A stretch of DNA of 64,000 nucleotides from Candidatus Limnocylindrales bacterium (GTDB taxonomy: Bacteria > Verrucomicrobiota > Verrucomicrobiia > Limisphaerales > UBA11358), in contig DATNHM010000017.1 of assembly GCA_035604955.1 (NCBI GenBank), forward strand, positions 16,853 to 80,852, read 5' to 3'. Position 1 is the first letter of the stretch, and every line of letters begins with the position of its first letter. The notes beneath the pieces were generated by a model. That model was given only the letters and a program-made list of their open reading frames with translations, did not search any database and was not told the DNA's origin. Of this stretch, positions 1 through 64,000 are shown piece after piece. A program made the position numbers and the translations under genes.

Positions 1-511
1 GATTGGTGACGAGTTCCTTGCGCGAAGCGAGCTGCTCGACGATTTCACCTGGTTCCCAGAGTGGCTTACAGAGAAACGCGATAGCGCGCTCGGGCTGGTC
101 ATGGTGCGCGCGCACGATGAGGTAAGGACCCAACAGCAAATGTCGGTAGAATCTTTGGAAGTTATCTACTTGGGCGATTAGGCGCGCCTCGTCCTTGGGA
201 TTTCGCCGCCCGTTCCCATCCTTCGGACATACTTCATCGAAATAGAAAAGCGTGAGCCATGTCCACAATCCTTGGTCACGCTCTGGCAAATCAACTTTGG
301 CCGTTCCGAACAACTCGTTGAGAAAGCGTCCAGCTTCCAAACGATTGTTGAAACTTCGCTTTGGGACATCCACATCACCGGGTATCAGTTCGGTTAGAGC
401 CGGGTCTTCCAACATTTCGACGGGGGGCGGCAGCGTGGGCTCTAGCGTAAGCCGCGCTCGATATGTTGCAAACGCTGCCACGCCATCGGGGTTGAAACGT
501 TGCAGTTTCAT
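1..511 (-). CDS. Hypothetical protein, 5' part only (170 codons visible; gene continues past the left edge). Last visible gene of the XRE-Dcm-GHKL operon.
   Basis: Absent from the ORF track because it has no stop in the window. Hand translation of the minus strand from ATG 511..509 gives MKLQRFNPDGVAAFATYRARLTLEPTLPPPVEMLEDPALTELIPGDVDVPKRSFNNRLEAGRFLNELFGTAKVDLPERDQGLWTWLTLFYFDEVCPKDGNGRRNPKDEARLIAQVDNFQRFYRHLLLGPYLIVRAHHDQPERAIAFLCKPLWEPGEIVEQLASRKELVTN, open to position 1. Its ATG overlaps the TGA of the upstream ORF (ATGA, 508-511). No family recognised. Confidence 0.6.
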   Translation of the reverse strand, partial: MKLQRFNPDGVAAFATYRARLTLEPTLPPPVEMLEDPALTELIPGDVDVPKRSFNNRLEAGRFLNELFGTAKVDLPERDQGLWTWLTLFYFDEVCPKDGNGRRNPKDEARLIAQVDNFQRFYRHLLLGPYLIVRAHHDQPERAIAFLCKPLWEPGEIVEQLASRKELVTN

Positions 512-1278
512 CTACCACCCTCCTCGTCGCAGGTCCGATCCCAAGTGGAGCGGATTTCGAGCCGTCGACAAAATGCTGCCACCGCCTCCTCAACCCAGTT
601 GTCACGGTCAGTTCGCAACTCAAGTGGAGGCACCGGCCCCAATCCACCAAGATTCTTCGCGAATCGTACCCAATCCGCCGGCCACCCGCCTTCCTCGTCG
701 TCTTCCGTCCAGCTTTCGTCAACTAGAGCGTGCGATAGCATTCGGCGCAGGACTTCAGGATAAACGAGCGCGATGAACTGTGGCGAGCGGGCCATCTCTT
801 TCCAACTCGGCTTTGCTTCGTTGTTGACCAATAGTTGCGGCGGATCGTGCTCAAAGTCCAGTTTCCAGAGCTGCTGACCAAGTGCATCCGGAACGGGCAC
901 AAGCAAATGCCGCCGACGATCGTCCGCCTCGCCAGCCTTCACGAAGGGAATCCCGTCAGCCTCTCCCAGTAGCTTGTGATGTTCCTGTCCGGGCGGCTGC
1001 ACCACTCGCACGCGGAAAAGCAAGCCGTCGGGAACATCAAACTCCACCAGCCGGCGATCAACGGGCACGCGCAATGAGGACACTGTACCCGACGACCATT
1101 GCATCCAAAGGTTCTGCCGATGCGCTTCGACCCAGACTTCAGCGTTGCGCGAGAAGTTGTAGTCTGCCAAGCGCAAGCCTGCGTCGAAAACCCAAACGGA
1201 CTTTTCCTGACGGAGTGTAATAGAAACGTCTTTCCGCCCAATCTTCCTACGACCGGTATAATTAAACGTCCGCTTCAT
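508..1278 (-). CDS. Hypothetical 256-aa protein, fourth gene of the XRE-Dcm-GHKL operon
   Basis: Track ORF. ATG at 1278 is preceded by a GGGGGAG Shine-Dalgarno-like run (minus strand, 1286..1280). It overlaps the GHKL gene end by 17 nt and the next start by 4 nt. The C-terminal half is acidic and Trp-rich (WTEDDEEGGWPADW). No family or catalytic motif recognised. Confidence 0.65.
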   Translation of the reverse strand: MKRTFNYTGRRKIGRKDVSITLRQEKSVWVFDAGLRLADYNFSRNAEVWVEAHRQNLWMQWSSGTVSSLRVPVDRRLVEFDVPDGLLFRVRVVQPPGQEHHKLLGEADGIPFVKAGEADDRRRHLLVPVPDALGQQLWKLDFEHDPPQLLVNNEAKPSWKEMARSPQFIALVYPEVLRRMLSHALVDESWTEDDEEGGWPADWVRFAKNLGGLGPVPPLELRTDRDNWVEEAVAAFCRRLEIRSTWDRTCDEEGGR

Positions 1279-3175
1279 TCTCCCCCTTAAGTTCGATAGC
1301 CCGTATCACGAGGTCGCGCTTGGTGTCGAAGCCGGAAATTTCAAATTGAAAGTCTGGCTTTCTGATTTCCAGTTCCAAGAAATTGGCGTCCGCACGCGAA
1401 ACGAAGACTCCATTCGCTCGGTCCTGTCGAAGCGGCGCGCGAATGAAAGCGAAGTCGTCTGGAGCCCAACGCTTGATGGCGTTGCCGCGACGGACAGCGT
1501 AGCCTGCTTCAATTCTAATTCTCGCAGGAAAAGACTCCAAGGTGGCTTTGCCGGGTTTTACCAGAAACCCACCTTTCACTTGCTCCAACTCAAACCGTTT
1601 TGGTGGCGGAGGCGGAAGTGGCGGAGGTAGTCCAACCACCGTGCCGGACTCTTTCTCTTTGGGCTTCTTCGTTGGCTCTGTCGATCCTTCGTCCGTCGGC
1701 AAAAAGAAAATGTCCAGCAGGAGATTCGGGTCGCCCTTCGTCTCAGCCGCATGTAGCCGCTGCATGATTTCATAAACGCTCCGCGTTACGAACTTGATTG
1801 TGAACGGGCCGTAGAAGTAGCGGTTATGAAACTTGGGCGAGTCCTTCTGCCATTGAGTGTGATTGACGCCCTCGGAGTCACCGAGCAAGCCAGCCAACGG
1901 CGGGTCTTCGACAACGACGAGTGAACGGTTACCTGACATCTGAGGACAGCGCACATCCGTGATGACTATGCCATCTCTCAGAAAGATCGGCCTGTGCCCC
2001 GAGTCACGACATGTGGCAACATACACTGTGGAAAATGACATGCTTTCGGTTCCGCCTTCAGTTTTTGGACGCACTCGCACCGGTACCCTGATTTCCACAT
2101 GCTGCTGCGATTCCAATCGTTTGCGAATTTCGTCCAGCTTCGCTTCGGGAAGCAACTGATCGCCGAAGTCCTTCCAGTCCGGATGGGTCGTTTCAGGCAG
2201 AGTGATTCTCTCCGCGGGTATCGCAGTCGATGCCCAGCTTGCGAATTCAATTACAGCGGCTTCCGGCACTGGCAGAAGTGAGCGGTGCGTCGCCAACGTT
2301 TCGGCATCAATCCTCCAAGATTCCTCGGGACCGTCCAAGTCAACGACAAGTTCACCAAGAAGAATCGGCCAGAAAAAACTTCGGACGATGCCGCGTCTGA
2401 GGTCGGCAACATTCACACGCTCATCCACTGAAGGCACGACGATGGATAGGCCGGGTTCACTTCCGCGCTTCAGCCCAAACACCTTTTCAAAGGAATTGAT
2501 AAATTCTGAGTCTGTGACTGGTTTCACTGGTTCATCTGCAATCTCACGGCATCCGAACCAACCGTCCGGCTGGTAATCTTGTTCCCCAATGGAATGAGTC
2601 CGCACGACAGCCGAACCCATCAACACGCGCGATGGATTGTCGGCGCGCACCGTCAGGCCGAACATTGAGTGGAGCCGGCTGGAGGTGGGGAATACCTGCT
2701 TACCAATGCCCCAGCGACCTAGGCTTTCACCACTCTTTGGTGATTGGCCTTCGGCACGAAAGAAACTAAAGAATGCATTCTGCTCAGCTCGTTCCAACCG
2801 CCACTCATGAACATCGCCGGTCAGGCCTTTAGTACCGAAGTCCTCGAATACGAGATAGCCGCTGCTTTCGTCAAACAGCGTGTTCAAGTTGCGCAGGTTA
2901 AGTCCGCGCTCGAAATTCACGCGGGCCGAGGAAAAATGATTTGCGAGGAATTCTCGCACTTCGGACGGCGCGTTGGGAACAAACTGAATACTCACCTTGA
3001 CTTGCCGTACGCCGCCTGCATCGCGTCGCGCGGCGTCGAGCGAATTTTGAATGCCTTCGCGAACTAAAGCCTCACTCAAATTCTCTAGGCTCTCAGCGGT
3101 AAAAAAGGCATCGTTTGCCGAATCTCTCATGCGATCACATGGTCGGCGCGGGTTGAAGTGCCATAGAGGATTCAC
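1262..3175 (-). CDS. GHKL-superfamily (Bergerat fold) ATPase, sacsin/MORC-like, 637 aa, with a large unassigned C-terminal region
   Basis: N box E40-GIQNSLDA-48, G1 box 111-EDFGTKGLTG-120 and G2 box 152-LGRWGIGKQVF-162 occur in the canonical order and spacing. A poly-proline hinge GLPPPLPPPPPK precedes the last ~110 aa. GTG start at 3175 overlaps the dcm stop (GTGA). An alternative ATG lies at 3130. Confidence 0.8.
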   Translation of the reverse strand: MNPLWHFNPRRPCDRMRDSANDAFFTAESLENLSEALVREGIQNSLDAARRDAGGVRQVKVSIQFVPNAPSEVREFLANHFSSARVNFERGLNLRNLNTLFDESSGYLVFEDFGTKGLTGDVHEWRLERAEQNAFFSFFRAEGQSPKSGESLGRWGIGKQVFPTSSRLHSMFGLTVRADNPSRVLMGSAVVRTHSIGEQDYQPDGWFGCREIADEPVKPVTDSEFINSFEKVFGLKRGSEPGLSIVVPSVDERVNVADLRRGIVRSFFWPILLGELVVDLDGPEESWRIDAETLATHRSLLPVPEAAVIEFASWASTAIPAERITLPETTHPDWKDFGDQLLPEAKLDEIRKRLESQQHVEIRVPVRVRPKTEGGTESMSFSTVYVATCRDSGHRPIFLRDGIVITDVRCPQMSGNRSLVVVEDPPLAGLLGDSEGVNHTQWQKDSPKFHNRYFYGPFTIKFVTRSVYEIMQRLHAAETKGDPNLLLDIFFLPTDEGSTEPTKKPKEKESGTVVGLPPPLPPPPPKRFELEQVKGGFLVKPGKATLESFPARIRIEAGYAVRRGNAIKRWAPDDFAFIRAPLRQDRANGVFVSRADANFLELEIRKPDFQFEISGFDTKRDLVIRAIELKGENEADV

Positions 3176-4833
3176 GGCTTAATCTCCTCAAGGTTGCTTC
3201 GCTTTATCTGGTGATCGGACGCCTTCGCAACTGCACGGATGCGCAATCCAGAACGTTGGGCTTCCACACAGTAAAAATCTTCTTTGCAAATCTCGCCGGC
3301 ATCATGGCGGCGCCAAGCCTCGCGTCCCAAAAGTTCCAGTGCGACCGGCCAACCGCTACGGGTATATCGCTTTGCTAACAGTTCCTCATAGCCGGGTAGC
3401 GCTAGCTGATCAGGACTGATTTGTTCAAAGCTACTCCCGTGATCGAGTGCGTTATCCGGATGCAGGTCAGGAAAGAGAAAGAGCAAGGCACGCCAGCCAT
3501 GAAGGAATTGTTCCGTGGGCAGAGCGCGAAGGCCCCGCCGGTCGAGTTGGGCGAGTTCTCGCAGTTCGTAGGCGGCAGCTTGGCGGGTTTGCGCCTTCGG
3601 AGTACCGGTCTCCAGCCCAGCATGTTTCTGCGCGCGGCTATTCGTTTCAATACGCGCCGGATCAGAGGATGGCGTTTCGAGAAACTCCTTTATCTCGTAG
3701 CCAACGGCCTCGGCGACAAGTGGTGGCACAGCGTTGCCGATGATTCGGAACTGATGCGTGCGCGCTACTGGAAATCGAAACCAATCCGGAAAGCTTTGCA
3801 CGCGCGCGGCCTCGCGCGGAGTGAGCGTACGTGTTTGCGTCGGATGGATGAACATCAATCCATCCTTGGCCAGATGCGCAACGATGGTTGAGCAAAGCCG
3901 TTCACGATGCTGGCGTGTGTAACGGTCGAGAAACACACTGCGGTCGTAGGGGAATTCCATCTTCTCACCACGGGCGATGGCTTGATCGGCGGTTTCACCT
4001 TCGCGCAGCCGGTCAAAGTCACGGAGATCACGTTCGTTATGCGGACGGGAACGGTGTGCGGACAACTTCGCGGCTTCGGCAATTTCGAGAACGTTTTTCA
4101 GATAGTGCGTTGCCGCTTCACCACGTTCAGCTAAGAAATCTTTGCGTCGGCCTAAATCGTAATCGCGTTCTTCAATGCCTTCTCCGGCGACGAGCGGCGG
4201 TAGGTCACCAATGGCGTCCCACAAAGTTGGCGAGCCAAACGCCCGCGACGCTGGCTTCAGTTCACTTAAAAAATAGCTGGGCACATCATTCCGCACACCG
4301 ACGACGAGCTGACGACGGCGTTTCTGGGGCACGCCGAGTTTCCAAGCCTCCTCGACTTGTGCGTGAACGCGGTAGCCGAGCTTGCGGGCATCGGCTTGCA
4401 CGAGTGTAAAGAATTTGCCCTTCGCTGCACTCTGGATGCCCATCACATTTTCCATTACAAACACGCGCGGGCGAAATGCCGCCACGTAATCGAGGAACAT
4501 GCGGTAGAGGTAACGGCGCTTGTCGCGCTTCACACGTGAGCCGTGGTTGGCGGCGTCAACCTGTCGCACAGTGCTGAACCCCTGACACGGCGGCCCGCCT
4601 ACAATGACGTCCACCTGATTTACGGCAAGTTTCGCCATGAGTTTGTCCGGTGGAAACTTGGTGAGGTCTTTACAGAGCGCCATGGTTTCCTTGGGAAAAT
4701 TCGTCTTGAAGGTAGCGATGGCTTCTTTGTTGAAGTCAATCGCCGCCAGCACATTAAAACCAGCGCGTTTCATCCCCAAGCTGAAACCGCCACAGCCGCA
4801 GAAGAGATCAATGCACGTAAGCGGCGTGCTCAT
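3172..4833 (-). CDS. dcm: DNA (cytosine-5)-methyltransferase with a ~168-aa C-terminal extension of unknown function
   Basis: All C5-MTase motifs are present. I: DLFCGCGGFSLG. IV: GGPPCQGFS. VI: FVMENV. VIII: QKRRRQ. IX: REAARVQSFPD. X: GNAVPPLVAEAVG. AGGAG lies 8 nt upstream of ATG 4833. The ATG overlaps the stop of the HTH gene (ATGA 4830-4833). The conserved core ends near aa 385 of 553. Confidence 0.93.
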   Translation of the reverse strand: MSTPLTCIDLFCGCGGFSLGMKRAGFNVLAAIDFNKEAIATFKTNFPKETMALCKDLTKFPPDKLMAKLAVNQVDVIVGGPPCQGFSTVRQVDAANHGSRVKRDKRRYLYRMFLDYVAAFRPRVFVMENVMGIQSAAKGKFFTLVQADARKLGYRVHAQVEEAWKLGVPQKRRRQLVVGVRNDVPSYFLSELKPASRAFGSPTLWDAIGDLPPLVAGEGIEERDYDLGRRKDFLAERGEAATHYLKNVLEIAEAAKLSAHRSRPHNERDLRDFDRLREGETADQAIARGEKMEFPYDRSVFLDRYTRQHRERLCSTIVAHLAKDGLMFIHPTQTRTLTPREAARVQSFPDWFRFPVARTHQFRIIGNAVPPLVAEAVGYEIKEFLETPSSDPARIETNSRAQKHAGLETGTPKAQTRQAAAYELRELAQLDRRGLRALPTEQFLHGWRALLFLFPDLHPDNALDHGSSFEQISPDQLALPGYEELLAKRYTRSGWPVALELLGREAWRRHDAGEICKEDFYCVEAQRSGLRIRAVAKASDHQIKRSNLEEIKP

Positions 4834-5057
4834 CCATTCACTCCTTCCAGAAGTTTCGACGGCGTAATTCCCAGTGCCTTGGCAATCAGAACAACGTTCT
4901 TGATTCCCGGATTGCGGACGCCACGCTCAATGTCGCTGAGGTAAGTGCGGTCGAGGCTGGCCTTTTCCGCCAGAGCCTCTTGGGTAAGGTCTTTTGCCCG
5001 TCGGTGCTTGGCTACGCTCTGGCCTAACGAACGAAGAACCGGGTCATGCTTTGGCAT
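4830..5057 (-). CDS. XRE-family helix-turn-helix protein (controller/C-protein-like), 75 aa
   Basis: HTH_3 pattern DLTQEALAEKASLDRTYLSDIERGVRNP. It is the first gene of the operon and is translationally coupled to dcm. Confidence 0.85.
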   Translation of the reverse strand: MPKHDPVLRSLGQSVAKHRRAKDLTQEALAEKASLDRTYLSDIERGVRNPGIKNVVLIAKALGITPSKLLEGVNG

Positions 5058-5107
5058 GGCCAGTATATGACTCGTTTGTCGGAAATCAGTCTATCGGGGA
5101 TAAGTGA

Positions 5108-5122
5108 CAATTTTTAAAATTG
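5108..5122. promoter_or_regulatory. 15-bp AT-rich palindrome (CAATTTT-T-AAAATTG), candidate operator upstream of the XRE gene
   Basis: Perfect 7-bp inverted arms around a central T, 51 bp upstream of ATG 5057. It overlaps a TTGTCA (-35-like) hexamer on the minus strand (5111..5106). No convincing -10 partner at correct spacing. Confidence 0.3.
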
Positions 5123-5140
5123 AATTCGCGGCGGTCGTCT

Positions 5141-5240
5141 GTGGACTATCGGCTACAGGATTTTCGCGGAGCGAAAATAGGAGATGGGAGATAGGAGATG
5201 GAAGATGAGAATCCGCGTGCATCCGCGTTCATCTGCGGTT
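5141..5240. repeat. Composite intergenic repeat, copy 1: 26-mer head, purine-rich word tract, TCCGCG..TCTGCGGTT tail
   Basis: GTGGACTATCGGCTACAGGATTTTCG (5141-5166) is identical to 6296-6321. It is followed by AGGAGATGGGAGATAGGAGATGGAAGATGAG and ATCCGCGTGCATCCGCGTTCATCTGCGGTT. Confidence 0.8.
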
Positions 5241-5508
5241 GACCGAATGGGTGATCCGTCTTGATTCGGTTTGTGACCGCGATTGCGCGACTGTGGCGCG
5301 GTGTGACAGGGCCCTGAGCCAGCATGACTCATCCCGGGCGATGTGTGTTCATGGATTTCTACTGAAATGCCCCCAAAATGCCCAAATGTACTCGTGGCAT
5401 TTCCGGTGCTTGAAGGATTCGCCGCGTTAAGCGGCTTGCTTAATGAGATGGAGTCGAGATGGTCCTGGACTGATCTTTTTTCGCAATAACCAAAACGAAA
5501 GGATTGTC

Positions 5509-6114
5509 ATGTTTAAACATTTTAGAGCTTTGGGTATTGCCGGATTAACCACGCTCAGTGCCAGTCAACTCGCGCTCGCCGGGCCGGATAGTGTCCTGTG
5601 GTCGCAGCATAAAGAAAACAGTGAAGTCATTGTTTCAGGAATCAAAGTGGCCGCCCGCACCATCGGCCGGCTCAATCAGCATCGCCCCCTGGTGCGATTT
5701 ACCGACAACGAAGTGGGCGGCACGGCCCTGGTTCCTTTGTTGCCGTATGAGGCGGATGACCGATGCTCGCCCGATTTTGATCCGGCGCCATTCCTCGCCG
5801 GTAAAGGCAATGAGGTCTGGGCGAATTTTGAATTCGTGAACGTGGATGAAAGCGACCGGGACCTGCTGGCATTTGCCGTCAAGGCCGACAAGCCCGGACG
5901 CAAAGACCGGTTCCGGGTGGAGCACGACATCGGGTGTGGTCATTCGGGAAACAAACCCGCCCTGTGCGCCATGATTTCGCCACCGACGGAGGGAGATTAC
6001 GGCTATTACTTCCTGGACAGAGGCATCCTGAAAACCGATGAGCTTCTGCATCGGAATCCCGGCGCGGCGATCAAGATAACCATTTCCAGCCACGCACGCG
6101 GTCCAGTGGGTTGA
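5509..6114 (+). CDS. Secreted hypothetical protein (~201 aa)
   Basis: Track ORF 5443..6114. The likely start is ATG 5509 (MFKHFRALGIAGLTTLSASQLALAGP, signal-peptide-like) with a purine-rich GAAAGGA just upstream. No family recognised. Confidence 0.5.
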   Translation: MFKHFRALGIAGLTTLSASQLALAGPDSVLWSQHKENSEVIVSGIKVAARTIGRLNQHRPLVRFTDNEVGGTALVPLLPYEADDRCSPDFDPAPFLAGKGNEVWANFEFVNVDESDRDLLAFAVKADKPGRKDRFRVEHDIGCGHSGNKPALCAMISPPTEGDYGYYFLDRGILKTDELLHRNPGAAIKITISSHARGPVG

Positions 6115-6148
6115 GGCGGGGTGAAACGGCGGTCGAGAGACGAGCCGG

Positions 6149-6212
6149 GTAAAGCTGCGCCACGCGGTGAGGAACATCGAAGTCGAAACGGCTCGCGGGT
6201 ACGCTCCCACCG
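6149..6212. repeat. Intergenic repeat module, compact copy (GTAAAGCTGCGCCACGCGGTGAGGAACATCGAAGTCGAAACGGC...CACCGG)
   Basis: Shares both ends with 7437-7562, which carries a ~57-nt internal expansion. Partial reiterations of GTAAA(A/G)CTG(C/G)GCCACGC occur at ~6243 and ~6270. Confidence 0.75.
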
Positions 6213-6295
6213 GTTTCAAATATTCGCGCGCCCGGCGTACGCGAAAAGCTGCGCCACGCATCAGGTACGCGTAAAACTGGGCCACGCGACAGGCC

Positions 6296-6412
6296 GTGGA
6301 CTATCGGCTACAGGATTTTCGGAGGCCGGGGGACAGAGGACAGAAGACAGAGGACGGAGGCCGGAAGACGGAAAGCTGAATTCATCTGCGTTTATCAGCG
6401 TAATCCGCGGTT
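6296..6412. repeat. Composite intergenic repeat, copy 2 (same head / purine tract / tail layout as 5141-5240)
   Basis: Identical 26-mer head at 6296-6321. It is followed by GGACAGAGGACAGAAGACAGAGGACGGAGGCCGGAAGACGGAAAG and the tail TTCATCTGCGTTTATCAGCGTAATCCGCGGTT. Confidence 0.8.
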
Positions 6413-6697
6413 AAAATTTCTGAGAAATCGCGAGCACGCGGCAGGCCAGCGTAAAAGCCTACGGCTCACGTGGCACGAAAAGATGGCCCAATTCGGGACA
6501 CACGATTTGTGCCGATATAGCTTGTGCACCCCGGCTCCGGGTGTAAGGTCGAATTGCTGATGGAGCACCGTTTACCAGGTGTCTGACGGCCCCTCGTTTG
6601 GGGGTTTTCCCTCTCCTCTTATTCCCTGCACTGCAAGCCCGAGCCGCATCAGCGGCCCGGAACACAGACCAAGGTAGGTCCAGAAAGAACACAAATT

Positions 6698-6937
6698 ATG
6701 ACAACAAACACAGATAAGACCCAGTTCTCCGGTTCCCAAAAATCGGGATCCGCGAAACCAACACTCGCTGCGGCGGCCGGCGCTTTTTTGCGCAATCCAT
6801 TAAAGAAGGCCAATGCGGCTCCATCCGAGGCGGAAATCAGCACGAAGGCCTATGAAATCTGGCTCTCGACCGGACAGCAACCGGGCCATGACCAGGAACA
6901 TTGGTTCCAAGCTGAACAGCAGTTGAGTTCCACGTAA
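6698..6937 (+). CDS. DUF2934-family small protein (79 aa)
   Basis: The C-terminal half EISTKAYEIWLSTGQQPGHDQEHWFQAEQQL fits the DUF2934 pattern (I..RAYEIW...G...G....W..AE..L). Confidence 0.7.
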   Translation: MTTNTDKTQFSGSQKSGSAKPTLAAAAGAFLRNPLKKANAAPSEAEISTKAYEIWLSTGQQPGHDQEHWFQAEQQLSST

Positions 6938-7436
6938 AAGGCCTTTCGATTGCAGGTTGAGGAAATCCGACTTTGCCAAGGCTCCCGTCTTCTCCCGCTT
7001 TGCGGGAGAAGACAGGGTAAATTGCTGCGGCAAGTCGCTGCAACAGGTCCGTCTTCCGGCGAGGCATGGCGCGATATTGCCACGGCCAAGACGACAGTGT
7101 AAACAGAAGATAACGAAGTTAACGAAGCCAGTCTTCAGTCTTGGTTTCCTTTGTTTCCTTCTGTAGAAATCCCCCGATCTGCGGTCTGCAATTTTCGCGT
7201 ATTTGGTGTATTTCGCGGTTGATCCATGGTTGAGAGATGAGAGATGAGCGTCGAGCGTCGAAGGCAAAAGGAGAAAGGCTGAAGGAAAATGAAGCCGGAA
7301 GCCTCGCCCCACCTGAGTTAGCCGGCGCGATAGGGACATCGCGCCCTACCTTTTTTGCGATATTTGTGCCTCTTTGTGGCTAAACCATCAGCGTCAATCC
7401 GCGTTCATCTGCGGTTAGCAGGCAGTTGAACTCCGC

Positions 7437-7562
7437 GTAAAGCTTTGCCACGCGGTGAGGAACATCGAACATTCACCAGCCTTCGCTGCGCTTCGACTCG
7501 GCAAGACATTGAACGTCGAACATCGAAGTCGAAACGGCCCGTCAGGAGCCTCACCCCACCGG
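7437..7562. repeat. Intergenic repeat module, expanded copy of 6149-6212
   Basis: GTAAAGCTTTGCCACGCGGTGAGGAACATCGAA, then a 57-nt insert that ends in a second GAACATCGAA, then GTCGAAACGGCCC...CACCGG. Confidence 0.75.
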
Positions 7563-7575
7563 AAATCCCATCTCA

Positions 7576-9923
7576 TCACGGCCTGAAAATGAGGCGGTAG
7601 AACTTGGCCGGAGCCTGCGTTGTGCCGCCGCCTTTACTGGCCGCCGCATAAGGACTGGTCACATTGGTGTCGCCGATCCACGTGCGGAGGTCGGTGGATT
7701 CCTGCAACATGCTTGTGCCATACCATTGCAGCAATATGTTCTGGCTGGTCTGGCTGACGTTGAGGAGCAACGGCGAGACGCCCACCGACGTAATGGTGAA
7801 GGAAGACACCTGGGAGCTGACTATCTGCAAGGCCGCTGGCGCGTTTGAGAACGTAACGTTCTCCGGAGTCACCTCGAGATTATCGCATGTCACTATCTGG
7901 CCTGCGATTGACGCGGACGTTGCCACACTGTCATCCATCGATGCCGGAGCAGAACCGTTAGGACCCACCACTGTGTCAGTGGTGTCGGCCATCCTTTGTG
8001 CCACGGCCAGGGACGCCCCGCTTTGGTGGGTTGCCTCCGCCACCGGCGCTCCTTGATAGTAAGCCTGCACGGTGTAGGTGCTGGCGCCCACCGGCGAAAA
8101 GTCGGCGCTGAGCACATAATTGCTGGTGCCTGCCTTGGTTTCGGTCAGCGTGCCCAATACGCCATTGGTAATGCCGCCGTCGGTCCCAACGATTTGCGAT
8201 TGGATATAGGCACCCACCGGCAGCGTGTTCGACGGATCCAACTCGTTCCATCCCACATCCAAATTCGTCAGGCCACCCGGCAAGGTGATGGACACGCCGT
8301 CCTGGCCTGCGCTGCCCAAATTGGAGATGACCAAGGCCGACCCATCCTGGCCGCCGCTGCTCAGGTTGGAGATAACCTCAATAGAGGCTTGGCCCAATGA
8401 TGTGTTGGTCAAGCCTGCATACGGCAGACTTAGATTCTCGCTCGCAATCGCGAGGTCGGGCACCTGCGAAGCCGTGATCTGAAAGGCGGTTGGTTTGACG
8501 CACGTGCCCAGGTTTGATGGAATAAAATACACCTTGTTGGCGCTCACGATCTGGCCACCCGGCAACTGCATTACCTCGGACTGCACACAGTCCATCGTAT
8601 CGCAAACGTAGCAGCCGTCATCATCCCATTCCCTGTCCCAGGATGTGCCGTCCGGATCAATGCTGAGGATACGGATAATGGCTGACGGCGTGTTGGTGGT
8701 CCCTTGTCCCACCAAAATTCCGTTGAGGTAGGCCTGCACAAGGCAGTTGCTCACCCCCAGTGGCGAAAAGTCCACGTGCACTGCATAGTTCGAGATTCCC
8801 GCCTTGGTCATTCTATCCGCCGCCAATATCCCGTTGGTTACAGTGCCAAAGGTGCCGATCATCGAGCTCTGCACATAGGCGCCGACCGGCAGTGCGTTGC
8901 TTGGGTCCACATCCTGATATTGCACGTCCAGCGCCAACAGATTGGTCGGCAGGGCGATGGTTACGCCGTCCTGTCCGCTGCTGGTCAGGTTGGAGACGAT
9001 CAAAGTCACACCATCCTGGCCTGAGCTGCCCAGATTGGAGATCACCTCGAAAGAGGCTTGGCCCAATGATGTGTTGGTCAATCCTTGATACACGATGCTT
9101 TCATTCTCACTGGTGATCGTGATGGATGGTATTTGGGAAGCGACAATTTGGAACGCAGTCGGCGCAATGGGAGCCTGCGGATTTTCCGGCGTCACATCAA
9201 TCTCGTCGCACGTTACAGAGGTTGTGCCTATCAACGCACTGAATAAACGCACGCGGTTGATCCTGCCCGTGCCATCACCCAGCATTGTGCCCGCGGCCAA
9301 CGAAAGGTTATTCAGCACGGCCAGGGACGACCCGCTTGGATTGGTCGTCTGCGCTACCAGCACCCCGTAAAGATAGGCGCGGACGATATAACCGCTCGCG
9401 CCGACCGGCGAATAGTCCGCGCTGAGCACATAATTGCTGGTGCCGGCCTTCGTCTGCGTCACCGTGCCCAACACCGCCTTGTTGACGCCATTGGTGGGGC
9501 CGACCATCTGCGATTGGACATAGGCCCCACCGGCAATGTGTTGGAAGGGTCCAGGTCCTCATAATTCACACTTAGCGCCGACGTGTTCGCAGGCATGGCG
9601 ATGCCGACGCCGTCCTGTCCGCCACTTGTCAGATTGGAGACGATTAAAGCCGACCCGTCCTGGCCAGTGCTGCCCAGGTTCGAGATGACCAGAAAAGCCT
9701 GCCCCAATGATATGTTGGTCAGGCCCTGATAAACCACGGTATTGGCCAGTGCGGCCGGGGCCAAACCCAGTATGACCAGGCTGACCAGCCACCACCGGGT
9801 CCATCCCCGGAAGCAGGGGGACACTGGCCGGGGATGTGGAATTGTCACCGGAATGTAACAAAGAGAACTGCGAAAATATGTCTTCATAGACGTTTGATTT
9901 GGATCTTGGTTTTTAACTTCCAA
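7576..9923 (-). pseudogene. Secreted repeat protein (~780 aa if intact) split by a 1-nt frameshift. Three ~235-aa repeats plus a C-terminal FYRL module.
   Basis: Track ORFs 9459..9923 (signal peptide plus first repeat) and 7576..9507 are two frames of one gene. The repeat ...DPSN(T/A)LPVGAY(V/I)QS... is broken at LPVG. The minus strand reads CCG GTG GGG CCT where the other copies read GTC GGC GCC TAT and GTG GGT GCC TAT. One G appears to be missing from a G-run (C-run 9525-9528 on the plus strand). It could be a sequencing error. Confidence 0.7.
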
Positions 9924-10095
9924 TAACCATCGGACAAGGGCCCTAACGTTGCCTAAGCCACAATCCCATCACGTACCGGGCAAATGGGATGTCGTTATCA
10001 TGCATTATCGAAGTGATAAGTCAATCTTTAATAGTTTCGAACGAACTAAGCTATTGTCGCCGAGCCGAATCGCCACGGTCGAACGTCAAAAATGA

Positions 10096-10124
10096 TTGAC
10101 AACGCCTGCTTATTTTGATAGTAA
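10096..10124 (+). promoter_or_regulatory. Possible sigma70-type promoter (TTGACA-N17-TAGTAA with TG extension) upstream of the NHL gene
   Basis: TTGACA at 10096-10101, a 17-nt spacer ending in TGA, then TAGTAA at 10119-10124, ~70 nt before ATG 10195. The -10 element is weak and promoter rules for this lineage are uncertain. Confidence 0.3.
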
Positions 10125-10194
10125 ATTTTTTGTCTTTTGTTCAGTTGCGTAAACTCACGAAAGGAAAACCCGAAGTTGTCCGGGAAGAAACTGC

Positions 10195-11103
10195 ATGAAA
10201 ACCATCTTCAAAGCACTTTCCCCCTCCGCAGGTCTTTTATTGGGCACGGCGGTGTGTGCCAACGCTATTGTCCTGCCGCCGCCAGCGAAGAATCTGTTCG
10301 CGGCGGATTTCTACAACGGCAACATTTATGAAATCACGCCCGGCGGCACACCCAGCACCTTTGTCTCCGGACTGGGCATGGATGAAGCGGTGGGGCTGGC
10401 CTTTGACAGTGCGGGCAATCTCTTTGTGGCGAACTTAAACAGTTGGGCCGTCACCAGGATTACGCCGGGTGGTGTGCAGGGCACTTTTGCTTCCGGGCTG
10501 GGCGCCCCCTGGGGAGTGGCCTTCAACAGCGCGGGCGATTTGTTCGTCTCGAGCTATCTCAATGGCAGCATCTATGAATTCACGCCCGATGGCACGCAAA
10601 CCACCTTTGTCTCCGGGTTAAGCAATCCTGAGGGACTGGCCTTTGACAGCGCCGGTAATTTGTATGAAACGGATTATGGCAGCGGCAGCGTCATTAAAAT
10701 CACTCCCGGCGGCGTCAAAAGCACCTTCGCCACCGGACTGGGGGGCGAACAAGGGCTGGCCTTTGACAGCGCCGGCGATTTGTTTGTGGCGGTTTCGACC
10801 AGCGGCATCGTTTATGAAATCACTCCCGGCGGGGTAAAAAGTGTTTATGCCTCCGGTTTGGGCAGTCCGGGAGGCCTGGCGTTTGACAGCGCGGGTGATC
10901 TGTTCGTGGGCGATGCCTCCAGTGGCAACATCTATGAATTTACACCGGGCGGAACCAAAAGCACATTTGCCTCCGGGCTGGGTCAATTGGCGGGACTGGC
11001 CTTCCAGCCCGTGCCGGAACCGGCGGCTTTGGGTGTGCTGTCCTTCGGCGCCGCCGTGCTCCTGGCCCACCGGCGCAAAAATCCGGTGGCAAAGTCCAGT
11101 TGA
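10195..11103 (+). CDS. NHL-repeat six-bladed beta-propeller protein with PEP-CTERM sorting signal
   Basis: N-terminal signal peptide. Six ~44-aa repeats IYE(I/F)TPGG..STFASGLG.P.GLAFDSAGNLFV. C-terminal VPEPAALGVLSFGAAVLLAHRRK. Confidence 0.85.
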   Translation: MKTIFKALSPSAGLLLGTAVCANAIVLPPPAKNLFAADFYNGNIYEITPGGTPSTFVSGLGMDEAVGLAFDSAGNLFVANLNSWAVTRITPGGVQGTFASGLGAPWGVAFNSAGDLFVSSYLNGSIYEFTPDGTQTTFVSGLSNPEGLAFDSAGNLYETDYGSGSVIKITPGGVKSTFATGLGGEQGLAFDSAGDLFVAVSTSGIVYEITPGGVKSVYASGLGSPGGLAFDSAGDLFVGDASSGNIYEFTPGGTKSTFASGLGQLAGLAFQPVPEPAALGVLSFGAAVLLAHRRKNPVAKSS

Positions 11104-11329
11104 AAGTTAAAACAGCCCCGGGTATCAGCCTTCGCCGGGTTACGGCGCAACAGGTGCCCGCCCCACGTTTGCGTTCTCTGTTCCTTGTGGTTTAAAATGA
11201 AACTTAACAGAAGCAAAGGGCGGCTTCATTGATTTTTCTGATTCCCGGTTTGATCTTTTCAATTCACGCTTTTTCCAACATGCGGTTAATGTCTCCTGCA
11301 TGAACGGAGAAAATTCAAACCGAACAGTC

Positions 11330-11902
11330 ATGAAGATTGTATTCGCCCGCCTGCCCGTGTTCCTGCTGGTGATTTTGCCGGTCGCCTTTACCCCGGGTTG
11401 TGCGACCCCCTATCTTTGGAACCGCACGTCAGAATTCCAATGGAAACCCGTGCCCGCCGTGCAGGTGCTGGCCGTTACCAACACGAACCAGCAGTGCGAC
11501 GCGGTGGTGGTGTTCAAGCAGAGTGCACAGGTGGGCATAAACTACTTCTCCAGAGATGTTGCCTGGCGCGTCAGCCAGTCGTCCGACGACCTGGCCACGA
11601 CATCCGGGGCCATTCGTTACCTCACCAATTCCTCGCTCGGAGTTGAATCCCTGCCGGTGTATGCGCCGGGAAAAGTGCCCGTCAACGCGACTTCCCAGCC
11701 GCCGGGTTACGTGGTTTTGAACCGGACCAACAAGGTGCTTGTGGTTTACCGGGACGGGGTGCCATCCGGTCCGTACACGTTGCCCGTCAGCCTGCATCCG
11801 AAAAAAACCACGCAGCGGGTGCTGTTAACGCCGGTTACGGTGCTGTTGGACGTGCCGATGTGCGCTTTCGGGCTGGTGGTCTATGTCGCGCTCCATTTGT
11901 AG
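11330..11902 (+). CDS. Hypothetical lipoprotein with C-terminal TM helix
   Basis: Track ORF 11300..11902. MKIVFARLPVFLLVILPVAFTPGC has a lipobox-like PGC. No family recognised. Confidence 0.55.
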   Translation: MKIVFARLPVFLLVILPVAFTPGCATPYLWNRTSEFQWKPVPAVQVLAVTNTNQQCDAVVVFKQSAQVGINYFSRDVAWRVSQSSDDLATTSGAIRYLTNSSLGVESLPVYAPGKVPVNATSQPPGYVVLNRTNKVLVVYRDGVPSGPYTLPVSLHPKKTTQRVLLTPVTVLLDVPMCAFGLVVYVALHL

Positions 11903-11988
11903 CGGCAGGCAGTTCGTGTTTGCGGTTATTTTTGGCTGAAAAACGCTCGCCCCACCGATTGGGTTTAACCCATGTCACTTGTCACACG

Positions 11989-12900
11989 TCACCCTCCACC
12001 CGTCTTGAGAAAGGTCCCTTTTCGCAGTTCCTCGAAGGCTTGCTGGAGTTGTTCCTGCGTGTTCATCACGATGGGTCCATACCATGCCACCGGCTCCTGA
12101 AGCGGCTTTCCGGACACCAGCAGGAACCGGATGCCATCTTCCCCGGCCTGGACTTCCACGTCGTCGCCGGTGTCGAACAGGACGAGCGAACGGTTGTCCG
12201 CTTCCGTGGGCGGCGTGGTGTCGGCCCAGCCGAGACTTTCGGTCGGCACCGCCAGCGGGGCGGACGCGTTGCAGAACTTGCCGCTCCCGGCAAAGACGTA
12301 GGCGAAGGCATGGCTCGATTTCTCGACGGGCAGCCGCTTGCGTTTGCCGGGCGGCACGGTGACGTCAAGGTAGGTCGGGTCGGCGGCGATGCCTTCGACG
12401 GGACCGCGTTTGCCCCAGAACTGGCCGCAGATGATCCGGGCCGTCGTGCCGTCGTCTTCGGTGACTTCGGGAATTTCCAGCGCCTTGATTTCCTGATAGC
12501 GCGGCGCGGTCATTTTGAGCGCCGACGGCAGGTTGGCCCACAACTGGAACCCGTGCATGCGGCCCAAGGGATCGCCTTTGGGCATTTCCTGGTGGATGAT
12601 GCCCCGGCCCGCCGTCATCCACTGGAGGTCGCCCGGGGCGATGGCGCCTTTGTTGCCCAGGCTGTCGGCGTGCTCGACGGTGCCGGCCAGGACGTAGGTG
12701 ATGGTTTCGATGCCGCGATGCGGATGCCATGGAAAACCAGCGAGGTAATCGTCCGGAATGTCGTTGCGGAAATCATCGAGCAGGAGGAAGGGATCGAAAT
12801 CGGTGGTGTTGCCGAAGCCGAACGCGCGGCGCAGGTGCACGCCCGCGCCTTCGAGGGTCGGTTTGGCTTTGATCAAGCGTTTGATGGGTCGGATGGACAT
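11989..12900 (-). CDS. Pirin-family bicupin protein
   Basis: GFPWHPHRGIETITYVLAGTVEHADSLGN and QWMTAGRGIIHQEMP are classic pirin N-terminal cupin motifs. Length 303 aa. Confidence 0.9.
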   Translation of the reverse strand: MSIRPIKRLIKAKPTLEGAGVHLRRAFGFGNTTDFDPFLLLDDFRNDIPDDYLAGFPWHPHRGIETITYVLAGTVEHADSLGNKGAIAPGDLQWMTAGRGIIHQEMPKGDPLGRMHGFQLWANLPSALKMTAPRYQEIKALEIPEVTEDDGTTARIICGQFWGKRGPVEGIAADPTYLDVTVPPGKRKRLPVEKSSHAFAYVFAGSGKFCNASAPLAVPTESLGWADTTPPTEADNRSLVLFDTGDDVEVQAGEDGIRFLLVSGKPLQEPVAWYGPIVMNTQEQLQQAFEELRKGTFLKTGGG

Positions 12901-12979
12901 ATGGTTTCTCCCCGGTTCAGTTTATGGTGACGACCGTGGGAACATTACGCGCTGACAGCGCGCTGTCAACCCGACACGA

Positions 12980-13160
12980 AAGGACGGAGGTCGGAAGCCC
13001 GAAGGCAGAAGCCGGAAGTAAAAGCAGAAACATTCAACAGCCAACATCCAAACCGGATTAATCGCCAGCCGGTTGACTTGCCCTGCTTTAAATCTGCGTC
13101 CATCCGCGATTATCTGCGGTTAAAACCATTTCGCGAGTCTGGCGGATTTCGCGGTTCAAG
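12980..13160. repeat. Intergenic repeat mosaic (purine-rich word tract, CATTCAACA word, TCTGCGGTTAAA and TTTCGCGGTT tails)
   Basis: AAGGACGGAGGTCGGAAGCCCGAAGGCAGAAGCCGGAAG..., CATTCAACAGCCAACATCC, AATCTGCGTCCATCCGCGATTATCTGCGGTTAAAACC and GGCGGATTTCGCGGTTCAAG. Same word families as 5141-5240, 6296-6412 and 7180-7420. Confidence 0.65.
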
Positions 13161-13487
13161 AATCTGCCGCCAATAGCGTATTTCTTGTCAATCACTTATA
13201 AACATTGACTGATACGTTATTTTTAGATTAAATAATCCTGTCAGCACAGGCCCCTGGTGTGCTTTTGCAATCGGAGTAAGTATGAACGGTTCCCGGCCAT
13301 GTGTTCCCGTTGAGATCCGACCGCTGCCTTTCTCTACGGCCCGCTCCCGGTGTAAAACCACGGCACGAATTAACCCGCCGTCGCCTTCGACGGGACGGCG
13401 TCCCGGCAGGAGGCTCATCGTCAATCCGCCTCCCGGCTGGTGTTTTTCATCGTCCCCGTCAACCATGAAACTCAACCGCACCCGACC

Positions 13488-14621
13488 ATGAAAACTCATT
13501 CGCTCATTGTTCTTCCGGTTTTTTTCCTGTCGCTCAAACTCGTCTCCGCTCAAAGCACTCCGTTGCTGGGCATTCAGGTTGCCGGTGGAATTCCCCAACT
13601 GACCTGTACCGGGGCCACCGGCGCGGTATGTCAAATCCAGTATTGTGATGGGCTGATCGGCACGAACAACTGGCTCTGTCTCACCAACCTGGCGGTGACG
13701 AACGGTCTCTGTGTGATTCCCGATGCCGGTTCGGCCGGGGTGTCGGGCCGGTTTTACCGTGCGCTGGTCGCATCGCCCGGCCTGGCATTTGTCCGCGCGG
13801 GTTCCTTTTCGATGGGTGACACCTTCGGCGACCTTGGCGTAGATGAAACGCCCGTCCACGCCGTGAGCGTCAGCGGTTTCTATATGGATCGAATGGAGGT
13901 TTCGAAGGCCCTGTGGGATATCGTGGCGGGGTGGGCGACGAACAGCGGCTATGCCTTCGCCGCGAATGCCGGCGCCGGCAAGGCGGCCAATCATCCGGTG
14001 CAGCGCGTCACGTGGTATGACGCCGTGAAATGGTGCAATGCGCGCTCGGAGATGGCGGGTCTCGGCCCGGTTTACTACAGCGACAGCAGCCTGACCCAGG
14101 TGTATCGCAACGGCCAGGTGACTCCGTTTCCGAACTGGGCCACCAACGGTTATCGGCTGCCGACTGAGGTGGAATGGGAGAAGGCGGCACGGGGAGGCGT
14201 AACCGCTCACCGCTTCCCCTGGACGGATGCCGATACCATCACCCACAGCCGGGCAAATTACTTCAGCAGCACAAACTTCCCTTTTGATGCCAGTCCCACC
14301 CGCGGTTATAACCCGGCGTTTACGAATGGGGTGACGCCCTATACCAGCCCGTGCGGTTCTTTCGCCACAAACGGTTTTGGATTGTACGACATGTCCGGCA
14401 ACGTCTGGGAATGGTGCTGGGATTGGTACGACCAGAACTGGTACACCAATTCGGCCGCGGCGCAAACGGATACGCGTGGACCGGTCACCGGGACCCAGCG
14501 GGTCTTGCGGGGCGGTTCGTGGGAAGCCAACGCCAGCGATAATCGCTGCGCCAACCGGGATGCCAAATCACCGTCAACCTCCGTCAACGAAACCGGCTTC
14601 CGGTGTGTGCGCGGGCCTTGA
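13488..14621 (+). CDS. Formylglycine-generating-enzyme (SUMF1/FGE-sulfatase) domain protein with an N-terminal FYR module
   Basis: Signal peptide MKTHSLIVLPVFFLSLKLVSAQS. FGE-domain motifs NHPVQRVTWYDAVKWCN, GYRLPTEVEWEKAARGG, GLYDMSGNVWEWCWDWY, RVLRGGSW and GFRCVRG. Confidence 0.85.
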   Translation: MKTHSLIVLPVFFLSLKLVSAQSTPLLGIQVAGGIPQLTCTGATGAVCQIQYCDGLIGTNNWLCLTNLAVTNGLCVIPDAGSAGVSGRFYRALVASPGLAFVRAGSFSMGDTFGDLGVDETPVHAVSVSGFYMDRMEVSKALWDIVAGWATNSGYAFAANAGAGKAANHPVQRVTWYDAVKWCNARSEMAGLGPVYYSDSSLTQVYRNGQVTPFPNWATNGYRLPTEVEWEKAARGGVTAHRFPWTDADTITHSRANYFSSTNFPFDASPTRGYNPAFTNGVTPYTSPCGSFATNGFGLYDMSGNVWEWCWDWYDQNWYTNSAAAQTDTRGPVTGTQRVLRGGSWEANASDNRCANRDAKSPSTSVNETGFRCVRGP

Positions 14622-14954
14622 CGGGAGGCGGCGGGAGCGGAGGGGGGAAAAACCTGAAGTCCGCGGCAGCCCGTTGAGTGGTCCCTTCACAGTCCGCTTC
14701 GCCCGCCGTCATAAGTCCACTCCAACCAAAAGAAATCTCCGCAAAAGTGGAGCGCCGAGCACCGTCTCGGCACGAGGTGCTGGATTGTCCCTATGAGCCG
14801 AGTCGGTGCCCGGCGCTCCGAACGCACGCAGCGAAGCCTGTTTCCGGCCCCGGTTCCCTTGGTTTTCTTCTGGGAAAGATTTTGCGCCTTTTTTGCGTCA
14901 AAGCATTTTTCTTGTGCGATTTTTCCGGCGGCGGGCATTACCTTATGGAACATC

Positions 14955-16586
14955 ATGACTGAAGATGCCGAACTGATAAGCCGCTATGCCGCCGACGGGT
15001 CGGAGGCCGCCTTCGCCGAATTGACCCGGCGGCATGTGGACCTGGTCTATTCCGCCGCCCTGCGGCTGGTAAACGGCGACGTGCATTCCGCCTAGGATGT
15101 CACCCAACAGGTTTTCACGGAAGTGGCCCGGCAGGCGAAACGGCTGGCCCGGCATCCCGCGCTGGTGGGCTGGCTTTATACCACCACCCGGCTGATGGCG
15201 TTGCGGGTCAATCGAACGGAGCAACGACGCAAAGCCCGCGAGCAGGAGGCCAATACCATGAATGAACTCCTCCACCACGACGAACCGCCAGCGGATTGGA
15301 ACCAGCTCCGGCCGGTGCTCGAAGACGCCATGCACGAACTGGACGACCAGGACCGGCATGCCGTCCTGCTTCGCTATTTTCAAAACAAAACCCTCAACGA
15401 GGTGGGGGCGGCGTTGAATCTGACCGAGAACGCCGCGCGAATGCGCGTGGAGCGCGCCCTGGACAAGTTACGCGGGAAGCTGGCCCGGCGCGGCGTCACC
15501 ACCACCGCATCGGCGCTGGCCGCCGCGGTCGCCGCCAATGCCGTCCAGGCCGCGCCTGCCGGTTTTGCCGCCACGCTTTCCGCTGCCGCCATCGCCGGCG
15601 GCGCTGTCCAGGCTTCCACCCTTATCGCCGCAACCAAAACCATTGCCATGACTACACTACAAAAAACCATTGTGACCGCGTCGCTCGCCGCCGCGGTTGG
15701 AACCGGAATCTACGCCGTCCACCAGAACTCGCAACTGACTGCCCAAATCCAAACGCTCCAACAGGAGCGGGTGCCGTTGACGACGCAAATCCAGCAATTG
15801 GAGCAGGAACGCGATCAGGCGACCAACCAACTGGCCGCGGTGCTGGACGAAAACGCGCGATTGAAATCCAACCCGAACGAGTCCGAACTGCTGAAACTGC
15901 GCGGTGAAGTCGGGCCGCTCCGACAACGGGCAGCAGCCGACCAGGCGGATGCCTCACGCAGCGGCCTGGCCAAGATGATGAACGATCCGGCCATGAAGGA
16001 ATTCTTACACCAGGCGCAACTGGACAAAATCAAATCCATGTTTGCCGATCTGGTCAAGGGGTTGAAACTGACGCCGGAACAAGCGAATCAATTTTACCAG
16101 TTGATTAACGACAACGCTTCAAAACACCTGGAGCAGCTCACGGCCACGGGACAGACGACTTCGGACCCGGGCGCCGATGACCAGGAACTGGGAAAACAGT
16201 TGCAAGTGCTGTTGGGTGATGCGGGCTTTGCCCGATTCAAGGAATACGGCGAAGAAATTCCAGCGCGGACCACCATTTCGCTGCTGAATACTCAATTGGG
16301 AGACACTCCGCTCAGCGCCGAACAAAACGCGCAACTGCTTCAGGTGATAAAGGCCGAGCCGAACAATTTGACAGAGGGCATCACCGGCGCTCCGGACCAG
16401 GCTTTTCTGGGGTCGCAAGCGGACATTGATGCTTTCCTGCAACAGGTGACTGCCAGCAACCAGCGGATTCTGCAACAGGCCGGCAGTTTTCTCACACCCG
16501 ACCAATTGGCCGCGCTCAACACCGTCCTGACCAAAGCCATCGACACCCGAAAGCTCTCGGCCGCCGCCCTGATTCAGAAGCACTGA
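14955..16586 (+). pseudogene. ECF-type sigma-70 factor fused to a TM/coiled-coil C-terminal extension, interrupted by an in-frame TAG at 15093-15095
   Basis: Track ORFs 14793..15095 and 15123..16586 are in the same frame. Reading through the stop gives ...LRLVNGDVHSA*DVTQQVFTEVARQAKRL..., the conserved region-2 A(E/Q)DVTQ motif. Region 4 is LLRYFQNKTLNEVGAALNLTENAARMRVERAL. A hydrophobic segment and QLTAQIQTLQQER coiled coil follow. Confidence 0.7.
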
Positions 16587-16734
16587 CGATCGGAGTTAGG
16601 AGATGGGAGATGGAAGATGGGAACCGGAATGCAGAAGTTGGACGGAGCGGAAGCCGCGCCCGCCTTCGCGTGACAAGGCGATCAGTTTTGAACGTCTAAC
16701 CGCTCCGCCCCATCTCAATAAAAAACGACAAGGT

Positions 16735-17250
16735 ATGCAACGACCGGTTTCTATCATCGTGTTCGGAATTCTGAATTTTGTGTTCGCCGCGCTCGGCGTC
16801 ATCGGACTGATCGCCTCCATCACCCTGCTCAACCTGCCGGCCGATTCGAACAATCCCGTCATCCAATTCATCCATGAACGTCCGGGCTATGCCGTCTGGT
16901 TGAAGCTGGGCATGGCGCTGGGGGTGTTGGGTTGTGCGCTCCTGCTGGCATCAGGCTTTGGCCTGTTGTCCCTGAAGCCCTGGGCGCGCCCCGCCTCCTT
17001 GGTTTGTGCGATTTATCTCATCCTGTTTTGTGGCGGCGGGATGCTCATCAATCTCATTTTTATGGACCAACCCATGCTCGGACCAGCCCAACAGCAAAGG
17101 GCATTTGAAACCGTCGCGGCCATTGGCGGGCCGATCAGTGGAACCATCGGCGGGGTTGTTTGGCTGATCTATCCTCTCCTGCTGCTGGCCTTCATGTTGC
17201 AACCGAAAGTAATGGCGGCCTTCCGCCCACTGGTTCCGCCGCAAGCGTAG
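16735..17250 (+). CDS. Hypothetical integral membrane protein (about 4 TM helices)
   Basis: Track ORF 16603..17250. Its upstream part is translated purine-rich repeat, so the likely start is ATG 16735 (MQRPVSIIVFGILNFVFAALGVIGLI). No family recognised. Confidence 0.5.
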   Translation: MQRPVSIIVFGILNFVFAALGVIGLIASITLLNLPADSNNPVIQFIHERPGYAVWLKLGMALGVLGCALLLASGFGLLSLKPWARPASLVCAIYLILFCGGGMLINLIFMDQPMLGPAQQQRAFETVAAIGGPISGTIGGVVWLIYPLLLLAFMLQPKVMAAFRPLVPPQA

Positions 17251-17323
17251 GTGTGGTCTTCGGCGTATTTCGCGGCTGAAAGAAAAAAACTAACAGCCGC
17301 CATCGGCTGGCGGACTCTCGGTT

Positions 17324-17713
17324 TCAGGCGGGAGCGTACCGGGCGATTGCCGCCTGCAGGGTGTCCAGTTCGAAAGGTTTGCAGATAAAGGAATCGACGC
17401 CCCCGAGGGGGCAATCGGACGACTGAAGTTTTTCAGGAAAGGCCGTGATCATCACGACCGCCTGACTGGGTGAGCGCTGTTTGATGGCCGCGGCCAACTG
17501 ATCGCCTCTCATCTCCGGCATCAGGTAATCGGTAAAAATCATGTCGAACTTGCCAGGCTCAAACAACGCCAGCGCCTCGGCGCCGCTCTTGGCCCCGTGG
17601 ACGAGATAACCTTCGCCCTGGAGAAGGATCTGGACGCTCTGGCGAACGAGAGATTCGTCGTCCACCACCAGTATGTGACGTTGCCTGCCAGTACGCATTT
17701 TCATCATTGCCAT
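17324..17713 (-). CDS. Single-domain (CheY-like) response regulator receiver
   Basis: ILVVDDE, MIFTDYLMPEMRG (phospho-acceptor Asp) and FICKPF. No output domain. Confidence 0.85.
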   Translation of the reverse strand: MAMMKMRTGRQRHILVVDDESLVRQSVQILLQGEGYLVHGAKSGAEALALFEPGKFDMIFTDYLMPEMRGDQLAAAIKQRSPSQAVVMITAFPEKLQSSDCPLGGVDSFICKPFELDTLQAAIARYAPA

Positions 17714-17896
17714 CTAATCGCAAATTCCGTGCCAGTTCTCTCGCCCATTTATACGCCCGGCGTTTACGGACTGCCGGCTATCGGTATCGATTTCCGAGGC
17801 CGAAAATGATGGACAGAAGGCTGAAAACAGGGGAGCCGCAGCCGGCAGATGGCAGATGGAAAATGCCGCAGCTGACGCAATGGGTTTGGCATATAA

Positions 17897-19678
17897 TTGG
17901 CTGAACAAACCGAAATGCGCCTGAAAACTGGTATTTTTATGGTTTTGACTTCGATCCTGTGTTTCCGGTTTACACCGGAAATCCGCGCCCAAAGCAACGT
18001 GGTAGTGGCCTTCACGACGACCAATTCCACGCCGCTCAACATCGGATTCGCCGGCTTCACCACCGAATTGTTGGGCACGGGCATCGAGTATGGCGACACC
18101 AACATGCAAAAATATGCCGCGATACTTTCGCCGGGCTGGTTGTTGTTTCCGGCCGGGACAACGGGCGATGCCTTCAACTGGCAGACCAGCCTGACCGATA
18201 CCAACTGGGTCAATACCATCGGCCTGATGGAAGGCCCGAACAACCCCGCTTCCAATCTGACCGCCGACACGGTCCTCGCGCTCCAGGGCAAGGGCGGCGC
18301 GCAATTCACCAATTTTGCCGGTCTGGCTGACAATCTCGGCGGCGCACAAATCATTGTGTGCATCAATGGTTTCACCGACACGAACACCGCCGATGCCGGC
18401 GCATTCGCCGCATTTGCCTTGAGCAACCACATTCACGTGGCGGCGTGGGAATTGTGCAACGAGCCGTATCTGTTCCAGGGCTCGAACGATTTCTTCACCA
18501 ACGGCACGGATTATTGCAACAAGATGCTGCCGTACCGTAATGCCATCAAGGCGGCCGATTCCAATGCGGTGGTGGCGGTATTCTTCAGTGATCCCTCACG
18601 ACCCGGCATGAGCTGGGACAATGCCCTGGCCCGCTATGGCGCGACGAATCAATTCTGGGACGCGGTGGTTTACCATTACTATCCGCAGTTGCCGACGAAC
18701 GCCGCTTTTGCGGATTTGATGGCGATGGACAATGGCATCCTCTACAGCAACAGCACGCTGTACATCACCAACACCCTGATGGCCGACAACAATTCCAACA
18801 CAACGTTCTTGCTGACGGAATTGAATCCAATCAACGGCAACGGCAATGGCACCCAAAATCCGCCGACCAGCACGCTTTACGGCGGCATCTTCGACACGGA
18901 ATATATCATACGCCTGTCCACCTGTCCGCGCGTGAGTTTTGCCGGCAGCTACCAACTCGTCAACGGCAGCGGTGTGGACACCACCAATCAATTCTGGAAT
19001 CCGGTGACCCGGGCCGCCACGAATAATTACGTAACCAACACCATTGGGCTGCCGTTCGGTTATTTCCTCAGCGCCCAGGGTTCTGCCGAAGCGGTGGCTT
19101 ATTGGGCCATCAACCGTTCCACAGCAGTGTGTGCCACCACCGTGGGGACGAATTGCCCGACCGTGCCCATGGATACCAATGGCACTCCCCTGCCGGCGAT
19201 TTACGCGCAGGCTTACCAGGGTGACAATGGCCGGCGTTATGTGCTGCTGACCAACAAGGGCTCGAACGCCGTGCCGGTGCAAATCACCCAGGACGGCAAC
19301 ACGCTGACCAATCCATTCCTCGAAACGTTTGTGACCGGCAGCGATCCGAGCGTCGTCAATTCCAATCCGGCGACCAACAACATCGTCATCCAGACGATGA
19401 CCGTGACCAACCCGGTCATCATTCCTGAATTCAGCGTGGTGCGGCTGGAATGGACGGCGTTCAGCGTGCCGCCGCCGGTGCTGGCCCTGACCGTGTCCAA
19501 TGCGATGCAGAATCTACAATGGACCGGCCTGACGAACGTCGTTTATAACGTCCAGGGCGTCACCAATCTTCTGGGAACGTGGACGACGCTGGGCCGGGTG
19601 GCCAATCCGCAGACTGATTTCGGCTTCACCAACTGGAATTCCGGGCCACAGCAGTTTTACCGTCTGGCGGTTCCTTGA
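17897..19678 (+). CDS. Secreted putative clan GH-A (TIM-barrel) glycoside hydrolase with C-terminal FYRL module
   Basis: Signal peptide. AAWELCNEPY carries the clan GH-A acid/base NEP motif. The family (GH79/39/30-like) cannot be decided by eye. C-terminus ...LQWTGLTNVVYNVQGVTNLLGTWTTLG...QQFYRLAVP. Confidence 0.55.
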   Translation: MAEQTEMRLKTGIFMVLTSILCFRFTPEIRAQSNVVVAFTTTNSTPLNIGFAGFTTELLGTGIEYGDTNMQKYAAILSPGWLLFPAGTTGDAFNWQTSLTDTNWVNTIGLMEGPNNPASNLTADTVLALQGKGGAQFTNFAGLADNLGGAQIIVCINGFTDTNTADAGAFAAFALSNHIHVAAWELCNEPYLFQGSNDFFTNGTDYCNKMLPYRNAIKAADSNAVVAVFFSDPSRPGMSWDNALARYGATNQFWDAVVYHYYPQLPTNAAFADLMAMDNGILYSNSTLYITNTLMADNNSNTTFLLTELNPINGNGNGTQNPPTSTLYGGIFDTEYIIRLSTCPRVSFAGSYQLVNGSGVDTTNQFWNPVTRAATNNYVTNTIGLPFGYFLSAQGSAEAVAYWAINRSTAVCATTVGTNCPTVPMDTNGTPLPAIYAQAYQGDNGRRYVLLTNKGSNAVPVQITQDGNTLTNPFLETFVTGSDPSVVNSNPATNNIVIQTMTVTNPVIIPEFSVVRLEWTAFSVPPPVLALTVSNAMQNLQWTGLTNVVYNVQGVTNLLGTWTTLGRVANPQTDFGFTNWNSGPQQFYRLAVP

Positions 19679-19712
19679 GCACAGGCGGAATGTAAGGCAG
19701 AGAAAATCGCAC

Positions 19713-20294
19713 TCATCCGCCGACGCCGGCGTATTCTTCATCTACCTTGAGATTCATGCCCATCAGGATGAGATCGTGTGACACGGCTTTCATGTCGAGC
19801 ACGTAATCCTCCAGGCACATGATCCGGGAGAAACCAATGTCTTCCAGCGCGCGGATGGCCACCTTGCGTTCGCCGTTGAGTTCGGTCTCCAGCTTGCGCA
19901 AACCCAGAACCCGCGCGATTTGCACCTGTTCCTCCACCAGGATTTTAGCCACGTCGCGTCCGCGGTAACCGGGATGCGTCAACACGCCGATCAAGCCGAT
20001 ATGCCGCTTCCAGCCGCCCGCCCTTTGATGCAGCGTCGCTTCGCCGATGATTTTGCTGCCGTGCAACATCAACAACGGCAGGTTGCGCTCGAAATCGGGG
20101 TGGCGGCACCAGTCGTGGAACATTTTGCGCTCATAAATGGGCTGTTTGATGAACAGCCGCTCCTCCTCGGGCACGGCGAGAAAAAATTTGTGAAGTTTGG
20201 CTTCGTCCCGTTTGTTGAGCGGGCGCACGATGACCGACGTGCCGTCGCGCAACTTCAATGAGATCGGATATTTTTCGAGCGCAAGTTCGAGCAT
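19713..20294 (-). CDS. GNAT-family N-acetyltransferase
   Basis: The acetyl-CoA binding segment GVLTHPGYRGRDVAKILVEEQVQIAR fits the (Q/R)xxGxG/A pattern. 193 aa. Confidence 0.75.
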   Translation of the reverse strand: MLELALEKYPISLKLRDGTSVIVRPLNKRDEAKLHKFFLAVPEEERLFIKQPIYERKMFHDWCRHPDFERNLPLLMLHGSKIIGEATLHQRAGGWKRHIGLIGVLTHPGYRGRDVAKILVEEQVQIARVLGLRKLETELNGERKVAIRALEDIGFSRIMCLEDYVLDMKAVSHDLILMGMNLKVDEEYAGVGG

Positions 20295-20520
20295 GGCATT
20301 CTTTTTTGTTCCGCCATTCCTGTAGCATAAACCCGTCGGTTTGAAAAGCTCGAACCGGTCGAAGGGACCGCGGGAGTTCCACCCGCCGCGGCCGGGATGG
20401 CCGGAAGCATCCCAAAATTCCGAAGGCTTTGCGCAAGCGGAGGTTCTGCGGCTGAGACCGCCGCGCCCGGCCCGGCTTTTTTATCGCCTCGTGGCGATAT
20501 CCGTGTCATCTTCGCCACCC

Positions 20521-21489
20521 GTGGCCGACACAACACTGACCGACAAAACCCGCGCGTTTCTCGACTCCGCCGGTTGGGACGTCGCTGGCGAGCCGCTCAC
20601 CGGCGACGCCTCGGCCCGGAAATATTTCCGGCTGCGAAAAGAGAGGCTAAGCGCCATTCTCATGGACGCCTCGCGGGCACTGGCATCCGTCGCACCCTTT
20701 GTCCGGATGGACGAACATCTGCTCAAGCTTGGCTTCAGCGCGCCGGTCATTCTCGCCCGCGACGAGGCAAAAGGCTTGCTGCTGCTGGAAGATTTTGGTG
20801 ATGCCACCTTTGCCCGGCTGTTGGATGACGGCACGGAACCGGAAAAGCTTTTCACCCTGGCAACCGACGTTCTGATTGCTTTGCACAAACTTCCCCAGGC
20901 CATTCCCGCCGACCTGCGCGCGTATCATCCGGAAAAAATGCTCGAAGACATCGAACTGTTTCTGGACTGGTGCACGCCGGGCATCTCTGAAACGGGCCGG
21001 GCTGAATTCACATCCGCCTGGCGTGAAGTGCTGCCGGTGGCGCATCGGGTGCCGGCCTCGCTGCTCTTGCGCGATTATCACGTGGCCAATCTGATGCTGC
21101 TGCCTGATCGCACCGGCGTCCCACAGGCCGGGTTGCTCGATTTTCAGGACGCGTATCAAGGCCCGGTCACCTACGACCTGGTGTCGCTGCTCGAAGATGC
21201 CCGGCACGATATGCCGGAGGGGTTGCCGGAAAAAATGACGGCGCGTTATCTCGCGCAATTCCCGGCGCTGGACCGGAACCATTTTGAAACTTCCCTGGCC
21301 ATTCTGGCGGCGTTGCGACATACGCGGGTGCTGGCCATCTTCGAACGGTTGAGTCGGCAAGAGGGCAAGCACGATTACAAGCAACTCCATTCCCCGCGCG
21401 TGGAGCGATTGTTGCAAAAAGCGTTGCGCCATCCCATGCTGAGTCACGTGAAATACTGGTTTGATGAATACGTGAAACCTGTTGCATGA
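20521..21489 (+). CDS. amgK: Aminoglycoside-phosphotransferase-fold sugar kinase, AmgK-like (anomeric MurNAc/GlcNAc kinase)
   Basis: Track ORF 20341..21489. The probable start is GTG 20521 (VADTTLTDKTRAFLDSAGW). Motifs GDASARKYFRL, RDYHVANLM (catalytic HxxN) and LLDFQDAYQGPVTYDLVSLLEDAR. Adjacent to a MurU-like gene. Confidence 0.6.
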   Translation: MADTTLTDKTRAFLDSAGWDVAGEPLTGDASARKYFRLRKERLSAILMDASRALASVAPFVRMDEHLLKLGFSAPVILARDEAKGLLLLEDFGDATFARLLDDGTEPEKLFTLATDVLIALHKLPQAIPADLRAYHPEKMLEDIELFLDWCTPGISETGRAEFTSAWREVLPVAHRVPASLLLRDYHVANLMLLPDRTGVPQAGLLDFQDAYQGPVTYDLVSLLEDARHDMPEGLPEKMTARYLAQFPALDRNHFETSLAILAALRHTRVLAIFERLSRQEGKHDYKQLHSPRVERLLQKALRHPMLSHVKYWFDEYVKPVA

Positions 21490-21648
21490 GCGCGACTATG
21501 TTTTCGCAAACCAAACCCCGGGAGCGTCGGCATCTTGCCGGGGTGTGGCGCCCTGATCTGGAGACTCGCCGGCAGGATGCCGGCGCTCCCGGACATGCAC
21601 TTGCGCAGCTTGCACAAAGAGTGGCCAAATCAATTGAAGCAACTCCCC

Positions 21649-22350
21649 ATGCCTGACATCAAAAAAGCGATGGTGCTGGCTGCCGGTTACGGCACACGGC
21701 TGAAACCCCTGACCGACCGCATCCCAAAACCGCTGGTGCCCATCGCCGGCAAACCGATGATTCAATACGCGCTCGAAAAGCTGCAGGCCTACGGCATTGA
21801 AGAAGTCGTCATCAACGTCTCGCATCTCAAGGAGCAACTGAAGGCGTGGCTGGCCGGACGCAAAAACCTGACGGTCAAATTGTCCGAGGAGGCCGAGCCG
21901 CTCGAAACCGGCGGCGGATTGAAAAAGGCTCTGCCGTTGCTGGGTGACGAACCGGTGTTCGTCGTCAACAGCGACATCATCTGGACCGACGAAGGTGAAA
22001 GTGCACTCGACCGGCTGGCGCGCCATTGGGACGACACGAAAATGGATTTTCTACTGCTCGCACAACCCAGGTCCAAAGCCGTTGGCTACGACCAAGGCGA
22101 AGACCACCTGTTCATCAAGCCCGACAACACGATTGATTGGAGCGAACACGATGCCCCGTACATCATCGCCGGCATCGGCATTTTTCATCCGCGCATGTTG
22201 CACGGCGCGCCCGACGGAAAATTCTCCGTGAAAATCCTCTGGCATCAGGCGCTGAAGCAAAACCGGTTGTTCTGCGTGCCGCATCACGGTCGCTGGTTCC
22301 AAACCGGCACCCTGGCCGACATCAAAAAAGCCGAGGAACAACTGAAATAA
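21649..22350 (+). CDS. murU: Sugar-1-phosphate nucleotidyltransferase, MurU-like
   Basis: The likely start is ATG 21649. MVLAAGYGTRLKPLTDRIPKPLVPIAGKPMI is the NTP-transferase G-loop. The pairing with an AmgK-like kinase is as in the Pseudomonas putida recycling bypass. Confidence 0.6.
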   Translation: MPDIKKAMVLAAGYGTRLKPLTDRIPKPLVPIAGKPMIQYALEKLQAYGIEEVVINVSHLKEQLKAWLAGRKNLTVKLSEEAEPLETGGGLKKALPLLGDEPVFVVNSDIIWTDEGESALDRLARHWDDTKMDFLLLAQPRSKAVGYDQGEDHLFIKPDNTIDWSEHDAPYIIAGIGIFHPRMLHGAPDGKFSVKILWHQALKQNRLFCVPHHGRWFQTGTLADIKKAEEQLK

Positions 22351-22618
22351 TATCCGCAGAATTCCAACCGCGCCAACGTCTTCCCCAAAACCGGCACCGG
22401 CCAATTACCACTTCCGCCATTTTTTATTTCCCTTGCTATCTACTTTTCTGCATAAATTGGGCTTGTGAAATGCAGCAGCGCAATTTTCAGGCACGGGAAG
22501 GCGGCGGTTGCCCTTATCGAGGTCCCGCCATTTGGCCCGGCTTTCAGTCGGGTCAACGGGAAAGACCTTATCGCCCGGCCTGACTTATTGAACAACGTTT
22601 AATCAAGGAGACCCGGAC

Positions 22619-23779
22619 ATGCCCATGACCAAACCCATCGCCACCGTCATCGCGGCCGCCACCATCAGCATCCTCGTCCTGGCCGGCTGCAAGCAGAACT
22701 CGCAAAGTTCCGCAACCCCCGCCGGCGGCAATGGTCTGGTCAAAATCCGTGTCGGTTACATCGGCCTGACCTGCGAGGCCCCCATCTACATGGCGGTGGA
22801 AAAGGGGTTCTTCAAGGAGGAAGGACTGGACCCGGTCCTGGTCAAATGCGACTGGTCGGATTACAAGGACGTAATGGCGTTGGGCGGTTTTGACATCACC
22901 CATCACCTGGTCATGTATTTTCTCAAGCCCATCGAACAGGGCCTGGACGTGAAATTCACCGGCGGCATCCATCGCGGCTGCCTGCGGGTCCAGGCGGCGG
23001 TGAACGGGAAAATAAATTCTGTTGACGACCTTCGGGGCAAGCGGATTGGCATCCCCGGCATGGGCACTCCGCCTTTCATTTTCGCCAACCGGGTCCTCAC
23101 CGCCCATGGCATTGACCCATCCAAAGAGATTACGTGGATCGTTTACCCGGCCGGAGAGCTGGGCCTGGCGTTGGACAAGGGAGACGTGGACGCGGTGGCT
23201 GATTCTGAACCGATCGGCACCCTGCTGGTCGCCCAAGGCAAGGTGAAGAACATCGCCGACCAGGCGAAGGATGCACCTTACAAGGACGAATATTGCTGCG
23301 AGGTGATTGTGAATGGCAAATTCCTTGCCGCCAATCCCAAGGCCGCTGCCGCCGCCACGCGCGCCCTGCTCAAGGCAGCCAAGTGGGTGCAAACCAATCC
23401 CGCCGCGGCCGCCCGGCTTTCGGTTGAAAAAAAATATCTCGCGTCGAACCCGGAACTCAACATGGTCGCGATTTCGCATTTGAATTACATCCCAAGCGTT
23501 TCTCTCGCCGAGGCCTCGGTCAAATCAGCCGCTGTCGCCATGAAGCAAGACGGCCTGCTCAGCCCCAGCACCGACGTGGATGAACTGGCCAAACGCGCCT
23601 TTGTGCATCTGGATGGAGTTTCGGATGAATGGATCAATTCGCTGCAGGTGGAAAAAGTGGCCGGCGGCCAATTGCCCCCGGATGAAAACGCCCGCCTGCT
23701 CGCCGAGCTGTCGCATAGCAAGGCGACTGTCACCGAATATGGCGAAATGTCATGTTGCAGACTGGCCAACACCAAGTAA
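22619..23779 (+). CDS. ABC importer substrate-binding lipoprotein (NitT/TauT, NMT1/THI5-like)
   Basis: Lipobox LVLAGC. VGYIGLTCEAPIYMAVEKGFFKEEGLD is typical of the family. Followed by a cognate permease and ATPase. Confidence 0.8.
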   Translation: MPMTKPIATVIAAATISILVLAGCKQNSQSSATPAGGNGLVKIRVGYIGLTCEAPIYMAVEKGFFKEEGLDPVLVKCDWSDYKDVMALGGFDITHHLVMYFLKPIEQGLDVKFTGGIHRGCLRVQAAVNGKINSVDDLRGKRIGIPGMGTPPFIFANRVLTAHGIDPSKEITWIVYPAGELGLALDKGDVDAVADSEPIGTLLVAQGKVKNIADQAKDAPYKDEYCCEVIVNGKFLAANPKAAAAATRALLKAAKWVQTNPAAAARLSVEKKYLASNPELNMVAISHLNYIPSVSLAEASVKSAAVAMKQDGLLSPSTDVDELAKRAFVHLDGVSDEWINSLQVEKVAGGQLPPDENARLLAELSHSKATVTEYGEMSCCRLANTK

Positions 23780-23796
23780 ACATCGCTCCGCTCGGA

Positions 23797-24789
23797 ATGA
23801 AGGAGCCGGTACCAAAAGCCGACCTCAGACGTGCTGCCGCGTCCAAGGGACGGTGGCGGGCCTTTCTGCCGGTTCCGGGGGCCGTCCTGGTGGCGCTCGC
23901 CGTTCATCTGGGACTTCCGAACAACGAGTTGCCATCCGAAGCCGGTTTATACTCGCGTTTTTTGACATTCATTCTTGGCGCGGCCGTCGCCGCCGGGCTG
24001 GTCCAGTTTCTCTGGCCGGGCCTGCGCCGTTGGATGCGGAACATGTGCCCGATTTTCGGGGCGGCCATCCTGACCTTGAGCCTGTGGGAATTAATTACCG
24101 GAGTTTTGCGTTGGCTCCCCCTGCCCTATTTCCCGGCTCCGGCGGCGGTGTTGCAAAGCATGGTCAATGATCGGGCTCTGCTCTTCGACAGTACCTGGCA
24201 TTCGTTGCTTTTGTTGCTTTCGGGTTACGTGCTGGGCGTCGCGATTGCCCTGATCACCGGAGTTTGCATCGGCTGGTCAACCAGCATGCGTTATTGGGGC
24301 ATGCCGCTGCTGAAGGTGGTCGGACCCATCCCCGCCACCGCCTGGATTCCGCTCGCGATGGTGGTTTCTCCTTCCGCGATGCTTTCGGCGGTGGGTCTGA
24401 TTTCACTTGCGGTCTGGTTTCCGGTAACGATGTTGACCATCTCCGGCATCGCCAACACTCGCGCGTCCTACCTGGACGTCGCCCGCACCCTGGGCGCGGG
24501 GCGGATTTATCTCATCTTTCGGGTCGCCATCCCCGCCGCCATGCCCAGCATCTTCGTCGGATTGTTTATGGGATTGGGAACCTCATTCCTGACGCTGGTG
24601 GTGGCTGAGACGGTCGGCGTGAAATCCGGACTGGGCTGGTACGTGAGCTGGGCACAGGGCTGGGCGGAGTACGGAAAGGTCTTCGCCGCCCTGATTATCA
24701 TGGCCGCCTTTTTTTCAACCATCATGACCTTGCTGTTCAAGTTGCGTGACCGCGTGCTGGGCTGGCAGAAAGGAATGATCAAATGGTGA
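23797..24789 (+). CDS. ABC importer permease (NitT/TauT family)
   Basis: Track ORF 23752..24789. Multiple TM helices. EAA-type loop SYLDVARTLGAGRIYLIFRVAIPAAMP. Confidence 0.8.
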   Translation: MKEPVPKADLRRAAASKGRWRAFLPVPGAVLVALAVHLGLPNNELPSEAGLYSRFLTFILGAAVAAGLVQFLWPGLRRWMRNMCPIFGAAILTLSLWELITGVLRWLPLPYFPAPAAVLQSMVNDRALLFDSTWHSLLLLLSGYVLGVAIALITGVCIGWSTSMRYWGMPLLKVVGPIPATAWIPLAMVVSPSAMLSAVGLISLAVWFPVTMLTISGIANTRASYLDVARTLGAGRIYLIFRVAIPAAMPSIFVGLFMGLGTSFLTLVVAETVGVKSGLGWYVSWAQGWAEYGKVFAALIIMAAFFSTIMTLLFKLRDRVLGWQKGMIKW

Positions 24790-26984
24790 CGTCCTCCCCA
24801 GCGGCCTCCAATGAAGGTTCCCCGCTCAGGATTCTGGGGATTAAGAAGACTTTTCCCGCAGCCAACAGCGCGACGGCGCAAACGCCGGCTTTGGACGAAA
24901 CCACCGTCTCGGTGGCGGCCGGCGAATTCATCTCCATCATCGGTCCGAGCGGCTGCGGCAAATCCACGCTCTTGCGCCTGATTGCCGGTCTCGATTTTCC
25001 CGACTCGGGCGAATTGTGGGTCGGCGATGCCCCCATCACCGGCCCCGGCGCCGAACGGGGCCTGGTTTTTCAGGATCCCAACCTTTTCCCCTGGCTCACG
25101 GTCAGCCACAACATTCAGGCCGGCCTGGTCGCGCGCGGCGTGCTCCATCAGAAACGGCACGAAGTGGATGAATTCATGCGGCTGGTGGGACTGGAAGCCT
25201 TTGCCCATGCTTATCCGCACCATCTTTCCGGTGGCATGGCCCAACGCGTCGCCCTGGCCCGGGCACTCATTAATCATCCCCAGGTGCTGCTGCTGGACGA
25301 ACCGCTGGGCGCGCTGGACGCGTTCACCCGCATGCGGATGCAGGACGAAGTGCTGCGCCTCTGGCAGGCCCGCCGCACCACCATCCTCCTGGTGACCCAT
25401 GACATTGACGAAGCCATCTACATGGGTGACCGCATTTTGATCATGACGCCGCGACCCGGCCGGGTCGAACAAATCATCCCCGTCGCCCTGGAACGTCCGC
25501 GCCAACGCAATAGCGAGGCATTTCTCCGTCTCCGGAGCGAGATATTGGACTTGCTCCACCTGGCCGGCAGCGACTCCCGTAAATCCGGGGGTGGACCATT
25601 CCCGGAAGGCGGCGCATCTGGAACGACACCCCCCGTGCCCGGCAATTCCCCCGGTTGTGAAATTTCTTCACCGCCCACCGGCGGGACCGACTGGCCGGAT
25701 TTGGACGCCCAGGTGATTATCATCGGTGGCGGACCGGCTGGTTCGACCCTCGGCGCTTATCTGGCGCAGGCCGGTGTGCGCCATTTGATTCTGGACCAGG
25801 CCGTGCATCCGCGTGCACACGTCGGCGAGTCGCTGGTTTGCTCCACGACCCGTATTTTTCAGGACATTCATTTTCTGCCCGTGATGGAACGGGAACCATT
25901 CGTGCGCAAGTACGGTGCGGTCTGGACCCACTGGGGAAACGAGCAGGAGCATGTCATCCGCTTTCGTGAAATTCCCGAGCTTGGCCTCACCCAGGATTAC
26001 ACCTATCACGTGGATCGCAGCCGGTTTGACCAGCTCCTGCTCCAACACGCCGCGCGTCAGGGTTCCCGGGTGCTCGAAAATGCGCGCGTGGAAAACGTCG
26101 AGTTTGACGCATCCGGCGCCGCCACCGGGGTGCGCGTGAAGCACAACGGCCAGGAACGCCGGTTGCGCTGCCGGCTGGTGGTGGACGCCTCGGGCCGGAG
26201 CACAGTTCTGGGCTCGCAACTCCACCTCAAACGCCACGACGCCCTCTTCGATCAATTCGCCCTGCACAACTGGTTTGAAGGCGTGGACCGCGGGCCGGCG
26301 GAAACGGCGGATTATATTCACATCCACGTCCTGCCGCTGCCGCGCGCCTGGGCCTGGCTGATTCCCATCAACCGGACGGTGACGTCCGTGGGTATTGTCA
26401 CCAAGGGCGCCGATTTCACCAAAGGCGGGGAGACGGCGGAGGCATTTTTTGCCCGTCACGTCGCCAGTCATCCGTTGCTCGCGCGCCGGATGGCCGGGGC
26501 CCGCCCGGTGCAGGAGTTCACACGCGAAGGCAATTACAGCTACGTCATGGACCGTTTTGCCGGCGACGGCTGGCTGCTCGTGGGCGACGCCGCGCGTTTC
26601 GTGGACCCGGTTTTTTCCTCCGGCGTGAGCGTCGCGTTGGAATCGGCCAAGCGCGCCGCGGAAGCCATCATTCATGCGCTGAAGCGCAACCGCGTGAGCG
26701 CCGATGCCTTTGCCGGATACGAGCGGACGTTGCGCGCCGGCGTGGACATCTGGCGGGAATTCATCCTGCTCTATTACCAGTTGCCACCGCTTTTCCTGGA
26801 CCTGATTGCCCGGCCCGATACCCGGGGCCAATTGACCAAACTCTTGCAGGGCGACGTCTATGACCGGTCGGCGGTGCCGATTCTGGCGCAGATGCACGGC
26901 ACCATTCAAGCGGTGGCGGCCGACCAGCAACATCCCTGGCACCCGCACCTGAGCAAAGATTTGATCCCGGCTGGTGAGAATTAA
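24783..26984 (+). CDS. Fusion protein: ABC transporter ATPase (aa ~16-260) + Pro/Gly-rich linker + FAD-dependent halogenase-like/geranylgeranyl-reductase-like oxidoreductase (aa ~309-733)
   Basis: ABC part: Walker A GPSGCGKST, Q-loop VFQDPNLFPW, signature LSGGMAQR, Walker B LLLDEP, H-loop VTHD. C-terminal part: VIIIGGGPAGSTLG (GxGxxG), WAWLIP (WxWxIP), VVDASGRS and GDAARFVDPVFSSGV. It is one uninterrupted ORF. The ATG overlaps the permease stop by 7 nt. Confidence 0.8.
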   Translation: MVTSSPAASNEGSPLRILGIKKTFPAANSATAQTPALDETTVSVAAGEFISIIGPSGCGKSTLLRLIAGLDFPDSGELWVGDAPITGPGAERGLVFQDPNLFPWLTVSHNIQAGLVARGVLHQKRHEVDEFMRLVGLEAFAHAYPHHLSGGMAQRVALARALINHPQVLLLDEPLGALDAFTRMRMQDEVLRLWQARRTTILLVTHDIDEAIYMGDRILIMTPRPGRVEQIIPVALERPRQRNSEAFLRLRSEILDLLHLAGSDSRKSGGGPFPEGGASGTTPPVPGNSPGCEISSPPTGGTDWPDLDAQVIIIGGGPAGSTLGAYLAQAGVRHLILDQAVHPRAHVGESLVCSTTRIFQDIHFLPVMEREPFVRKYGAVWTHWGNEQEHVIRFREIPELGLTQDYTYHVDRSRFDQLLLQHAARQGSRVLENARVENVEFDASGAATGVRVKHNGQERRLRCRLVVDASGRSTVLGSQLHLKRHDALFDQFALHNWFEGVDRGPAETADYIHIHVLPLPRAWAWLIPINRTVTSVGIVTKGADFTKGGETAEAFFARHVASHPLLARRMAGARPVQEFTREGNYSYVMDRFAGDGWLLVGDAARFVDPVFSSGVSVALESAKRAAEAIIHALKRNRVSADAFAGYERTLRAGVDIWREFILLYYQLPPLFLDLIARPDTRGQLTKLLQGDVYDRSAVPILAQMHGTIQAVAADQQHPWHPHLSKDLIPAGEN

Positions 26985-27020
26985 TTTCGCCATCCGGCCT
27001 GTCGAGGAAAGAACAGCGAT

Positions 27021-27072
27021 TTGTAGTGTCGAGCCTGCGGCTCGAAATCGGCGCGCAGCGCCGACGCTACAA
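27021..27072. repeat. Structured element: outer inverted repeat enclosing two perfect 5-bp hairpins
   Basis: TTGTAGTGTCG ... CGACGCTACAA forms the outer stem (one mismatch). It encloses GAGCC-TGC-GGCTC and GGCGC-GCA-GCGCC. It lies 37 nt after the stop of the ABC-FAD gene, so it could be a terminator or REP-like element. Confidence 0.5.
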
Positions 27073-27196
27073 CCTTTCAAATGACCGTACCCTCTGCCAA
27101 AATCGTTGGACAATCCGCCAGCACCGGAATAGGGTCGTATCCATGAAGAAAATAATACTGTGCTTTTCGTTCCAATAACAGGTTGGGCCACATCGT

Positions 27197-27595
27197 ATGC
27201 ACCCAATTTTGGCCAAGCGCATTGAGATACCGGAGCCATGGTTTGCAGCTTTCTTGTTCGCTTTCAAGCTGCTCACCGTAAGCGCGGCCGTCTTGTTGCT
27301 CATTTGGTATGTGATGCTACCTCCAAATCACTCAAACGCGCAGACCGGGTTTGATGAGACGTGGTATATGACATCTGACGATTTTGCCATGGTAGCGTTC
27401 GGCGTGAGCTTTTTATATTTTCTCGCTGCGGGCGTGCTGCTGATTGGCGGGTTGATTCAGCTATTCAAGTGTTCGCGCCGGGCAGCGATATGGAGCATCG
27501 CGTTTGGGATCTTTGCACTGATTGTTGGCATTGTTTTAGCAGCCTGCGTTTCACCGCCGAACGGATATTTTGAGATTTTTGGGCCTCTGACATAG
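27197..27595 (+). CDS. Hypothetical small membrane protein (about 3-4 TM helices)
   Basis: 132-aa ORF with clear hydrophobic helices, in a locally AT-richer stretch. No family recognised. Confidence 0.45.
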   Translation: MHPILAKRIEIPEPWFAAFLFAFKLLTVSAAVLLLIWYVMLPPNHSNAQTGFDETWYMTSDDFAMVAFGVSFLYFLAAGVLLIGGLIQLFKCSRRAAIWSIAFGIFALIVGIVLAACVSPPNGYFEIFGPLT

Positions 27596-27650
27596 CGCTA
27601 AGACAAACTACACACTTCCTCCTCTTTATTGCCCGTTTCCCCAATTCGCA

Positions 27651-27699
27651 TAAACTCGGCGCGTGAAATCCAATGGCGCGGTTTATCTCGTCGGGGCCG
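27651..27699 (+). repeat. Direct repeat, left copy: decayed duplicate of the cobA-hemD 5' end
   Basis: TAAACTCGGCGCGTGAAATCCAATGGCGCGGTTTATCTCGTCGGGGCCG matches 28300-28348 at 43 of 49 positions by hand alignment. It retains GTG-KSNGAVYLVGA. Confidence 0.85.
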
Positions 27700-27736
27700 C
27701 GCTTGCCTTAAAAATTAAACCGGTTACATTAATGGC

Positions 27737-27958
27737 ATGAACCGCACAGTCGAAGCAGTGATTGATGAGCAGGGCACGGTGCGCCTGCTTGAGAAAATTC
27801 AACTGCCGTCGGCGCGCCACGCACTCGTCACTATTCTCGAAGACGAGCCGGTTGCCCACCTCAACGAGACGGCGCTCTTGAGCGAAACCGCGCTCGCCGA
27901 GGATTGGAACCGACCGGAGGAGGATGCCGCGTGGGCTTATTTGCAACAGGGTCGATAG
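27737..27958 (+). CDS. Type II antitoxin (73 aa)
   Basis: MNRTVEAVIDEQGTVRLLEKIQLPSARHALVTILEDEP fits the small beta-rich antitoxin pattern. The C-terminal LSETALAEDWNRPEEDAAWAYL tail is common in such antitoxins. It overlaps the downstream MazF-like gene. Confidence 0.65.
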   Translation: MNRTVEAVIDEQGTVRLLEKIQLPSARHALVTILEDEPVAHLNETALLSETALAEDWNRPEEDAAWAYLQQGR

Positions 27959-28272
27959 TTCTTGTCCGGTTTCCCTTTTCCGATCTGTCGCAATCCAAAT
28001 TGCGACCGGCGGTGGTGCTGGCGGATTGCGAGCGCAACGACTGGCTGCTCTGCCAGATCACCAGCAATCCGTATGCAGATACGCGCGCGATTCAACTCAC
28101 GGAAAAGGATTTTCTCACGGGTTCGCTGCGCGCCACAAGCTTCGCCCGTCCGACGAAGCTTTTCACCGCGCATCAAAGTTTGATTGCTCCACCCGCGATT
28201 GGTGTTCTGCATGACGCTTCGTTCAATCGGATCACAGACGTCCTTATTCATTTCCTGCGACCAAAAGCCTGA
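27931..28272 (+). CDS. PemK/MazF-family toxin (endoribonuclease fold)
   Basis: Track ORF 27904..28272. The likely start is GTG 27931, preceded by GGAGGAGG (27916-27923). GSIVLVRFPFSDLSQSKLRPAVVLA...LLCQITSN...SFARPTKLFT matches the PemK pattern. Confidence 0.75.
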   Translation: MGLFATGSIVLVRFPFSDLSQSKLRPAVVLADCERNDWLLCQITSNPYADTRAIQLTEKDFLTGSLRATSFARPTKLFTAHQSLIAPPAIGVLHDASFNRITDVLIHFLRPKA

Positions 28273-28299
28273 TTTGATTGCCCAAATGCGCCACCTGAC

Positions 28300-28348
28300 T
28301 AAACTGACCGCGTGAAATCCCAAGGCGCGGTTTATCTGGTCGGGGCCG
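28300..28348 (+). repeat. Direct repeat, right copy (functional 5' end of cobA-hemD)
   Basis: TAAACTGACCGCGTGAAATCCCAAGGCGCGGTTTATCTGGTCGGGGCCG. It contains GTG 28312, the start of cobA-hemD. Confidence 0.85.
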
Positions 28349-29850
28349 GGCCGGGCGACGCGAGTCTGCTCACGTTGCGCGGCGCGGAACTGCTCCGCCG
28401 CGCCGATGTCGTCCTCTACGACGCGCTCGTGAACCCGGAATTGCTCCGGCTGGCGTCGCCTTCCGCCGAACTCGTCGCCCGCGGCAAAAACATGACGATG
28501 CCGCAAAAGGAAATCACCGCCCTGCTCGTCGCCCGGGCGCGTGAAGGTAAATGCGTCGTCCGGCTCAAGGGCGGCGATCCGTATATCTTCGGCCGGGGCG
28601 GCGAGGAGGCTGAGGCGCTGGCGGCGGCGAAAATCTCTTTTGAAGTCGTGCCCGGCGTCTCGTCCATCGTGGCGGCGCCGAATTACGCCGGTATTCCCCT
28701 CACCCACCGTGAGCATTGCTCCAGTTTCACCGTGTTCACCGGCCATAGCGATTCGGCGGACGCGGCCACGGCGTTGCGCTACGAACAAATCGCCAAAATT
28801 CCCGGCACCAAGGTCGTGCTCATGGGCACGGACAACCTGGACGACTGGACGAAATCGCTCATCGCGCAGGGCATGGCACCTGAGACGCCGGTGGCCATTG
28901 TCCAATGGGGCACGTTGGGAAGACAAAAATCGGCCGCCGGCACGCTGGCCACGATTGCGGCGCTCGCGGCAAAGGAAAAAATCTTTCCGCCCGCGCTCAC
29001 CATTATCGGCGACGTGGTCAAGCTGCGCGAGAAACTGAACTGGTTCGAAGAGCGTCCGCTGTTTGGCCGGCGCATCGTGGTCACGCGCGCCCGGGCGCAG
29101 TCCGGTGATTTTGCGCAGCGACTGACGGAGCTCGGCGCGGAGGTGCTGGAAATTCCGGCCATCAAGACCGTGCCGACCTCCAACAAGCAGGACGTCGTGG
29201 ACGCGCTGCTGGAGTTAAATTCCTACGACTGGCTGGTGTTCACGAGCGCGAATGGCGTGACAGCGTTCTTTGAACTTTTTTTCAAACGCTTTGAGGATCT
29301 GCGCGACCTCGGCGGCGCGCGCATTGCGGCGGTCGGCCCGGCCACGGCGGCGAAATTGCGCGAACTGCATTTGCAGGTGGACCTGACGCCGGACGAGGCG
29401 CTGGGCGCAAAAATCGCCGCGGTCTTCGCCAAATATGAAAGCGTGGAAAATCTGAAGATGTGCCTGCTGCGCGCCGGAGAAGCGAATCCCGACCTGCCGC
29501 AGGCATTGGAAAAGCTGGGCGCGATTGTGGACGACATCGCGATATACCACACGGTCGCCGAGACGGAGGATTTAACCGGCGCCGGCGCGAGTTTGCTGGA
29601 GAACGGTGCGGATTGGATTACGTTCACGAGCGGCTCGACGGTGAAACATTTTCACGCGCGATTCAATTTGCCGAAGCTGTTGAAAAAATTTCCGCAAATG
29701 AAACTGGCGTCCATCGGCCCGGAAACCAGCAAAGCCATCCGCGCCCAGGGATTAACCCCGGCGCTCGAAGCCAAAGAGCACACCACAAACGGTTTGATTG
29801 CGGAATTGTTGCGCGCAACCAAACCGGCAGAACCGCAGGCGGAGGAATAA
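28312..29850 (+). CDS. cobA: Uroporphyrinogen-III C-methyltransferase / uroporphyrinogen-III synthase fusion (CobA-HemD)
   Basis: SUMT motifs VYLVGAGPGD, LKGGDPYIFGRGGEE and VPGVSS. The C-terminal ~250 aa are HemD-like (RIVVTRARAQ..., second half WLVFTSANGV). GTG start. Confidence 0.88.
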   Translation: MKSQGAVYLVGAGPGDASLLTLRGAELLRRADVVLYDALVNPELLRLASPSAELVARGKNMTMPQKEITALLVARAREGKCVVRLKGGDPYIFGRGGEEAEALAAAKISFEVVPGVSSIVAAPNYAGIPLTHREHCSSFTVFTGHSDSADAATALRYEQIAKIPGTKVVLMGTDNLDDWTKSLIAQGMAPETPVAIVQWGTLGRQKSAAGTLATIAALAAKEKIFPPALTIIGDVVKLREKLNWFEERPLFGRRIVVTRARAQSGDFAQRLTELGAEVLEIPAIKTVPTSNKQDVVDALLELNSYDWLVFTSANGVTAFFELFFKRFEDLRDLGGARIAAVGPATAAKLRELHLQVDLTPDEALGAKIAAVFAKYESVENLKMCLLRAGEANPDLPQALEKLGAIVDDIAIYHTVAETEDLTGAGASLLENGADWITFTSGSTVKHFHARFNLPKLLKKFPQMKLASIGPETSKAIRAQGLTPALEAKEHTTNGLIAELLRATKPAEPQAEE

Positions 29851-29855
29851 CCGGT

Positions 29856-32800
29856 TTACGCCGCTTCTCCGGTCTGGGCCTTGACCCGTTCGCCACCACG
29901 CAATTGCAACAGGAGGTAGTAGGCCACCGGTGTTGCCACGAGCGACAGCAATACGGAAATACAGAGCGCGCCGATGACGGCGACGGCCAGTGGCCGGAGC
30001 ATGTCCGCGCCCGCGCCGATGCCATAGGCCAGCGGCAACATGCCCAGTGCCGCGGCCAGCGAGGTCATCAACACCGGACGCAAGCGGCGATGGCCGGCAC
30101 GCACCAGCGCCTCCACGAGTTCCACGCCGTTGTCCTGCAATTGCCGGGAAAAATCCAGCATCAGGATGCCGTTTTTGGCAACGATGCCGACGCCGATAAT
30201 CGCGCCGAGGAACGAAACGATGTTGAGCGTGATGCCGGTCAACCAGAGTGCCACGACCGTGCCGAACAACGCCAGCACCGAACCGAAGACGATTGCCACC
30301 GGTTCGTAGAACGAGCGGAATTCAATCAACAGCACGGTAAAGACCAGCAGGATAGCCGCGGCGAGGACGACCATCAGGTTGCGGAAGGATTCCTGTTGCT
30401 GCTGGTAAAGTCCGCCGTATTCCACCGTACCGGGTGGCAGCGATTTGTCCTGGCTTAATTTGGCCTGGATGTCCTTCATCGCGCTGCCCAAATCGCGGCC
30501 TTCGAGCCGCGCGGACACGATGATGTCCTGCCGTAAATCATCGCGGTCGAGTTCCACCTGGCTCGGTTCCACGGACACATCACACACTTGATCCAGCCGT
30601 ACTACCACGCCGTCGGGTGTGCGCAGCGGCAATTCGCGCAACGCGGCAATGCGGTTGACACTCGACGGCTCGTCCAGCACGCGGATGTCAATCACGCGGT
30701 CGCCTTCGAGCATCGACGACGCGACCTGGCCAAGCAGCGCGGTGTTCGCCGCGTCGGCGATGTACTGCACGGTCAGGCCGAACCGTTCGGCATCGGCAGG
30801 GCGCACCCGCAGATTGATGGACGGGCCGGTCTCGGTCAGGCCGTCGAAGGAATCCACAACGCCGGGAACGGTTTTGATTTCTTGTTGCACGTGCGGCGCC
30901 GTTTGCCCGAGCCATTTCAGGTCGGGCGAGAATAATTTGATTTCGACCGGGTCGGGGGTCAGTTGCAAATCGCCAATCACGTCAGTAAGAATGCCAGGAA
31001 ACTCCCAGCGCATCATCGGAAAGCGCGCAGCAAATTCATGACGCAATTCGGCGATAACTTCTTCCGTCGTCTGCTTGCGGTTGGGTTTAAGTTTGACCGC
31101 AAAGTCACCCACATACGGTTCGGTGATGAACATGCCCATCTCCGTGCCGAGCCGCCGGGAATAGCCTTCGACATCCGGGTTGGCGCGAAGGATATCCTCG
31201 GCCTCATTGAGGATGCGCGATGTTTCGGTGAGGCCCGTGCCCGGCGGCGCCCAGTAATCAATCACAAAACCGCCTTCGTCAAAATCGGGCAGGAAATCAG
31301 ATTCCAAATGTTGATAAATGAAAACGCCGCCCAGCAGGACCAACCCGCACGCCGCCAGGGTCAGCCAGCCGTGGCGCAAAGCCACTCGCACGGCACGTTC
31401 GTAAATCCGGATGACCCGCGTCAGCAAAAATCCGCCTTCCAGTCCCGTCGGCGCATGGCCGTGCTCCATTTTTTCGCGCCCGCGGATGAACCAGGCGGCC
31501 AGCGACGGCGTCAGCGTTAGCGCCAGGAGCAGCGATACGAGGAGCGACACGACCATCGTCAGCGCCAGCGCGCGGAAAAACACGCCGGCCACACCGGTCA
31601 AAAACGCGAGCGGAATGAACACCACCACCGGGGTCAGCGTCGAGCCGATGAGCGGATAAAAGATCTCGCCGATGGCCTCCTGGATGCCCGCCAGCCGCGG
31701 CCGGCCGGCGGCGATTTTCACGCACATCGCCTCCACGACGACGATGGCGTTGTCAATGATAAGGCCGATGCAGGCCGCGATGCCGCCGAGGGTCATCATG
31801 TTAAAAGTCATGTTCGTCAGTTTCATGGCGACGAACGTGATGAGGACGGTGATGGGAATAGTGACGATGGCCGTGAGCACGCTGCCCCAGCTTTTCAGGA
31901 AGAAATAAAGGATGAGCACCGATAGAATGAGGCCGAAGAGGATGGCGTCCCAGACACTGCCGACGGAGTCGCGCACGAATTGCGACTGGTCGTAGTAAAA
32001 CGAGAGGTGCATGTCCGGCGGCAGTTCCTGCCGGAGTTGCTGGAGTTTTACCTGCAACGCGGCGGCGATATCCAGCGTGCTGCCGTCCGGCTGGCTATGG
32101 ATATTCAGCAAAACGGCGTTGCGTCCCTGCGCGGTAACCACGGTGTAGGCCGGCGCCGGCCCGCGCTCGACGCGCGCCACGTCCCGGACCAGGATCGGAT
32201 GGTTCTCGCGGACCGCAATCACCACGTGGCCGATGTCGTCCGGCGAATGCACGCGCCCGTCCACCGTGGTCAGGTAAAGATGGTAATTTTCCTCAATCAT
32301 GCCGGCGGGCGCGATGAGGTTGTTCTTCGCCAGCGCGTCGCTCACGTCCGGCAAACCGAGGCCGGCGGCCTGCAATTTCAGCGGGTCCACAATGACGTGA
32401 AATTCCGGGACATGGCCGCCGACCAGTTCGACTTTGGCAACGCCTGGGATTTGCAGGAAGAGCGGTTTTAACTGGTAGTTCGCCGTCTCCCACAAGTCCA
32501 TGATGTCGCGGTTGGAGCTGGTGAGGCTGATGCCGATGATGGGAAACGCGGAGAAAGTCACGCGCTCGACCTCGGTCTCGGCGGTCGCGGGCAGCCCGCC
32601 GCGAATTTCCGCCAGGCGTCCCAGCACATACAATTCCGACTGCTGCATATCCACGTGCCAGTTGAAGAAAACGTTGATCTGGGCCGAACCGCGCTTGGTC
32701 GCCGAGCGCACCGAAACTGCGCCGGGGATGTCCTTCATCGCCTCCTCGATGGGCCGCGTGACGGTGGCCATCAATTCATCGGCGGGCATGATGCCGTTGT

Positions 32801-32966
32801 TCACCAGGATGACCACACGCGGAAAATCCGTCCGCGGGAATACCGAGGATGGCGTATGCAGCGCCGAAAAAATCCCCGCCAGACACAACGCCACCGCGAT
32901 GAACGTGATGGACAACGCATGTCGCGTCGCGAACCGGCCCAGGCGTGAGGAGGTGGTGGAAGTCAT
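29856..32966 (-). CDS. RND efflux transporter inner-membrane permease (AcrB/CzcA superfamily), 1036 aa
   Basis: Typical length, 12-TM layout with two large periplasmic loops, and an N-terminus ...FIAVALCLAGIFSALHTPSSVFPRTDFPRVVI. 4-nt overlap with the upstream MFP gene. Confidence 0.9.
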   Translation of the reverse strand: MTSTTSSRLGRFATRHALSITFIAVALCLAGIFSALHTPSSVFPRTDFPRVVILVNNGIMPADELMATVTRPIEEAMKDIPGAVSVRSATKRGSAQINVFFNWHVDMQQSELYVLGRLAEIRGGLPATAETEVERVTFSAFPIIGISLTSSNRDIMDLWETANYQLKPLFLQIPGVAKVELVGGHVPEFHVIVDPLKLQAAGLGLPDVSDALAKNNLIAPAGMIEENYHLYLTTVDGRVHSPDDIGHVVIAVRENHPILVRDVARVERGPAPAYTVVTAQGRNAVLLNIHSQPDGSTLDIAAALQVKLQQLRQELPPDMHLSFYYDQSQFVRDSVGSVWDAILFGLILSVLILYFFLKSWGSVLTAIVTIPITVLITFVAMKLTNMTFNMMTLGGIAACIGLIIDNAIVVVEAMCVKIAAGRPRLAGIQEAIGEIFYPLIGSTLTPVVVFIPLAFLTGVAGVFFRALALTMVVSLLVSLLLALTLTPSLAAWFIRGREKMEHGHAPTGLEGGFLLTRVIRIYERAVRVALRHGWLTLAACGLVLLGGVFIYQHLESDFLPDFDEGGFVIDYWAPPGTGLTETSRILNEAEDILRANPDVEGYSRRLGTEMGMFITEPYVGDFAVKLKPNRKQTTEEVIAELRHEFAARFPMMRWEFPGILTDVIGDLQLTPDPVEIKLFSPDLKWLGQTAPHVQQEIKTVPGVVDSFDGLTETGPSINLRVRPADAERFGLTVQYIADAANTALLGQVASSMLEGDRVIDIRVLDEPSSVNRIAALRELPLRTPDGVVVRLDQVCDVSVEPSQVELDRDDLRQDIIVSARLEGRDLGSAMKDIQAKLSQDKSLPPGTVEYGGLYQQQQESFRNLMVVLAAAILLVFTVLLIEFRSFYEPVAIVFGSVLALFGTVVALWLTGITLNIVSFLGAIIGVGIVAKNGILMLDFSRQLQDNGVELVEALVRAGHRRLRPVLMTSLAAALGMLPLAYGIGAGADMLRPLAVAVIGALCISVLLSLVATPVAYYLLLQLRGGERVKAQTGEAA

Positions 32967-34033
32967 TGCCCTGGGGACGACCCGGAATTGGTTGTCGGAA
33001 CTTCGTCTCCCGATGGATTTACCACCTGGATTCTGGTTTTGTCCGGCAACCCGTAGGCGCCGACCGTCACTACGGAATCACCTTCCTTGAGACCGTTCCC
33101 GGCAACTGCCACCCAGCCGTTTTCACGGAAGCCGGTTTGCACCGGCGTTTGCGTGGCTTCATCGCCTTTGACCAGCGAGATAACGCTTTGACCCTTGATG
33201 TCGGTAACCACACTTTCGTCAGGGGCGGCAAGGCAATCGGTTTGAACTGCCGTGACAATTTTCAGTTGAATAAACTGGCCGGGACGCAAGCCGCTGCCCG
33301 TCGGCAACAACGCCCGGGCCAGCACCGCGCCGGTTTTCGGGTCCACGGCCGGGCTGACAAACGAAAGCGTGGCCGTGGCCGGTGGCTGCGTCAGCACCTG
33401 CACCTCTTCGCCGGTTTTCAAATCCGTCGCTTCCGCCGCCGGGATTTGCACGCTCACCGCCAGCCGGTTTAAATCCACCACCTCTGCGACAACCGTGTTC
33501 ACATCCACGGCCTCGCCGGGCTTTACGGCCAGCCGGGTGACAGTGCCGGAGACCGGTGCGACGACCTGCAGCAGGCCCAGTTGTCCTTCGGCGTCCTGCA
33601 ACGCCTTTAACGACGTGTTGTGTTGCGCATACAATGCCTTCTGCCGCTCGACTTCCTGCGCGGCGTAATCGGCCGTGGCCGCACCCGAATTCAATTCCAT
33701 CAGCACGTCGCCCTGTTCCACATGCTGGCCTTCAACCACGTTCACTTTGGCCACCACTCCGGCAGACGGTGCGGCAAGTTGCGCCCCGGCCGCCGGCTGG
33801 TCCGTCGTGGCGGGCGCGGCTTCCACCATCCCATAACCGGCAACGTAACGATGCAACGTCATGCGCTGAAGCGCGCCGGTTTGAACGGAAACAATGGACG
33901 GGACGCTTTCTGCCGGCGCCCCCTCCTCATCACCCGGGCTCGAAGTGGCGTGGGATGATTTGATGAGCGCATAGATGCCCAACCCCACACAGAGCACTAT
34001 GATGGCGCCGATGATAATCTGTTTTCGTTTCAT
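32963..34033 (-). CDS. RND efflux periplasmic adaptor (membrane fusion protein, HlyD family)
   Basis: N-terminal TM anchor, lipoyl/beta-barrel pattern (VAPVSGTVTRLAVKPGEAV) and coupled overlaps on both sides. Confidence 0.85.
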   Translation of the reverse strand: MKRKQIIIGAIIVLCVGLGIYALIKSSHATSSPGDEEGAPAESVPSIVSVQTGALQRMTLHRYVAGYGMVEAAPATTDQPAAGAQLAAPSAGVVAKVNVVEGQHVEQGDVLMELNSGAATADYAAQEVERQKALYAQHNTSLKALQDAEGQLGLLQVVAPVSGTVTRLAVKPGEAVDVNTVVAEVVDLNRLAVSVQIPAAEATDLKTGEEVQVLTQPPATATLSFVSPAVDPKTGAVLARALLPTGSGLRPGQFIQLKIVTAVQTDCLAAPDESVVTDIKGQSVISLVKGDEATQTPVQTGFRENGWVAVAGNGLKEGDSVVTVGAYGLPDKTRIQVVNPSGDEVPTTNSGSSPGQ

Positions 34034-35502
34034 TTTTCGATTTGGGAAAGATTTTTCTCCGCCGCGTCCAGTGTGGAAGCCGGCAAGGTAAGCGGGCTTT
34101 GGACGGTGTCCTCCAGCAGCCCCAGCGATTGCTGCACCTGGATCAGCGCGTCGAGCCGGTTCCGGGTGCCAACGGCATATTCGGTTTCCGCATTGGCCAC
34201 CAGCAAAGGCTCAATCTCGCCGGCCTGGGCCTGAGCGCGGACGGAATTCAACTGTTTCTGCAAATTGCCCAGCAACACTTGCGCCGTCGCCGACTTCTGC
34301 AACGCAGCGTCATAACCGGCCAGCGCGCTGTCTATCTCGCCGATGGCGGCGGTTTGCACGGTCAGAAAATGTGCGGCGGCTTCGGTGCGTTTCGCCTTCG
34401 CCTCGGCCACCGGCCCCTGATTGTGGTTGAGGATGGGCAGGTCCAGCGTCACGCCCAACGACCATTTGTTGTCCGTCTGATCGAGTTCGTAACCGGGGCC
34501 GAGGTGGAGGTCGGGATATTGCCTGGCGATTTCGAGCTGAAGCGCGGACTGGCTGGCGGCGTATTCGGCCAGCGCACCGCGCACGTCGGCGCGGTTCAAA
34601 ATCGCCTGCCGCCGGACTTCCGGTCGGGTCAACTGGCGGGGAAATTCGTTCAAGCCGGCAAAAGAAAGACGGGCGTCATTCAGCGCGCGCAGTGGCAGGC
34701 CCAGCGCGTTCGCCAGTTGCACCCGCGCCTGACGGCGCTGGCCAACGGCGTCCTGTAGCGCCAATTGCGTCGTCTCCAGCGCGACGCGGGCTTGCGTGAC
34801 TTCATAACTGGATACCGCACCCACGGCAAGCTGGCCTTCCAGCAAACGGACGACATTGCTTTGCGCCGATTCCTGCCGCGCCAGCAGCGCTTCAGTTTCG
34901 CGTGCCGCGTAAAGATTCAGCAACGCGGCGCGGACATGGCTGCGGGTCTGCCACGCGGCGGCGACGAAATTCCAGCGCGCGGCTTCGGAAAGATGCTCCG
35001 CCTCGGCGATGCGTTTGCCGCGTTTGCCGGCGGTTTCGATCGGAATGTCCCACGTCACTCCATAAATCCACGGTGGCGGGGTGGTGGTGTCATAAGTGGG
35101 TGTGAAACCGACGGTTGGATTAGGGCGTTCACCCGCGGTGATTTTGGCCGCCCGTGCTGACGCCCATTGCGCCCGCGCCTCGGCCAGGGTCGGTTGATAA
35201 TAAAACGCAACGAGCGTGAGTGCGTTCAGGTCCCACGAACGTCGCGGCCACTCACCAGAGATTTGGTTGGTTTCCAGAAACGTGCGCAAATTTTCGTTGG
35301 TCAACGACCGCGCGTCGAAGGCGGCAACGGTTTGCTCCGGAGAAATGGGCTGCGGATGATACGTGGCGCAGCCGGCGGCACAAAGTAGCAGCGTGATAAA
35401 CGCCCAACATTCAACATTCGACTTCCAACGGCCAGGAAAACTTCCAAAAGTCCGTCCTGGGTTCGGTGTTGAATGTTGAATGTTGAATGCTGAATGTTTC
35501 AT
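34030..35502 (-). CDS. Outer-membrane efflux protein (TolC/OMF family lipoprotein)
   Basis: Lipobox LLLCAAGCAT and two OEP-type helical repeats. The first ~30 codons of the track ORF (MKHSAFNIQHSTPNP...) are translated repeat DNA, so the true start may be downstream. Confidence 0.85.
   Translation of the reverse strand: MKHSAFNIQHSTPNPGRTFGSFPGRWKSNVECWAFITLLLCAAGCATYHPQPISPEQTVAAFDARSLTNENLRTFLETNQISGEWPRRSWDLNALTLVAFYYQPTLAEARAQWASARAAKITAGERPNPTVGFTPTYDTTTPPPWIYGVTWDIPIETAGKRGKRIAEAEHLSEAARWNFVAAAWQTRSHVRAALLNLYAARETEALLARQESAQSNVVRLLEGQLAVGAVSSYEVTQARVALETTQLALQDAVGQRRQARVQLANALGLPLRALNDARLSFAGLNEFPRQLTRPEVRRQAILNRADVRGALAEYAASQSALQLEIARQYPDLHLGPGYELDQTDNKWSLGVTLDLPILNHNQGPVAEAKAKRTEAAAHFLTVQTAAIGEIDSALAGYDAALQKSATAQVLLGNLQKQLNSVRAQAQAGEIEPLLVANAETEYAVGTRNRLDALIQVQQSLGLLEDTVQSPLTLPASTLDAAEKNLSQIEK
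35405..35485. repeat. Perfect 15-bp inverted repeat (CAACATTCAACATTC / GAATGTTGAATGTTG) with a 51-nt loop, inside the efflux operon
   Basis: Left arm 35405-35419 and right arm 35471-35485. The right arm sits in a tandem TGAATG(T/C) tract reaching the OMF ATG at 35502. Related words occur at 13031-13054 and 7465-7530. Confidence 0.8.
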
Positions 35503-35504
35503 AT

Positions 35505-36560
35505 TCAGGAAGTGAGTGGCAAACTAACGGTAACCGTCGTGAGCCTGGCCGGCGCCGACTCAATTTGAATGGTCCCTTTGTGCGCCGAGACAATCCATTT
35601 GGCGATGCTCAAGCCGAGGCCGCAACCGTCCACCTCATTGCTGTGCGCCGGATCACCCCGATAGAACCGGTCGAAAACGCGCGGCAATGATTCCGCCGGA
35701 ATGCCGGGTCCGGTGTTGGCAATGGTGAATTCCGCCGTGTCGCCAGCGCGCCGCAGGCTCATCGTTACGTGGCCCTGCGGCTGGTTATATTTGACGGCGT
35801 TGTCGGCGAGGTTCAGCAAAAGCTGGCGCAAACGATGACGGTCACCGCGCGCAGTGATTTCCTCACAGACGGTCAGTTCCACCCCGATGCCCTGCGGTTC
35901 GGCCAGAATCTGCGTATCGGCGAAATTGTCGCGCACGAGTTCGTCCAACCGGACCGGTTCCAGCTTCAAGGCAACCTGGCCCGCGTCGGCCTTGGCCAGC
36001 AACGTGAGGCCGTCCACGATGCGCGCCAGGCGGCGCAATTCATCGAGCAGGCTGGCGGCGCGCTCGTGTTCGGCGGCGGAAAGTGACTCGTCGCGCAGCA
36101 TGGTTTCGGTTTCGCCGCACAGAATCGTCAGCGGCGTTTTGAGTTCGTGCGAGGCGTGCAGGGTGAATTCGCGGATACGATTGAAAGAGTCGTCGAGCCG
36201 CGCCAGCATGGCGTTGAACACTTCCGTCAGCCGGTCGAATTCATCGCGGCTGCCGGTGCGCGGGAGCGGTTCGCGCAGATTGCGTTCGTGAACCCGGGTG
36301 ATGGCCTCCGTCAATTTGGAGACGGGCGTCAGGGCTTTCCGCGTCAACCACCAGCCACCCAGCAACCCCAGCCCGACCGCGGGCAGACCCACCTCGAAGA
36401 CCATCTCGCTGGTTTCGGAAATGGCGTGTTCCGTCGGCGCCCGGCGATGGGCGTGACGCAACTGTTCGTCAATTTCCCGGTAGGTTCCCACCCCGATGAT
36501 GAGCAGAAACACAGTCAGAACGCCGGCATACCACAAAGTCAGGCGCGTGCGGATGGTCAT
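35505..36560 (-). CDS. Sensor histidine kinase (CusS/CzcS-like layout: TM-short loop-TM-HAMP-HisKA-HATPase_c)
   Basis: RLTLWYAGVL N-terminus, H-box HASHELKTPLT, N box LLLNLADNAVKY, and G boxes TIANTGPGI and GCGLGLSI. The loop between the two TM helices is only ~30 residues. Confidence 0.85.
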   Translation of the reverse strand: MTIRTRLTLWYAGVLTVFLLIIGVGTYREIDEQLRHAHRRAPTEHAISETSEMVFEVGLPAVGLGLLGGWWLTRKALTPVSKLTEAITRVHERNLREPLPRTGSRDEFDRLTEVFNAMLARLDDSFNRIREFTLHASHELKTPLTILCGETETMLRDESLSAAEHERAASLLDELRRLARIVDGLTLLAKADAGQVALKLEPVRLDELVRDNFADTQILAEPQGIGVELTVCEEITARGDRHRLRQLLLNLADNAVKYNQPQGHVTMSLRRAGDTAEFTIANTGPGIPAESLPRVFDRFYRGDPAHSNEVDGCGLGLSIAKWIVSAHKGTIQIESAPARLTTVTVSLPLTS

Positions 36561-37231
36561 GCGGGCTCCTTCAGCACGTAACCCGCGCCGCGCACGGTGT
36601 GGAGCAGCTTGGGTTCAAAATCCGCGTCAACTTTTTCCCGCAGGCGTTTGATATAAACGTCCACGAGATTCGTGCCCGGATCGAAATCGTAGTCCCAGAC
36701 CTTTTCGAGAATCATCATGCGGCCGCATAATCGGCCGGCGGAGTGCATGAGAAATTCGAGCAACCGGTATTCGCGCGCCGTCAGTTCGATGTCCTTTCCG
36801 CCGCGTTGCGCCCGGTGGGTGACCGTGTCCAGCGTAAGGTCGGCCACGCGCAGGACGGTGGATTTGTTCTCACCGCTCCGCCGCGTCAAGGCCCGCACCC
36901 GCGCGACCAGTTCGGCCAGCTCAAACGGCTTGGGCAGGTAATCGTCCGCGCCGGCGTTCAGGCCTTCAACCCGTTCGTTGACCTCGCCGCGCGCGGAAAG
37001 CAGCAGGACGGGCGTGGTATTTTTACGTTCACGCAACTGGCGCAGCACACTCAGGCCATCGCGGCCCGGCAGCATGATGTCGAGCACGATGCCGTCGAAG
37101 GGGGTGACGCGCGTCGCGGCCAAGGCGTCGTCGCCGTTGGGACAGACATCCACGGCGAAGCCTTCGGCCTGGAGCGCCTTGCGAACAAATGACGCCGTCT
37201 TTCTTTCGTCTTCAACCACCAGTACGCGCAT
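36557..37231 (-). CDS. OmpR-family response regulator
   Basis: Receiver MRVLVVEDE...IVLDIMLPGRDG plus a winged-helix output (LTAREYRLLEFLM...RGAGYVL). 4-nt overlap with the kinase gene. Confidence 0.9.
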   Translation of the reverse strand: MRVLVVEDERKTASFVRKALQAEGFAVDVCPNGDDALAATRVTPFDGIVLDIMLPGRDGLSVLRQLRERKNTTPVLLLSARGEVNERVEGLNAGADDYLPKPFELAELVARVRALTRRSGENKSTVLRVADLTLDTVTHRAQRGGKDIELTAREYRLLEFLMHSAGRLCGRMMILEKVWDYDFDPGTNLVDVYIKRLREKVDADFEPKLLHTVRGAGYVLKEPA

Positions 37232-37276
37232 GACAGGAATTAAAGCACTTTTATGAAGCGGAGCGAGCGCTTTTCG

Positions 37277-37912
37277 CTAATGTGGCGCCTGGCCGTTGGC
37301 CATGCCCACCAGGTCCTTGTAGGCTTCCGCGAAGGCTTTGGCGTTTACCTCGTCTATTGAGTAAGGGGCCAGTCGTTCGATGAGCCGAATGCGGGCCATA
37401 ATCAACGACCAATCTGTCGGGCCGGGGTGATGCGGATCAGACAAGCCGGTCTCGTTCAAGTCTTCAATCAGATCCTTGCGTTCTTCGGCCGGCAGGTTGG
37501 AATCGTCAATGGCGCTCTCCCAGTAAGCGTCGGCTTCAGGATCCGTGCCGACGCCATACAAGGCCACGCGCGCCATGGGATCATGGACCTCGTAGCCGTT
37601 ATACGACAGGCCTTGGTCTGCCGGTGCCTGGACTGCCTGCGGCTGGCCATTGGTTGAGACATCCGGCTTTTCTGGCGGTACTACGGACGCGGTTTTGGCA
37701 GACCGGCTGGCCGCTGCCGACGGCGAAACTTTGGGCGCGGTCGCAACCGGCGCTGAGATGGCAACAGGACGTCCCACATTCGCGGCCAGGCGCGATTTGG
37801 TTTCGCGATCGGCCTGGGATACCGGGTGATGTCTGGCAATTAACATGCCGGCGACGGCCGCCGCAATAGCAACCCATAGTCCCCCGAAGAAAATGGTTTT
37901 TGTCGTTTTCAT
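37277..37912 (-). CDS. Hypothetical membrane-anchored protein (211 aa)
   Basis: N-terminal TM helix, a low-complexity Ala/Pro/Ser linker and an acidic C-terminal domain. 4-nt overlap with the upstream gene. No family recognised. Confidence 0.55.
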   Translation of the reverse strand: MKTTKTIFFGGLWVAIAAAVAGMLIARHHPVSQADRETKSRLAANVGRPVAISAPVATAPKVSPSAAASRSAKTASVVPPEKPDVSTNGQPQAVQAPADQGLSYNGYEVHDPMARVALYGVGTDPEADAYWESAIDDSNLPAEERKDLIEDLNETGLSDPHHPGPTDWSLIMARIRLIERLAPYSIDEVNAKAFAEAYKDLVGMANGQAPH

Positions 37913-38637
37913 GTTCCGTCATTGTGTCTGGTTTCGTCTGTGACCTTCACGGTTTGATGCAAGACGAGGGAGAGTTGGGCATCCGGTTCCACTTCCTTCA
38001 CACAGCCCACACCGGGCGCGTAATACTTGTATTCCGTGTCGCCATCGGAGGTCTTTTCCTTGATCTTCACACAATGCGGGTAGGTTCCCGCCGGCACGGT
38101 CACGGTCTCGGAAACGGAATCCACCTCGTCTGCCTCCCACGTGATCTTCGGCACATCTTCGGAACGAAACCGGTCGCCGACCTTCGGATGCGCGGGCATC
38201 AGGACGCCGGGTTTTTGCGTGTCCTTGCCGAGTAACCACGCGCCGGAATGGCCAATGACCTTGCCGTTTTTATATTCGTCCACGTCTTCGCCGAGGTAAT
38301 AAACCGTGCCGTCGTCGGCTTGCGCGAAATAATCCAGTGTGACTTCGGCCAGTTTGCCACCGGCATATTCGCGGTCCTCCACCGCCAGCGCCTCTACCGT
38401 CTGGCCGCCAATGGTAAAGATCTTGTGCACGTCCGGTTTGGCCGTGCGCTCGACCCGCTCACCGTTGCTTTCGAGAATGTCCTGCTTCAACGAGGCCAGC
38501 GGCAGATACGCATTGGTAATTTCTCGTGGATGAGAAAACTTTAACGCCAGTGAGTTGCCGGCTGCGGTGGCGTTGAAACCGCTGGCCACCACCAGTGCGG
38601 CCACCGGCATGATTTGAACAACGGTCAGCTTTTTCAT
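37909..38637 (-). CDS. Secreted hypothetical protein (242 aa)
   Basis: Signal peptide MKKLTVVQIMPVAALVVASGFNATAAG. No family recognised. Confidence 0.55.
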   Translation of the reverse strand: MKKLTVVQIMPVAALVVASGFNATAAGNSLALKFSHPREITNAYLPLASLKQDILESNGERVERTAKPDVHKIFTIGGQTVEALAVEDREYAGGKLAEVTLDYFAQADDGTVYYLGEDVDEYKNGKVIGHSGAWLLGKDTQKPGVLMPAHPKVGDRFRSEDVPKITWEADEVDSVSETVTVPAGTYPHCVKIKEKTSDGDTEYKYYAPGVGCVKEVEPDAQLSLVLHQTVKVTDETRHNDGT

Positions 38638-38728
38638 AAATAAAGATCAATGATATTTGCCGCCGGTAACCCTGTCGCCGGCGATCCGTTTCGCCGGCGA
38701 CGACCGGATTGGTCGACGGTGTCGGTGT

Positions 38729-39061
38729 CTAATTCTTTTCCTTTACCTCCTGCTCCGGCGCTTCTTTTTCGACGGAGACAATCACGCCGGTGATGGCGTC
38801 CACATTCACTTCGGTGATGTCTTTGGCGTCTGGCGTGGTGAGGTCGAACGACCAGATCAGCTTGCCGTGTTCCTTTTCAATTTCGCCTTCTTTCACGACA
38901 CCGTTGGTCACCTGCGCCAGGGCGGTTTTTTCGGCGTCCACCCTGGCAATTTTGGCCTTGGCCTCAAGCCTGGCCTGTTTGTTTTGCTCTGATTTCTCCG
39001 ACGCGCAGCCGGCCAGTAATCCGGCGGCCAGCGCGACACAGAGGATGGTTTTAATTTTCAT
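38729..39061 (-). CDS. PepSY-domain lipoprotein
   Basis: The likely start is ATG 39061 (MKIKTILCVALAAGLLAGC lipobox). ...AEKTALAQVTNGVVKEGEIEKEHGKLIWSFDLTTPDAKDITEVNVDAITGVIV fits the PepSY pattern. Confidence 0.7.
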   Translation of the reverse strand: MKIKTILCVALAAGLLAGCASEKSEQNKQARLEAKAKIARVDAEKTALAQVTNGVVKEGEIEKEHGKLIWSFDLTTPDAKDITEVNVDAITGVIVSVEKEAPEQEVKEKN

Positions 39062-39184
39062 GTGTTTGTTTTTCGATTCATTCAATCCGGTAATTTCCGG
39101 ATCGTCCGCCAAATCATGAAGCAGCCGCATGAACTTTCCGTGAAGCGCGAGTGACAGTGTTGTCATCTAACGGGGCCGGAATAA

Positions 39185-40573
39185 TTACTCATACCGCAGC
39201 GCCTCAATCGGATCGAGCCGTGAAGCTTTCCATGCCGGATAAAATCCGAAAACGATTCCGACGGTCACCGACACGGCAACGGCAGCAATGATGGCCGGCA
39301 CGGACGGCATGGTCGGCCAATGCAACAAGGCCGTGACCGTGAGCGACACCCCGCGTCCCAGCAAAATTCCGGCAATGCCGCCGGCCAGACAAAGCGTCAC
39401 CGCCTCCACCAGAAACTGTCGCAGGATGTCCCGCGACCGCGCGCCGACGGCCATGCGCAATCCAATCTCCCGCGTCCGCTCGGTGACGGACACCAGCATG
39501 ATGTTCATGATGCCGACGCCGCCGACGACCAGCGAAATCAGCGCGACGATGAGGAGGAGTTTGGTCATCACACCGCTGGTGGAAGCGAGCGCCTGTGAAA
39601 GTTCGGTGAGACTGTGAATCCGGAAATCGTCCAGCGTGCCGGGTTGATTGTCCAGCTCGCTGGCCTGAATATGATGCCGCTCACGCATCAGGACGGTGAC
39701 CTGGCGGAGGGCCTTCGGGATGTCCTGCGGTGAGTCGGCGGACATCCAGATGTCGTCTATGTCCGAGAACCGCGTCACCTGCGGCGTGTCGGCAGCCTGA
39801 ATCGCCGATTGTTGCGGATAAAGTTGCACGGATTGATTTGGATAAAGCTGGTTGAGAGAATTGACCCCGCCGGATACGGCCGCAGCGCCCGCGGACTGGG
39901 TGGCTTCCCGGACGCCGGTCACGCGAAACTTGATGGTCGTCCAGGGGGCGGCGAGGAAGTCATCCTGGTCCTGCCCCATCATGTTCGGCCCTTTCCGCCT
40001 CAAGACGCCGACGATTTTCATTCCGACATCCTTGACGCGGATTTCCTTGCCGAGGGGAGATTCGCCGCCGAACAACTCCCTGGCGATGGTCTGCCCGATG
40101 ATGCAAACAGCCGCCGCACTGCGCACATCCTGTTCCGTGAAGCATTCTCCGGCGGCAAGCGGCCAATTCCGAACCACGAGGTAATCCGGCGTGGTACCGA
40201 GGATCCGGCCCGGATTCCAGTTGCGATTGCCGTAAATGATCTGGGTACGGCAGTCCACACTGGGGGCGACCCATTTGATGGCGCTACAATTCTCGCGGAT
40301 GGCGTCGGCGTCCAAGGGCGTGAGGGTCGGCCGCCCGCCGGCGCCGGAATTGATGCCGGCAATCATCATGTGCGCGGGGTCCATCTGGATGACATTGGCG
40401 CCCAGGCTGGCAATGGTCTGCTCGATGGAATAGGAAGAACCGCGCCCAATCTCCATCATGGCGATGACGGCGGCGATGCCGATGATGATGCCCAGACAAG
40501 TCAGCACCGAGCGCATGACATTGCGGCGCAAGGCACGCAAGGCCATTCGCAGGGTTCCGTGAAAAGTATTCAC
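39185..40573 (-). CDS. MacB-type ABC transporter permease (MacB periplasmic core domain + FtsX); no ATPase domain
   Basis: N-terminus [28 protein letters not shown], a large periplasmic domain, and a C-terminal FtsX 3-TM bundle ending PIEALRYE. Confidence 0.85.
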
Positions 40574-40579
40574 GCTCGT

Positions 40580-41848
40580 TCAGCGCCTGATAAAATGGGG
40601 CAGGAACGGATTTTGGGTTCCCCCCGGCTCCGGTCCCGTGGTTTCACCCGTGACGACCTCTTCACCCTCTTTCAGATTATCAGCGGTGACAGCGGTGCTG
40701 GAACCGTCCGAAGTTCCGACCTTCACCTCAACCGGCCGGACGAATTCGCCATCCTTCAACCAGATGACGCCTTTGCTTCCCCTGGCGCCTTTGGCGCCGG
40801 ACGGATTGTCGGCTGGCGGGTCAACCGGATTTTGTGAACGCGCGTCGGCCGCGATCTCGGTGGGCGACGATGGCGACCAGCGCAATGCCGCATTGGGGAC
40901 CAGCAGGGCATTGGTTTGTTTGCTCACGGTGAAATCCACGTTGGCGGTCAGGTAGGGCAACAAGACCTTCTCCGGGTTCTCCGTGTTCACCACCACCGTG
41001 TACATCACCACGTTTTGCGTCATGGTGGCATTCAGGCGCACCTTGCCGACCGTACCCTCGAATCGCCGGCCCGGAAAGGCATCGCAGGTGAAGGTCACGG
41101 GGGCACCGGGCTTGATCCGCGCAACGTCCGCCTCGTTCACCGCCACCCAGATTTGCATTTTCGTCAAATCCTCGGCGATGAGGAACAGGCTCGGCGCGTT
41201 GAGGCTGGACACAACGGTCTGGCCGATGTTCACGCGGCGGTCGATGATGACGCCCGTGACCGGCGATTTGATGATGCAGAAATCCAGGTTCCGCTGCGCC
41301 TTGTCCAAATCGGCTTGCGCCTGCGCGATACCCGACCGGGCGACGGAGACATTGGCCCTGGCGACTTCATAATTCGCCTTGTCGGTGTCGTAATCCACCT
41401 GCGACATCAATTTGTTACTGAACAGCTCTTGCGCGCGTTTCCATTCCGCCCCGGCCTGGTCGAGCTTTGCGTTCATCTGTTCGAGATTCGCGGCGGCAGT
41501 CAATTCACCCGCCTTGGCGACCGAGAGATCGGCGGCATAAACGGAGTCGTCAATCTTCGCCAACATGGCCCCCTGCTCCACCACCGAATTGTAGTCAATC
41601 GTCTGGCCGTTGATGTCCGTGCCGAACGTGGTGATGCGCCCGGCGACTTGCGCGCCCACATCCACCGTTTCACTCGGTTCAATGGTGCCGCTGGAGCTGA
41701 TGGTGGCCGCGATATCGCCGCGCTTTACAGTTGCCGTGAGGAAGGATAACCTCGAATTACCCCGCGCATGCCACCACCAGATCCCCGTCCCCAGCATCGC
41801 GACGACGATAACAGCCGCGGCCACCGGAATTTTCAAAAAGCGTTGCAT
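40580..41848 (-). CDS. MacA-like periplasmic adaptor (HlyD family membrane fusion protein)
   Basis: TM anchor, coiled-coil hairpin (AKAGELTAAANLEQMNAKLDQAGAEWKRAQEL...) and beta-barrel motif SPVTGVIIDRRVNIGQTV. Confidence 0.85.
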   Translation of the reverse strand: MQRFLKIPVAAAVIVVAMLGTGIWWWHARGNSRLSFLTATVKRGDIAATISSSGTIEPSETVDVGAQVAGRITTFGTDINGQTIDYNSVVEQGAMLAKIDDSVYAADLSVAKAGELTAAANLEQMNAKLDQAGAEWKRAQELFSNKLMSQVDYDTDKANYEVARANVSVARSGIAQAQADLDKAQRNLDFCIIKSPVTGVIIDRRVNIGQTVVSSLNAPSLFLIAEDLTKMQIWVAVNEADVARIKPGAPVTFTCDAFPGRRFEGTVGKVRLNATMTQNVVMYTVVVNTENPEKVLLPYLTANVDFTVSKQTNALLVPNAALRWSPSSPTEIAADARSQNPVDPPADNPSGAKGARGSKGVIWLKDGEFVRPVEVKVGTSDGSSTAVTADNLKEGEEVVTGETTGPEPGGTQNPFLPHFIRR

Positions 41849-41995
41849 GAGTCACAAAAGTTTTGTTAAGTCCGAGACAAACAGCGTTCGGGGCGGGGCC
41901 TGTTTGCCACGGTGTTCAGCCTGCTCCGACGCGCCACCGGTCGGCTCCATCGGCAGCCGGCGCGCAAACGAAAGGCGCTGAAGCTACGTTGCCAG

Positions 41996-43030
41996 TTACT
42001 TACCCGCAGACTCCTCCATCCCGTAAACCAGAATTTTGAAAGTGCCGGGAACCATCCGCGGGCGCCGCTCGCCTTCGGCCGGCGCCTCGAATTTGGCGGT
42101 AGGCAGGTAAATCCTGTGTGTCGCCGGGTCCAGCGCCATCGTCCGCGCGCCTGGCTCGGTTTTCAAAACCTGAACGACGGTGAGTTTGTCCGGCGACTCT
42201 TCCTTCGCAATGGTGACGGTCGCGGATCGGCCGCACGAGGCAAACGCCAACTGTGTGCCGGGGTCAAATGCCGCGCCATCCACGCCTTCGCCGATGGGCA
42301 CGGTCGCGAGCACTTTCCCGCTCGTGCTGTCCATCATCACCATCAACCGGTTGTCGCAACCCATGAATAGGCGATGATTATTCGGGTCAACCGCGATGCC
42401 CGACGCAGACTCGCCCGGCGCAATCGGCCAGCGGTTCACGACTTGATGCGTTTTGGTGTCAATCGCGGCGACTTCACTTTTGTCTTCGAGGTTGTCAAAA
42501 ACCCGGTTGGATTCCGGATCGGCCCCGGCAAACTCCGGTTTGCCACCGAGCGGGATCGTGGCAACCACCTTGCCCGAATCGGCGGCAATCACCGTCGCCG
42601 ATTGGCCGCGCCCGTTAAACGCATAAACTTCATTTTGCCCTGGCTCAAAAAGAATCGCGTCCGGATTGGGGCCGGTATCCACCTTGGAAATCGTCTGCAA
42701 TGTTTTCAGGTCAACGATGCTCGCCTTGGCCTCCCGGCCATCGCTGACGAACCCGCGATTCAATTTCGGCGCGACGGCAATGTCATGAACGCCGGGTGTG
42801 TTGGTGATTTCGCCGATAACTGCGTCTTTGGCGAGATCAATTACAACCACCCGGGTTGCGTGCGAGACGTAGAGGCGTTGCGCCGCCGAATCAACGACCA
42901 GGCCGTCCCAGAAGCCGTCACTGCTGACGGGGATTTCCTTTATGAAATGATAAGGCCCATCAGCGCGGCAGACTGCCGCCGTCAGGAGACCCAGAATGCC
43001 GAACAACACCAGCTGGGAATATTTCTTCAT
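41996..43030 (-). CDS. Secreted YncE/YVTN-type seven-bladed beta-propeller protein
   Basis: Signal peptide, then repeated ~40-aa blades (RLYVSHA..VVVIDL, RGFVSDG..ASIVDL, EVYAFNG..ATVIAA, RVFDNLE..VAAIDT, RLFMGCD..MVMMDS, ...). Confidence 0.75.
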   Translation of the reverse strand: MKKYSQLVLFGILGLLTAAVCRADGPYHFIKEIPVSSDGFWDGLVVDSAAQRLYVSHATRVVVIDLAKDAVIGEITNTPGVHDIAVAPKLNRGFVSDGREAKASIVDLKTLQTISKVDTGPNPDAILFEPGQNEVYAFNGRGQSATVIAADSGKVVATIPLGGKPEFAGADPESNRVFDNLEDKSEVAAIDTKTHQVVNRWPIAPGESASGIAVDPNNHRLFMGCDNRLMVMMDSTSGKVLATVPIGEGVDGAAFDPGTQLAFASCGRSATVTIAKEESPDKLTVVQVLKTEPGARTMALDPATHRIYLPTAKFEAPAEGERRPRMVPGTFKILVYGMEESAGK

Positions 43031-43278
43031 ATTTTTGTATGCGCTTGAGTTTTTGGTTGGATGGTTGCGTTACTTTTTATGTTTCAATGCCATGCCGTCA
43101 ATGTTCATCTGCTTTGAGATTATCAGCCCCTTCATGAAACAAAACCATAATGAACGTCGGCTGAATCGCACATGACAATTCTGTCATCTGCAGTCACCGT
43201 CGCCAGGCGAGTTTCCTGGGAAAATTACGAAAATAATGCTCGACCCTCCCTCATCATCACGGTAAAGCTTGCCTCCCT

Positions 43279-44085
43279 ATGAAATCCACGCTCAAATTTT
43301 CCCGCATCCGGATTTATTTCGCGTTTTTCTTTGCCCTGCTTTTGTTGGCAATCAGCGGAAGCATCACCATCCTCGCCCAGGATACCATCACTACGGCGGC
43401 GGTGTCGGATGTATCGCAGTATCCGAAGGATCCTTCGCTGCTACCGGGCAAAGGGCCGGCGGCGACCTGGAGCGGACTGCCAAAACTTTGGGCGCAACGC
43501 CATGCCGAGTGGGCGCGGACGGCCGCCCGGGACAAGGGAGCGGTCGTGTTTTTGGGAGATTCCATCACGCAAGGCTGGTACTCGCTGGCCAACGCCTTTC
43601 CCAACCTCAAGGTTGCCAATCGCGGCATCGGGGGCGACACGACGCGCGGCGTATGGTACCGCCTGAAAGCCGACGTGCTGGATCTGGATCCCAAGGCCAT
43701 CGTGCTGCTCATCGGCACCAATGACATCGGTAACGGCGCCAAACCGGAGGATGTGGCGGACAACCTTGCAGCCATTTTGCAGGAAATAAAGAAATTCAAC
43801 CCCCATCTCCCGGTCATCGTTTGCGAGGTGATGCCGAGGAGCGATCGCGGCCAGCATCCCGCCGACCGAATCGAGAAACTCAATGCGCTCGTCGCCGCAG
43901 CGATTAAAAACGACCCCCAATTCGCACTGTGCGACACATGGAGCATTTACGCCGATAAAAACGGCGATTGCCCGCAGGATGAATTTCCCGATTTGCTTCA
44001 CCCCAACGCCATCGGCTACGAAAAATGGCAGGCGGCCCTCAAGCCAATCTTTGCGAAATTAAACCTTGAAACCAGGGCGCCCTGA
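43279..44085 (+). CDS. SGNH/GDSL-family hydrolase (secreted)
   Basis: Block I FLGDSITQGW, block II GIGGDTT, block III IGTNDIG and block V DLLHPNAIGY. Confidence 0.8.
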   Translation: MKSTLKFSRIRIYFAFFFALLLLAISGSITILAQDTITTAAVSDVSQYPKDPSLLPGKGPAATWSGLPKLWAQRHAEWARTAARDKGAVVFLGDSITQGWYSLANAFPNLKVANRGIGGDTTRGVWYRLKADVLDLDPKAIVLLIGTNDIGNGAKPEDVADNLAAILQEIKKFNPHLPVIVCEVMPRSDRGQHPADRIEKLNALVAAAIKNDPQFALCDTWSIYADKNGDCPQDEFPDLLHPNAIGYEKWQAALKPIFAKLNLETRAP

Positions 44086-44730
44086 TCAGTTTTCCGTCCC
44101 CAAGGGCAAATGGGCATAGACGGCAATCGCCTGCGCGCGCGAACGCACGTGAAGTTTTTCGTAAATCCGCCGGATGTAAGTGTTCACGGTTTGCACGCTT
44201 AACTGGAGCGAGTCGGCGATTTCCTTGTAAAGAAAGCCGCGCGCCAGCAATTCGAGCACCTCCTGTTCGCGCCCGGAAAGGTTGGCCGCGCCGCCCGGAC
44301 CGGCCATCGGCCGGCAAAAAGACTGCACTACTTTCCTGGCAATGCTGGTGCTCATGGGCGAGCCCCCGGCGTAAACCTCTCGCAGGGCGATCAGCAACAT
44401 CTGGCGCGGAGTTTGTTTCAGCAGGTAACCACTCGCCCCCACTGCCAGCGCCTTGAAGATATGGTTGTCATCCTCGTACACCGTCAGCATGACAAATTGG
44501 GTCTGGGGCAGAATCGGCTTCAAACGGCGGATACACTCGATGCCGTTCATTCCCGGCAAATTGATATCCACCAGTACAACCGCGGGTTTTTCCCGGGGCA
44601 ATATCTCCAGCGCGCTCTCGGCATCGCCATGCTCGCTGACGACCTGAAAACCCTCCGCCCGACGAATCCACTCAGCCAGGATTTCCCGGGCCGGCACGTC
44701 GTCTTCGATGATGGAAACGGTGATACTCAT
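44086..44730 (-). CDS. NarL/LuxR-family response regulator
   Basis: Receiver (IIEDD...VLVDINLPGMNG) plus a LuxR HTH (LSGREQEVLELLARGFLYKEIADSLQLSVQTVNTYIRRIYEKL). Confidence 0.9.
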   Translation of the reverse strand: MSITVSIIEDDVPAREILAEWIRRAEGFQVVSEHGDAESALEILPREKPAVVLVDINLPGMNGIECIRRLKPILPQTQFVMLTVYEDDNHIFKALAVGASGYLLKQTPRQMLLIALREVYAGGSPMSTSIARKVVQSFCRPMAGPGGAANLSGREQEVLELLARGFLYKEIADSLQLSVQTVNTYIRRIYEKLHVRSRAQAIAVYAHLPLGTEN

Positions 44731-44743
44731 CTCATTTCATTTT

Positions 44744-47700
44744 TTACTTTACCACGTCCGAAAAGAAAGGCTTGTCACTACTTTTAGCGACATCCGCCGG
44801 AAGTGGATTGGCACCCGGTTCCGGCGTGGGCGGGTGGGTCGGGCCCGAATCCGGCTGGTCGGACGACACCGGCACGATGAATTGCACTTCGGTCCCCTGC
44901 CCGGGCGCACTCCGGATTTCACAGCGTCCGCCGATTTTTTCGAGGCGGCGGTGCATGTTCCTGAGTCCGTTGCCGGAGGCGGAGCGGCCGGGTTGGTGCA
45001 ACAATTCGCGCAGCAGCGGCTCCGGCACAAAGCCGCGTCCGTGGTCACGCACCCGCAGGGTAAAGGCGCGGGCATCGGTCGTGAGGGAAATGCTGACTTC
45101 CGAAGCGGCGGCATGTTTGACGACGTTGTGTAAAGCTTCCTTGAACGCCAGGAACAGATTGTGACGAACTTCCGCCGTGACCGGCCACGGCGGCAGTTGC
45201 ACGGGCAAATCCAGGCGGCAGCGGATGGCGAGGGGTTCGAGGAAATTCCGGGCGAATTTTCCGAGATAGTTGGCCAGGCTGTCGAGCGTGTCGTGCTCCG
45301 GGTTGACGGCCCAGACAATTTCGTCGAGCGCGCGGGTCAGCTCGCGGGTGGTGTCATAAATCCGGTTCAACTGGACCGCGGCCTGTTCCGGGTTCTGCAG
45401 TTCGCCCTGGACGGACTGGCTGAGCAACGAGATGCGCGTCAGGTTGGCGCCCAGATTGTCATGGATGTCCCGGGCAATGCGGGTGCGCTCGCGCTCAATC
45501 GCGCGCTGGCGTTCGAGGCGATCGAGTTTCCGGAGCATGCGCCGCCGGGCAATCCAGAATACACCACCGGTCAGCATCGCCGCCGCCGAGACGCCGGCCA
45601 CGACATAGAACCACCAGATCTGCCAAAAAAACGGATGCACGGTGAACGCCAGCACCGCGCTGGCCGTGCTCCAAATGCCGTCGCTGTTGCAAGCCATCAC
45701 TTCAAACCGATAGCGGCCCGGCGGGACGTAATTGTAAATAACCGCCCGCTTCGTCCCGGCGTCCGTCCACTCCTGGTCCGATCCCTGCAACCGGTATTTG
45801 AAGCTGACTTTTTCGGGCGCCACGAAGCTCAGGCCGGTATAGCGGAATTCCAACTGGTGCCGCCCGGGCGGAATCCGGAGGGCGCCGCCCGCGCGCCCGT
45901 TCCCTTCCACCGGCCGTCCATCCATGAGCACCTTTTCAATCAGCACCGGCGGCGGCAGTTGGTTGACTTTGATATGGTCCGGGTCTATGCCGACCGGACC
46001 CTTGCTGGTGGAAAACCACAGCCGGCCATCGCTGGTCCAGCAACTGGCAGGCTGGAAGCCGCCGGAACATTCCAGCGTGGGCATTCCGTCACCCGTTCCG
46101 TAAACCAGGGGGTGCACCGCCGGAATCTGCCCGTCGGCGCACTGGTTCAGTTCCTTTTTTTGTATGCGGAAGATGCCGCCGTGCGAGCTGACCCAAAAGT
46201 TGCCATGGTCGTCCTGTTCGATGGCACAAATGAAATTGTTCGGCAGACCTTGCTCCATTTGGACGGATGAAAAGCGCCCGTTTCGGAGCCGATCCAGGCC
46301 GCCGCCGTAAGTTCCGATCCACAGGGCGCCCTCCGTGTCCAAATGGAGAGACTGGACGAAATCGCTGGAAAGTCCGTCGGCTTTTCGGAATTGCTTTACG
46401 ACGCCGTGTTGCCACCGGCCCAGACCGCCGCCCATCATGCCAAACCACACTGTTCCATCCGGGGCTTCGGTAACGGTCCGGACATCGGGCAAGACCAGAT
46501 TTTGTTTCGCGCCGAAACTGGTGACCGCGCCGGCCTGATAGCGCATTAAACCGGTGTCGGTTCCAATCCAGGTCACGCCCTCGCGCTCCGGCAGGATGGC
46601 CAACACCGGCGCGGTAAAGTTTTCCAGACCGGGCGCGCGCGCGAACTGGTTGCTGTGTTGAAGAAACAGTCCGCCGCCCCAGGTCCCCGCCCAAAGCTGG
46701 TTCCCGCTGTCTTCGGAAACCGACCAGACGAATAAATTCAGCAGGCCACTATTGTCGCCAAAATGAGTCCACTCGCCATTTTGCAGGTGATACAGGCCGG
46801 CGCCCTCGGTGCCAATCCACATGGATCCGCGGCGGGAACAGGTGACGGAGAGCACGTTGGCGCCCTGCCAATCGTCCGGCGGGGTCAAGGTGGTGACGCG
46901 GCTGGGGCGCAGGGCCACCAATCCGCTGTTGCCGGTGCCCACCCACAAGGTGCCCTCGCGGTCCTCGCACAACGAGCGCACCCAGTTGTTCGGAAATCCG
47001 TGGGCGCGATCAAAATGAACCACGCCGCGGTGCGGAAAGATTAAAAAAAGTCCCTGCTGCAAGGTTCCCACCGCCAGGCCGCCTGACGCCATTTCCATCA
47101 TGGCGGTGACGGAACTTGGGCCCAGCGGGCTGGGGCCAAAGTCCTGGGTCCCGGTTCCCTCCCATTTCAGCACCCGGTCGCGTGTCATCATCCAAAGGCC
47201 GCCGTCAGCGCTGGAGCAAATCCACTCGATAAAATCCTGGGACTGCAGCCCCACCGGGATGGGAAGCAGACGGCCACGGTCAAGGGTATAAACCTCGCCG
47301 TCGCTAAAAACCCAGATCGTTCCTCGCGGACTTTGGGTCAGGGTCACGGCCGACACCGCGCCGCCGGTGTTGGCCATGGCGACCGCCTGGCCGTCCAGCG
47401 CCACCAGTTTGCCGCTCGGGTTCAGGAGCCAAACCATGCCCGAGGCGTCGGCGCCTATATTCTGAATTTTTCTGCTCTCCCACGGAGGATGGAAAGACAC
47501 CGAATAAAAATGTCCGTCCCGGTAACGGGTCAGCTCCCCGCTTTCACAACCAATCCACAAGTTTCCCTCGGCATCTTCAAACAGGCTGGTCACCCGGCTG
47601 CTGCGCATTTCCGGCGTGTTATTGTTGTCAAACACCGTAAACGCAACACCGTCGAATCGCGCGAGACCGTCGTAAGTTGCGAGCCAGAGATAGCCATCCC

Positions 47701-47863
47701 GGGTCTGAACCACCGTCTCCACGGCGTTGTCCGGCAAACCATTTTGCGTTTGCCACACGCGCATGAAATACTCGGGGAGGTTGGTGGTTTCTGCGTGAAC
47801 GGTCAGGCCGGCGCACTGGAGCAATCCAGCGGCAACTGCCGTTTGAACGGCCCGCCAGATCAA
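44744..47863 (-). CDS. Sensor histidine kinase with periplasmic two-component-regulator propeller repeats + Y_Y_Y domain, TM, HisKA_3 and HATPase_c
   Basis: Many Reg_prop-type repeats (GLPNN.V..I..D..G..W.GT..GL), then FKYRLQGSDQEWTDAG (Y_Y_Y), H-box ARDIHDNLGANLT and HATPase_c. The track ORF runs to 48472, but that part is repeat DNA. The proposed start is TTG 47863 ((M)IWRAVQTAVAAGLLQCAGLTVHA) and is uncertain. Confidence 0.8.
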   Translation of the reverse strand: MIWRAVQTAVAAGLLQCAGLTVHAETTNLPEYFMRVWQTQNGLPDNAVETVVQTRDGYLWLATYDGLARFDGVAFTVFDNNNTPEMRSSRVTSLFEDAEGNLWIGCESGELTRYRDGHFYSVSFHPPWESRKIQNIGADASGMVWLLNPSGKLVALDGQAVAMANTGGAVSAVTLTQSPRGTIWVFSDGEVYTLDRGRLLPIPVGLQSQDFIEWICSSADGGLWMMTRDRVLKWEGTGTQDFGPSPLGPSSVTAMMEMASGGLAVGTLQQGLFLIFPHRGVVHFDRAHGFPNNWVRSLCEDREGTLWVGTGNSGLVALRPSRVTTLTPPDDWQGANVLSVTCSRRGSMWIGTEGAGLYHLQNGEWTHFGDNSGLLNLFVWSVSEDSGNQLWAGTWGGGLFLQHSNQFARAPGLENFTAPVLAILPEREGVTWIGTDTGLMRYQAGAVTSFGAKQNLVLPDVRTVTEAPDGTVWFGMMGGGLGRWQHGVVKQFRKADGLSSDFVQSLHLDTEGALWIGTYGGGLDRLRNGRFSSVQMEQGLPNNFICAIEQDDHGNFWVSSHGGIFRIQKKELNQCADGQIPAVHPLVYGTGDGMPTLECSGGFQPASCWTSDGRLWFSTSKGPVGIDPDHIKVNQLPPPVLIEKVLMDGRPVEGNGRAGGALRIPPGRHQLEFRYTGLSFVAPEKVSFKYRLQGSDQEWTDAGTKRAVIYNYVPPGRYRFEVMACNSDGIWSTASAVLAFTVHPFFWQIWWFYVVAGVSAAAMLTGGVFWIARRRMLRKLDRLERQRAIERERTRIARDIHDNLGANLTRISLLSQSVQGELQNPEQAAVQLNRIYDTTRELTRALDEIVWAVNPEHDTLDSLANYLGKFARNFLEPLAIRCRLDLPVQLPPWPVTAEVRHNLFLAFKEALHNVVKHAAASEVSISLTTDARAFTLRVRDHGRGFVPEPLLRELLHQPGRSASGNGLRNMHRRLEKIGGRCEIRSAPGQGTEVQFIVPVSSDQPDSGPTHPPTPEPGANPLPADVAKSSDKPFFSDVVK

Positions 47864-48025
47864 CCATCGGTTCCCGGCCGGACCGGATGCCGGTTTGCGA
47901 GAGGATGGGTCCGCGGAGACTGTCTCAAAACTCAGTGTTGGCCTCCTCTCCCCGCGAGGAACGAGTGGGAAGAGGAATGAGGAAAGGGGAATTTCAAAAA
48001 AAGAGGCACCTCCTCGCCCCGGCCC

Positions 48026-48048
48026 TCTCCTCCATTTCATGGAAGAGA
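48026..48048. repeat. Hairpin element TCTCCTCCA-TTTCA-TGGAAGAGA (CCTCTCC/GGAGAGG word family)
   Basis: 9-bp arms with one mismatch, lying in an ~880-bp gene-free stretch. Confidence 0.6.
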
Positions 48049-48514
48049 GGGAGGAGATTGTTACATTGCTCAGTATTGAGACATTCTCCGCACCGGAATG
48101 GCTCGCCGATGAAAATGAAGAGCCAGGGAGGCTTGCCGACAAGGGCTTCAGGACTGGCCGGGATGCAAACATCGTCAAAACATTGCGGCGAGAACCGGCG
48201 GCGCGCAAGCTAATCCCATTCCGGGCAATGTCTGATTTGGGTTGTGGCGCCGGCGCTTCGCGCCGATTTATTTGAGCCACAGGCTCGACGCTGCACAACC
48301 CGGGACACTGCCCCGTTCTGTCATGCCGGACCGGACTGGCCGGGCGGCCGCGCCGGATTAAAAGTTCCGGCGCGGGGCACGAAATCACGAGCCCACCCAT
48401 TGCTGGGGCCGGATGGCCAACTAAAAAGACTGGTTCCTCGGCGTTTTCAGCGGGTGACAGGGGATGAAGCAATTTTCTTCAGGTGTGACCGCGAAATCAG
48501 TGAAGACGTCCGCC

Positions 48515-48549
48515 CTCACCCCGGCCCTCTCCCCCGGGGAGAGGGTGAG
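48515..48549. repeat. Hairpin element CTCACC..CCCTCTCCCC/GGGGAGAGGGTGAG
   Basis: Arms CCCTCTCCCC (48525-48534) and GGGGAGAGGG (48536-48545) are flanked by CTCACC/GGTGAG. Same word family as 48026-48048 and 48673-48687. Confidence 0.65.
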
Positions 48550-48672
48550 CCTCGGCGCGTCGCTGGATCATTTCAGCGATCTTCGTCGCCGGCTCCGATT
48601 CTGTGTTATTGGCCGTGAGAGGCACGACCCGCTGGCATATGGCATGACTCAAAACACGGCGAACGATTCTCC

Positions 48673-48687
48673 CTCTCCCGGGGAGAG
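48673..48687. repeat. Hairpin/palindrome CTCTCCC-G-GGGAGAG
   Basis: Perfect 7-nt arms. Third member of the local CCTCTCC/GGAGAGG family. Confidence 0.6.
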
Positions 48688-48740
48688 TAGCCCTGCTGGG
48701 TATTGCACAAAGGCGAATTCGCATAAAATTCAGCCAAAAA

Positions 48741-48977
48741 ATGAGAAAACAAAATAATGCTAAACCCTTGCCGGCGAGCATAAAAACGCTTGGCGACCTC
48801 ATTCATGTCAAACGGATGGAGAAAAACCTTACATCCGGCCACTTGGCGGCAAAAATGGGTATTACAGCAATTCTGGTTCGTTCATGGGAGGACGGCACCA
48901 AGCGACCCGACAACAGGCAGTTGGAGGTGTTGGTAAGGCTTTTGGGGCTTGATGCAGGCGATTGCCCTTTTAAATGA
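48741..48977 (+). CDS. Small XRE-like HTH protein (78 aa)
   Basis: ...IKTLGDLIHVKRMEKNLTSGHLAAKMGITAILVRSWEDGTKRP fits an HTH_3-like pattern. Paralogous to the next ORF. Confidence 0.6.
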   Translation: MRKQNNAKPLPASIKTLGDLIHVKRMEKNLTSGHLAAKMGITAILVRSWEDGTKRPDNRQLEVLVRLLGLDAGDCPFK

Positions 48978-49100
48978 TTAAAGGCTGTTTTTAATACGTT
49001 TTTTAGTACAGGAAGTTTGAATGGTGAGAATGGTCTGACCGCTTTGCAAAGCAGCCAGCAAACCGCTGTTTATTTATTCGGACCGAGTTTGCCGACTCCA

Positions 49101-49397
49101 ATGCGGCTTTTGGCGCATTGGATAATTACACAACGCACAATCCACGTGGTTTTGCCCAATAAACCCTCTGTTTTGAGACACGACAAACTTCGTCCAACAG
49201 CGATTAAAACCCTTGGGAGCCTGCTGGTGGCCCGCCTCAAAAAAGCTGGCCTGACCCAGCAAAAACTTGCCGAAATGACGGGCTTTCACCGGCAGTGGCT
49301 TGGGCGTTGGGAACGAGGCCGCGCCTTGCCTTCCCCGGCGGACTGGGACAAATTTCATGCGGTTTTGAGCCTTCCCTTGAACCCGACATTTCAGTAA
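49101..49397 (+). CDS. Small XRE-like HTH protein, tandem paralog
   Basis: Track ORF 49017..49397. AIKTLGSLLVARLKKAGLTQQKLAEMTGFHRQWLGRWERGRALP parallels the preceding protein. The start is uncertain (ATG 49101 proposed). Confidence 0.5.
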   Translation: MRLLAHWIITQRTIHVVLPNKPSVLRHDKLRPTAIKTLGSLLVARLKKAGLTQQKLAEMTGFHRQWLGRWERGRALPSPADWDKFHAVLSLPLNPTFQ

Positions 49398-49463
49398 CTC
49401 CAATGCGCACCCACGTTCGATAATTTAGTTGTCCGCTCGTGCTGCAATGGGATGTCAGACGGG

Positions 49464-51998
49464 TCAGTCCCTGACTTGCATCAGTTGTATCGCGGCGATA
49501 TTGACATAATTGTAATCGTCATCACTTCCGCCCGGCCAAGCGGTATATCTCTCGTTGCCCGCCAGATAACTCATATTGCGTGAATAAGGGTCTTCGAAAA
49601 CTCTAACCGCGTACGTTTCGCCAGCCATTAGGTGCGCCGGGACAACCGACGACCAGTCGAACCGTCGCCAATCGCCCGATTGCGGCATAAGCAGATAACC
49701 CATGGTAACAATGCCCTTTGAACCGGCCCGGCAAATATCCAGCCGCTTCACCGCGCAGGTAATGCCGGTGTTGACCGGACCGGCACCATTCGAAAATTTG
49801 ACGCGTACCAGATAATGTCCGCTCCGCCGGGCCGTGAAATCCGCCGTGAGTTCGTCGCCCGGTTTGCCCCAATTCTCGAAATGATTGCCTTCGACCAATT
49901 GACCACCCCGGTTTTGCATGTCTTTGGCCACGATCTCCCATTGGCTGTTCGTGTCCGCATAGAACCGGCTTTGAGTCAAATGCGAAGCATTGCCCGTTTT
50001 GGCGTCCAGCGTTTCAATGGCGTAGAAGTGAACCCGGTTTGTGTAGTCAGACGAATCCGGGTCGACCCAATCCGTCTCTTTGAGGCGTTTGGCGCAGAGG
50101 TGCCCATCGCGGTAGATGTTGAAAACGACATTTGTGGCGTCGGCCTCCCGATAATGCAGCATTAGCTTTCCATCTAGAACCGTGATTCCCCCCTGCCCAA
50201 CATCGTCCCATTGCGGCTCGACCGGGCCATGAATCGCGCTTGTATCGGGACCGGTCGCAACCAAGTGAAGAGACTCTTCACCGGAATTATCCTCCGGTTT
50301 TTCAAGATAAACGTCCCATTCATTGTGGTTCTGCAAAGACGTTGCGGCGATAAAGTCACTTCCTACTGGTTTTCCGTTCAACTCGATTTCACGGATGGGG
50401 CAAATCCCCTTACCGCGAAATCCAACCGGCGGCAGGTGAATACGGACGGAAATTGTCCGGCCGCGGTAGGAAAAATTCTTCAGCTCGATGACATCCGACG
50501 AATTAAATGTTTCATTGCAAAGATCGCCGGTAATGCAGGGCAGAAAGCGAATTCCATTCCAAGAGGTTTCCAGACCAAACACAACGTCCTGTATCATTGC
50601 CAGATAGCCAGCGACCGACCAAATTTGCCGGCATGAATCAACTACCGGCCCGCTAAGCACACCGTTTTTCACTTCCGTCTTACCGCTCGTGAAATCATAA
50701 TTCTCCATGTTCGACAAATTGAAGGCCGCACCGCGCGTCAGCGAATGGACGCCCGCGTTAATCACCGCCGGGTCGCCCGCCTTTCGCGCCGCCTCGATCC
50801 AGAAGGCGGTGACAAAAGGCCAAATCGCCTGGTTGTGGTAGATGGGAACCGTGGTTTCCTCCGGCCACACGACCGGCGGTCCATAAGGCCCGACCGGATA
50901 CCGGCGCAGAATGGATTCTGCCTGAGATTGGTCGGCCACGCCAGTCAGGATTGCCAGCGATTCGCCAAGCAAATCATAGCGGTGCACCCGGATGCCATAG
51001 GCTTCGTCGGTCAGCAGATAGGAGCTGTAAAGTCCCGCCTCGGCGTCGAAGAACCGGCGGTTGATTGCCACTTTAAGCTGCCGGGCCCAGGTTGCGTAGC
51101 GGACTTGATCCTCGCCCAATCCCAACCTGCCCGCGTACGCGGAAGTGGTCACCAGTGCAAAATAATCGGCGGCATTCACTGACAGCGCCTTGGACATCGC
51201 AATGGCCAAGACATTGGTCTTGGTCCAACCCGGATACGTCTGCTCGCGCCAGTCAAGAAATGATTGCTCGCCGCGGTATAGCCCGTCCTCCGGATCATAA
51301 ATCAACCGGCGATCCTGTTCAAGCGTGTCGTGCAGGATAGGGTAAACTTGCTCAAGAACTTCCTGCTGTTCAGCGGCGGACAAAAATTTCAGCAATTGAC
51401 TTGCGCCGAGCGCCCAAACCACCCGATCGCTTGACACCGGATAACTGCCACCCGAACCGGTATCCTGAACAATTTGGTTGGTGAATCCGCCGGTCACGGA
51501 TGGTTTAGTGACCGAGGTTTTGAACAGGAGCGAATTCAGCGCCCGTTGGGGATCAAACTGCGCCAGCGCCAGATATGTGGAATACGACAAATCCCGCGTC
51601 CAAACGTAAGTCCACAGTTCGCCCGTCTGGAACGCCTCCAGCTTGATTGGGTCGCCGTGGTTGTAGGCGCCGTCCTTTATTTGGGTGACCGAGTCCTGGA
51701 TCGCCTCCTGGACACCCAGCGCGTAAAGACCGTCAAACAATACGCTGCCTGTTCGGATACGGGCGCAACCTGGAAATTCGTGTATTACGACACTCTTGTC
51801 GGGTGGATCGGGATCGCGCAGTTCGGCGGTCGTTGTAAGCTCATACGTCCGCAGGATGCCTTCTTCTCCTATTGCCATCGTCGCCCGGGATGAGCCATTA
51901 ACCAGAGCTTCTTTCAGATTGCTTGGTGCTGCATCCGCGTGATGACAGATTACTGCGCAAAATATACCCGACCAAACCAAAGCTATAATATTTCTCAT
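49464..51998 (-). CDS. Secreted putative (alpha/alpha)6-barrel glycoside hydrolase (GH15/GH63/debranching-enzyme-like) with C-terminal CBM-like beta-sandwich
   Basis: Signal peptide. LWTYVWTRDLSYSTYLA resembles the GH15-type W.RD segment. The C-terminus NHFENWGKPGDELTADFTARRSGHYLVRVKFSNGAGP looks like a CBM6/35-type module. The family call is not secure. Confidence 0.45.
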   Translation of the reverse strand: MRNIIALVWSGIFCAVICHHADAAPSNLKEALVNGSSRATMAIGEEGILRTYELTTTAELRDPDPPDKSVVIHEFPGCARIRTGSVLFDGLYALGVQEAIQDSVTQIKDGAYNHGDPIKLEAFQTGELWTYVWTRDLSYSTYLALAQFDPQRALNSLLFKTSVTKPSVTGGFTNQIVQDTGSGGSYPVSSDRVVWALGASQLLKFLSAAEQQEVLEQVYPILHDTLEQDRRLIYDPEDGLYRGEQSFLDWREQTYPGWTKTNVLAIAMSKALSVNAADYFALVTTSAYAGRLGLGEDQVRYATWARQLKVAINRRFFDAEAGLYSSYLLTDEAYGIRVHRYDLLGESLAILTGVADQSQAESILRRYPVGPYGPPVVWPEETTVPIYHNQAIWPFVTAFWIEAARKAGDPAVINAGVHSLTRGAAFNLSNMENYDFTSGKTEVKNGVLSGPVVDSCRQIWSVAGYLAMIQDVVFGLETSWNGIRFLPCITGDLCNETFNSSDVIELKNFSYRGRTISVRIHLPPVGFRGKGICPIREIELNGKPVGSDFIAATSLQNHNEWDVYLEKPEDNSGEESLHLVATGPDTSAIHGPVEPQWDDVGQGGITVLDGKLMLHYREADATNVVFNIYRDGHLCAKRLKETDWVDPDSSDYTNRVHFYAIETLDAKTGNASHLTQSRFYADTNSQWEIVAKDMQNRGGQLVEGNHFENWGKPGDELTADFTARRSGHYLVRVKFSNGAGPVNTGITCAVKRLDICRAGSKGIVTMGYLLMPQSGDWRRFDWSSVVPAHLMAGETYAVRVFEDPYSRNMSYLAGNERYTAWPGGSDDDYNYVNIAAIQLMQVRD

Positions 51999-52031
51999 TT
52001 AGATACTGTACAGGGGTGGCTAAGAACCACT

Positions 52032-55000
52032 TTATGGTCCCAATAAAACCCGGTAGAACTCTGAGTTAAACTTGATGGCGTTAGTTTCCCACCACATAAA
52101 GGGCAACAACGGTGAATCCACGGTGGCCAGCAATGACCAGGATACGAGGTTTGTGGAAAACTGAATCGTGTAATCGGGGCCTACGTCACCGTTGACCCAA
52201 AACCCAAATTGGCCGTTGGTCATTAAAGCCGCAGTCAGCGCGGGGCGGACTGGCTGAATCACCGTCACCGTGAAATCCTGCGTGGCACTCATCACAGGCG
52301 TACCGTTGTCGGAGACAACCACGGCAACGGTCTGCGTGGAGGGTGATTGCGCAATAACCGGCCGCCAGGTGAACACGCCGCTATTTATGCCAATGGCTGC
52401 ATTAGTAGGAGCTGTGAGCAGGCTGAAGGTCAAGGTCTGCAGCGGAATGTCAGAGTCGCTAGCTGAATTAGTGACCACCAGTGCTACTCCTGCAACAATT
52501 GTCTGATTGGAGACAGCGGCGAGTGACGGGGCATTATTGACGCTCACATTATCGAAACCAGCCGTGCAGTTGGTTGCGTTGTTGTGCGCAGTAACGGCCA
52601 ACCCGGCCAACGCGCTGGCACCCATCGGAATAATTATGCCCGTGCCGATTTGCGTCCAGTTGCTTCCGTCAGAGGAATAGTAGCCACTAAACGAATTCGT
52701 GGCCGAACGCGCCAACCGCACCCAGCACGGTGCTGTCACGCCGGAGATAACCGTGCCCGTGGTGCCACCTCCGGCGGCTGTGCGGCTTTGAAGTTCCACC
52801 CCGTTCCCGACGGTCGCCACAACCGCTACATTCATCGCGCTGGCAGAGTTGTCATTACGAAACATCACCCCGGCCTTGGCCCATGGATCGGTGTTCTGCA
52901 CACTCACGACGCGGGCGCGCAATTCACAATTGGGGCCAGAAGATTGATAAACGTAACGAAACGCGTCTGCCGTGCCTTCGATGTCCGCGCCGGAACCTGT
53001 GACGGTAATCATGTCACCGGAGTAAGCAGCATCACCTGTCAGCCCCACTGCGCCGATATCCGCCGTCAGCCATGGAGCAGGCAGCGCATGATTGTTGAAG
53101 TTGAACTGGAACCAGTTCAGGTTGGAGGCTGCGTTTTTGAAAACGGCGAAAAGCTTATGAACTTCACTTGCGCCGCTAACCGTAGCCTTCACTATCTGCC
53201 AGACTTGCCATCCCCCTGTGTATCCAACCGGCACTGTTGCGATTAACGTCCCAGTTGGACTGTCGAGGTGGAATTCTATCGACCCATTGCTCAAAGCTGA
53301 GGCAACGCGCACCGAAACACTTGTCGGGCCGGTGCCAAAATCAATGTTGTTAAAGGTCACATAGCTGTCGCCATTTGTATTATTGACATCGCAGACATCG
53401 AGTCCGCCACCGGTGTCTGATGTCGCTTCCGTCCCGATGGCAGACATGGAGTCATAGTTCGCTGCACGAATCTGATTCGTGGCGCTGGTCGTGCCGTTGA
53501 TTTCCAGCCAGATCATGTCCCAATATTGAAGCTGCGGGACAATGAAATTAACGTAGTTGCCCCCTCCATCGCTGCCTGAAGTATAAGTGAGCTGCATAGC
53601 CACATCGAAGTTAGTGTCCGGCGTGGCACACCATAGCTTCCCACCGCCGATCGCGCCGGTGTAATACATTTTCACAGCCAAATTGCTGAGCGTCGGTGGT
53701 GCTGGGTCTGTTCCATTGTAATCATTCCATGCCGTGCTAGTGTTGTTAAGCAAGTTGACCAAGTGGAGGATGTTGTAGCCAAAAGTCTTCTTCGAAATAA
53801 TCCATACGGTGCCCGCGCTGCCATTGGTGCTGGTCGTCACCTCCGGGATAGTCGCAACATTGTTGGCACTGATTGTATCACCACGCAGCAAGTTTTCGTA
53901 CCCAACCAGAAAATCGTAGTAGGCACGCATCGCAGCCGTCAGCGAAGCGGTCATCACCACCTTGCTGTCGTTGGGAAAATAATCGTTGTTCAACATTTCG
54001 TTGCCATCTCCCAACTCAAGATGCGCGCCACCACAGGCAAACATTGCGGCGTCTGCCAATAACACACCCGGCTCATTAAAATAACCTGAATTCAACCCGG
54101 TATCCACGTAAGCGGGCATTACCAGTGCTTTGCTGCAATAGCTCCGCACATTGTTTACGCGCTGGTTGAACGAAATGTAATTGGGATTATTGCCCCACAG
54201 TTCTGAATAGATAAAGTCAACGTTCGCGCTTTGCGCCACCTGATTCTCACCGCCGGCGTCAACTGTGTTGAAGGTCATTCGCACGCCCAGTGCCGCTTTT
54301 GCGTTATTGATGTACTCGGGATTGTAATCTTCCAAGTTGAAGAAGGTGCCGTTGTAATCATACGCCGTGTCCTGGCCCACGCAGTCGATATGCCAGCCGT
54401 CAAAGGCGAAGTTGGTGAACACCGCCTGCTCGCGGCCGTAAATGTAATTTTGCCAGTTTGTGTCACGGTTGTTCATCTCGTAAAGGTTTGTTGTCGCCCA
54501 GGTGCTCGGCAGAGAATAACCGTATTGATTTCCGATGGTGGCTGGCGAGCTGGAGAAGATCCCCATCGGAAGCGTAACCCCGCTCCCGTCCGTCAGGTAG
54601 CCGGCCCACGCCATCCCATACGAATTGTAATTCATTGCCACCATATTGTAATAGTGGGCGGCCGCGATAAGATTGGTGACCGTGCTTCGATAAATCGTCC
54701 GGTTGGCGACATCCGGCCAGGTGGAACCGGGATTGTAGGGAAGGTGATGTTTCCACTGCCAGTCGTAGAACTGAACCCCGTTAATGTGGTAATTCTTCAA
54801 TTCCCACATGATATGGTATGTGTCCAATCCGGCGTCATAATGAGCTACGTAACCATAGCGTGGAAACTTTGACCAGTCGCTGGAGACATCGATGGCGGAG
54901 GATCCGCTGTCCACCTGGTTGCTGTTCGTGTCCACGATGCTGACTGAAATAAGGTATCCTTGGTAATCGGTCGGCGGCGGCGTCCAGGAAAATACTGCGG

Positions 55001-55292
55001 TGATGGTCGAATTCACACCCAAATTGGATATCGCCTGCTCGGGGAGGTTTGTATTGAGGTAGCCCAAGTGAGAAACGACAACTTGGACGGCGCCATTAAA
55101 TGCGGAAGCCGTGCTGTTGGTGAGGCTAACATAGATCGTGACCGCCTCCCCGGGCGAATACATTGCCTTGTCGGTGTTTACGTCGTTGATAAATGGACCT
55201 CCATTTGCAGAGAAGGCCACGATAAGGATAAGAAAATAAATCAATCCAAGGGCCAAGCGGATGCGGGACTCTTCCTGAACCTCAACCGGCAT
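52032..55292 (-). CDS. Multidomain secreted GH66-like glycoside hydrolase (dextranase/cycloisomaltooligosaccharide glucanotransferase family) + CBM6-like + DUF1349/ConA-like + cadherin-like Ig + FYRV module
   Basis: FPRYGYVAHY, INGVQFYDWQWKHHLPY, FDGWHIDCVG (GH66 nucleophile-region pattern DGWQ.D) and DFIYSELW (acid/base-region pattern). CBM6-like: IRAANYDSMSAIGTE...GSIEFHLDS. ConA-like: DPWAKAGVMFR...GYYSSDGSNW. C-terminal ...EFYRVLLGP. Motifs recalled from memory. Confidence 0.6.
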   Translation of the reverse strand: MPVEVQEESRIRLALGLIYFLILIVAFSANGGPFINDVNTDKAMYSPGEAVTIYVSLTNSTASAFNGAVQVVVSHLGYLNTNLPEQAISNLGVNSTITAVFSWTPPPTDYQGYLISVSIVDTNSNQVDSGSSAIDVSSDWSKFPRYGYVAHYDAGLDTYHIMWELKNYHINGVQFYDWQWKHHLPYNPGSTWPDVANRTIYRSTVTNLIAAAHYYNMVAMNYNSYGMAWAGYLTDGSGVTLPMGIFSSSPATIGNQYGYSLPSTWATTNLYEMNNRDTNWQNYIYGREQAVFTNFAFDGWHIDCVGQDTAYDYNGTFFNLEDYNPEYINNAKAALGVRMTFNTVDAGGENQVAQSANVDFIYSELWGNNPNYISFNQRVNNVRSYCSKALVMPAYVDTGLNSGYFNEPGVLLADAAMFACGGAHLELGDGNEMLNNDYFPNDSKVVMTASLTAAMRAYYDFLVGYENLLRGDTISANNVATIPEVTTSTNGSAGTVWIISKKTFGYNILHLVNLLNNTSTAWNDYNGTDPAPPTLSNLAVKMYYTGAIGGGKLWCATPDTNFDVAMQLTYTSGSDGGGNYVNFIVPQLQYWDMIWLEINGTTSATNQIRAANYDSMSAIGTEATSDTGGGLDVCDVNNTNGDSYVTFNNIDFGTGPTSVSVRVASALSNGSIEFHLDSPTGTLIATVPVGYTGGWQVWQIVKATVSGASEVHKLFAVFKNAASNLNWFQFNFNNHALPAPWLTADIGAVGLTGDAAYSGDMITVTGSGADIEGTADAFRYVYQSSGPNCELRARVVSVQNTDPWAKAGVMFRNDNSASAMNVAVVATVGNGVELQSRTAAGGGTTGTVISGVTAPCWVRLARSATNSFSGYYSSDGSNWTQIGTGIIIPMGASALAGLAVTAHNNATNCTAGFDNVSVNNAPSLAAVSNQTIVAGVALVVTNSASDSDIPLQTLTFSLLTAPTNAAIGINSGVFTWRPVIAQSPSTQTVAVVVSDNGTPVMSATQDFTVTVIQPVRPALTAALMTNGQFGFWVNGDVGPDYTIQFSTNLVSWSLLATVDSPLLPFMWWETNAIKFNSEFYRVLLGP

Positions 55293-55342
55293 ATATTAAT
55301 TCGCAATCTTTTCGGTGATCAAAGTCGTGCGCACATCCAATG

Positions 55343-56173
55343 TCAGTGGTACGGGGTGTGTTGTGCAAGCCAGATGTTGTCGGGATCAGACAGTGGAAGG
55401 GGATGGCCTCCTCCTTGGACGTGAGTCACCGGCTGATTGGAGAATTTTCCCGTCCATTTATGGATTTCTGCATGGCCATCGGCAAAACCGATTCCACAAG
55501 CCCCGGCATGTTGGCATCCGGGAATTTCGGGCAGTGCGCTGACCGCATAATTCGCTGAGTATAGAATCCCGTCATCAATACTGTCAGGATGCTCATCCAT
55601 GAATACCCAGACCTGACTTGGTCCAGGAGTGTGAAGGTCAGTGGTTTTCTTCGCGACATACCAGGATGACCAGCCAAATGGGTAGCTGGGTGCCCCAAAT
55701 TTACTCCCATCACCCAACGCCGCGTCCATGGCACAACTCCGGGCACGATGAGTCCATCCTTTCGACCCTTGCGGTGGACTCAAGAAGCGGGAAGTAATTG
55801 GACAAGCAAATACCTTGTAATTGCGGCCCAAATAAGTGCCCAGCAGAGAATACGTGTCGTTGACCAAATAAGCCGTGTTTGTGTTTTGCTGGCCTGTGCT
55901 CCAATCCAGAACGCCACTAATCCAAGACGGTTTCCCTTGATAGAAGACAGACTTATCGGCGTTGATTGGCCAATACTCCTGATTGTCACCCGCGTACATA
56001 AGCGAAGACAGAAGAAGCTGCTTTTGGTTGCTCATGCACTGCACAGCCACGGCCCTTACTTTGGCAGCGTTCAGGGCTGGCAGCAACATGGCGGCCAGAA
56101 TGGCAATAATGGCAATGACCACCAGCAACTCGATTAACGTAAAGCCTTGACGGCGAATTCTCATAGTTTTCAT
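55343..56173 (-). CDS. DUF1559-type pseudopilin (prepilin N-terminal cleavage/methylation motif, H-X9-DG C-terminus)
   Basis: The likely start is ATG 56173. [35 protein letters not shown]-terminal [19 protein letters not shown]. Confidence 0.85.
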
Positions 56174-56279
56174 CACTAATCTCTTGGTCCTATCGACCCC
56201 TGCCAACGGCCTTCCCCGCCGCGTCAAAGCGCGGCGGAGAAGGGATCATTTCCGCAACGAACCACGGTTCTCAATTTAA

Positions 56280-59138
56280 TCATGGTTTCACCAAGCGGAA
56301 GAACGTGGTGCCAGCCGTCGGCCAGTTGGTCTGACTGACAAGGCCATTGGTTGAACTAAAGCCGGCGCTCCAGTTCGTGCCATCGGTCTCAAAATGGTCA
56401 GCCCATGGCCCCGTAACGTTGGTTGTGCTTTGCAAATGCGCTCCGGGCCGCCCCAACCATGTCACCGGGACTGTTCCACCGGAAGGGGTTCCATTTTTCA
56501 ACTGGCCATCGGCTTTGGCCGAGAAGGTGAAGAATGGTTCGTGATATTGGTAGCCAAACGTGTCTTGCGGCATGGTGTAGGAGCCCGTCACGGTAGAACG
56601 GACCACGCGGTAGTGGTTCTGCCCATCAGGCGCTTCGATGTCCTCTGGTCCCAAGTCGCCATTAGTGCCAATACCGTATTTGTATTCAAACGCCACGGGT
56701 GTGCCTTTAGGAAGAGCGACGGTCTGGGTAAATATTCCACCGCCCGACGCGGTCAGTTGATATTGAGCCGGAGCGGCAACCGGGTTCACCTGAGTGTACC
56801 AAGGATACCAAGGCACAAAATCCCCATTGATCCAGACGGTGTCACCCGCACTGGCGTTAAACACATGACCATCGGTGCCAACGGCGCCATTCATATTCAC
56901 CGCGAATGTGACGGACATGGCCTTCGGCAGGTAGTCGTCGAGCTCCATGTCACTGAACAAGACCGGTGAAAGCACTGTCGTGGTTGTATTCGAGAGTTGG
57001 AAGAAACGATCGTAGTCATCCGGGCCGCTGTCCAACGTGCTTTGTTTTGGAGTGCTGCTTTCGTAAACTTCCATTCCCAAAGAACTGCTGTTAATGGCAA
57101 ATTTGTAGGTTTCACCACTATTGAACGTGCCGACAACGGGAACCACTCCGCTGTAGACGTTCGAATTGGCGGCAGCCGGATTGTTGGTTAACAGGTATTG
57201 ACCCGCAGTCCAGTTATTGAAACTGCCCTGTACTTCGACGGTGTCACTTGGCGGATTGAAATGGCCGGTGGCAATTTGCACGGTCATATCCACCTGGAAA
57301 GTGACATTATTTGTGATTAATTTGGTCGTCGAGGTGTAAGCCAGATTGTTGAAATAGGAGTCACCGTTGTAACCATCATCGGTGGAATTCTTCCAAGTGA
57401 ACATTGAGAATGAGTCAATCGGACCGCTACCAGTCAACGTTCCAGTCACCACCACCGGGGTATTGATTGTTCCCACGCCGGAGTAAGGAGTGATGGACAA
57501 ACTGTAGGTGTTGGAACTGGTCAGGGTAACCATGGCGTCATCCCCATAAGTGGTCAAGTTGACTCCGGGGATTTGATTGGTGCCGGAGGCGTCCACAACC
57601 GTAAGCTCGCTGGTCCCGCCAGCGAAGTAAACCTGCAGCCGGGCGCGGGCAGCCCGGTTATTTGACCCGTTCTGGGTCGTGCTGTTTGATCCGATGATGT
57701 TTCCATTCCTGAGCGCGAATCCAACCTGACCGGGATTGCCAATGCCACCGCCTGCTTCGAAGGACAACGAACAGGCATCCCCAGCCATGCTCAACGGGAT
57801 GTTGAAACTGCGATAAGCTGTCGATTCTTCCTGGTGCAGGTCGGCGCTAAAGTTAATGGCATAGAGTTTCCATACCGAACCATCGGAAGCCGTAATGTTG
57901 ACACCGACATTCGCCGTCGAAAAACCGGCAAAACCTTCGCCGTGATAATTGTCGTAAACATTCCAAGGGCCAAACCCAATCCCTGCGTCTGATCCCTCAT
58001 ACCAGTTGCCACTGTAATTGGCGGAGTTGTCCGCGCCAGTTCCGTAAACCGTGAGGTTATAATTTCTGGTTCCCGTGCAACTGTCCGCGTCGGTTGCCGT
58101 CACGGTAAAGGTGTATGTCCCAGTGCTGGTGGGTGTGCCTGACAAGGTGCCGCTTGCGGACAAACTCAAACCCGGCGGCAGTGAACCGCTGCTCACGGCG
58201 AAGGAGTAGGGTGCCAAGCCGCCACTCCCAGTGATGACTTGACTATATGCCGTCCCGCTCAAAGGACTGACCACACTTCCTAAACCAATCGTCGGACAGG
58301 TAAAAGCAGCCTGATTAGTGAAGGACAACCTGTTGAAATACACGTCACTATTCACGGCGCTGGAGGGGTCCGTGGTCCAACTGAACATGGCGAAGGAGTC
58401 AATAGTGCCGGTGCCAGCCAACGTTCCCGTGACAACAACGGGAGGATTGGTAATTCCCAGGCCGGTATATCGGGTGATTGAAAGACTATAAGTGTTGGGC
58501 CCTGTTAGCGTCACCTTGAAATCGAAAGCGGCGCTTGTTCCCACATTCGTGATCGAGGTCGCTTGCGGACCCGAAGCGTCTTGCACCACCAGGTAATTGG
58601 TGCCGCCCGCCGCGAAATTGGTGACCCCTGCCAAATAAACCTGAAGCCGGGCACCTGCGCCTTGGTTGCCCGCACCCGTGGTGTTGCCATTCCGGAGTGC
58701 AAATCCCACCTGACCCGGATTGCCAACACCATTATTGGCGTTTTGCAATTCCAAAGACAGCGAGAAACCGTCACCCGCCGCACTCAAGGGGGTGTCAAAT
58801 GCACGATAGGCTATCGCTTGCTCCGACGCAGTAGTGGCATTGTAGCTGACAGCGTAGTGCTTCCAAAGGGAACCGTCTCCTGCCTGAATGTTCGCATCGC
58901 CTGTGCCGTTTCGATCTACCTCAAGTCCTGCGTAACTGCTTGAGCCGCCTCCGGTGCTGGTACTGTGAGTATAGAAAGTCCAGGGGCCAAAGCCATTTCC
59001 GCCAGTTGACCCACTGGTCCAAGAAACATAGTTGGCGGAACTGTCCGAGCCGGTCATCGCGGCGGCTTGAGCCGCGAAGAGGCCCGCCACAGCGAACCAC
59101 AAGGTGACTTTCAGTAATTTTATGAGGTCGTTTTTCAT
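56280..59138 (-). CDS. 952-aa secreted protein: two copies of an unassigned ~240-aa domain flanking a He_PIG-type Ig domain, two CBM20/48-like modules and a C-terminal FFRL module
   Basis: Signal peptide. Units aa 32-275 and 370-603 align (ANY..W..GS..G.GFGPW, NPGQVGFALRNGN, ARLQVY.AG, NTYSLSIT.Y.G.G..N.PVVVTGTL.G.G.IDSF.MF.W, YFN.L). Ig: YSFAVSSGSLPPGLSLSASGTLSGTPTSTGTYTFTVTATD. CBM-like: VTFQVDM...VEVQGSFNNWT and VTFAVNM...VWINGDFVPW. Confidence 0.75.
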   Translation of the reverse strand: MKNDLIKLLKVTLWFAVAGLFAAQAAAMTGSDSSANYVSWTSGSTGGNGFGPWTFYTHSTSTGGGSSSYAGLEVDRNGTGDANIQAGDGSLWKHYAVSYNATTASEQAIAYRAFDTPLSAAGDGFSLSLELQNANNGVGNPGQVGFALRNGNTTGAGNQGAGARLQVYLAGVTNFAAGGTNYLVVQDASGPQATSITNVGTSAAFDFKVTLTGPNTYSLSITRYTGLGITNPPVVVTGTLAGTGTIDSFAMFSWTTDPSSAVNSDVYFNRLSFTNQAAFTCPTIGLGSVVSPLSGTAYSQVITGSGGLAPYSFAVSSGSLPPGLSLSASGTLSGTPTSTGTYTFTVTATDADSCTGTRNYNLTVYGTGADNSANYSGNWYEGSDAGIGFGPWNVYDNYHGEGFAGFSTANVGVNITASDGSVWKLYAINFSADLHQEESTAYRSFNIPLSMAGDACSLSFEAGGGIGNPGQVGFALRNGNIIGSNSTTQNGSNNRAARARLQVYFAGGTSELTVVDASGTNQIPGVNLTTYGDDAMVTLTSSNTYSLSITPYSGVGTINTPVVVTGTLTGSGPIDSFSMFTWKNSTDDGYNGDSYFNNLAYTSTTKLITNNVTFQVDMTVQIATGHFNPPSDTVEVQGSFNNWTAGQYLLTNNPAAANSNVYSGVVPVVGTFNSGETYKFAINSSSLGMEVYESSTPKQSTLDSGPDDYDRFFQLSNTTTTVLSPVLFSDMELDDYLPKAMSVTFAVNMNGAVGTDGHVFNASAGDTVWINGDFVPWYPWYTQVNPVAAPAQYQLTASGGGIFTQTVALPKGTPVAFEYKYGIGTNGDLGPEDIEAPDGQNHYRVVRSTVTGSYTMPQDTFGYQYHEPFFTFSAKADGQLKNGTPSGGTVPVTWLGRPGAHLQSTTNVTGPWADHFETDGTNWSAGFSSTNGLVSQTNWPTAGTTFFRLVKP

Positions 59139-59245
59139 AGGTAACGTTGGTTATGGTCTGAGGGCAAAGTTTGAATTGCTTTATGATCTTGGGATCATGC
59201 GCCCAGTATCTCACTCTCCCCATTCTTGACCAGCTAGCCAAAAGG

Positions 59246-59884
59246 TTAGTTTTGTGACGATTTCCCGGTCTTGAATTTTAGGGCCGCTTCAGTGCGCGAA
59301 TGCACGTGCAGTTTCTCGTAAACGTGCTGAAGGTGCCACTTGATTGCCGCGACGGTCACACCTAAACGATCCGCAATCTCCTTGTTTCCCAACCCATGCA
59401 TCACCAGTTGCAGGACTTCTTTCTCACGGGGAGAGAGGTTTCCTGATTCTGACGCTGCCTCAGCCTGCTCGCGGAAGTGGCCGATCACCTTCCGGGCAAT
59501 TTCCGGCGTCATAGGCACGCCGCCTTCCTGCGCTTCTTGGATGGCGGCAATGATGCGCTCAGGTTTGGCCCGTTTAAGCAGGTAACCACATGCGCCAGCC
59601 TGTAAAGCCTGGAAGATCCTGTCCGAATCTTCGTAGACAGTGACGATGATTATCTGAATCGAAGGCAGCAGCTCCTTGATTCTCACAGTGCATTCAACAC
59701 CCGACTGGTCGGGCAGTTGGATGTCCATGAGCACGACATCAGGCTGGGCCTTCGGAATCTTCTTCAGTGCCTCGGCGACCGTTGTGCAAGTACATACGCA
59801 CTGAAGCCCGGGCGTCCGGTTGATAAGGGTTTCAAATCCTTCCCGCAGTGTCTTACTGTCTTCGACAATGCCAACTTTGATCAT
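59246..59884 (-). CDS. NarL/LuxR-family response regulator
   Basis: Receiver (VVLMDIQLPDQSG) plus a LuxR HTH (LSPREKEVLQLVMHGLGNKEIADRLGVTVAAIKWHLQHVYEKL). 4-nt overlap with the kinase gene. Confidence 0.9.
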   Translation of the reverse strand: MIKVGIVEDSKTLREGFETLINRTPGLQCVCTCTTVAEALKKIPKAQPDVVLMDIQLPDQSGVECTVRIKELLPSIQIIIVTVYEDSDRIFQALQAGACGYLLKRAKPERIIAAIQEAQEGGVPMTPEIARKVIGHFREQAEAASESGNLSPREKEVLQLVMHGLGNKEIADRLGVTVAAIKWHLQHVYEKLHVHSRTEAALKFKTGKSSQN

Positions 59885-62800
59885 TGCAGTTTTTTGGGTA
59901 ACGGGGCCTGGAACTTAACTGTGGTTCCTTTGCCCGGCTCGCTCTGAATCTCGCACCGCCCGCCCAACGCGCTCAATCGTTCCTGCATGTTGGCCAGGCC
60001 GTCGGCACCCACATCCGGCTTGCCAAGCTCGATACCGTGGCCGTTGTCGGACACGGTGACCGTGAGCATGCTGTCTTGGACGGACATCCGCAGCCAGACC
60101 TTGGTCGCGCTCGCGTGGCGGACGACATTGGTAATGGCTTCCTTGAAGGCCAAGAACAGCTCTTGCCGAAACTTGGGATCAAGCGGATAACTGGGCAGAT
60201 CTTCTGCGACATCCAGACCGCACGCCACCGACGCCAGTTCCAGCAACCGCTGGGCATACGCTCCAAAATAACTGGCGAGCGAGGCGATGGTGTCATTCCG
60301 TGGATTTACCGCCCAGACAATCTCATCCAGCGAAGTCACCATGCGCCGCGCCATTTCATTTAATTGGTCAACATAACGAGCCTTCTCCTCAGCGGTGGTA
60401 GTCGTGCTATTAACCAGCGACGTAAGCATGTTGACCTCAGTCAGTCCCGCGCCGAGGTCATCATGCAGGTCGTGAGCGACTCGGGTGCGTTCTTGTTCAA
60501 TTTCGCGCTGGCGTTCGGCGCGCTGACGTCCCTGAATTTGCGTTTCGAGCTGGAGCGTGCGTTCCGCGACCTGGCGGTGGAGCGATTTGATCCACATCAA
60601 GGCGGCTACCAGCACCAAGAGCAGCACCCCGACAACACTGATCAGACGTTGCAAGGTCCACCAAGGCGGCCGGGCCAGCACCCGGATGTCAAAACCGGAA
60701 TTGAGCAATAGCTGGAATGAATCTATCGGCCGGCCCAAAACCCGATTGCCTCCCTGTCCCGCATAAACGCCAGTGAGCTCAATCCGGCTGCCGGGCGTCA
60801 AAGGTTGGTCCAGACCCACTTCGTCTTTTATCATCGCCGTGAAGCGGCGTAACCCACACTGCACCTCAAGCAAGGAACCATCCGGTTGGCTGCTAACCCC
60901 CAATAGCATGCCCTCCACCTGCACCAGCGTCGAGTCGTAATCATCGCGAAGCAGGTTGTCAGCTTTCAATCGGTCCGGTTTGGGTAACTCCGCCAGTCCC
61001 AAGCGTCGAACCAGTGCTTCCCGCAACACGGGAGATGGACCGCTCAAGTCCGGAAAACCAACTACTTCCACCAAATCACAGACGTGGGCGTCCATTTTCC
61101 CCGCCGGAATAAACCGCAGGCCTTTGTCGCCATCCATGAGGAAGCACTCTGTATCTCCCACGTAAATGATCTGGCCGGAAACTTTGAGCCGTTGCAGTAC
61201 CCCCGAATGAGGATTGAATTGCAACAGATCTCCAACATGCTTGGTTGGTATGTCGAACGGATCAATCAGTGCTGGCTGAACCACGCTTACCCACTGCTGT
61301 TCTACGCGGATATTGCCGATCTGCAACCGGTGTGCTTGCGCATCCCAATCCGCGAACAGACAGCCTCGTATCTGCACCAAGGCATTCGCATCTGCCTTGG
61401 GCAGACCTGGTGCCATGGAACTCAATTGCACGTGGATACGACCGCGATCAGTCAGTAATGTAATCGTATCACGATTGATCGCAGTAACCACGCCTTCCAG
61501 TTCGACATATTGGCAATGCATGCTTCCATCCAGCAGTTGATCCCAAGCCGGATGCACCGGGTTTGGCAGAGTGCCCGAACCCAGCTTTTCGATCCGGGAT
61601 GCAAGAATATACGGGGAAAACTCACCTGCGGCGGCCACTCCTTCCAGCTCGCAGTAATCTCCGACCAGGAGCGGTAATGACTTTCCAAGCGCCACGAAAA
61701 CTCCCCGCGTCGTGTCTTGGAGGACAACCGCGTCTCCTTCCAAGACGCTCGTGATCACGCCGCGCAACTTTACCGGGTAACCTTGCTTCAATTCATCAAG
61801 ACTCAATTGGTTGACCTGTTCCGCCGTGGTGAGGACCGGCAGCACGCCGGGCTGGCCGGGACCTTCTCCCATGCGCCGGAAGAAACAGCAGCGCAAAACC
61901 GGCTCGGCCCCTTCCACATCAAATCGTCCCAGCACCTCGGAAATCCCGCCCGCGAGGTACTCTGCCCCGGCTTTTTCCAAACAGATGCGCCCTGAATCAT
62001 CCACCAAGTATGCCGGTTGCCCCGACCCCGCGGAGACAATTTTCCCCCGGAGATGAACGACCGGTTGTCTGCCGCTCTGGCGGGTCAATGTTCCCAGATT
62101 GCTGACCGTCACCAGCGGATACATGGCCCATAAATCCGGCGTGACATAGCTTTGGTTGATGTCTTTCCAGCCCTGCACGAAAAACTCGCCAGGGACGGTG
62201 CGCCCGTCCACGCTGTGAATCCAGTGACAAACTCCGACGGCGCGGATCCGATTTTGGGGTACGAGCGTGAATGAGCTGTCCGAATCTTCCGCGACCAGCA
62301 ATCGCACAGGCCCTGTATCGGTAACCAGTTCGAGTTCCAAAGTGTTCTGCTGACGATTTACAGAAGAGACAGTCCCCTCGATCTCACACCAATTATATTC
62401 CTGCTTTTCCATGGGAAGTGAATTGTTCGCGACCGCTTGGGATCCTGGCAAAGCCGTCCGGCCGAGGGTATTCACTTCAAGGGAAGGTTCTCCGATGAAA
62501 AGACGGCTGCCATCGTCAGACCTGGTGCGAAATGTATAAAAGCCGTCTTTTTTTACCTGGATGAAGCCGGTGAATTGCAGTCCCACTTGCTCTGTTCGGC
62601 TCATTACGTCGAGATTGAAGTTGCTCACCTCGCCGGTGCGCACGGCTGCGAGATGACAGAGGTTGGGAAGCAAATTCCACCATGTCCCTTCGCAGCACCG
62701 ATAATTCAATCCATTGACAAGGTTTGTGAGTCCGTCCGCAACATCAATCCGGGCTCGAAAGAGTGCCGAGTCCGGAATCTTCTGTCGCGGCAAGCCCGGT

Positions 62801-63342
62801 CCCTCATAAAAAACCTCCAACTCATATGGCCCCGTCCGGTTGAACCAATCAACCCGAACTGGATGTTGCCCGATCTTCAGATAAACGCGGCCAGATTGTT
62901 CAGTTGCCACATGAAAGCCGTCGTTTTCCACTACCGGAACACTCGCCAACCCGATCGCACCGGCCGTTTTCTCCACCGTGCAAGTCCCTTGTAAACTTAA
63001 CCGATCACCTTGGCGTGGCATCTGACATGGCAGATCTAGTTCCAATTGCGCCACACCGGCTTCATCTTGTAAAATTACTCTACCTTCGGCGTCGCTTGAC
63101 CACCACACCACCCCCTCTACGTGGATCGAAGCAATAAACCGCTGATTCGAATTAGCCAGCTGTTGCAATTGCATTACGTTGGTTATTTGAAGCGAGGATT
63201 CCAAAGGCGATTCGACGACATTTCCAAGGATCGGGGTGACGTCCAAAATCGATACCGTAATTGCCGCGCACAGGCACGAAAGCGGGAAAACTTTGTTACA
63301 CAAACGCCACATGGAATGTTTTTCGTATAGCATGCGAAGCAT
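59881..63342 (-). CDS. Sensor histidine kinase with ~850-aa periplasmic region containing PA14-like modules, TM, HisKA_3 and HATPase_c
   Basis: PA14-like: QFTGFIQVKKDGFYTFRTRSDDGSRLFIGEP and an earlier VYLKIGQHPVRVDWFNRTGPYELEVFYEG. H-box AHDLHDDLGAGLT. C-terminal GHGI...GLANMQERL...GKGTTV. Confidence 0.8.
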   Translation of the reverse strand: MLRMLYEKHSMWRLCNKVFPLSCLCAAITVSILDVTPILGNVVESPLESSLQITNVMQLQQLANSNQRFIASIHVEGVVWWSSDAEGRVILQDEAGVAQLELDLPCQMPRQGDRLSLQGTCTVEKTAGAIGLASVPVVENDGFHVATEQSGRVYLKIGQHPVRVDWFNRTGPYELEVFYEGPGLPRQKIPDSALFRARIDVADGLTNLVNGLNYRCCEGTWWNLLPNLCHLAAVRTGEVSNFNLDVMSRTEQVGLQFTGFIQVKKDGFYTFRTRSDDGSRLFIGEPSLEVNTLGRTALPGSQAVANNSLPMEKQEYNWCEIEGTVSSVNRQQNTLELELVTDTGPVRLLVAEDSDSSFTLVPQNRIRAVGVCHWIHSVDGRTVPGEFFVQGWKDINQSYVTPDLWAMYPLVTVSNLGTLTRQSGRQPVVHLRGKIVSAGSGQPAYLVDDSGRICLEKAGAEYLAGGISEVLGRFDVEGAEPVLRCCFFRRMGEGPGQPGVLPVLTTAEQVNQLSLDELKQGYPVKLRGVITSVLEGDAVVLQDTTRGVFVALGKSLPLLVGDYCELEGVAAAGEFSPYILASRIEKLGSGTLPNPVHPAWDQLLDGSMHCQYVELEGVVTAINRDTITLLTDRGRIHVQLSSMAPGLPKADANALVQIRGCLFADWDAQAHRLQIGNIRVEQQWVSVVQPALIDPFDIPTKHVGDLLQFNPHSGVLQRLKVSGQIIYVGDTECFLMDGDKGLRFIPAGKMDAHVCDLVEVVGFPDLSGPSPVLREALVRRLGLAELPKPDRLKADNLLRDDYDSTLVQVEGMLLGVSSQPDGSLLEVQCGLRRFTAMIKDEVGLDQPLTPGSRIELTGVYAGQGGNRVLGRPIDSFQLLLNSGFDIRVLARPPWWTLQRLISVVGVLLLVLVAALMWIKSLHRQVAERTLQLETQIQGRQRAERQREIEQERTRVAHDLHDDLGAGLTEVNMLTSLVNSTTTTAEEKARYVDQLNEMARRMVTSLDEIVWAVNPRNDTIASLASYFGAYAQRLLELASVACGLDVAEDLPSYPLDPKFRQELFLAFKEAITNVVRHASATKVWLRMSVQDSMLTVTVSDNGHGIELGKPDVGADGLANMQERLSALGGRCEIQSEPGKGTTVKFQAPLPKKLQ

Positions 63343-63675
63343 GACGATTACAATGCGCCATTTATAGAAACACGTTGCGACTTGGGTCCGATCTCATGGT
63401 CTGGAAACCATCCCGGACGGGAAGGTGGGTAGCGCAGCTTCCGCCATCTTGCCCTTTTTATTTAACTGACTTTGCTGCGACATCGATCATTAGAATAAGG
63501 CTGTTGCCGTTAGAACGCTCATTTTTGAACCGGGTCACCCCATTCTTTGGCATCCGCAAAAACTTCTGCTCCAGGGCAATTTCGGCGCACGTATTGCCAT
63601 TAAACAGGACGCGGCCGACCGCAATATTTAGTCGCAGTAGCCGTCGTCCGTTTTAAATGTTTTTCTGTGCGATCA

Positions 63676-64000
63676 CTAGTGAACAATAATCATATCCCAA
63701 TATGCAAGGCTTGGTACAGTGAATAAGACGTAGTTTCCACCGCTGTCGGAATTTTGCGTAAAACTCAGGCTTTGGGCCGTTCCGTTGTTGATATCTGGCG
63801 ACAACACTTTTACGCTGGTTGGCGTGGTGCTGCCGTAGTAGTATTTGGCCGAGAAGTTCGTCTGTGCGGTGGGTACCGGGTAACTGCCATTCACATCCTG
63901 CCAGTCGATGTTCGTCTCGCCAATCAGGTTGATCAGGTTAAGCATACTGACCCCATTTTTTACTTTGCAGAAGGCCCAAACCTCTCCATTGGTGGCCGAA
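63676..64000 (-). CDS. GH66-like paralog, 3' end only (gene continues past the right edge); lacks the accessory C-terminal modules
   Basis: Track ORF 63676..63945 is open upstream to 64000 (hand translation ..SATNGEVWAFCKVKNGVSMLNLINLIG...). It aligns with the 52032..55292 protein (GTVWIISKKTFGYNILHLVNLLNN...GGNYVNFIVPQLQYWDMIWLE versus GGNYVLFTVPSLAYWDMIIVH-stop). Confidence 0.6.
   Translation of the reverse strand, partial: SATNGEVWAFCKVKNGVSMLNLINLIGETNIDWQDVNGSYPVPTAQTNFSAKYYYGSTTPTSVKVLSPDINNGTAQSLSFTQNSDSGGNYVLFTVPSLAYWDMIIVH

Follow-up and report, generated by a model that had tools for sequence, protein, structure and literature searches.

A controller protein-Dcm-GHKL ATPase operon as a candidate restriction-modification-like cassette with similarity to PDC-M33

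Introduction

In Type I and Type III restriction-modification (R-M) systems and in BREX, the methylase belongs to the restriction machinery, and in the usual Type II layout the controller protein (C) controls the endonuclease (R) apart from the methylase (M). Mza (mzaABCDE), reportedly validated as a defence system by Gao and co-workers in 2020, is said to comprise a MutL-like GHKL ATPase, Z1, AIPR and a cytosine methylase. For GHKL proteins, Iyer et al. 2008 (PMC2292703) predicted an occurrence in R-M settings with Dcm and Vsr, and PDC-M33 was put forward, likewise by computation, as a three-gene phage defence candidate whose defining cassettes lie inside loci for BREX, DISARM and Type I R-M (Payne et al. 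2024; bioRxiv 10.1101/2024.01.29.577857). A full-text literature search found no paper naming PDC-M33 or DUF6339. Here we describe an operon at the left end of a 64,000-nucleotide stretch of DNA (the window), which encodes a controller protein (gene 1), a Dcm methylase (gene 2) and three further proteins that we call A, B and C (genes 3 to 5).

Results

The operon consists of five minus-strand ORFs (Table 1) that overlap at every junction, by 4, 4, 17 and 4 nt according to the ORF calls in the window. Overlaps of 4-17 nt at all four junctions are consistent with one translationally coupled unit. Coordinates and overlap sizes exactly reproduced those of a preliminary description of this DNA, which had also seen correctly that the last ORF runs off the window edge without a stop. 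A 72.9-kb JGI contig (locus L001) contains the window (100% identity over 600 aligned bases at the window's left end), and the DNA that it supplied left of position 1 completed gene 5 at 241 aa (L001 10768-11493). Past gene 5 this parent contig carries HigB, HigA and then a convergent Vsr gene; the HigBA toxin-antitoxin pair and Vsr are found there rather than an ordinary endonuclease. Vsr, beyond the window border, is the sole nuclease in the vicinity.

Table 1. Features of the operon, with positions counted from the first letter of the window
Feature	Coordinates	Strand	Basis
Upstream regulatory region of the cassette	5058..5156	-	Sequence read; motif conservation in related loci
Gene 1, 75-aa controller (C) protein, XRE helix-turn-helix	4830..5057	-	Pfam, PADLOC
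Gene 2, 553-aa C5 cytosine DNA methyltransferase with 168-aa C-terminal module	3172..4833	-	Pfam, NCBIfam
Gene 3 (A), 637-aa GHKL-type ATPase (predicted), GTG start	1262..3175	-	Motifs, PADLOC PDC-M33A
Gene 4 (B), 256 aa	508..1278	-	AlphaFold2 model, family searches
Gene 5 (C), 241 aa, all-alpha; first 170 codons in the window	1..511	-	Completed from parent contig

Low GC content, noted previously and a possible hint of foreign origin, was not borne out: the operon has 55.6% GC and the remaining window 57.7%, with an SD of 2.5% among 5-kb windows. A 'dispersed repeat' reported at 5141-5240 held up as short pieces (an exact match of 26 nt at 6296-6321, besides two weaker ones of 30-39 nt) and as nothing longer. 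Searches with Pfam, NCBIfam and PADLOC, together with Foldseek on B and C, found no nuclease or helicase signature in the visible genes, the same outcome as before. Likewise, no restriction endonuclease was recognisable by family in genes 3-5 or by fold in B and C. The statement that genes 4 and 5 match nothing recognised also stood, with no Pfam or NCBIfam family found for any of genes 3-5. Neither a known DNA-reading domain (Pfam, NCBIfam, PADLOC) nor a match in a PDB sequence search was obtained for A, B, C or residues 386-553 of gene 2, which we name DcmC.

Gene 1 matched Pfam HTH_3 (5.7e-16) and PADLOC Control_protein (1.1e-19), in agreement with its earlier reading as a C-protein-like XRE helix-turn-helix protein, and its stop codon and the start codon of Dcm share an ATGA. 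Upstream, a 20-nt motif, GTAGCCGATAGTCCACAGAC, occupies 5137-5156 and corresponds to the first 20 nt of the 'dispersed repeat' region. The pattern matched twice in the window against 0.04 matches expected by chance; it was found exactly 5' of the controller gene in four related loci (L005, L018, L024, L057) and as variants in L067 and L070. Because it is conserved 5' of the controller gene in the cassettes of other genomes, the motif is probably a component of the cassette rather than host sequence. Nearer the start codon lie ACTTAT and GACT(5091-5088)-N15-AGTC(5072-5069); as half-sites these are reminiscent of C-boxes, the operators of controller proteins, and may act as a putative operator. 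A canonical double C-box is absent 5' of the window's controller gene, where only these elements were found; clearer C-box-like sequences (ACTTATAGTCCGTGG..., ACTTATAGTCCGT-type) are located 5' of the controller gene in L077, L025 and L038.

Residues 6-382 of gene 2 matched Pfam DNA_methylase (2.7e-63) over profile positions 2-323 of 324, and the protein also matched TIGR00675 dcm (4.4e-54), so that the earlier description of a complete C5 methyltransferase with an extra ~168 aa was confirmed. The left-over module, DcmC, had no match in Pfam. It is fused to Dcm where Dcm lies 5' of the triad A-B-C ('upstream' layout), and in many loci of the 'downstream' layout it is a separate ORF after Dcm, with an open frame of 85-174 codons (mostly 119-160). 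DISARM class 2 and Druantia type II were considered and rejected: gene 2 scored against PADLOC DrmMII (2.6e-81) and DruM (1.2e-77) at a generic Dcm level, and the partner genes (helicase-type DrmA/B/C, DruE/F/G) were absent among the five proteins by PADLOC.

Protein A carries GHKL motifs I (E40-N44-D47), II (D112-G114-G117) and III (G153-G156-G158) in the correct order and spacing, by which we assign it to this superfamily as a predicted ATPase. All three are invariant in 56 A homologues and are present in distant relatives too. An A-family profile compared with E. coli HtpG placed motifs I-III in register (E 3.6e-4, score 34.3), where 100 shuffles gave a mean of 14.6, an SD of 2.4 and a maximum of 21.9. 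Curated GHKL models (Pfam HATPase_c, HATPase_c_3) gave no match at threshold on the window's A, and the best Pfam signal among the 56 homologues was HATPase_c at E 0.029, below threshold, in one of them. PADLOC PDC-M33A did match A (6.9e-14), with residues 32-283 aligned to profile positions 29-270 of 627. C-terminal to the ATPase motifs follow an invariant E435-x3-H439-x2-W442, a linker rich in proline and, at the end of the protein, a domain of ~100 aa. In the near A family E435-G-V-N-H439 and W442 are invariant; E, H and W are kept in the Rhizobium, Halorussus, Arthrobacter, Paenarthrobacter and Synechococcus relatives, and E and H in Enterococcus. The first 15 residues are conserved among homologues, which supports the long, GTG-started gene 3 as it had been called.

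Foldseek searches with B and C, which the preliminary description had proposed, were run on confident models and gave no significant match to solved structures. The AlphaFold2 model of B (pLDDT 83.6) has nine strands followed by four helices, that is, a mainly beta-strand N-terminal domain, with invariant T4, N6, T8, G9 and R10, and a helical C-terminal part. Its best E-value against the PDB was 0.03. The top weak matches were fibronectin-type-III and cytokine-receptor domains of the immunoglobulin-like beta-sandwich type. B belongs to no family in Pfam, NCBIfam or PADLOC, and in all of its 219 close homologues it lies between A and C. The model of C (AlphaFold2, pLDDT 90, pTM 0.88) had no match in the PDB, nor in BFVD, a library of viral structures. 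The C family comprises 1605 clusters at 50% identity, and profile alignment to DUF6339-type proteins (hhalign: 72% probability, E 3.3e-5, 147 colinear columns) makes C a probable remote relative of DUF6339 / PDC-M33C.

We then considered the linkage of these genes in 26 related loci with at least 2 kb of flank on both sides. A-B-C were contiguous in all related loci wherever the contig permits. Dcm adjoined the triad in 26/26, with no triad lacking it; Vsr was found in 20/26 and was not detectable in the other six. Dcm enzymes 5' of the triad are 53-88% identical to the window's, and those 3' of it are 26-32% identical and of another lineage; one Dcm lies on the opposite strand. On a neighbour-joining tree of A proteins, loci of one layout are interspersed with those of the other: two Dcm lineages, one on each side of the triad, have been exchanged repeatedly. 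In three or four loci (L024/L057, L025, L074) the space between gene C and a Dcm of the same kind holds, in place of A-B, an HNH_2 endonuclease (7.7e-13) and/or a second C-protein, so this slot can take an ordinary restriction enzyme. Decay was asymmetric, in that an intact methylase with broken A/B occurs and no intact triad was seen in a related locus without a methylase gene. In L017 Dcm is frameshifted and A-B-C are intact; this is a metagenome-assembled genome, and the frameshift may thus be an assembly error. The surroundings vary among different housekeeping contexts, one cassette having a MazE/PIN pair and two integrase genes at its flanks and the window's copy preceding HigBA. Apart from its GC hint, the earlier reading as a methylation-linked self/non-self module has been strengthened by the Dcm linkage and swapping, the separable DcmC and the HNH replacement.

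The window's A also led to more distant A-B-C triads, carried by plasmids of bacteria and archaea, whose proteins hit all three PDC-M33 models (A, B and C) as well as Pfam DUF6339; relatives of this kind came from a cyanobacterium, from Gram-positive bacteria and from plasmids of Rhizobium and haloarchaea. Their neighbours include genes for Dcm, AIPR, DUF4420 (PD-(D/E)xK), a type II endonuclease and Shedu. Some, e.g. in E. faecalis and Synechococcus, have no adjacent methylase, which indicates that the triad is not intrinsically methylase-dependent, and in Arthrobacter and Paenarthrobacter the Dcm beside the triad already has its own type II endonuclease. Near and distant A align over the N-terminal 300 residues (hhalign, 99.9% probability), and the same comparison of B profiles (1% probability) left kinship unsupported. 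With E allowed up to 0.1-1, the PDC-M33B and PDC-M33C models detected neither B nor C of the window, nor their 48% and 30% relatives; the window's system would therefore escape a call by PADLOC. With A matching PDC-M33A and the distant triads matching the whole set, the preliminary view that no named system resembles the module was too strong.

Discussion

We consider it reasonably probable that the operon is a compact, horizontally mobile R-M-like defence cassette, with Dcm labelling self DNA and the GHKL triad serving as its restriction arm. The controller protein would set cassette expression, Dcm would put 5-methylcytosine on the host's own DNA, and the nearby Vsr would mend T:G mismatches arising from this methylation, while A, as a paraMORC2- or PDC-M33A-type GHKL ATPase, would act with B and the DUF6339-like C against unmarked DNA. 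The methylase would supply target recognition, with DcmC docking it to the ATPase complex; we infer this from the occurrence of closely similar A-B-C blocks with two unrelated Dcm lineages and from DcmC travelling with the methylase. Such a role for the methylase would resemble that in Type I, Type III and BREX. Complex formation, ATP-driven clamping or looping of DNA by a GHKL dimer and a damaging step would presumably follow, and since no nuclease fold is recognisable in the components, the restriction chemistry may be cleavage or non-cleaving exclusion. Counting against the R-M reading, all genes including the methylase lie in one operon behind the controller gene. We regard it as unlikely that the MORC-like GHKL clamp and two new-fold proteins, docked to the methylase, neutralise unmethylated DNA without a conventional nuclease; they might then compact the DNA or entrap it topologically, or else act with a new catalytic site to which both the ExxxH motif and the DUF6339-like subunit contribute.

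The triad might instead be a MORC-like exclusion machine that never cleaves, and that clamps or compacts unmarked DNA to block its replication or transcription, as BREX or a xenogeneic silencer would. In eukaryotes, DNA is acted on by MORCs during silencing that is linked to methylation. A has the GHKL ATPase motifs, and the models of B and C are confident, yet no component shows a nuclease fold; DNA looping was also proposed for paraMORCs (Iyer et al. 2008, PMC2292703). However, cutting fits equally well with the HNH endonuclease that fills the same slot in three or four loci, the invariant ExxxH and conserved Arg, His and Asp residues of C could be an unrecognised active site, and PD-(D/E)xK or AIPR genes accompany distant triads. 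This explanation strikes us as quite improbable.

We see only a slim chance that A-B-C stands by itself as a defence system of the PDC-M33 type, for instance an abortive-infection sensor and effector, with Dcm-Vsr merely sharing the island. Distant triads near AIPR or DUF4420 genes without an adjacent Dcm would fit, as would the Arthrobacter and Paenarthrobacter Dcm with an endonuclease of its own, but in the window's clade Dcm linkage is complete (26/26), the stop and start codons of Dcm and A overlap, two Dcm lineages were recruited independently, and DcmC accompanies the system whether fused or free. The chance is very small that the triad is a MutL-like accessory of very-short-patch repair, aiding Vsr at deaminated Dcm-methylated cytosines (T:G). 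MutL stimulates Vsr in E. coli and is likewise a GHKL ATPase, Dcm is always near, and Vsr often lies in the same operon, directly after C or Dcm. The A profile, however, is similar to GHKL proteins of the Hsp90 type, with a MutL match at motif I alone, and six loci have no detectable Vsr; C-protein, toxin-antitoxin pairs, integrases, HNH replacement and PDC-M33 relatives embedded in defence loci are all signs of conflict and not of repair.

If the R-M-like cassette that we favour is correct, a restriction arm made of a GHKL ATPase and two new folds would be added to the known kinds, and a methylase would pass target recognition to it through a portable docking domain. The 2008 proposal of bacterial MORC relatives in R-M, responsive to methylation marks, would gain an experimental footing, and an action without a conventional nuclease would make the system a prokaryotic counterpart of eukaryotic methylation-linked MORC silencing. 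Natural variants are at hand in the methylase swaps, the free and fused DcmC and the HNH endonuclease replacement.

Comparison with known systems

The methylation-associated defence system MADS is an eight-gene mad1-8 locus, apparently dissimilar to the five-gene content of the window's cassette, and no MADS model was seen among the PADLOC, Pfam and NCBIfam matches. Mza has, like the window's cassette, a Dcm-type methylase and a GHKL ATPase within one operon, and the AIPR and DUF4420 genes typical of Mza-like loci accompany the distant triads here. Unlike Mza, the window's cassette lacks genes for Z1, AIPR, a sigma factor and PD-(D/E)xK, its ATPase is not of the HATPase_c_3 type, and PADLOC Mza models and Pfam Z1, AIPR and DUF4420 matched none of its five proteins. 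C-protein-controlled Type II R-M shares the controller, a complete C5 methylase, Vsr nearby and a compact mobile cassette, but has a single endonuclease where the window's cassette has three proteins without a nuclease signature, and in the classical form its controller gene does not lead the entire operon.

The wider group of PDC-M33, DUF6339 and paraMORC2 is known from computation alone, and in none of these precedents is gene 4, gene 5 or the extension of Dcm described. A match to paraMORC R-M modules, which the preliminary description had raised, holds in part: the ExxxH motif of A and the Dcm/Vsr context fit the paraMORC2 modules of 2008. As described in passages of that paper (PMC2292703), predicted paraMORC2 proteins have a GHKL ATPase with a conserved ExxxH C-terminal to it, the company of a cytosine methylase and Vsr, and a sporadic, laterally mobile distribution. 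The general theme there is one of helicase and restriction-fold nuclease partners, neither of which is in the window's cassette, and equivalents of B, C and DcmC are absent from those passages. The PDC-M33 model matches the N-terminal ATPase part of A only, and its defining three-family string is, unlike the window's cassette, without an obligatory, translationally coupled Dcm and DcmC and without a C-protein. The three-gene order and the sizes of the products (A ~630, B ~250-345 and C ~230-280 aa) are features that PDC-M33 has in common with the window's cassette.

A five-gene operon without an adjacent restriction endonuclease

The cassette at the left end of the window comprises five minus-strand ORFs (see table), which overlap by 4, 4, 17, and 4 nt at their junctions, just as the preliminary description had reported. 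Its reading of gene 1 as a C-protein-like XRE HTH was supported by matches to HTH_3 (5.7e-16) and to the PADLOC controller-protein model (1.1e-19), and gene 2 is indeed a complete C5 methyltransferase (Dcm; residues 6-382, 2.7e-63) with 168 extra residues. For this tail, DcmC, no match was found among family models or in a sequence search of solved structures (nothing below E 0.1). Genes 3, 4, and 5, here called A, B, and C, gave no Pfam or NCBIfam match, genes 4 and 5 having been described as unlike anything recognised; each has hundreds of close homologues at 60-90% identity, all unnamed.

The 256-aa protein B is present on four public contigs, among them a 72.9-kb JGI contig (L001), which matches the left end of the window with 100% identity across 600 aligned bases. 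Using this contig we recovered the sequence left of position 1, which was needed to complete the operon: gene 5 stops at 241 aa, and beyond it lie HigB, HigA, and a convergent Vsr gene. The cassette is therefore a five-gene operon, and an ordinary restriction endonuclease following it, left of the window, is ruled out. Since Vsr lies on the same strand directly after the cassette in most related loci, the HigB/HigA pair of the window copy looks like a later insertion.

The low GC content claimed for the operon did not hold up. At 55.6%, versus 57.7% in the rest of the window, and with 5-kb windows varying by 2.5%, the operon deviates by less than one standard deviation, and a compositional island is ruled out. 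Of the dispersed repeat noted to the right of the operon, short pieces were present and nothing longer. A 20-nt motif, GTAGCCGATAGNCCACAGAC, is located upstream of the C-protein gene, and six related cassettes in other genomes carry it there as well, either exactly or with 1-2 changes. The second copy in the window sits within a longer stretch that also resembles positions 5160-5250, and the motif may mark the boundary of the cassette or serve as an insertion target or promoter element. Another ORF of the window, 643 aa long, contains several internal repeats (e.g. 'TNTSLGQASxEVISNLxSxGQDG'); a gene of equal length, without a Pfam family, is called at the matching place on JGI contigs. This ORF is unrelated to the cassette.

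Positions of the cassette genes and of features in the window and in related loci (L numbers)
Feature	Locus	Position	Strand	Remark
Gene 1	window	4830-5057	minus	ORF
Gene 2	window	3172-4833	minus	ORF
Gene 3 (A)	window	1262-3175	minus	ORF
Gene 4 (B)	window	508-1278	minus	ORF
Gene 5 (C)	window	1-511	minus	ORF, window part
Motif GTAGCCGATAGNCCACAGAC	window	5137-5156	minus
Motif, second copy	window	6292-6311	minus	2 mismatches, 1.15 kb away
Repeat ORF, 643 aa	window	7576-9507	minus
HigB/HigA	L001	11708-12739		just left of window position 1
Replacement region	L024	10685-11727		identical in L057
Replacement region	L025	10593-11616
Replacement region	L074	948-1688
Split Dcm	L017	8346-9999		218-aa + 381-aa ORFs
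94-95-aa ORF	L037	9684-9971
94-95-aa ORF	L039	9698-9982
94-95-aa ORF	L043	5024-5305
94-95-aa ORF	L068	5022-5303
Flanking genes	L037	7075-7809 and 15261-15758		two Phage_integrase genes, MazE/PIN pair
Second GHKL protein + 449-aa protein	L008	11354-14790		directly after downstream Dcm
Distant A, Halorussus, Halomicrobium	L028, L034			divergent dcm
Distant A, Halobacterium sp. DL1	L030			no dcm annotated within 6 kb; gene between A and C lacks annotation
Distant A, Rhizobium	L027			Dcm 2.6 kb downstream
Distant A, Arthrobacter	L031			Dcm-Vsr-type II endonuclease upstream; Shedu downstream
Distant A, Paenarthrobacter	L033			type II endonuclease + dcm
Distant A, Enterococcus faecalis	L029			HTH + AIPR upstream
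Distant A, Synechococcus	L032			DUF4420 (PD-(D/E)xK) upstream; leucine-rich-repeat-variant protein downstream

The triad is linked to exchangeable Dcm methylases

A scan of one genome per species yielded 22 loci, and a metagenome scan anchored on gene C (closer gene-5 alignment) added 68 more; all window proteins were mapped onto the loci of both scans. The 22 loci are nearly all from Verrucomicrobiota metagenome-assembled genomes, alongside one copy in Binatia, a 48% relative in Spartobacteria, and a 30% relative in Chitinophagaceae. Wherever the contig allows, A, B, and C are contiguous and in the same order. Flanks of 2 kb or more on either side are available for 26 loci, a few of these being the same region from different assemblies; in every one of the 26, Dcm lies directly beside this triad, and Vsr is present in 20 of them, often as the next gene of the operon. 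Among the mapped loci, no intact triad was seen in a locus without a Dcm gene. A caveat is L017, where a frameshift splits Dcm and leaves A-B-C intact, which may reflect an error of assembly or a genuine exception to methylase dependence.

Two layouts were found. In one, a Dcm of 540-615 aa with a 165-190-aa tail precedes A-B-C and is itself preceded by the C-protein where this was detected (XRE matches in about a dozen loci). In the other, the Dcm comes after A-B-C, measures about 506-525 aa, lacks the tail, and belongs to a different lineage (26-32% identity); in many of these loci DcmC is a separate ORF after Dcm (open frame of 85-174 codons, mostly 119-160). Judged by these ORFs, fusion and fission of DcmC links the two layouts. 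Because the layouts interleave on a neighbour-joining tree of A proteins (no bootstrap), the methylases have been swapped repeatedly, with A-B-C remaining 60-80% identical.

In some loci with Dcm downstream, a conserved 94-95-aa ORF (59-61% identical between loci, no Pfam family) directly upstream of A occupies the position of the C-protein and Dcm in the other layout. The genes flanking one such cassette, at L037, suggest an integrative island of about 8 kb. At L008, the downstream Dcm is followed by a second, different GHKL protein (694 aa; HATPase_c_3 5e-17, HATPase_c 1e-16) and a family-less protein; this pair may constitute a further module of paraMORC type that shares this methylase.

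Broken A/B genes beside an intact Dcm do occur. L024 (identical in sequence to L057), L025, and L074 lack most of A together with some or all of B, and their place is taken by a second C-protein (XRE-type; L024/L057 and L025), an HNH_2 endonuclease (7.7e-13), or both. The HNH proteins share 49-71% identity among themselves and lie between a Dcm of the same type and gene C. The A-B slot in these loci is therefore occupied by an ordinary C-controlled restriction enzyme.

Properties of proteins A, B, and C

Protein A (637 aa) contains the GHKL motifs ExxxQNxxDA, DFGTxGLTG, and GRWGIGK. Against E. coli HtpG, the A-family profile aligned with all three motifs in register and a score of 34.3 (100 shuffles: mean 14.6, maximum 21.9). 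Since A fell below threshold for every curated GHKL model searched, its proposed membership of the superfamily rests on this motif-register test; an hhalign comparison with the genuine HATPase_c_3 protein of L008 was not above shuffled controls. E435-x3-H439-x2-W442 is invariant among near relatives, with E and H kept in every distant relative examined, and for Iyer et al. 2008 (PMC2292703) the paraMORC2 hallmark is a 'strongly conserved ExxxH motif'. A sequence search of solved structures returned nothing below E 0.1 for A, B, or C, and no relatives of A were found in IMG/VR viral contigs.

For B, AlphaFold2 predicted an N-terminal domain made up mainly of beta strands, with helices after it (pLDDT 84). 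Foldseek gave no significant PDB match (best E-value 0.03), the weak top matches being immunoglobulin-like beta-sandwich domains. Protein C was predicted to be all-alpha (pLDDT 90, pTM 0.88), with nothing significant in the PDB or among viral structure predictions; its family comprises 1605 clusters at 50% identity. A relationship of gene 5 to SspF, which is characterised by a Walker A motif alone (PMC8092258), was rejected: the match covers 43 residues only (E 0.03-0.056) and is treated as chance or as a short GLWxWL motif common to both. Among the best 150 gene-5 representatives, a single one is clearly longer, a 368-aa homologue (P0377) with a 132-residue N-terminal extension lacking a Pfam family.

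A restriction-modification-like model and its alternatives

We consider the cassette to be probably a restriction-modification-like system. In this model, Dcm would mark self DNA, Vsr would repair collateral T:G mismatches, the C-protein would regulate expression, and A-B-C would form the arm directed at unmarked DNA. As near-identical triads accompany two Dcm lineages, with DcmC fused or free, we infer that the methylase would provide sequence recognition and DcmC a docking module. ATP-driven clamping or looping, proposed by Iyer et al. (PMC2292703) for paraMORCs, would be the contribution of the GHKL dimer.

No nuclease fold was recognisable in any component by family and structure searches. 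The damaging step might lie in the ExxxH site of protein A or in conserved residues of protein C (Tyr-Arg-His, Arg-Arg, Gln, and Asp), or exclusion might proceed without cleavage. That the triad as a whole is a non-cleaving, MORC-like exclusion machine is a minor possibility; in the replaced loci, it is an HNH enzyme that sits in the A-B slot. It is rather unlikely that A-B-C is a free-standing Abi-like system merely neighbouring Dcm: some distant triads stand beside AIPR or DUF4420 genes with no adjacent Dcm, and set against this is the adjacency of Dcm at every well-flanked locus. A MutL-like helper for Vsr repair seems very improbable; Vsr is a frequent neighbour, and hhalign of A with E. 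coli MutL gave an alignment at motif I only.

Comparison with known systems

Using tblastn, distant A proteins (25-28% identity) were found on plasmids, each followed by a B-sized and then a C-sized gene. These plasmid proteins match PADLOC PDC-M33A, B, and C and Pfam DUF6339. PDC-M33, a 'phage defence candidate' made up of three genes and recorded 98 times, was derived from cassettes located inside BREX, DISARM, and Type I R-M loci (bioRxiv 10.1101/2024.01.29.577857); a full-text literature search found no paper naming PDC-M33 or DUF6339. The A protein of the window matches PDC-M33A (6.9e-14), and near and distant A proteins align with 99.9% hhalign probability across the ATPase part. With a diverse profile, C aligned to DUF6339-type proteins at 72% probability (E 3.3e-5, 147 colinear columns). 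For B, position is shared and no sequence relationship to the distant B proteins was detected, hhalign included. On these matches, the window cassette is therefore a remote, Dcm-coupled branch of the PDC-M33/DUF6339 group.

The paraMORC modules with HEF_HK or Response_reg_2 (PMC8011034) were ruled out, there being no PF19191 or PF19192 match. Iyer et al. (PMC2292703) predicted that paraMORC2 proteins act in restriction-modification alongside Vsr and cytosine methylases. The earlier impression that the composition fits no named system proved too strong. PADLOC would not call the window cassette as PDC-M33. The general idea goes back to a prediction of 2008, and in 2024 the triad was flagged as a candidate, so that the cassette is not categorically new. 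We regard it as a variant of a computationally proposed kind. What is new here is the obligatory, modular coupling to Dcm, the fusion and fission of DcmC, proteins B and C without solved-structure matches, the recurrent HNH replacement, and the scale of the family.

Follow-up and report, generated by a model that had tools for sequence, protein, structure and literature searches.

The window, which is the whole stretch of DNA analysed (64 kb), encodes a substrate-binding lipoprotein, an ABC permease and an ABC ATPase, which continues behind a linker into a flavin-dependent halogenase. The features are listed below, with the basis of each assignment in brackets.

22619..23779, + strand: substrate-binding lipoprotein, 386 aa, NMT1/SsuA-like fold (Pfam NMT1/NMT1_2, AF2, Foldseek)
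22772..22774, + strand: Cys52 codon of the binding protein, beta1-to-alpha1 loop (orthologue alignment, AF2 placement)
23294..23299, + strand: vicinal Cys226-Cys227 codons of the binding protein (orthologue alignment)
23752..24789, + strand: ABC permease, 345 aa, BPD_transp_1 (Pfam/NCBIfam)
24783..26984, + strand: fused gene for ABC ATPase, linker and flavin-dependent halogenase, 733 aa (Pfam, homologues, Logan contigs)
24783..25568, + strand: nucleotide-binding domain, aa 1-262, NitT/TauT type, Walker A at 24942-24968 (Pfam ABC_tran)
25569..25697, + strand: disordered Pro/Gly/Ser-rich linker, about aa 263-305 (column identity, AF2)
25698..26981, + strand: PltA-clade flavin-dependent halogenase domain, aa 306-733 (PDB phmmer, motif conservation)
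25725-25742, + strand: GxGxxG of the halogenase domain (motif)
25839-25841, + strand: clade-specific Cys353 (motif alignment)
25908-25910, + strand: catalytic Lys376 (alignment with PltA/Mpy16)
26349-26366, + strand: WxWxIP of the halogenase domain (motif)
within 26583-26627, + strand: FxxPxxSxG (motif)

The fused gene is a single frame of 733 codons closed by a stop codon, and its start (ATG 24783-24785) overlaps the end of the permease gene (stop codon 24787-24789). Both had been reported in a preliminary description of this DNA, and both are borne out. Logan contigs from four peat-metagenome runs of three studies (2017, 2024) cover 24500-27200 without insertion, deletion or joint. One single contig spans 24500-27050 with 0 differences to the window and a second one crosses the linker region (25207-25730); the frame over 25560-25710, which the preliminary description wanted confirmed, is open and free of frameshifts. 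The same fusion was found in other genomes, in more than 110 clusters from JGI, ENA, NCBI and Logan (56-100% identity; length 700-810 aa), and motif conservation was counted over 111 full-length fused homologues. The frames of the fused gene are broken in a related nanopore-derived MAG locus (L007), so such errors occur, but an assembly or sequencing error that joined two ordinary genes here is ruled out for practical purposes by four independent short-read assemblies matching the window without indels, by the more than 110 fused clusters and by a linker that stays open in frame although its sequence is unconserved.

In the N-terminal part, Pfam ABC_tran was detected at aa 38-175 (E 7.9e-33), together with all elements of an ABC nucleotide-binding domain: Walker A (GPSGCGKST, aa 54-62), the signature LSGGM (aa 148-152), Walker B with the catalytic Glu (LLLDEP, aa 169-174) and the H-loop (VTHD, aa 204-207). 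The Gly, Lys, Ser and Thr of Walker A, the Ser-Gly-Gly-Met of the signature, the Asp-Glu of Walker B and the His of the H-loop are invariant in 110-111 of the 111 homologues. The domain is thus complete, as had been stated, and of the NitT/TauT type. Its best NCBIfam matches are SaoA (230 bits), then TauB, NtrCD and SsuB; with 219-230 bits, each of these equivalogs stayed below its curated cutoff (292-395 bits). The Pro/Gly/Ser linker is present as described, with its extent corrected from about 48 aa to about aa 260-304, where AF2 pLDDT is < 50. Among the fused homologues its length varies from 20 to 88 aa, with a column identity of 0.14. Being unconserved and disordered, the linker resembles a tether more than a rigid allosteric module.

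The C-terminal part matches Pfam FAD_binding_3 (aa 309-635) and Trp_halogenase (aa 405-667), both at about 1e-28. PDB phmmer returned full-length alignments with PltA (5dbj, 8.7e-106), Mpy16 (5buk, 1.1e-101) and ChlB4 (7fco, 2.9e-100), in which PltA residues 6-447 pair with residues 4-428 of the halogenase domain. None of the NCBIfam cutoffs was reached for CmlS (175.5/900), QhpG (143.1/240) or the GG-reductase subfamily (143.5/158.8). Motifs of flavin-dependent halogenases (FDH), the tunnel motif Fx.Px.Sx.G included, were taken as defined in PMC8407142. In GGGPAG (aa 315-320), G315, G317 and G320 are invariant (111/111) and position 316 is G in 99/111; in WAWLIP (aa 523-528), both Trp occur in 111/111 and Ile and Pro in 110/111. 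The GESL motif is invariant as well, and GDAARFVDPVFSSGV (aa 601-615 of the fused protein) contains the tunnel motif as F606-V-D-P609-V-F-S612-S-G614. Variation of the motifs among the 111 homologues is confined to non-critical positions.

During FDH catalysis, reduced FAD from a separate reductase reacts with O2 to a flavin hydroperoxide, which is attacked by halide; the resulting hypohalous acid passes to a conserved Lys at the end of the tunnel, which hands the electrophilic halogen to the bound substrate. Lys376, the counterpart of this residue in the window, pairs with the second Lys of 'FPKKFGA' in PltA and Mpy16 and is invariant (111/111). With the catalytic Lys and the FAD and halogenase residues intact on alignment, and with all motifs named in the preliminary description found (the GxGxxG of VIIIGGGPAGS, WAWLIP), the end-to-end match to PltA, Mpy16 and ChlB4 makes the assignment stronger than the former "halogenase-like": judged by its sequence, the C-terminal half is a full-length halogenase with predicted activity. 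Both halves are under purifying selection, with catalytic residues invariant or nearly so.

PltA, Mpy16 and ChlB4 are variant B FDH and share with the window domain GxGxxG, GESL, the catalytic Lys, WxWxIP, GDAARFVDPxFSSGV and the C-terminal helical region. They are, however, stand-alone enzymes of natural-product clusters acting on pyrrolyl- or aryl-S-carrier proteins, whereas the window domain is fused to an ABC ATPase. It also lacks the insertion that follows the Lys motif in PltA and Mpy16, and Cys353 ('GESLVC') is invariant in the fused clade, whereas all others have Pro ('GESLVP'). These closest characterised halogenases depend on pyrrole or aryl substrates tethered to a carrier protein rather than on free solutes (PMC8407142). 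Representative stand-alone relatives of the clade are 42-49% identical to the domain, and the nearest of them (45-49%) are not located beside ABC transporters.

The most informative clue, which the preliminary description had missed, is the Cys/Sec-bearing pocket of the binding protein. This protein has a lipobox Cys24 and belongs to the Thi5/ThiY/SsuA/NrtA fold class (AF2 and Foldseek; model pLDDT 66.5, moderate confidence). Its best NCBIfam match is SsuA_fam (99 bits, cutoff 163.5), and SaoX scores 42 bits. Among 58 orthologues, 133 of the 386 residues are at least 97% invariant. C52, C77, C121, C226, C227 and C380 are invariant, with C52 and C226/C227 present in 57-58 of the 58 sequences, and H95 (at least 90%), H96 and H118 are conserved. 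The permease has 146 invariant residues, C172 among them. In the binding proteins of two loci, L082 and L084, an in-frame TGA stands at the position equivalent to C52, where orthologues about 80% identical (L086, L088) have Cys; L082 reads 'VGFLPVT-TGA-HLTCPV', while L086, L088, P. debontii and P. flavus read 'VGFLPVTCHLTCPV'. This TGA is a probable selenocysteine codon. Folding predicts hairpins of -22 to -24 kcal/mol 5-15 nt past it in L082 and L084, which would be candidates for a SECIS element.

A related use of such residues has been proposed for SAO, the selenocysteine-assisted organometallic system found in Clostridioides difficile and other anaerobes. The three transporter proteins have SaoA, SaoP and SaoX as their top or near-top NCBIfam matches, all far under the cutoffs (230/360, 81.5/295 and 42/300, respectively). 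C52 and C226-C227 of the window protein are spaced like C50 and C224-C225 of SaoX, and selenocysteine occurs in ABC binding proteins of both systems, here probably, in L082 and L084. SaoX is described as an NMT1-type lipoprotein with Cys50 and Cys224/225 (Haft & Gwadz, bioRxiv 10.1101/2022.07.06.499078), and the invariant cysteines at matching positions make the partner binding proteins of the halogenases unusual. The Sec/Cys of the SaoP permease gate is, however, missing, the corresponding sequences being 'VAETVG' in type A and 'VAAEMIA' in type B cassettes, and SaoL, SaoE, SaoC, SaoT and SaoD of the nine-gene SAO locus are not among the neighbours in the window. The SAO hosts are strict anaerobes, whereas the present hosts are soil Verrucomicrobiota, and the preprint (bioRxiv 10.1101/2022.07.06.499078) makes no mention of halogenases or flavoproteins.

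Two sulfur systems offer further comparisons. Operons of the ssuEADCB type combine a NitT/TauT sulfonate importer with a two-component flavin monooxygenase and its reductase. They belong to the same transporter family, include the best family match of the window binding protein (SsuA_fam) and follow the same logic, an importer encoded with an enzyme that needs free reduced flavin. Their enzyme is a luciferase-like monooxygenase, whereas that of the window is halogenase-like by family, physically fused and without a flavin reductase nearby; SsuA lacks the Cys/Sec set, and the window protein scores below the SsuA family cutoff. The DszB pathway likewise includes two-component flavin enzymes. The desulfinase DszB (2de2, 2de3) shares the periplasmic-binding-protein fold class (Foldseek E about 1e-10) and has a functional Cys27 just past the first strand (sequence verified), a putative counterpart of C52; DszB is a cytoplasmic enzyme, whereas the window protein is a transporter subunit.

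Neighbouring genes encode AmgK, MurU, CobA-HemD, a PemK-like toxin and RND efflux proteins. Among the larger predicted genes of the window, none encodes a carrier protein (PP-binding), NRPS/PKS, adenylating enzyme or flavin reductase, which sets the halogenase apart from the usual tailoring enzymes of local clusters. Three metatranscriptomes gave nothing for this locus. Between type A and type B fusions the halogenase domains are 67-81% identical, the ATPases 42-47%, and the trees of the two domains disagree in line with these values; a single halogenase clade is joined to two ATPase paralogues. P0123 and P0264 are fusions of a more remote kind. The split version, which had been proposed as worth searching for, is found in the cultured Prosthecobacter debontii and Phragmitibacter flavus, where binding protein, permease, ATPase and a separate halogenase lie within one operon, the halogenase gene at times one gene away from that of the ATPase. 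A halogenase also adjoins unfused type A cassettes in L010, L063 and L069, and additional halogenase genes head the operons of L082 and L084. At least four halogenase lineages with 25-37% mutual identity accompany these cassettes (the PltA-like fused domain, the c17 type, the 536-aa protein of L082 and the 467-aa protein of L084). On account of the two ATPase paralogues, the remote fusions and the split version in one operon, the coupling of ATPase and halogenase looks selected, and it recurs independently. Nevertheless, 54 of the 65 informative representative-genome loci have a cassette without linked halogenase, as do L095 and L096; the halogenase is an accessory of a widely conserved importer that can do without it.

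As far as sequence can tell, the system is a binding-protein-dependent ABC importer with two ATPase subunits, each carrying a predicted-intact PltA-clade halogenase on a tether of 20-88 residues. We tentatively propose, as our preferred reading of its function, that the halogenase acts at the exit of the importer on imported, probably thiophilic cargo. The tether would hold the two halogenase domains at the cytoplasmic exit, and the solute might therefore be halogenated, or oxidatively transformed by electrophilic halogen, upon entry. The cargo could be an organosulfur compound or a small molecule with selenium or a soft metal(loid), for example, because thiols are conserved in the cleft region of both cassette types and selenocysteine is probable in some lineages; 'thiophilic' is thus a probable attribute drawn from residue patterns and from analogy with a speculative preprint. 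The facultative association speaks against this proposal, as do the carrier-tethered substrates of the closest characterised enzymes and the location of the nearest stand-alone relatives away from ABC transporters. Divergent halogenase subfamilies on the same transporters are also more easily explained by a co-substrate in common than by a common organic substrate. The first interpretation, a transporter motor coupled to a redox or halogenating enzyme that may modify the imported substrate, is thus partly supported: its architecture and enzyme assignment stand, and the modification on entry keeps the tentative rank given here.

Such a co-substrate could be an anion supplied by the importer and used by the halogenases, with tethering or co-encoding placing the enzyme where the ion is concentrated. 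This seems unlikely, even though an anion, FADH2 and O2, not an organic substrate, are what all FDH have in common. Candidates for the anion are halides, pseudohalides and other soft anions (thiocyanate, selenocyanate, iodide or hydrosulfide, for example), and their uptake would be useful in ion-poor peat and soil. Nitrate, bicarbonate and cyanate importers occur in the NitT/TauT family and fold class, the L084 operon also encodes an outer-membrane barrel of the Alginate_exp type, CynR is the best match of the neighbouring LysR regulator (208 bits, below the cutoff of 277), and the habitat is peat, soil and wetland. Known halide sites, however, consist of backbone amides, Ser/Thr/Tyr, Trp/Asn or Arg and do not use thiolates or selenolates. 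Furthermore, most cassettes have no linked halogenase, the binding protein best matches the sulfonate-type SsuA_fam and not NrtA/CmpA/CynA, and we know of no halide ABC importer as a precedent.

The halogenase-like domain might instead be a cytoplasmic sensor of a ligand, the flavin redox state or O2 that gates the ATPase. This idea is modelled on trans-inhibition by C-terminal domains of other importer ATPases, and MalK, MetN, ModC and OpuAA, which have regulatory C-domains, are precedents. Closer ones are NrtC and CmpC of the same transporter family (8wm7, 9u9z, 9uak), with a large regulatory domain behind the nucleotide-binding domain; that domain is a binding-protein homologue sensing the transported anion, whereas the window protein has an enzyme with an intact active site on a long disordered linker. 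A divergent LysR regulator adjoins 28 unfused cassettes and is missing from the fused type A loci, so the protein itself might have taken over part of the control. A role in gating is rather improbable nonetheless. Pure sensing would not require the near-invariance of the catalytic Lys, WxWxIP and the tunnel motif over 111 sequences, and a long, disordered linker so variable in length is a poor fit for allosteric coupling. The separate partner gene of the cultured relatives and the extra stand-alone halogenases within the same operons point in the same direction.

About equally improbable is a halogenase whose substrate has nothing to do with the cargo, the ATPase providing membrane recruitment, dimerisation or co-expression only. 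Its substrate would be made elsewhere and could be carrier-protein-tethered or membrane-associated. The carrier-tethered substrates of the closest characterised relatives would suit such an arrangement, as would the aryl-polyene-like set near the L082 fusion (an AMP-binding enzyme, another halogenase, a FabA/ApeI-like dehydratase and MMPL) and c11, a conserved small four-helix membrane protein that accompanies the system. The repeated choice of ATPases from two paralogous importers with Cys/Sec binding proteins alone would be unexpected for generic anchoring, however, neither a carrier protein nor biosynthetic genes turned up in the set of larger predicted genes of the window, and the split version at the operon level points to a shared pathway.

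The proposal of a halogenase acting at the importer exit can be taken further, to a hitherto unrecognised uptake-and-transformation system in which a Cys/Sec-thiolate binding protein delivers a thiophilic compound directly to halogenases whose electrophilic halogen, bound to the enzyme, cleaves or activates it; in this extended form it is very doubtful. Its hosts would be Verrucomicrobiota and perhaps some Planctomycetota, its cargo might be an organometal(loid), organoselenium or organosulfur species, and the reaction could be halodemetalation of a carbon-metal bond or attack on C-S or C-Se, for example. If true, the halogenase would have a primary-metabolic or detoxifying role, not one in natural-product decoration, and simple organohalogens in peat and soil might have a biological origin in this system.

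The accepted role of flavin-dependent halogenases is that of tailoring enzymes in secondary-metabolite clusters, and ABC importer ATPases carry, to our knowledge, regulatory extra domains but not enzymes. In line with the preliminary description, which knew of no characterised example, literature searches and term searches in halogenase papers yielded no description of the ATPase-halogenase architecture; existing names of fused homologues are automatic only, such as 'ABC-type ... ATPase subunit/flavin-dependent dehydrogenase'. In the present case, a very widely conserved importer of abundant soil and peat bacteria has a predicted-intact halogenase on a tether or in its operon, outside any biosynthetic cluster. 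The partner binding proteins take the recent proposal of Cys/Sec-lined ABC binding proteins beyond gut anaerobes to soil phyla, and the split version in the cultured P. debontii and P. flavus makes the question open to experiment. If active, these enzymes would be halogenases for free small molecules, would place halogenation or halogen-mediated chemistry within nutrient acquisition or detoxification, and may have a share in the natural, still poorly explained formation of soil organohalogens.

The region from 24783 to 26984 on the plus strand is one uninterrupted frame of 733 codons and belongs to a cassette of three genes, all on the same strand:

22619-23779 (+), binding protein
23752-24789 (+), permease
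24783-26984 (+), fused protein (ABC ATPase, linker and flavin-dependent halogenase)

The ATG of the fused gene overlaps the stop codon of the permease gene, which is the next gene upstream. Every motif that the preliminary description had quoted for this ORF was found, and the frame is open. Pfam analysis assigned ABC_tran to residues 38-175 and FAD_binding_3 and Trp_halogenase to a region spanning residues 309-667. Because the frame across the linker was to be confirmed with reads, Logan contigs were inspected; contigs from four peat-metagenome runs of three studies cover 24500-27200 without indel or joint (one identical over 24500-27050, another spanning 25207-25730). The proposed search for the same fusion in other genomes was also successful. 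In a search of 5.8 billion proteins, the best 120 matches (56-100% identity, mostly 700-810 aa) showed the same architecture, and more than 110 fused homologues were obtained. The conservation across homologues supports the frame more strongly than the contigs do. An artefact or frameshift is ruled out by the independent assemblies together with the more than 110 fused homologues. Three metatranscriptomes of the source sample placed nothing on the operon; with 50-60 million letters each, these runs are too small to be informative.

In 111 full-length homologues, the catalytic residues of both domains show no or almost no variation. For the ATPase these are the Gly, Lys, Ser and Thr of Walker A, the Ser-Gly-Gly-Met of LSGGM, the Asp-Glu of Walker B and the His of the H-loop; in the C-terminal domain they comprise GxGxxG, HVGESL, Lys376, the two Trp of WxWxIP and the GD motif. 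In the same alignment, the interdomain segment showed a column identity of 14% and a length of 20-88 residues. AlphaFold2, run with a 37-sequence alignment, predicted two confident domains (pLDDT mostly 80-97) and a disordered linker (residues 260-304, pLDDT < 50). The pTM of the fused protein was only 0.59, so that the model fixes no relative orientation of the two domains. These results show a genuine, conserved fused protein with two intact active sites and a flexible tether. Two short GC-rich hairpins, single-copy in the window, lie about 40 nt past the stop codon of the fused gene (27026-27072); in peat assemblies they occur at 8-11 times the local depth and at many contig branch points, which suggests a dispersed REP-like or terminator repeat.

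The N-terminal half is an ATPase of the NitT/TauT type, with SaoA, TauB, NtrCD and SsuB as best NCBIfam matches (219-230 bits, under the equivalog cutoffs). Membership in the CmlS, TauB, SsuB, NtrCD or Sao equivalogs was rejected, as every score was under its cutoff. The C-terminal domain had been described as flavin halogenase-like, which held true and could be stated far more specifically. Compared to all PDB sequences, it aligned end to end with PltA (5dbj, E 8.7e-106), Mpy16 (5buk, E 1.1e-101) and ChlB4 (7fco, E 2.9e-100), which are carrier-protein-dependent "variant B" flavin-dependent halogenases (PMC8407142). Further matches with E-values from 1e-51 to 1e-28 comprised an unnamed halogenase (8zop), 3e1t, 5bul/5bva, the flavoprotein/dehydrogenase 3nix, CmlS, RadH and CtcP-type enzymes. 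Geranylgeranyl reductases and monooxygenases scored much more weakly. A generic FAD oxidoreductase of the geranylgeranyl reductase, QhpG or UbiH type was rejected, because these scored far below the halogenases and the domain has the complete set of four halogenase motifs.

With FADH2, O2 and a halide, flavin-dependent halogenases generate a Lys-guided electrophilic halogen (PMC8407142). The active-site check that had been suggested placed the Lys of PltA ('FPKKFGA') at K376 ('FVRKYGA'), and FVDPVFSSG matches the tunnel motif FxxPxxSxG of these enzymes (review PMC8407142). The fused clade has a few private invariant residues in comparison to its stand-alone relatives. The most notable is Cys353 in 'GESLVC' (window 25839-25841), which directly follows the flavin-site motif GESLV in 111 of 111 fused homologues; PltA, Mpy16 and nearly all sampled representative stand-alone relatives possess Pro at this position. 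After clustering of the library at 50% identity, a single representative remained for the fused clade, and its closest stand-alone relatives are 42-49% identical.

When the 120 homologues were split by domain, two kinds of fusion became apparent. In type A, the kind found in the window, the ATPase (64-100%) and the halogenase (63-100%) both resemble those of the window. Type B (ten proteins, e.g. P0102 and P0120) combines a similar halogenase domain (67-81%) with an ATPase of only 42-47% identity, and its partners differ as well (binding protein only 21-26%, permease only 31-34% identical). In rough neighbour-joining trees, calculated without support values, type A ATPases were interleaved with unfused Verrucomicrobial ATPases and type B formed a distant clade, whereas the halogenase domains of both types were interleaved in one tight clade. 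Since the two trees differ, the halogenase module has been exchanged between two ATPase paralogues, or repeatedly gained and lost on them. Two remote fusions were also detected, P0123 (ATPase 43%, halogenase 47% identical to the window's) and P0264 (43% and 34%); at the position of Cys353 they carry Tyr and Pro, respectively. The coupling of ATPase and halogenase is recurrent and not accidental.

The split version, an ATPase gene next to a separate halogenase gene, had likewise been proposed as a search target and was found in the cultured species Prosthecobacter debontii and Phragmitibacter flavus. In P. debontii, one strand carries the genes for the binding protein, the permease, an ATPase of 267 aa and a halogenase of 418 aa, and the next gene, on the other strand, encodes a membrane protein of 127 aa. 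P. flavus shows the same arrangement with an additional Na/H-exchanger gene preceding the halogenase gene. The ATPases are 69-70% identical to the N-terminal domain of type B fusions. The halogenases have the full motif set and are 72-78% identical to that of locus L069, a subfamily found beside type A cassettes, but they share only about 30% identity with the PltA-like domain of the fusions. The split version thus involves a different halogenase subfamily. For the stand-alone proteins closest to the fused domain (P0122, P0270, P0125), no simple split version was found; they are surrounded by a gene for an AMP-binding enzyme, by a set of MarR, Na-H exchanger and NicO, or by unrelated genes.

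In two contexts unrelated to each other (L094:10786-13417 and L090:2755-7166), a gene of the Na/H-exchanger family accompanies a halogenase gene: between ATPase and halogenase in P. flavus, and elsewhere in an operon of MarR, halogenase, Na/H exchanger and NicO adjoining a Fur-family regulator. A four-helix membrane protein of 124-151 aa (cluster c11) recurs beside both cassette types and beside halogenase genes. It or a similar protein is encoded at L093:11982-12365 (-) and L082:7720-8166, and also at L006, L010, L014, L017, L032, L048, L069 and L073. Its conserved motifs are 'LWCY', 'PRLWLTSxGLS' and 'MPF(C/F)VSSFxALVK'; no Pfam family was found, one c11-like member had no match in NCBIfam, and the protein is not encoded in the window.

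The distribution was analyzed with one genome per species, which yielded 80 loci, in Verrucomicrobiota MAGs of soil, peat and freshwater origin:

Fused state: 8 of 80 loci (L001-L008)
Separate halogenase gene beside the cassette: 3 of 80 loci (L010, L063, L069)
Cassette with neither fusion nor adjacent halogenase: 54 of 80 loci
Too short to classify: 15 of 80 loci

At the other 72 loci an orthologous cassette is present, whose ATPase stops after about 265 residues; identities to the window proteins are mostly 64-93% (binding protein), 60-84% (permease) and 72-82% (ATPase). These counts show that the importer is ancient and widespread and that the halogenase is an optional addition. A divergent LysR regulator (top match CynR, 208 bits, cutoff 277) is common at unfused loci and absent from fused loci and the window. 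Downstream of unfused cassettes, a redox gene set (cNMP-binding/4Fe-4S protein, membrane protein, multihaem cytochrome) occurs that is limited to one order.

Two type B contexts chosen for their long contigs from the binding-protein search, and not via the fusion (L095, L096), contain no halogenase. At L096:1-10000, the type B cassette occupies the slot that holds type A in related Chthoniobacterales (L031, L036, L065, L078); PolX, SLT and PriA flank both (69-82% identical). One importer paralogue thus seems to have replaced the other in place, which suggests that both cassettes are functionally interchangeable. At L095:12543-13289, about 3 kb downstream of the unfused type B cassette, a gene with a prokaryotic STING domain (PF20300) was detected.

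The best clue to the cargo is the binding protein. In 58 Verrucomicrobial orthologues, 133 of its 386 residues are at least 97% conserved, including the lipobox Cys24, six other cysteines (C52, C77, C121, C226, C227, C380) and H95, H96 and H118; in a second alignment H95 was slightly short of invariant. The protein is thus exceptionally well conserved, and its six invariant non-lipobox Cys together with the three His are unusual for a periplasmic solute receptor. The AF2 model, of only moderate confidence (pLDDT 66.5), places C52 in the loop that connects strand 1 to helix 1, a usual ligand-contact site of this fold. Structural neighbours of the model were Thi5, 3qsl, ThiY, PqqT, SsuA, TauA, NrtA/CmpA and DszB. 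A profile alignment of the family with DszB (hhalign), addressing a possible equivalence of Cys27 and C52, gave no meaningful alignment.

At two loci, the codon of the binding-protein gene that aligns with C52 is an in-frame TGA:

L082, 8170-9240, binding-protein gene, TGA at 8314
L084, 8120-9265, binding-protein gene, TGA at 8273

Due to this TGA, gene callers split each gene into two ORFs (48 or 51 aa plus 291 or 319 aa). L082 reads 'VGFLPVT-TGA-HLTCPV' where the approximately 80% identical orthologues of L086, L088, P. debontii and P. flavus read 'VGFLPVTCHLTCPV'. This alignment of TGA with Cys is the standard signature of a selenocysteine/cysteine pair, and both proteins probably contain selenocysteine. 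Hairpins, as candidate SECIS elements, were found downstream of both TGA codons.

In the L082 and L084 operons, the first gene in each is a further divergent halogenase-like gene, and the latter operon also encodes an Alginate_exp-type outer-membrane barrel. About 2 kb past the type B fusion, L082:14425-22139 holds an aryl-polyene-like set (PaaA/PaaC-like protein, methyltransferase, AMP-binding enzyme, a third halogenase of 424 aa, FabA/ApeI-like dehydratase, MMPL). Just downstream of the remote fusion P0264, L084:15164-20436 holds a sulfate-activation set (PAPS_reduct/CysD-like, CysN-APS kinase and a CysQ-like protein fused to APS kinase) with a radical SAM/SPASM gene.

A comparable transporter is described for the SAO (selenocysteine-assisted organometallic) system of anaerobes, in which the NitT/TauT-type transporter SaoA/SaoP has selenoprotein subunits (Haft & Gwadz 2022, 10.1101/2022.07.06.499078). 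Its lipoprotein SaoX possesses conserved Cys50, Cys192 and Cys224/225, which converge in a predicted pocket (10.1101/2022.07.06.499078). Among the NCBIfam matches of the three window proteins, SaoA, SaoP and SaoX rank first or nearly first, and the spacing of C52 to C226/227 is the same as in SaoX. However, the scores are far under the cutoffs, the window permease lacks the Sec or Cys at the gate seen in SaoP, and the remaining SAO genes are all absent. The system is therefore a distant analogue of SAO and not a member. A term search of the preprint (10.1101/2022.07.06.499078) yielded no mention of halogenases, flavins or Verrucomicrobia.

Nothing in the 64-kb window resembles a biosynthetic cluster; no carrier protein, NRPS/PKS, adenylating enzyme or flavin reductase was found among its larger predicted genes. 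Neighbouring genes encode AmgK, MurU, a GNAT acetyltransferase, a PemK/MazF-like toxin and a CobA-HemD fusion, and further genes encode RND and MacB efflux systems, sensor kinases, glycoside hydrolases, an FGE-sulfatase-type protein and a C5 DNA methylase. In comparison to the close relatives L001 and L003, the cassette is inverted in place within conserved flanks, and a functional link to AmgK/MurU or CobA-HemD was therefore rejected. Between the transporter operon and cobA-hemD, an overlapping pair (27737-28272) of a 73-aa ORF without family match and a 122-aa PemK/MazF-like toxin (Pfam E 1.3e-06) is probably a type II toxin-antitoxin module. The adjacent 512-aa fusion (28312-29850) combines uroporphyrinogen-III C-methyltransferase (CobA/CysG C-terminal type) with uroporphyrinogen-III synthase (HemD). 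The segment 508-4833 is a candidate restriction-modification or defence island; it contains a C5 cytosine DNA methylase (3172-4833, minus strand), followed on the same strand by two large ORFs for which Pfam gave no match (1262-3175 and 508-1278).

Binding-protein-dependent transporters of the NitT/TauT type are importers. Two halogenase domains per transporter would be tethered at the cytoplasmic exit, where they might act on the incoming cargo, and the thiol or selenol set of the binding proteins suggests that this cargo is thiophilic. That the cargo is handed to an active halogenase is the most favoured, still tentative explanation. Alternatively, the importer might supply an anion co-substrate of the halogenases, as several divergent halogenase subfamilies associate with the same transporters; the thiolate-lined site differs from known halide sites, and this explanation is unlikely. 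NrtC and CmpC provide a precedent for a regulatory domain on such an ATPase, but the strictly conserved catalytic residues and the floppy linker make a regulatory role of the halogenase quite improbable. A co-localisation without any link to the cargo is similarly doubtful, given that halogenases are repeatedly fused with, or adjacent to, two paralogous importers with Cys/Sec binding proteins. The remaining probability falls to something else, outside these readings.

The component families are known. What appears to be undescribed is their combination, in which an importer ATPase carries an enzyme domain, a halogenase of the PltA clade occurs away from any biosynthetic cluster, and the partner binding proteins are of the Cys/Sec kind. 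The fusion was not described in the literature searched or in the papers checked by term, and databases give automatic names only, in agreement with the preliminary description, which was not aware of a characterised example of the architecture. The combination is directly testable, because cultured relatives carry the split operon, and it would surprise specialists for halogenases and for ABC transporters alike.
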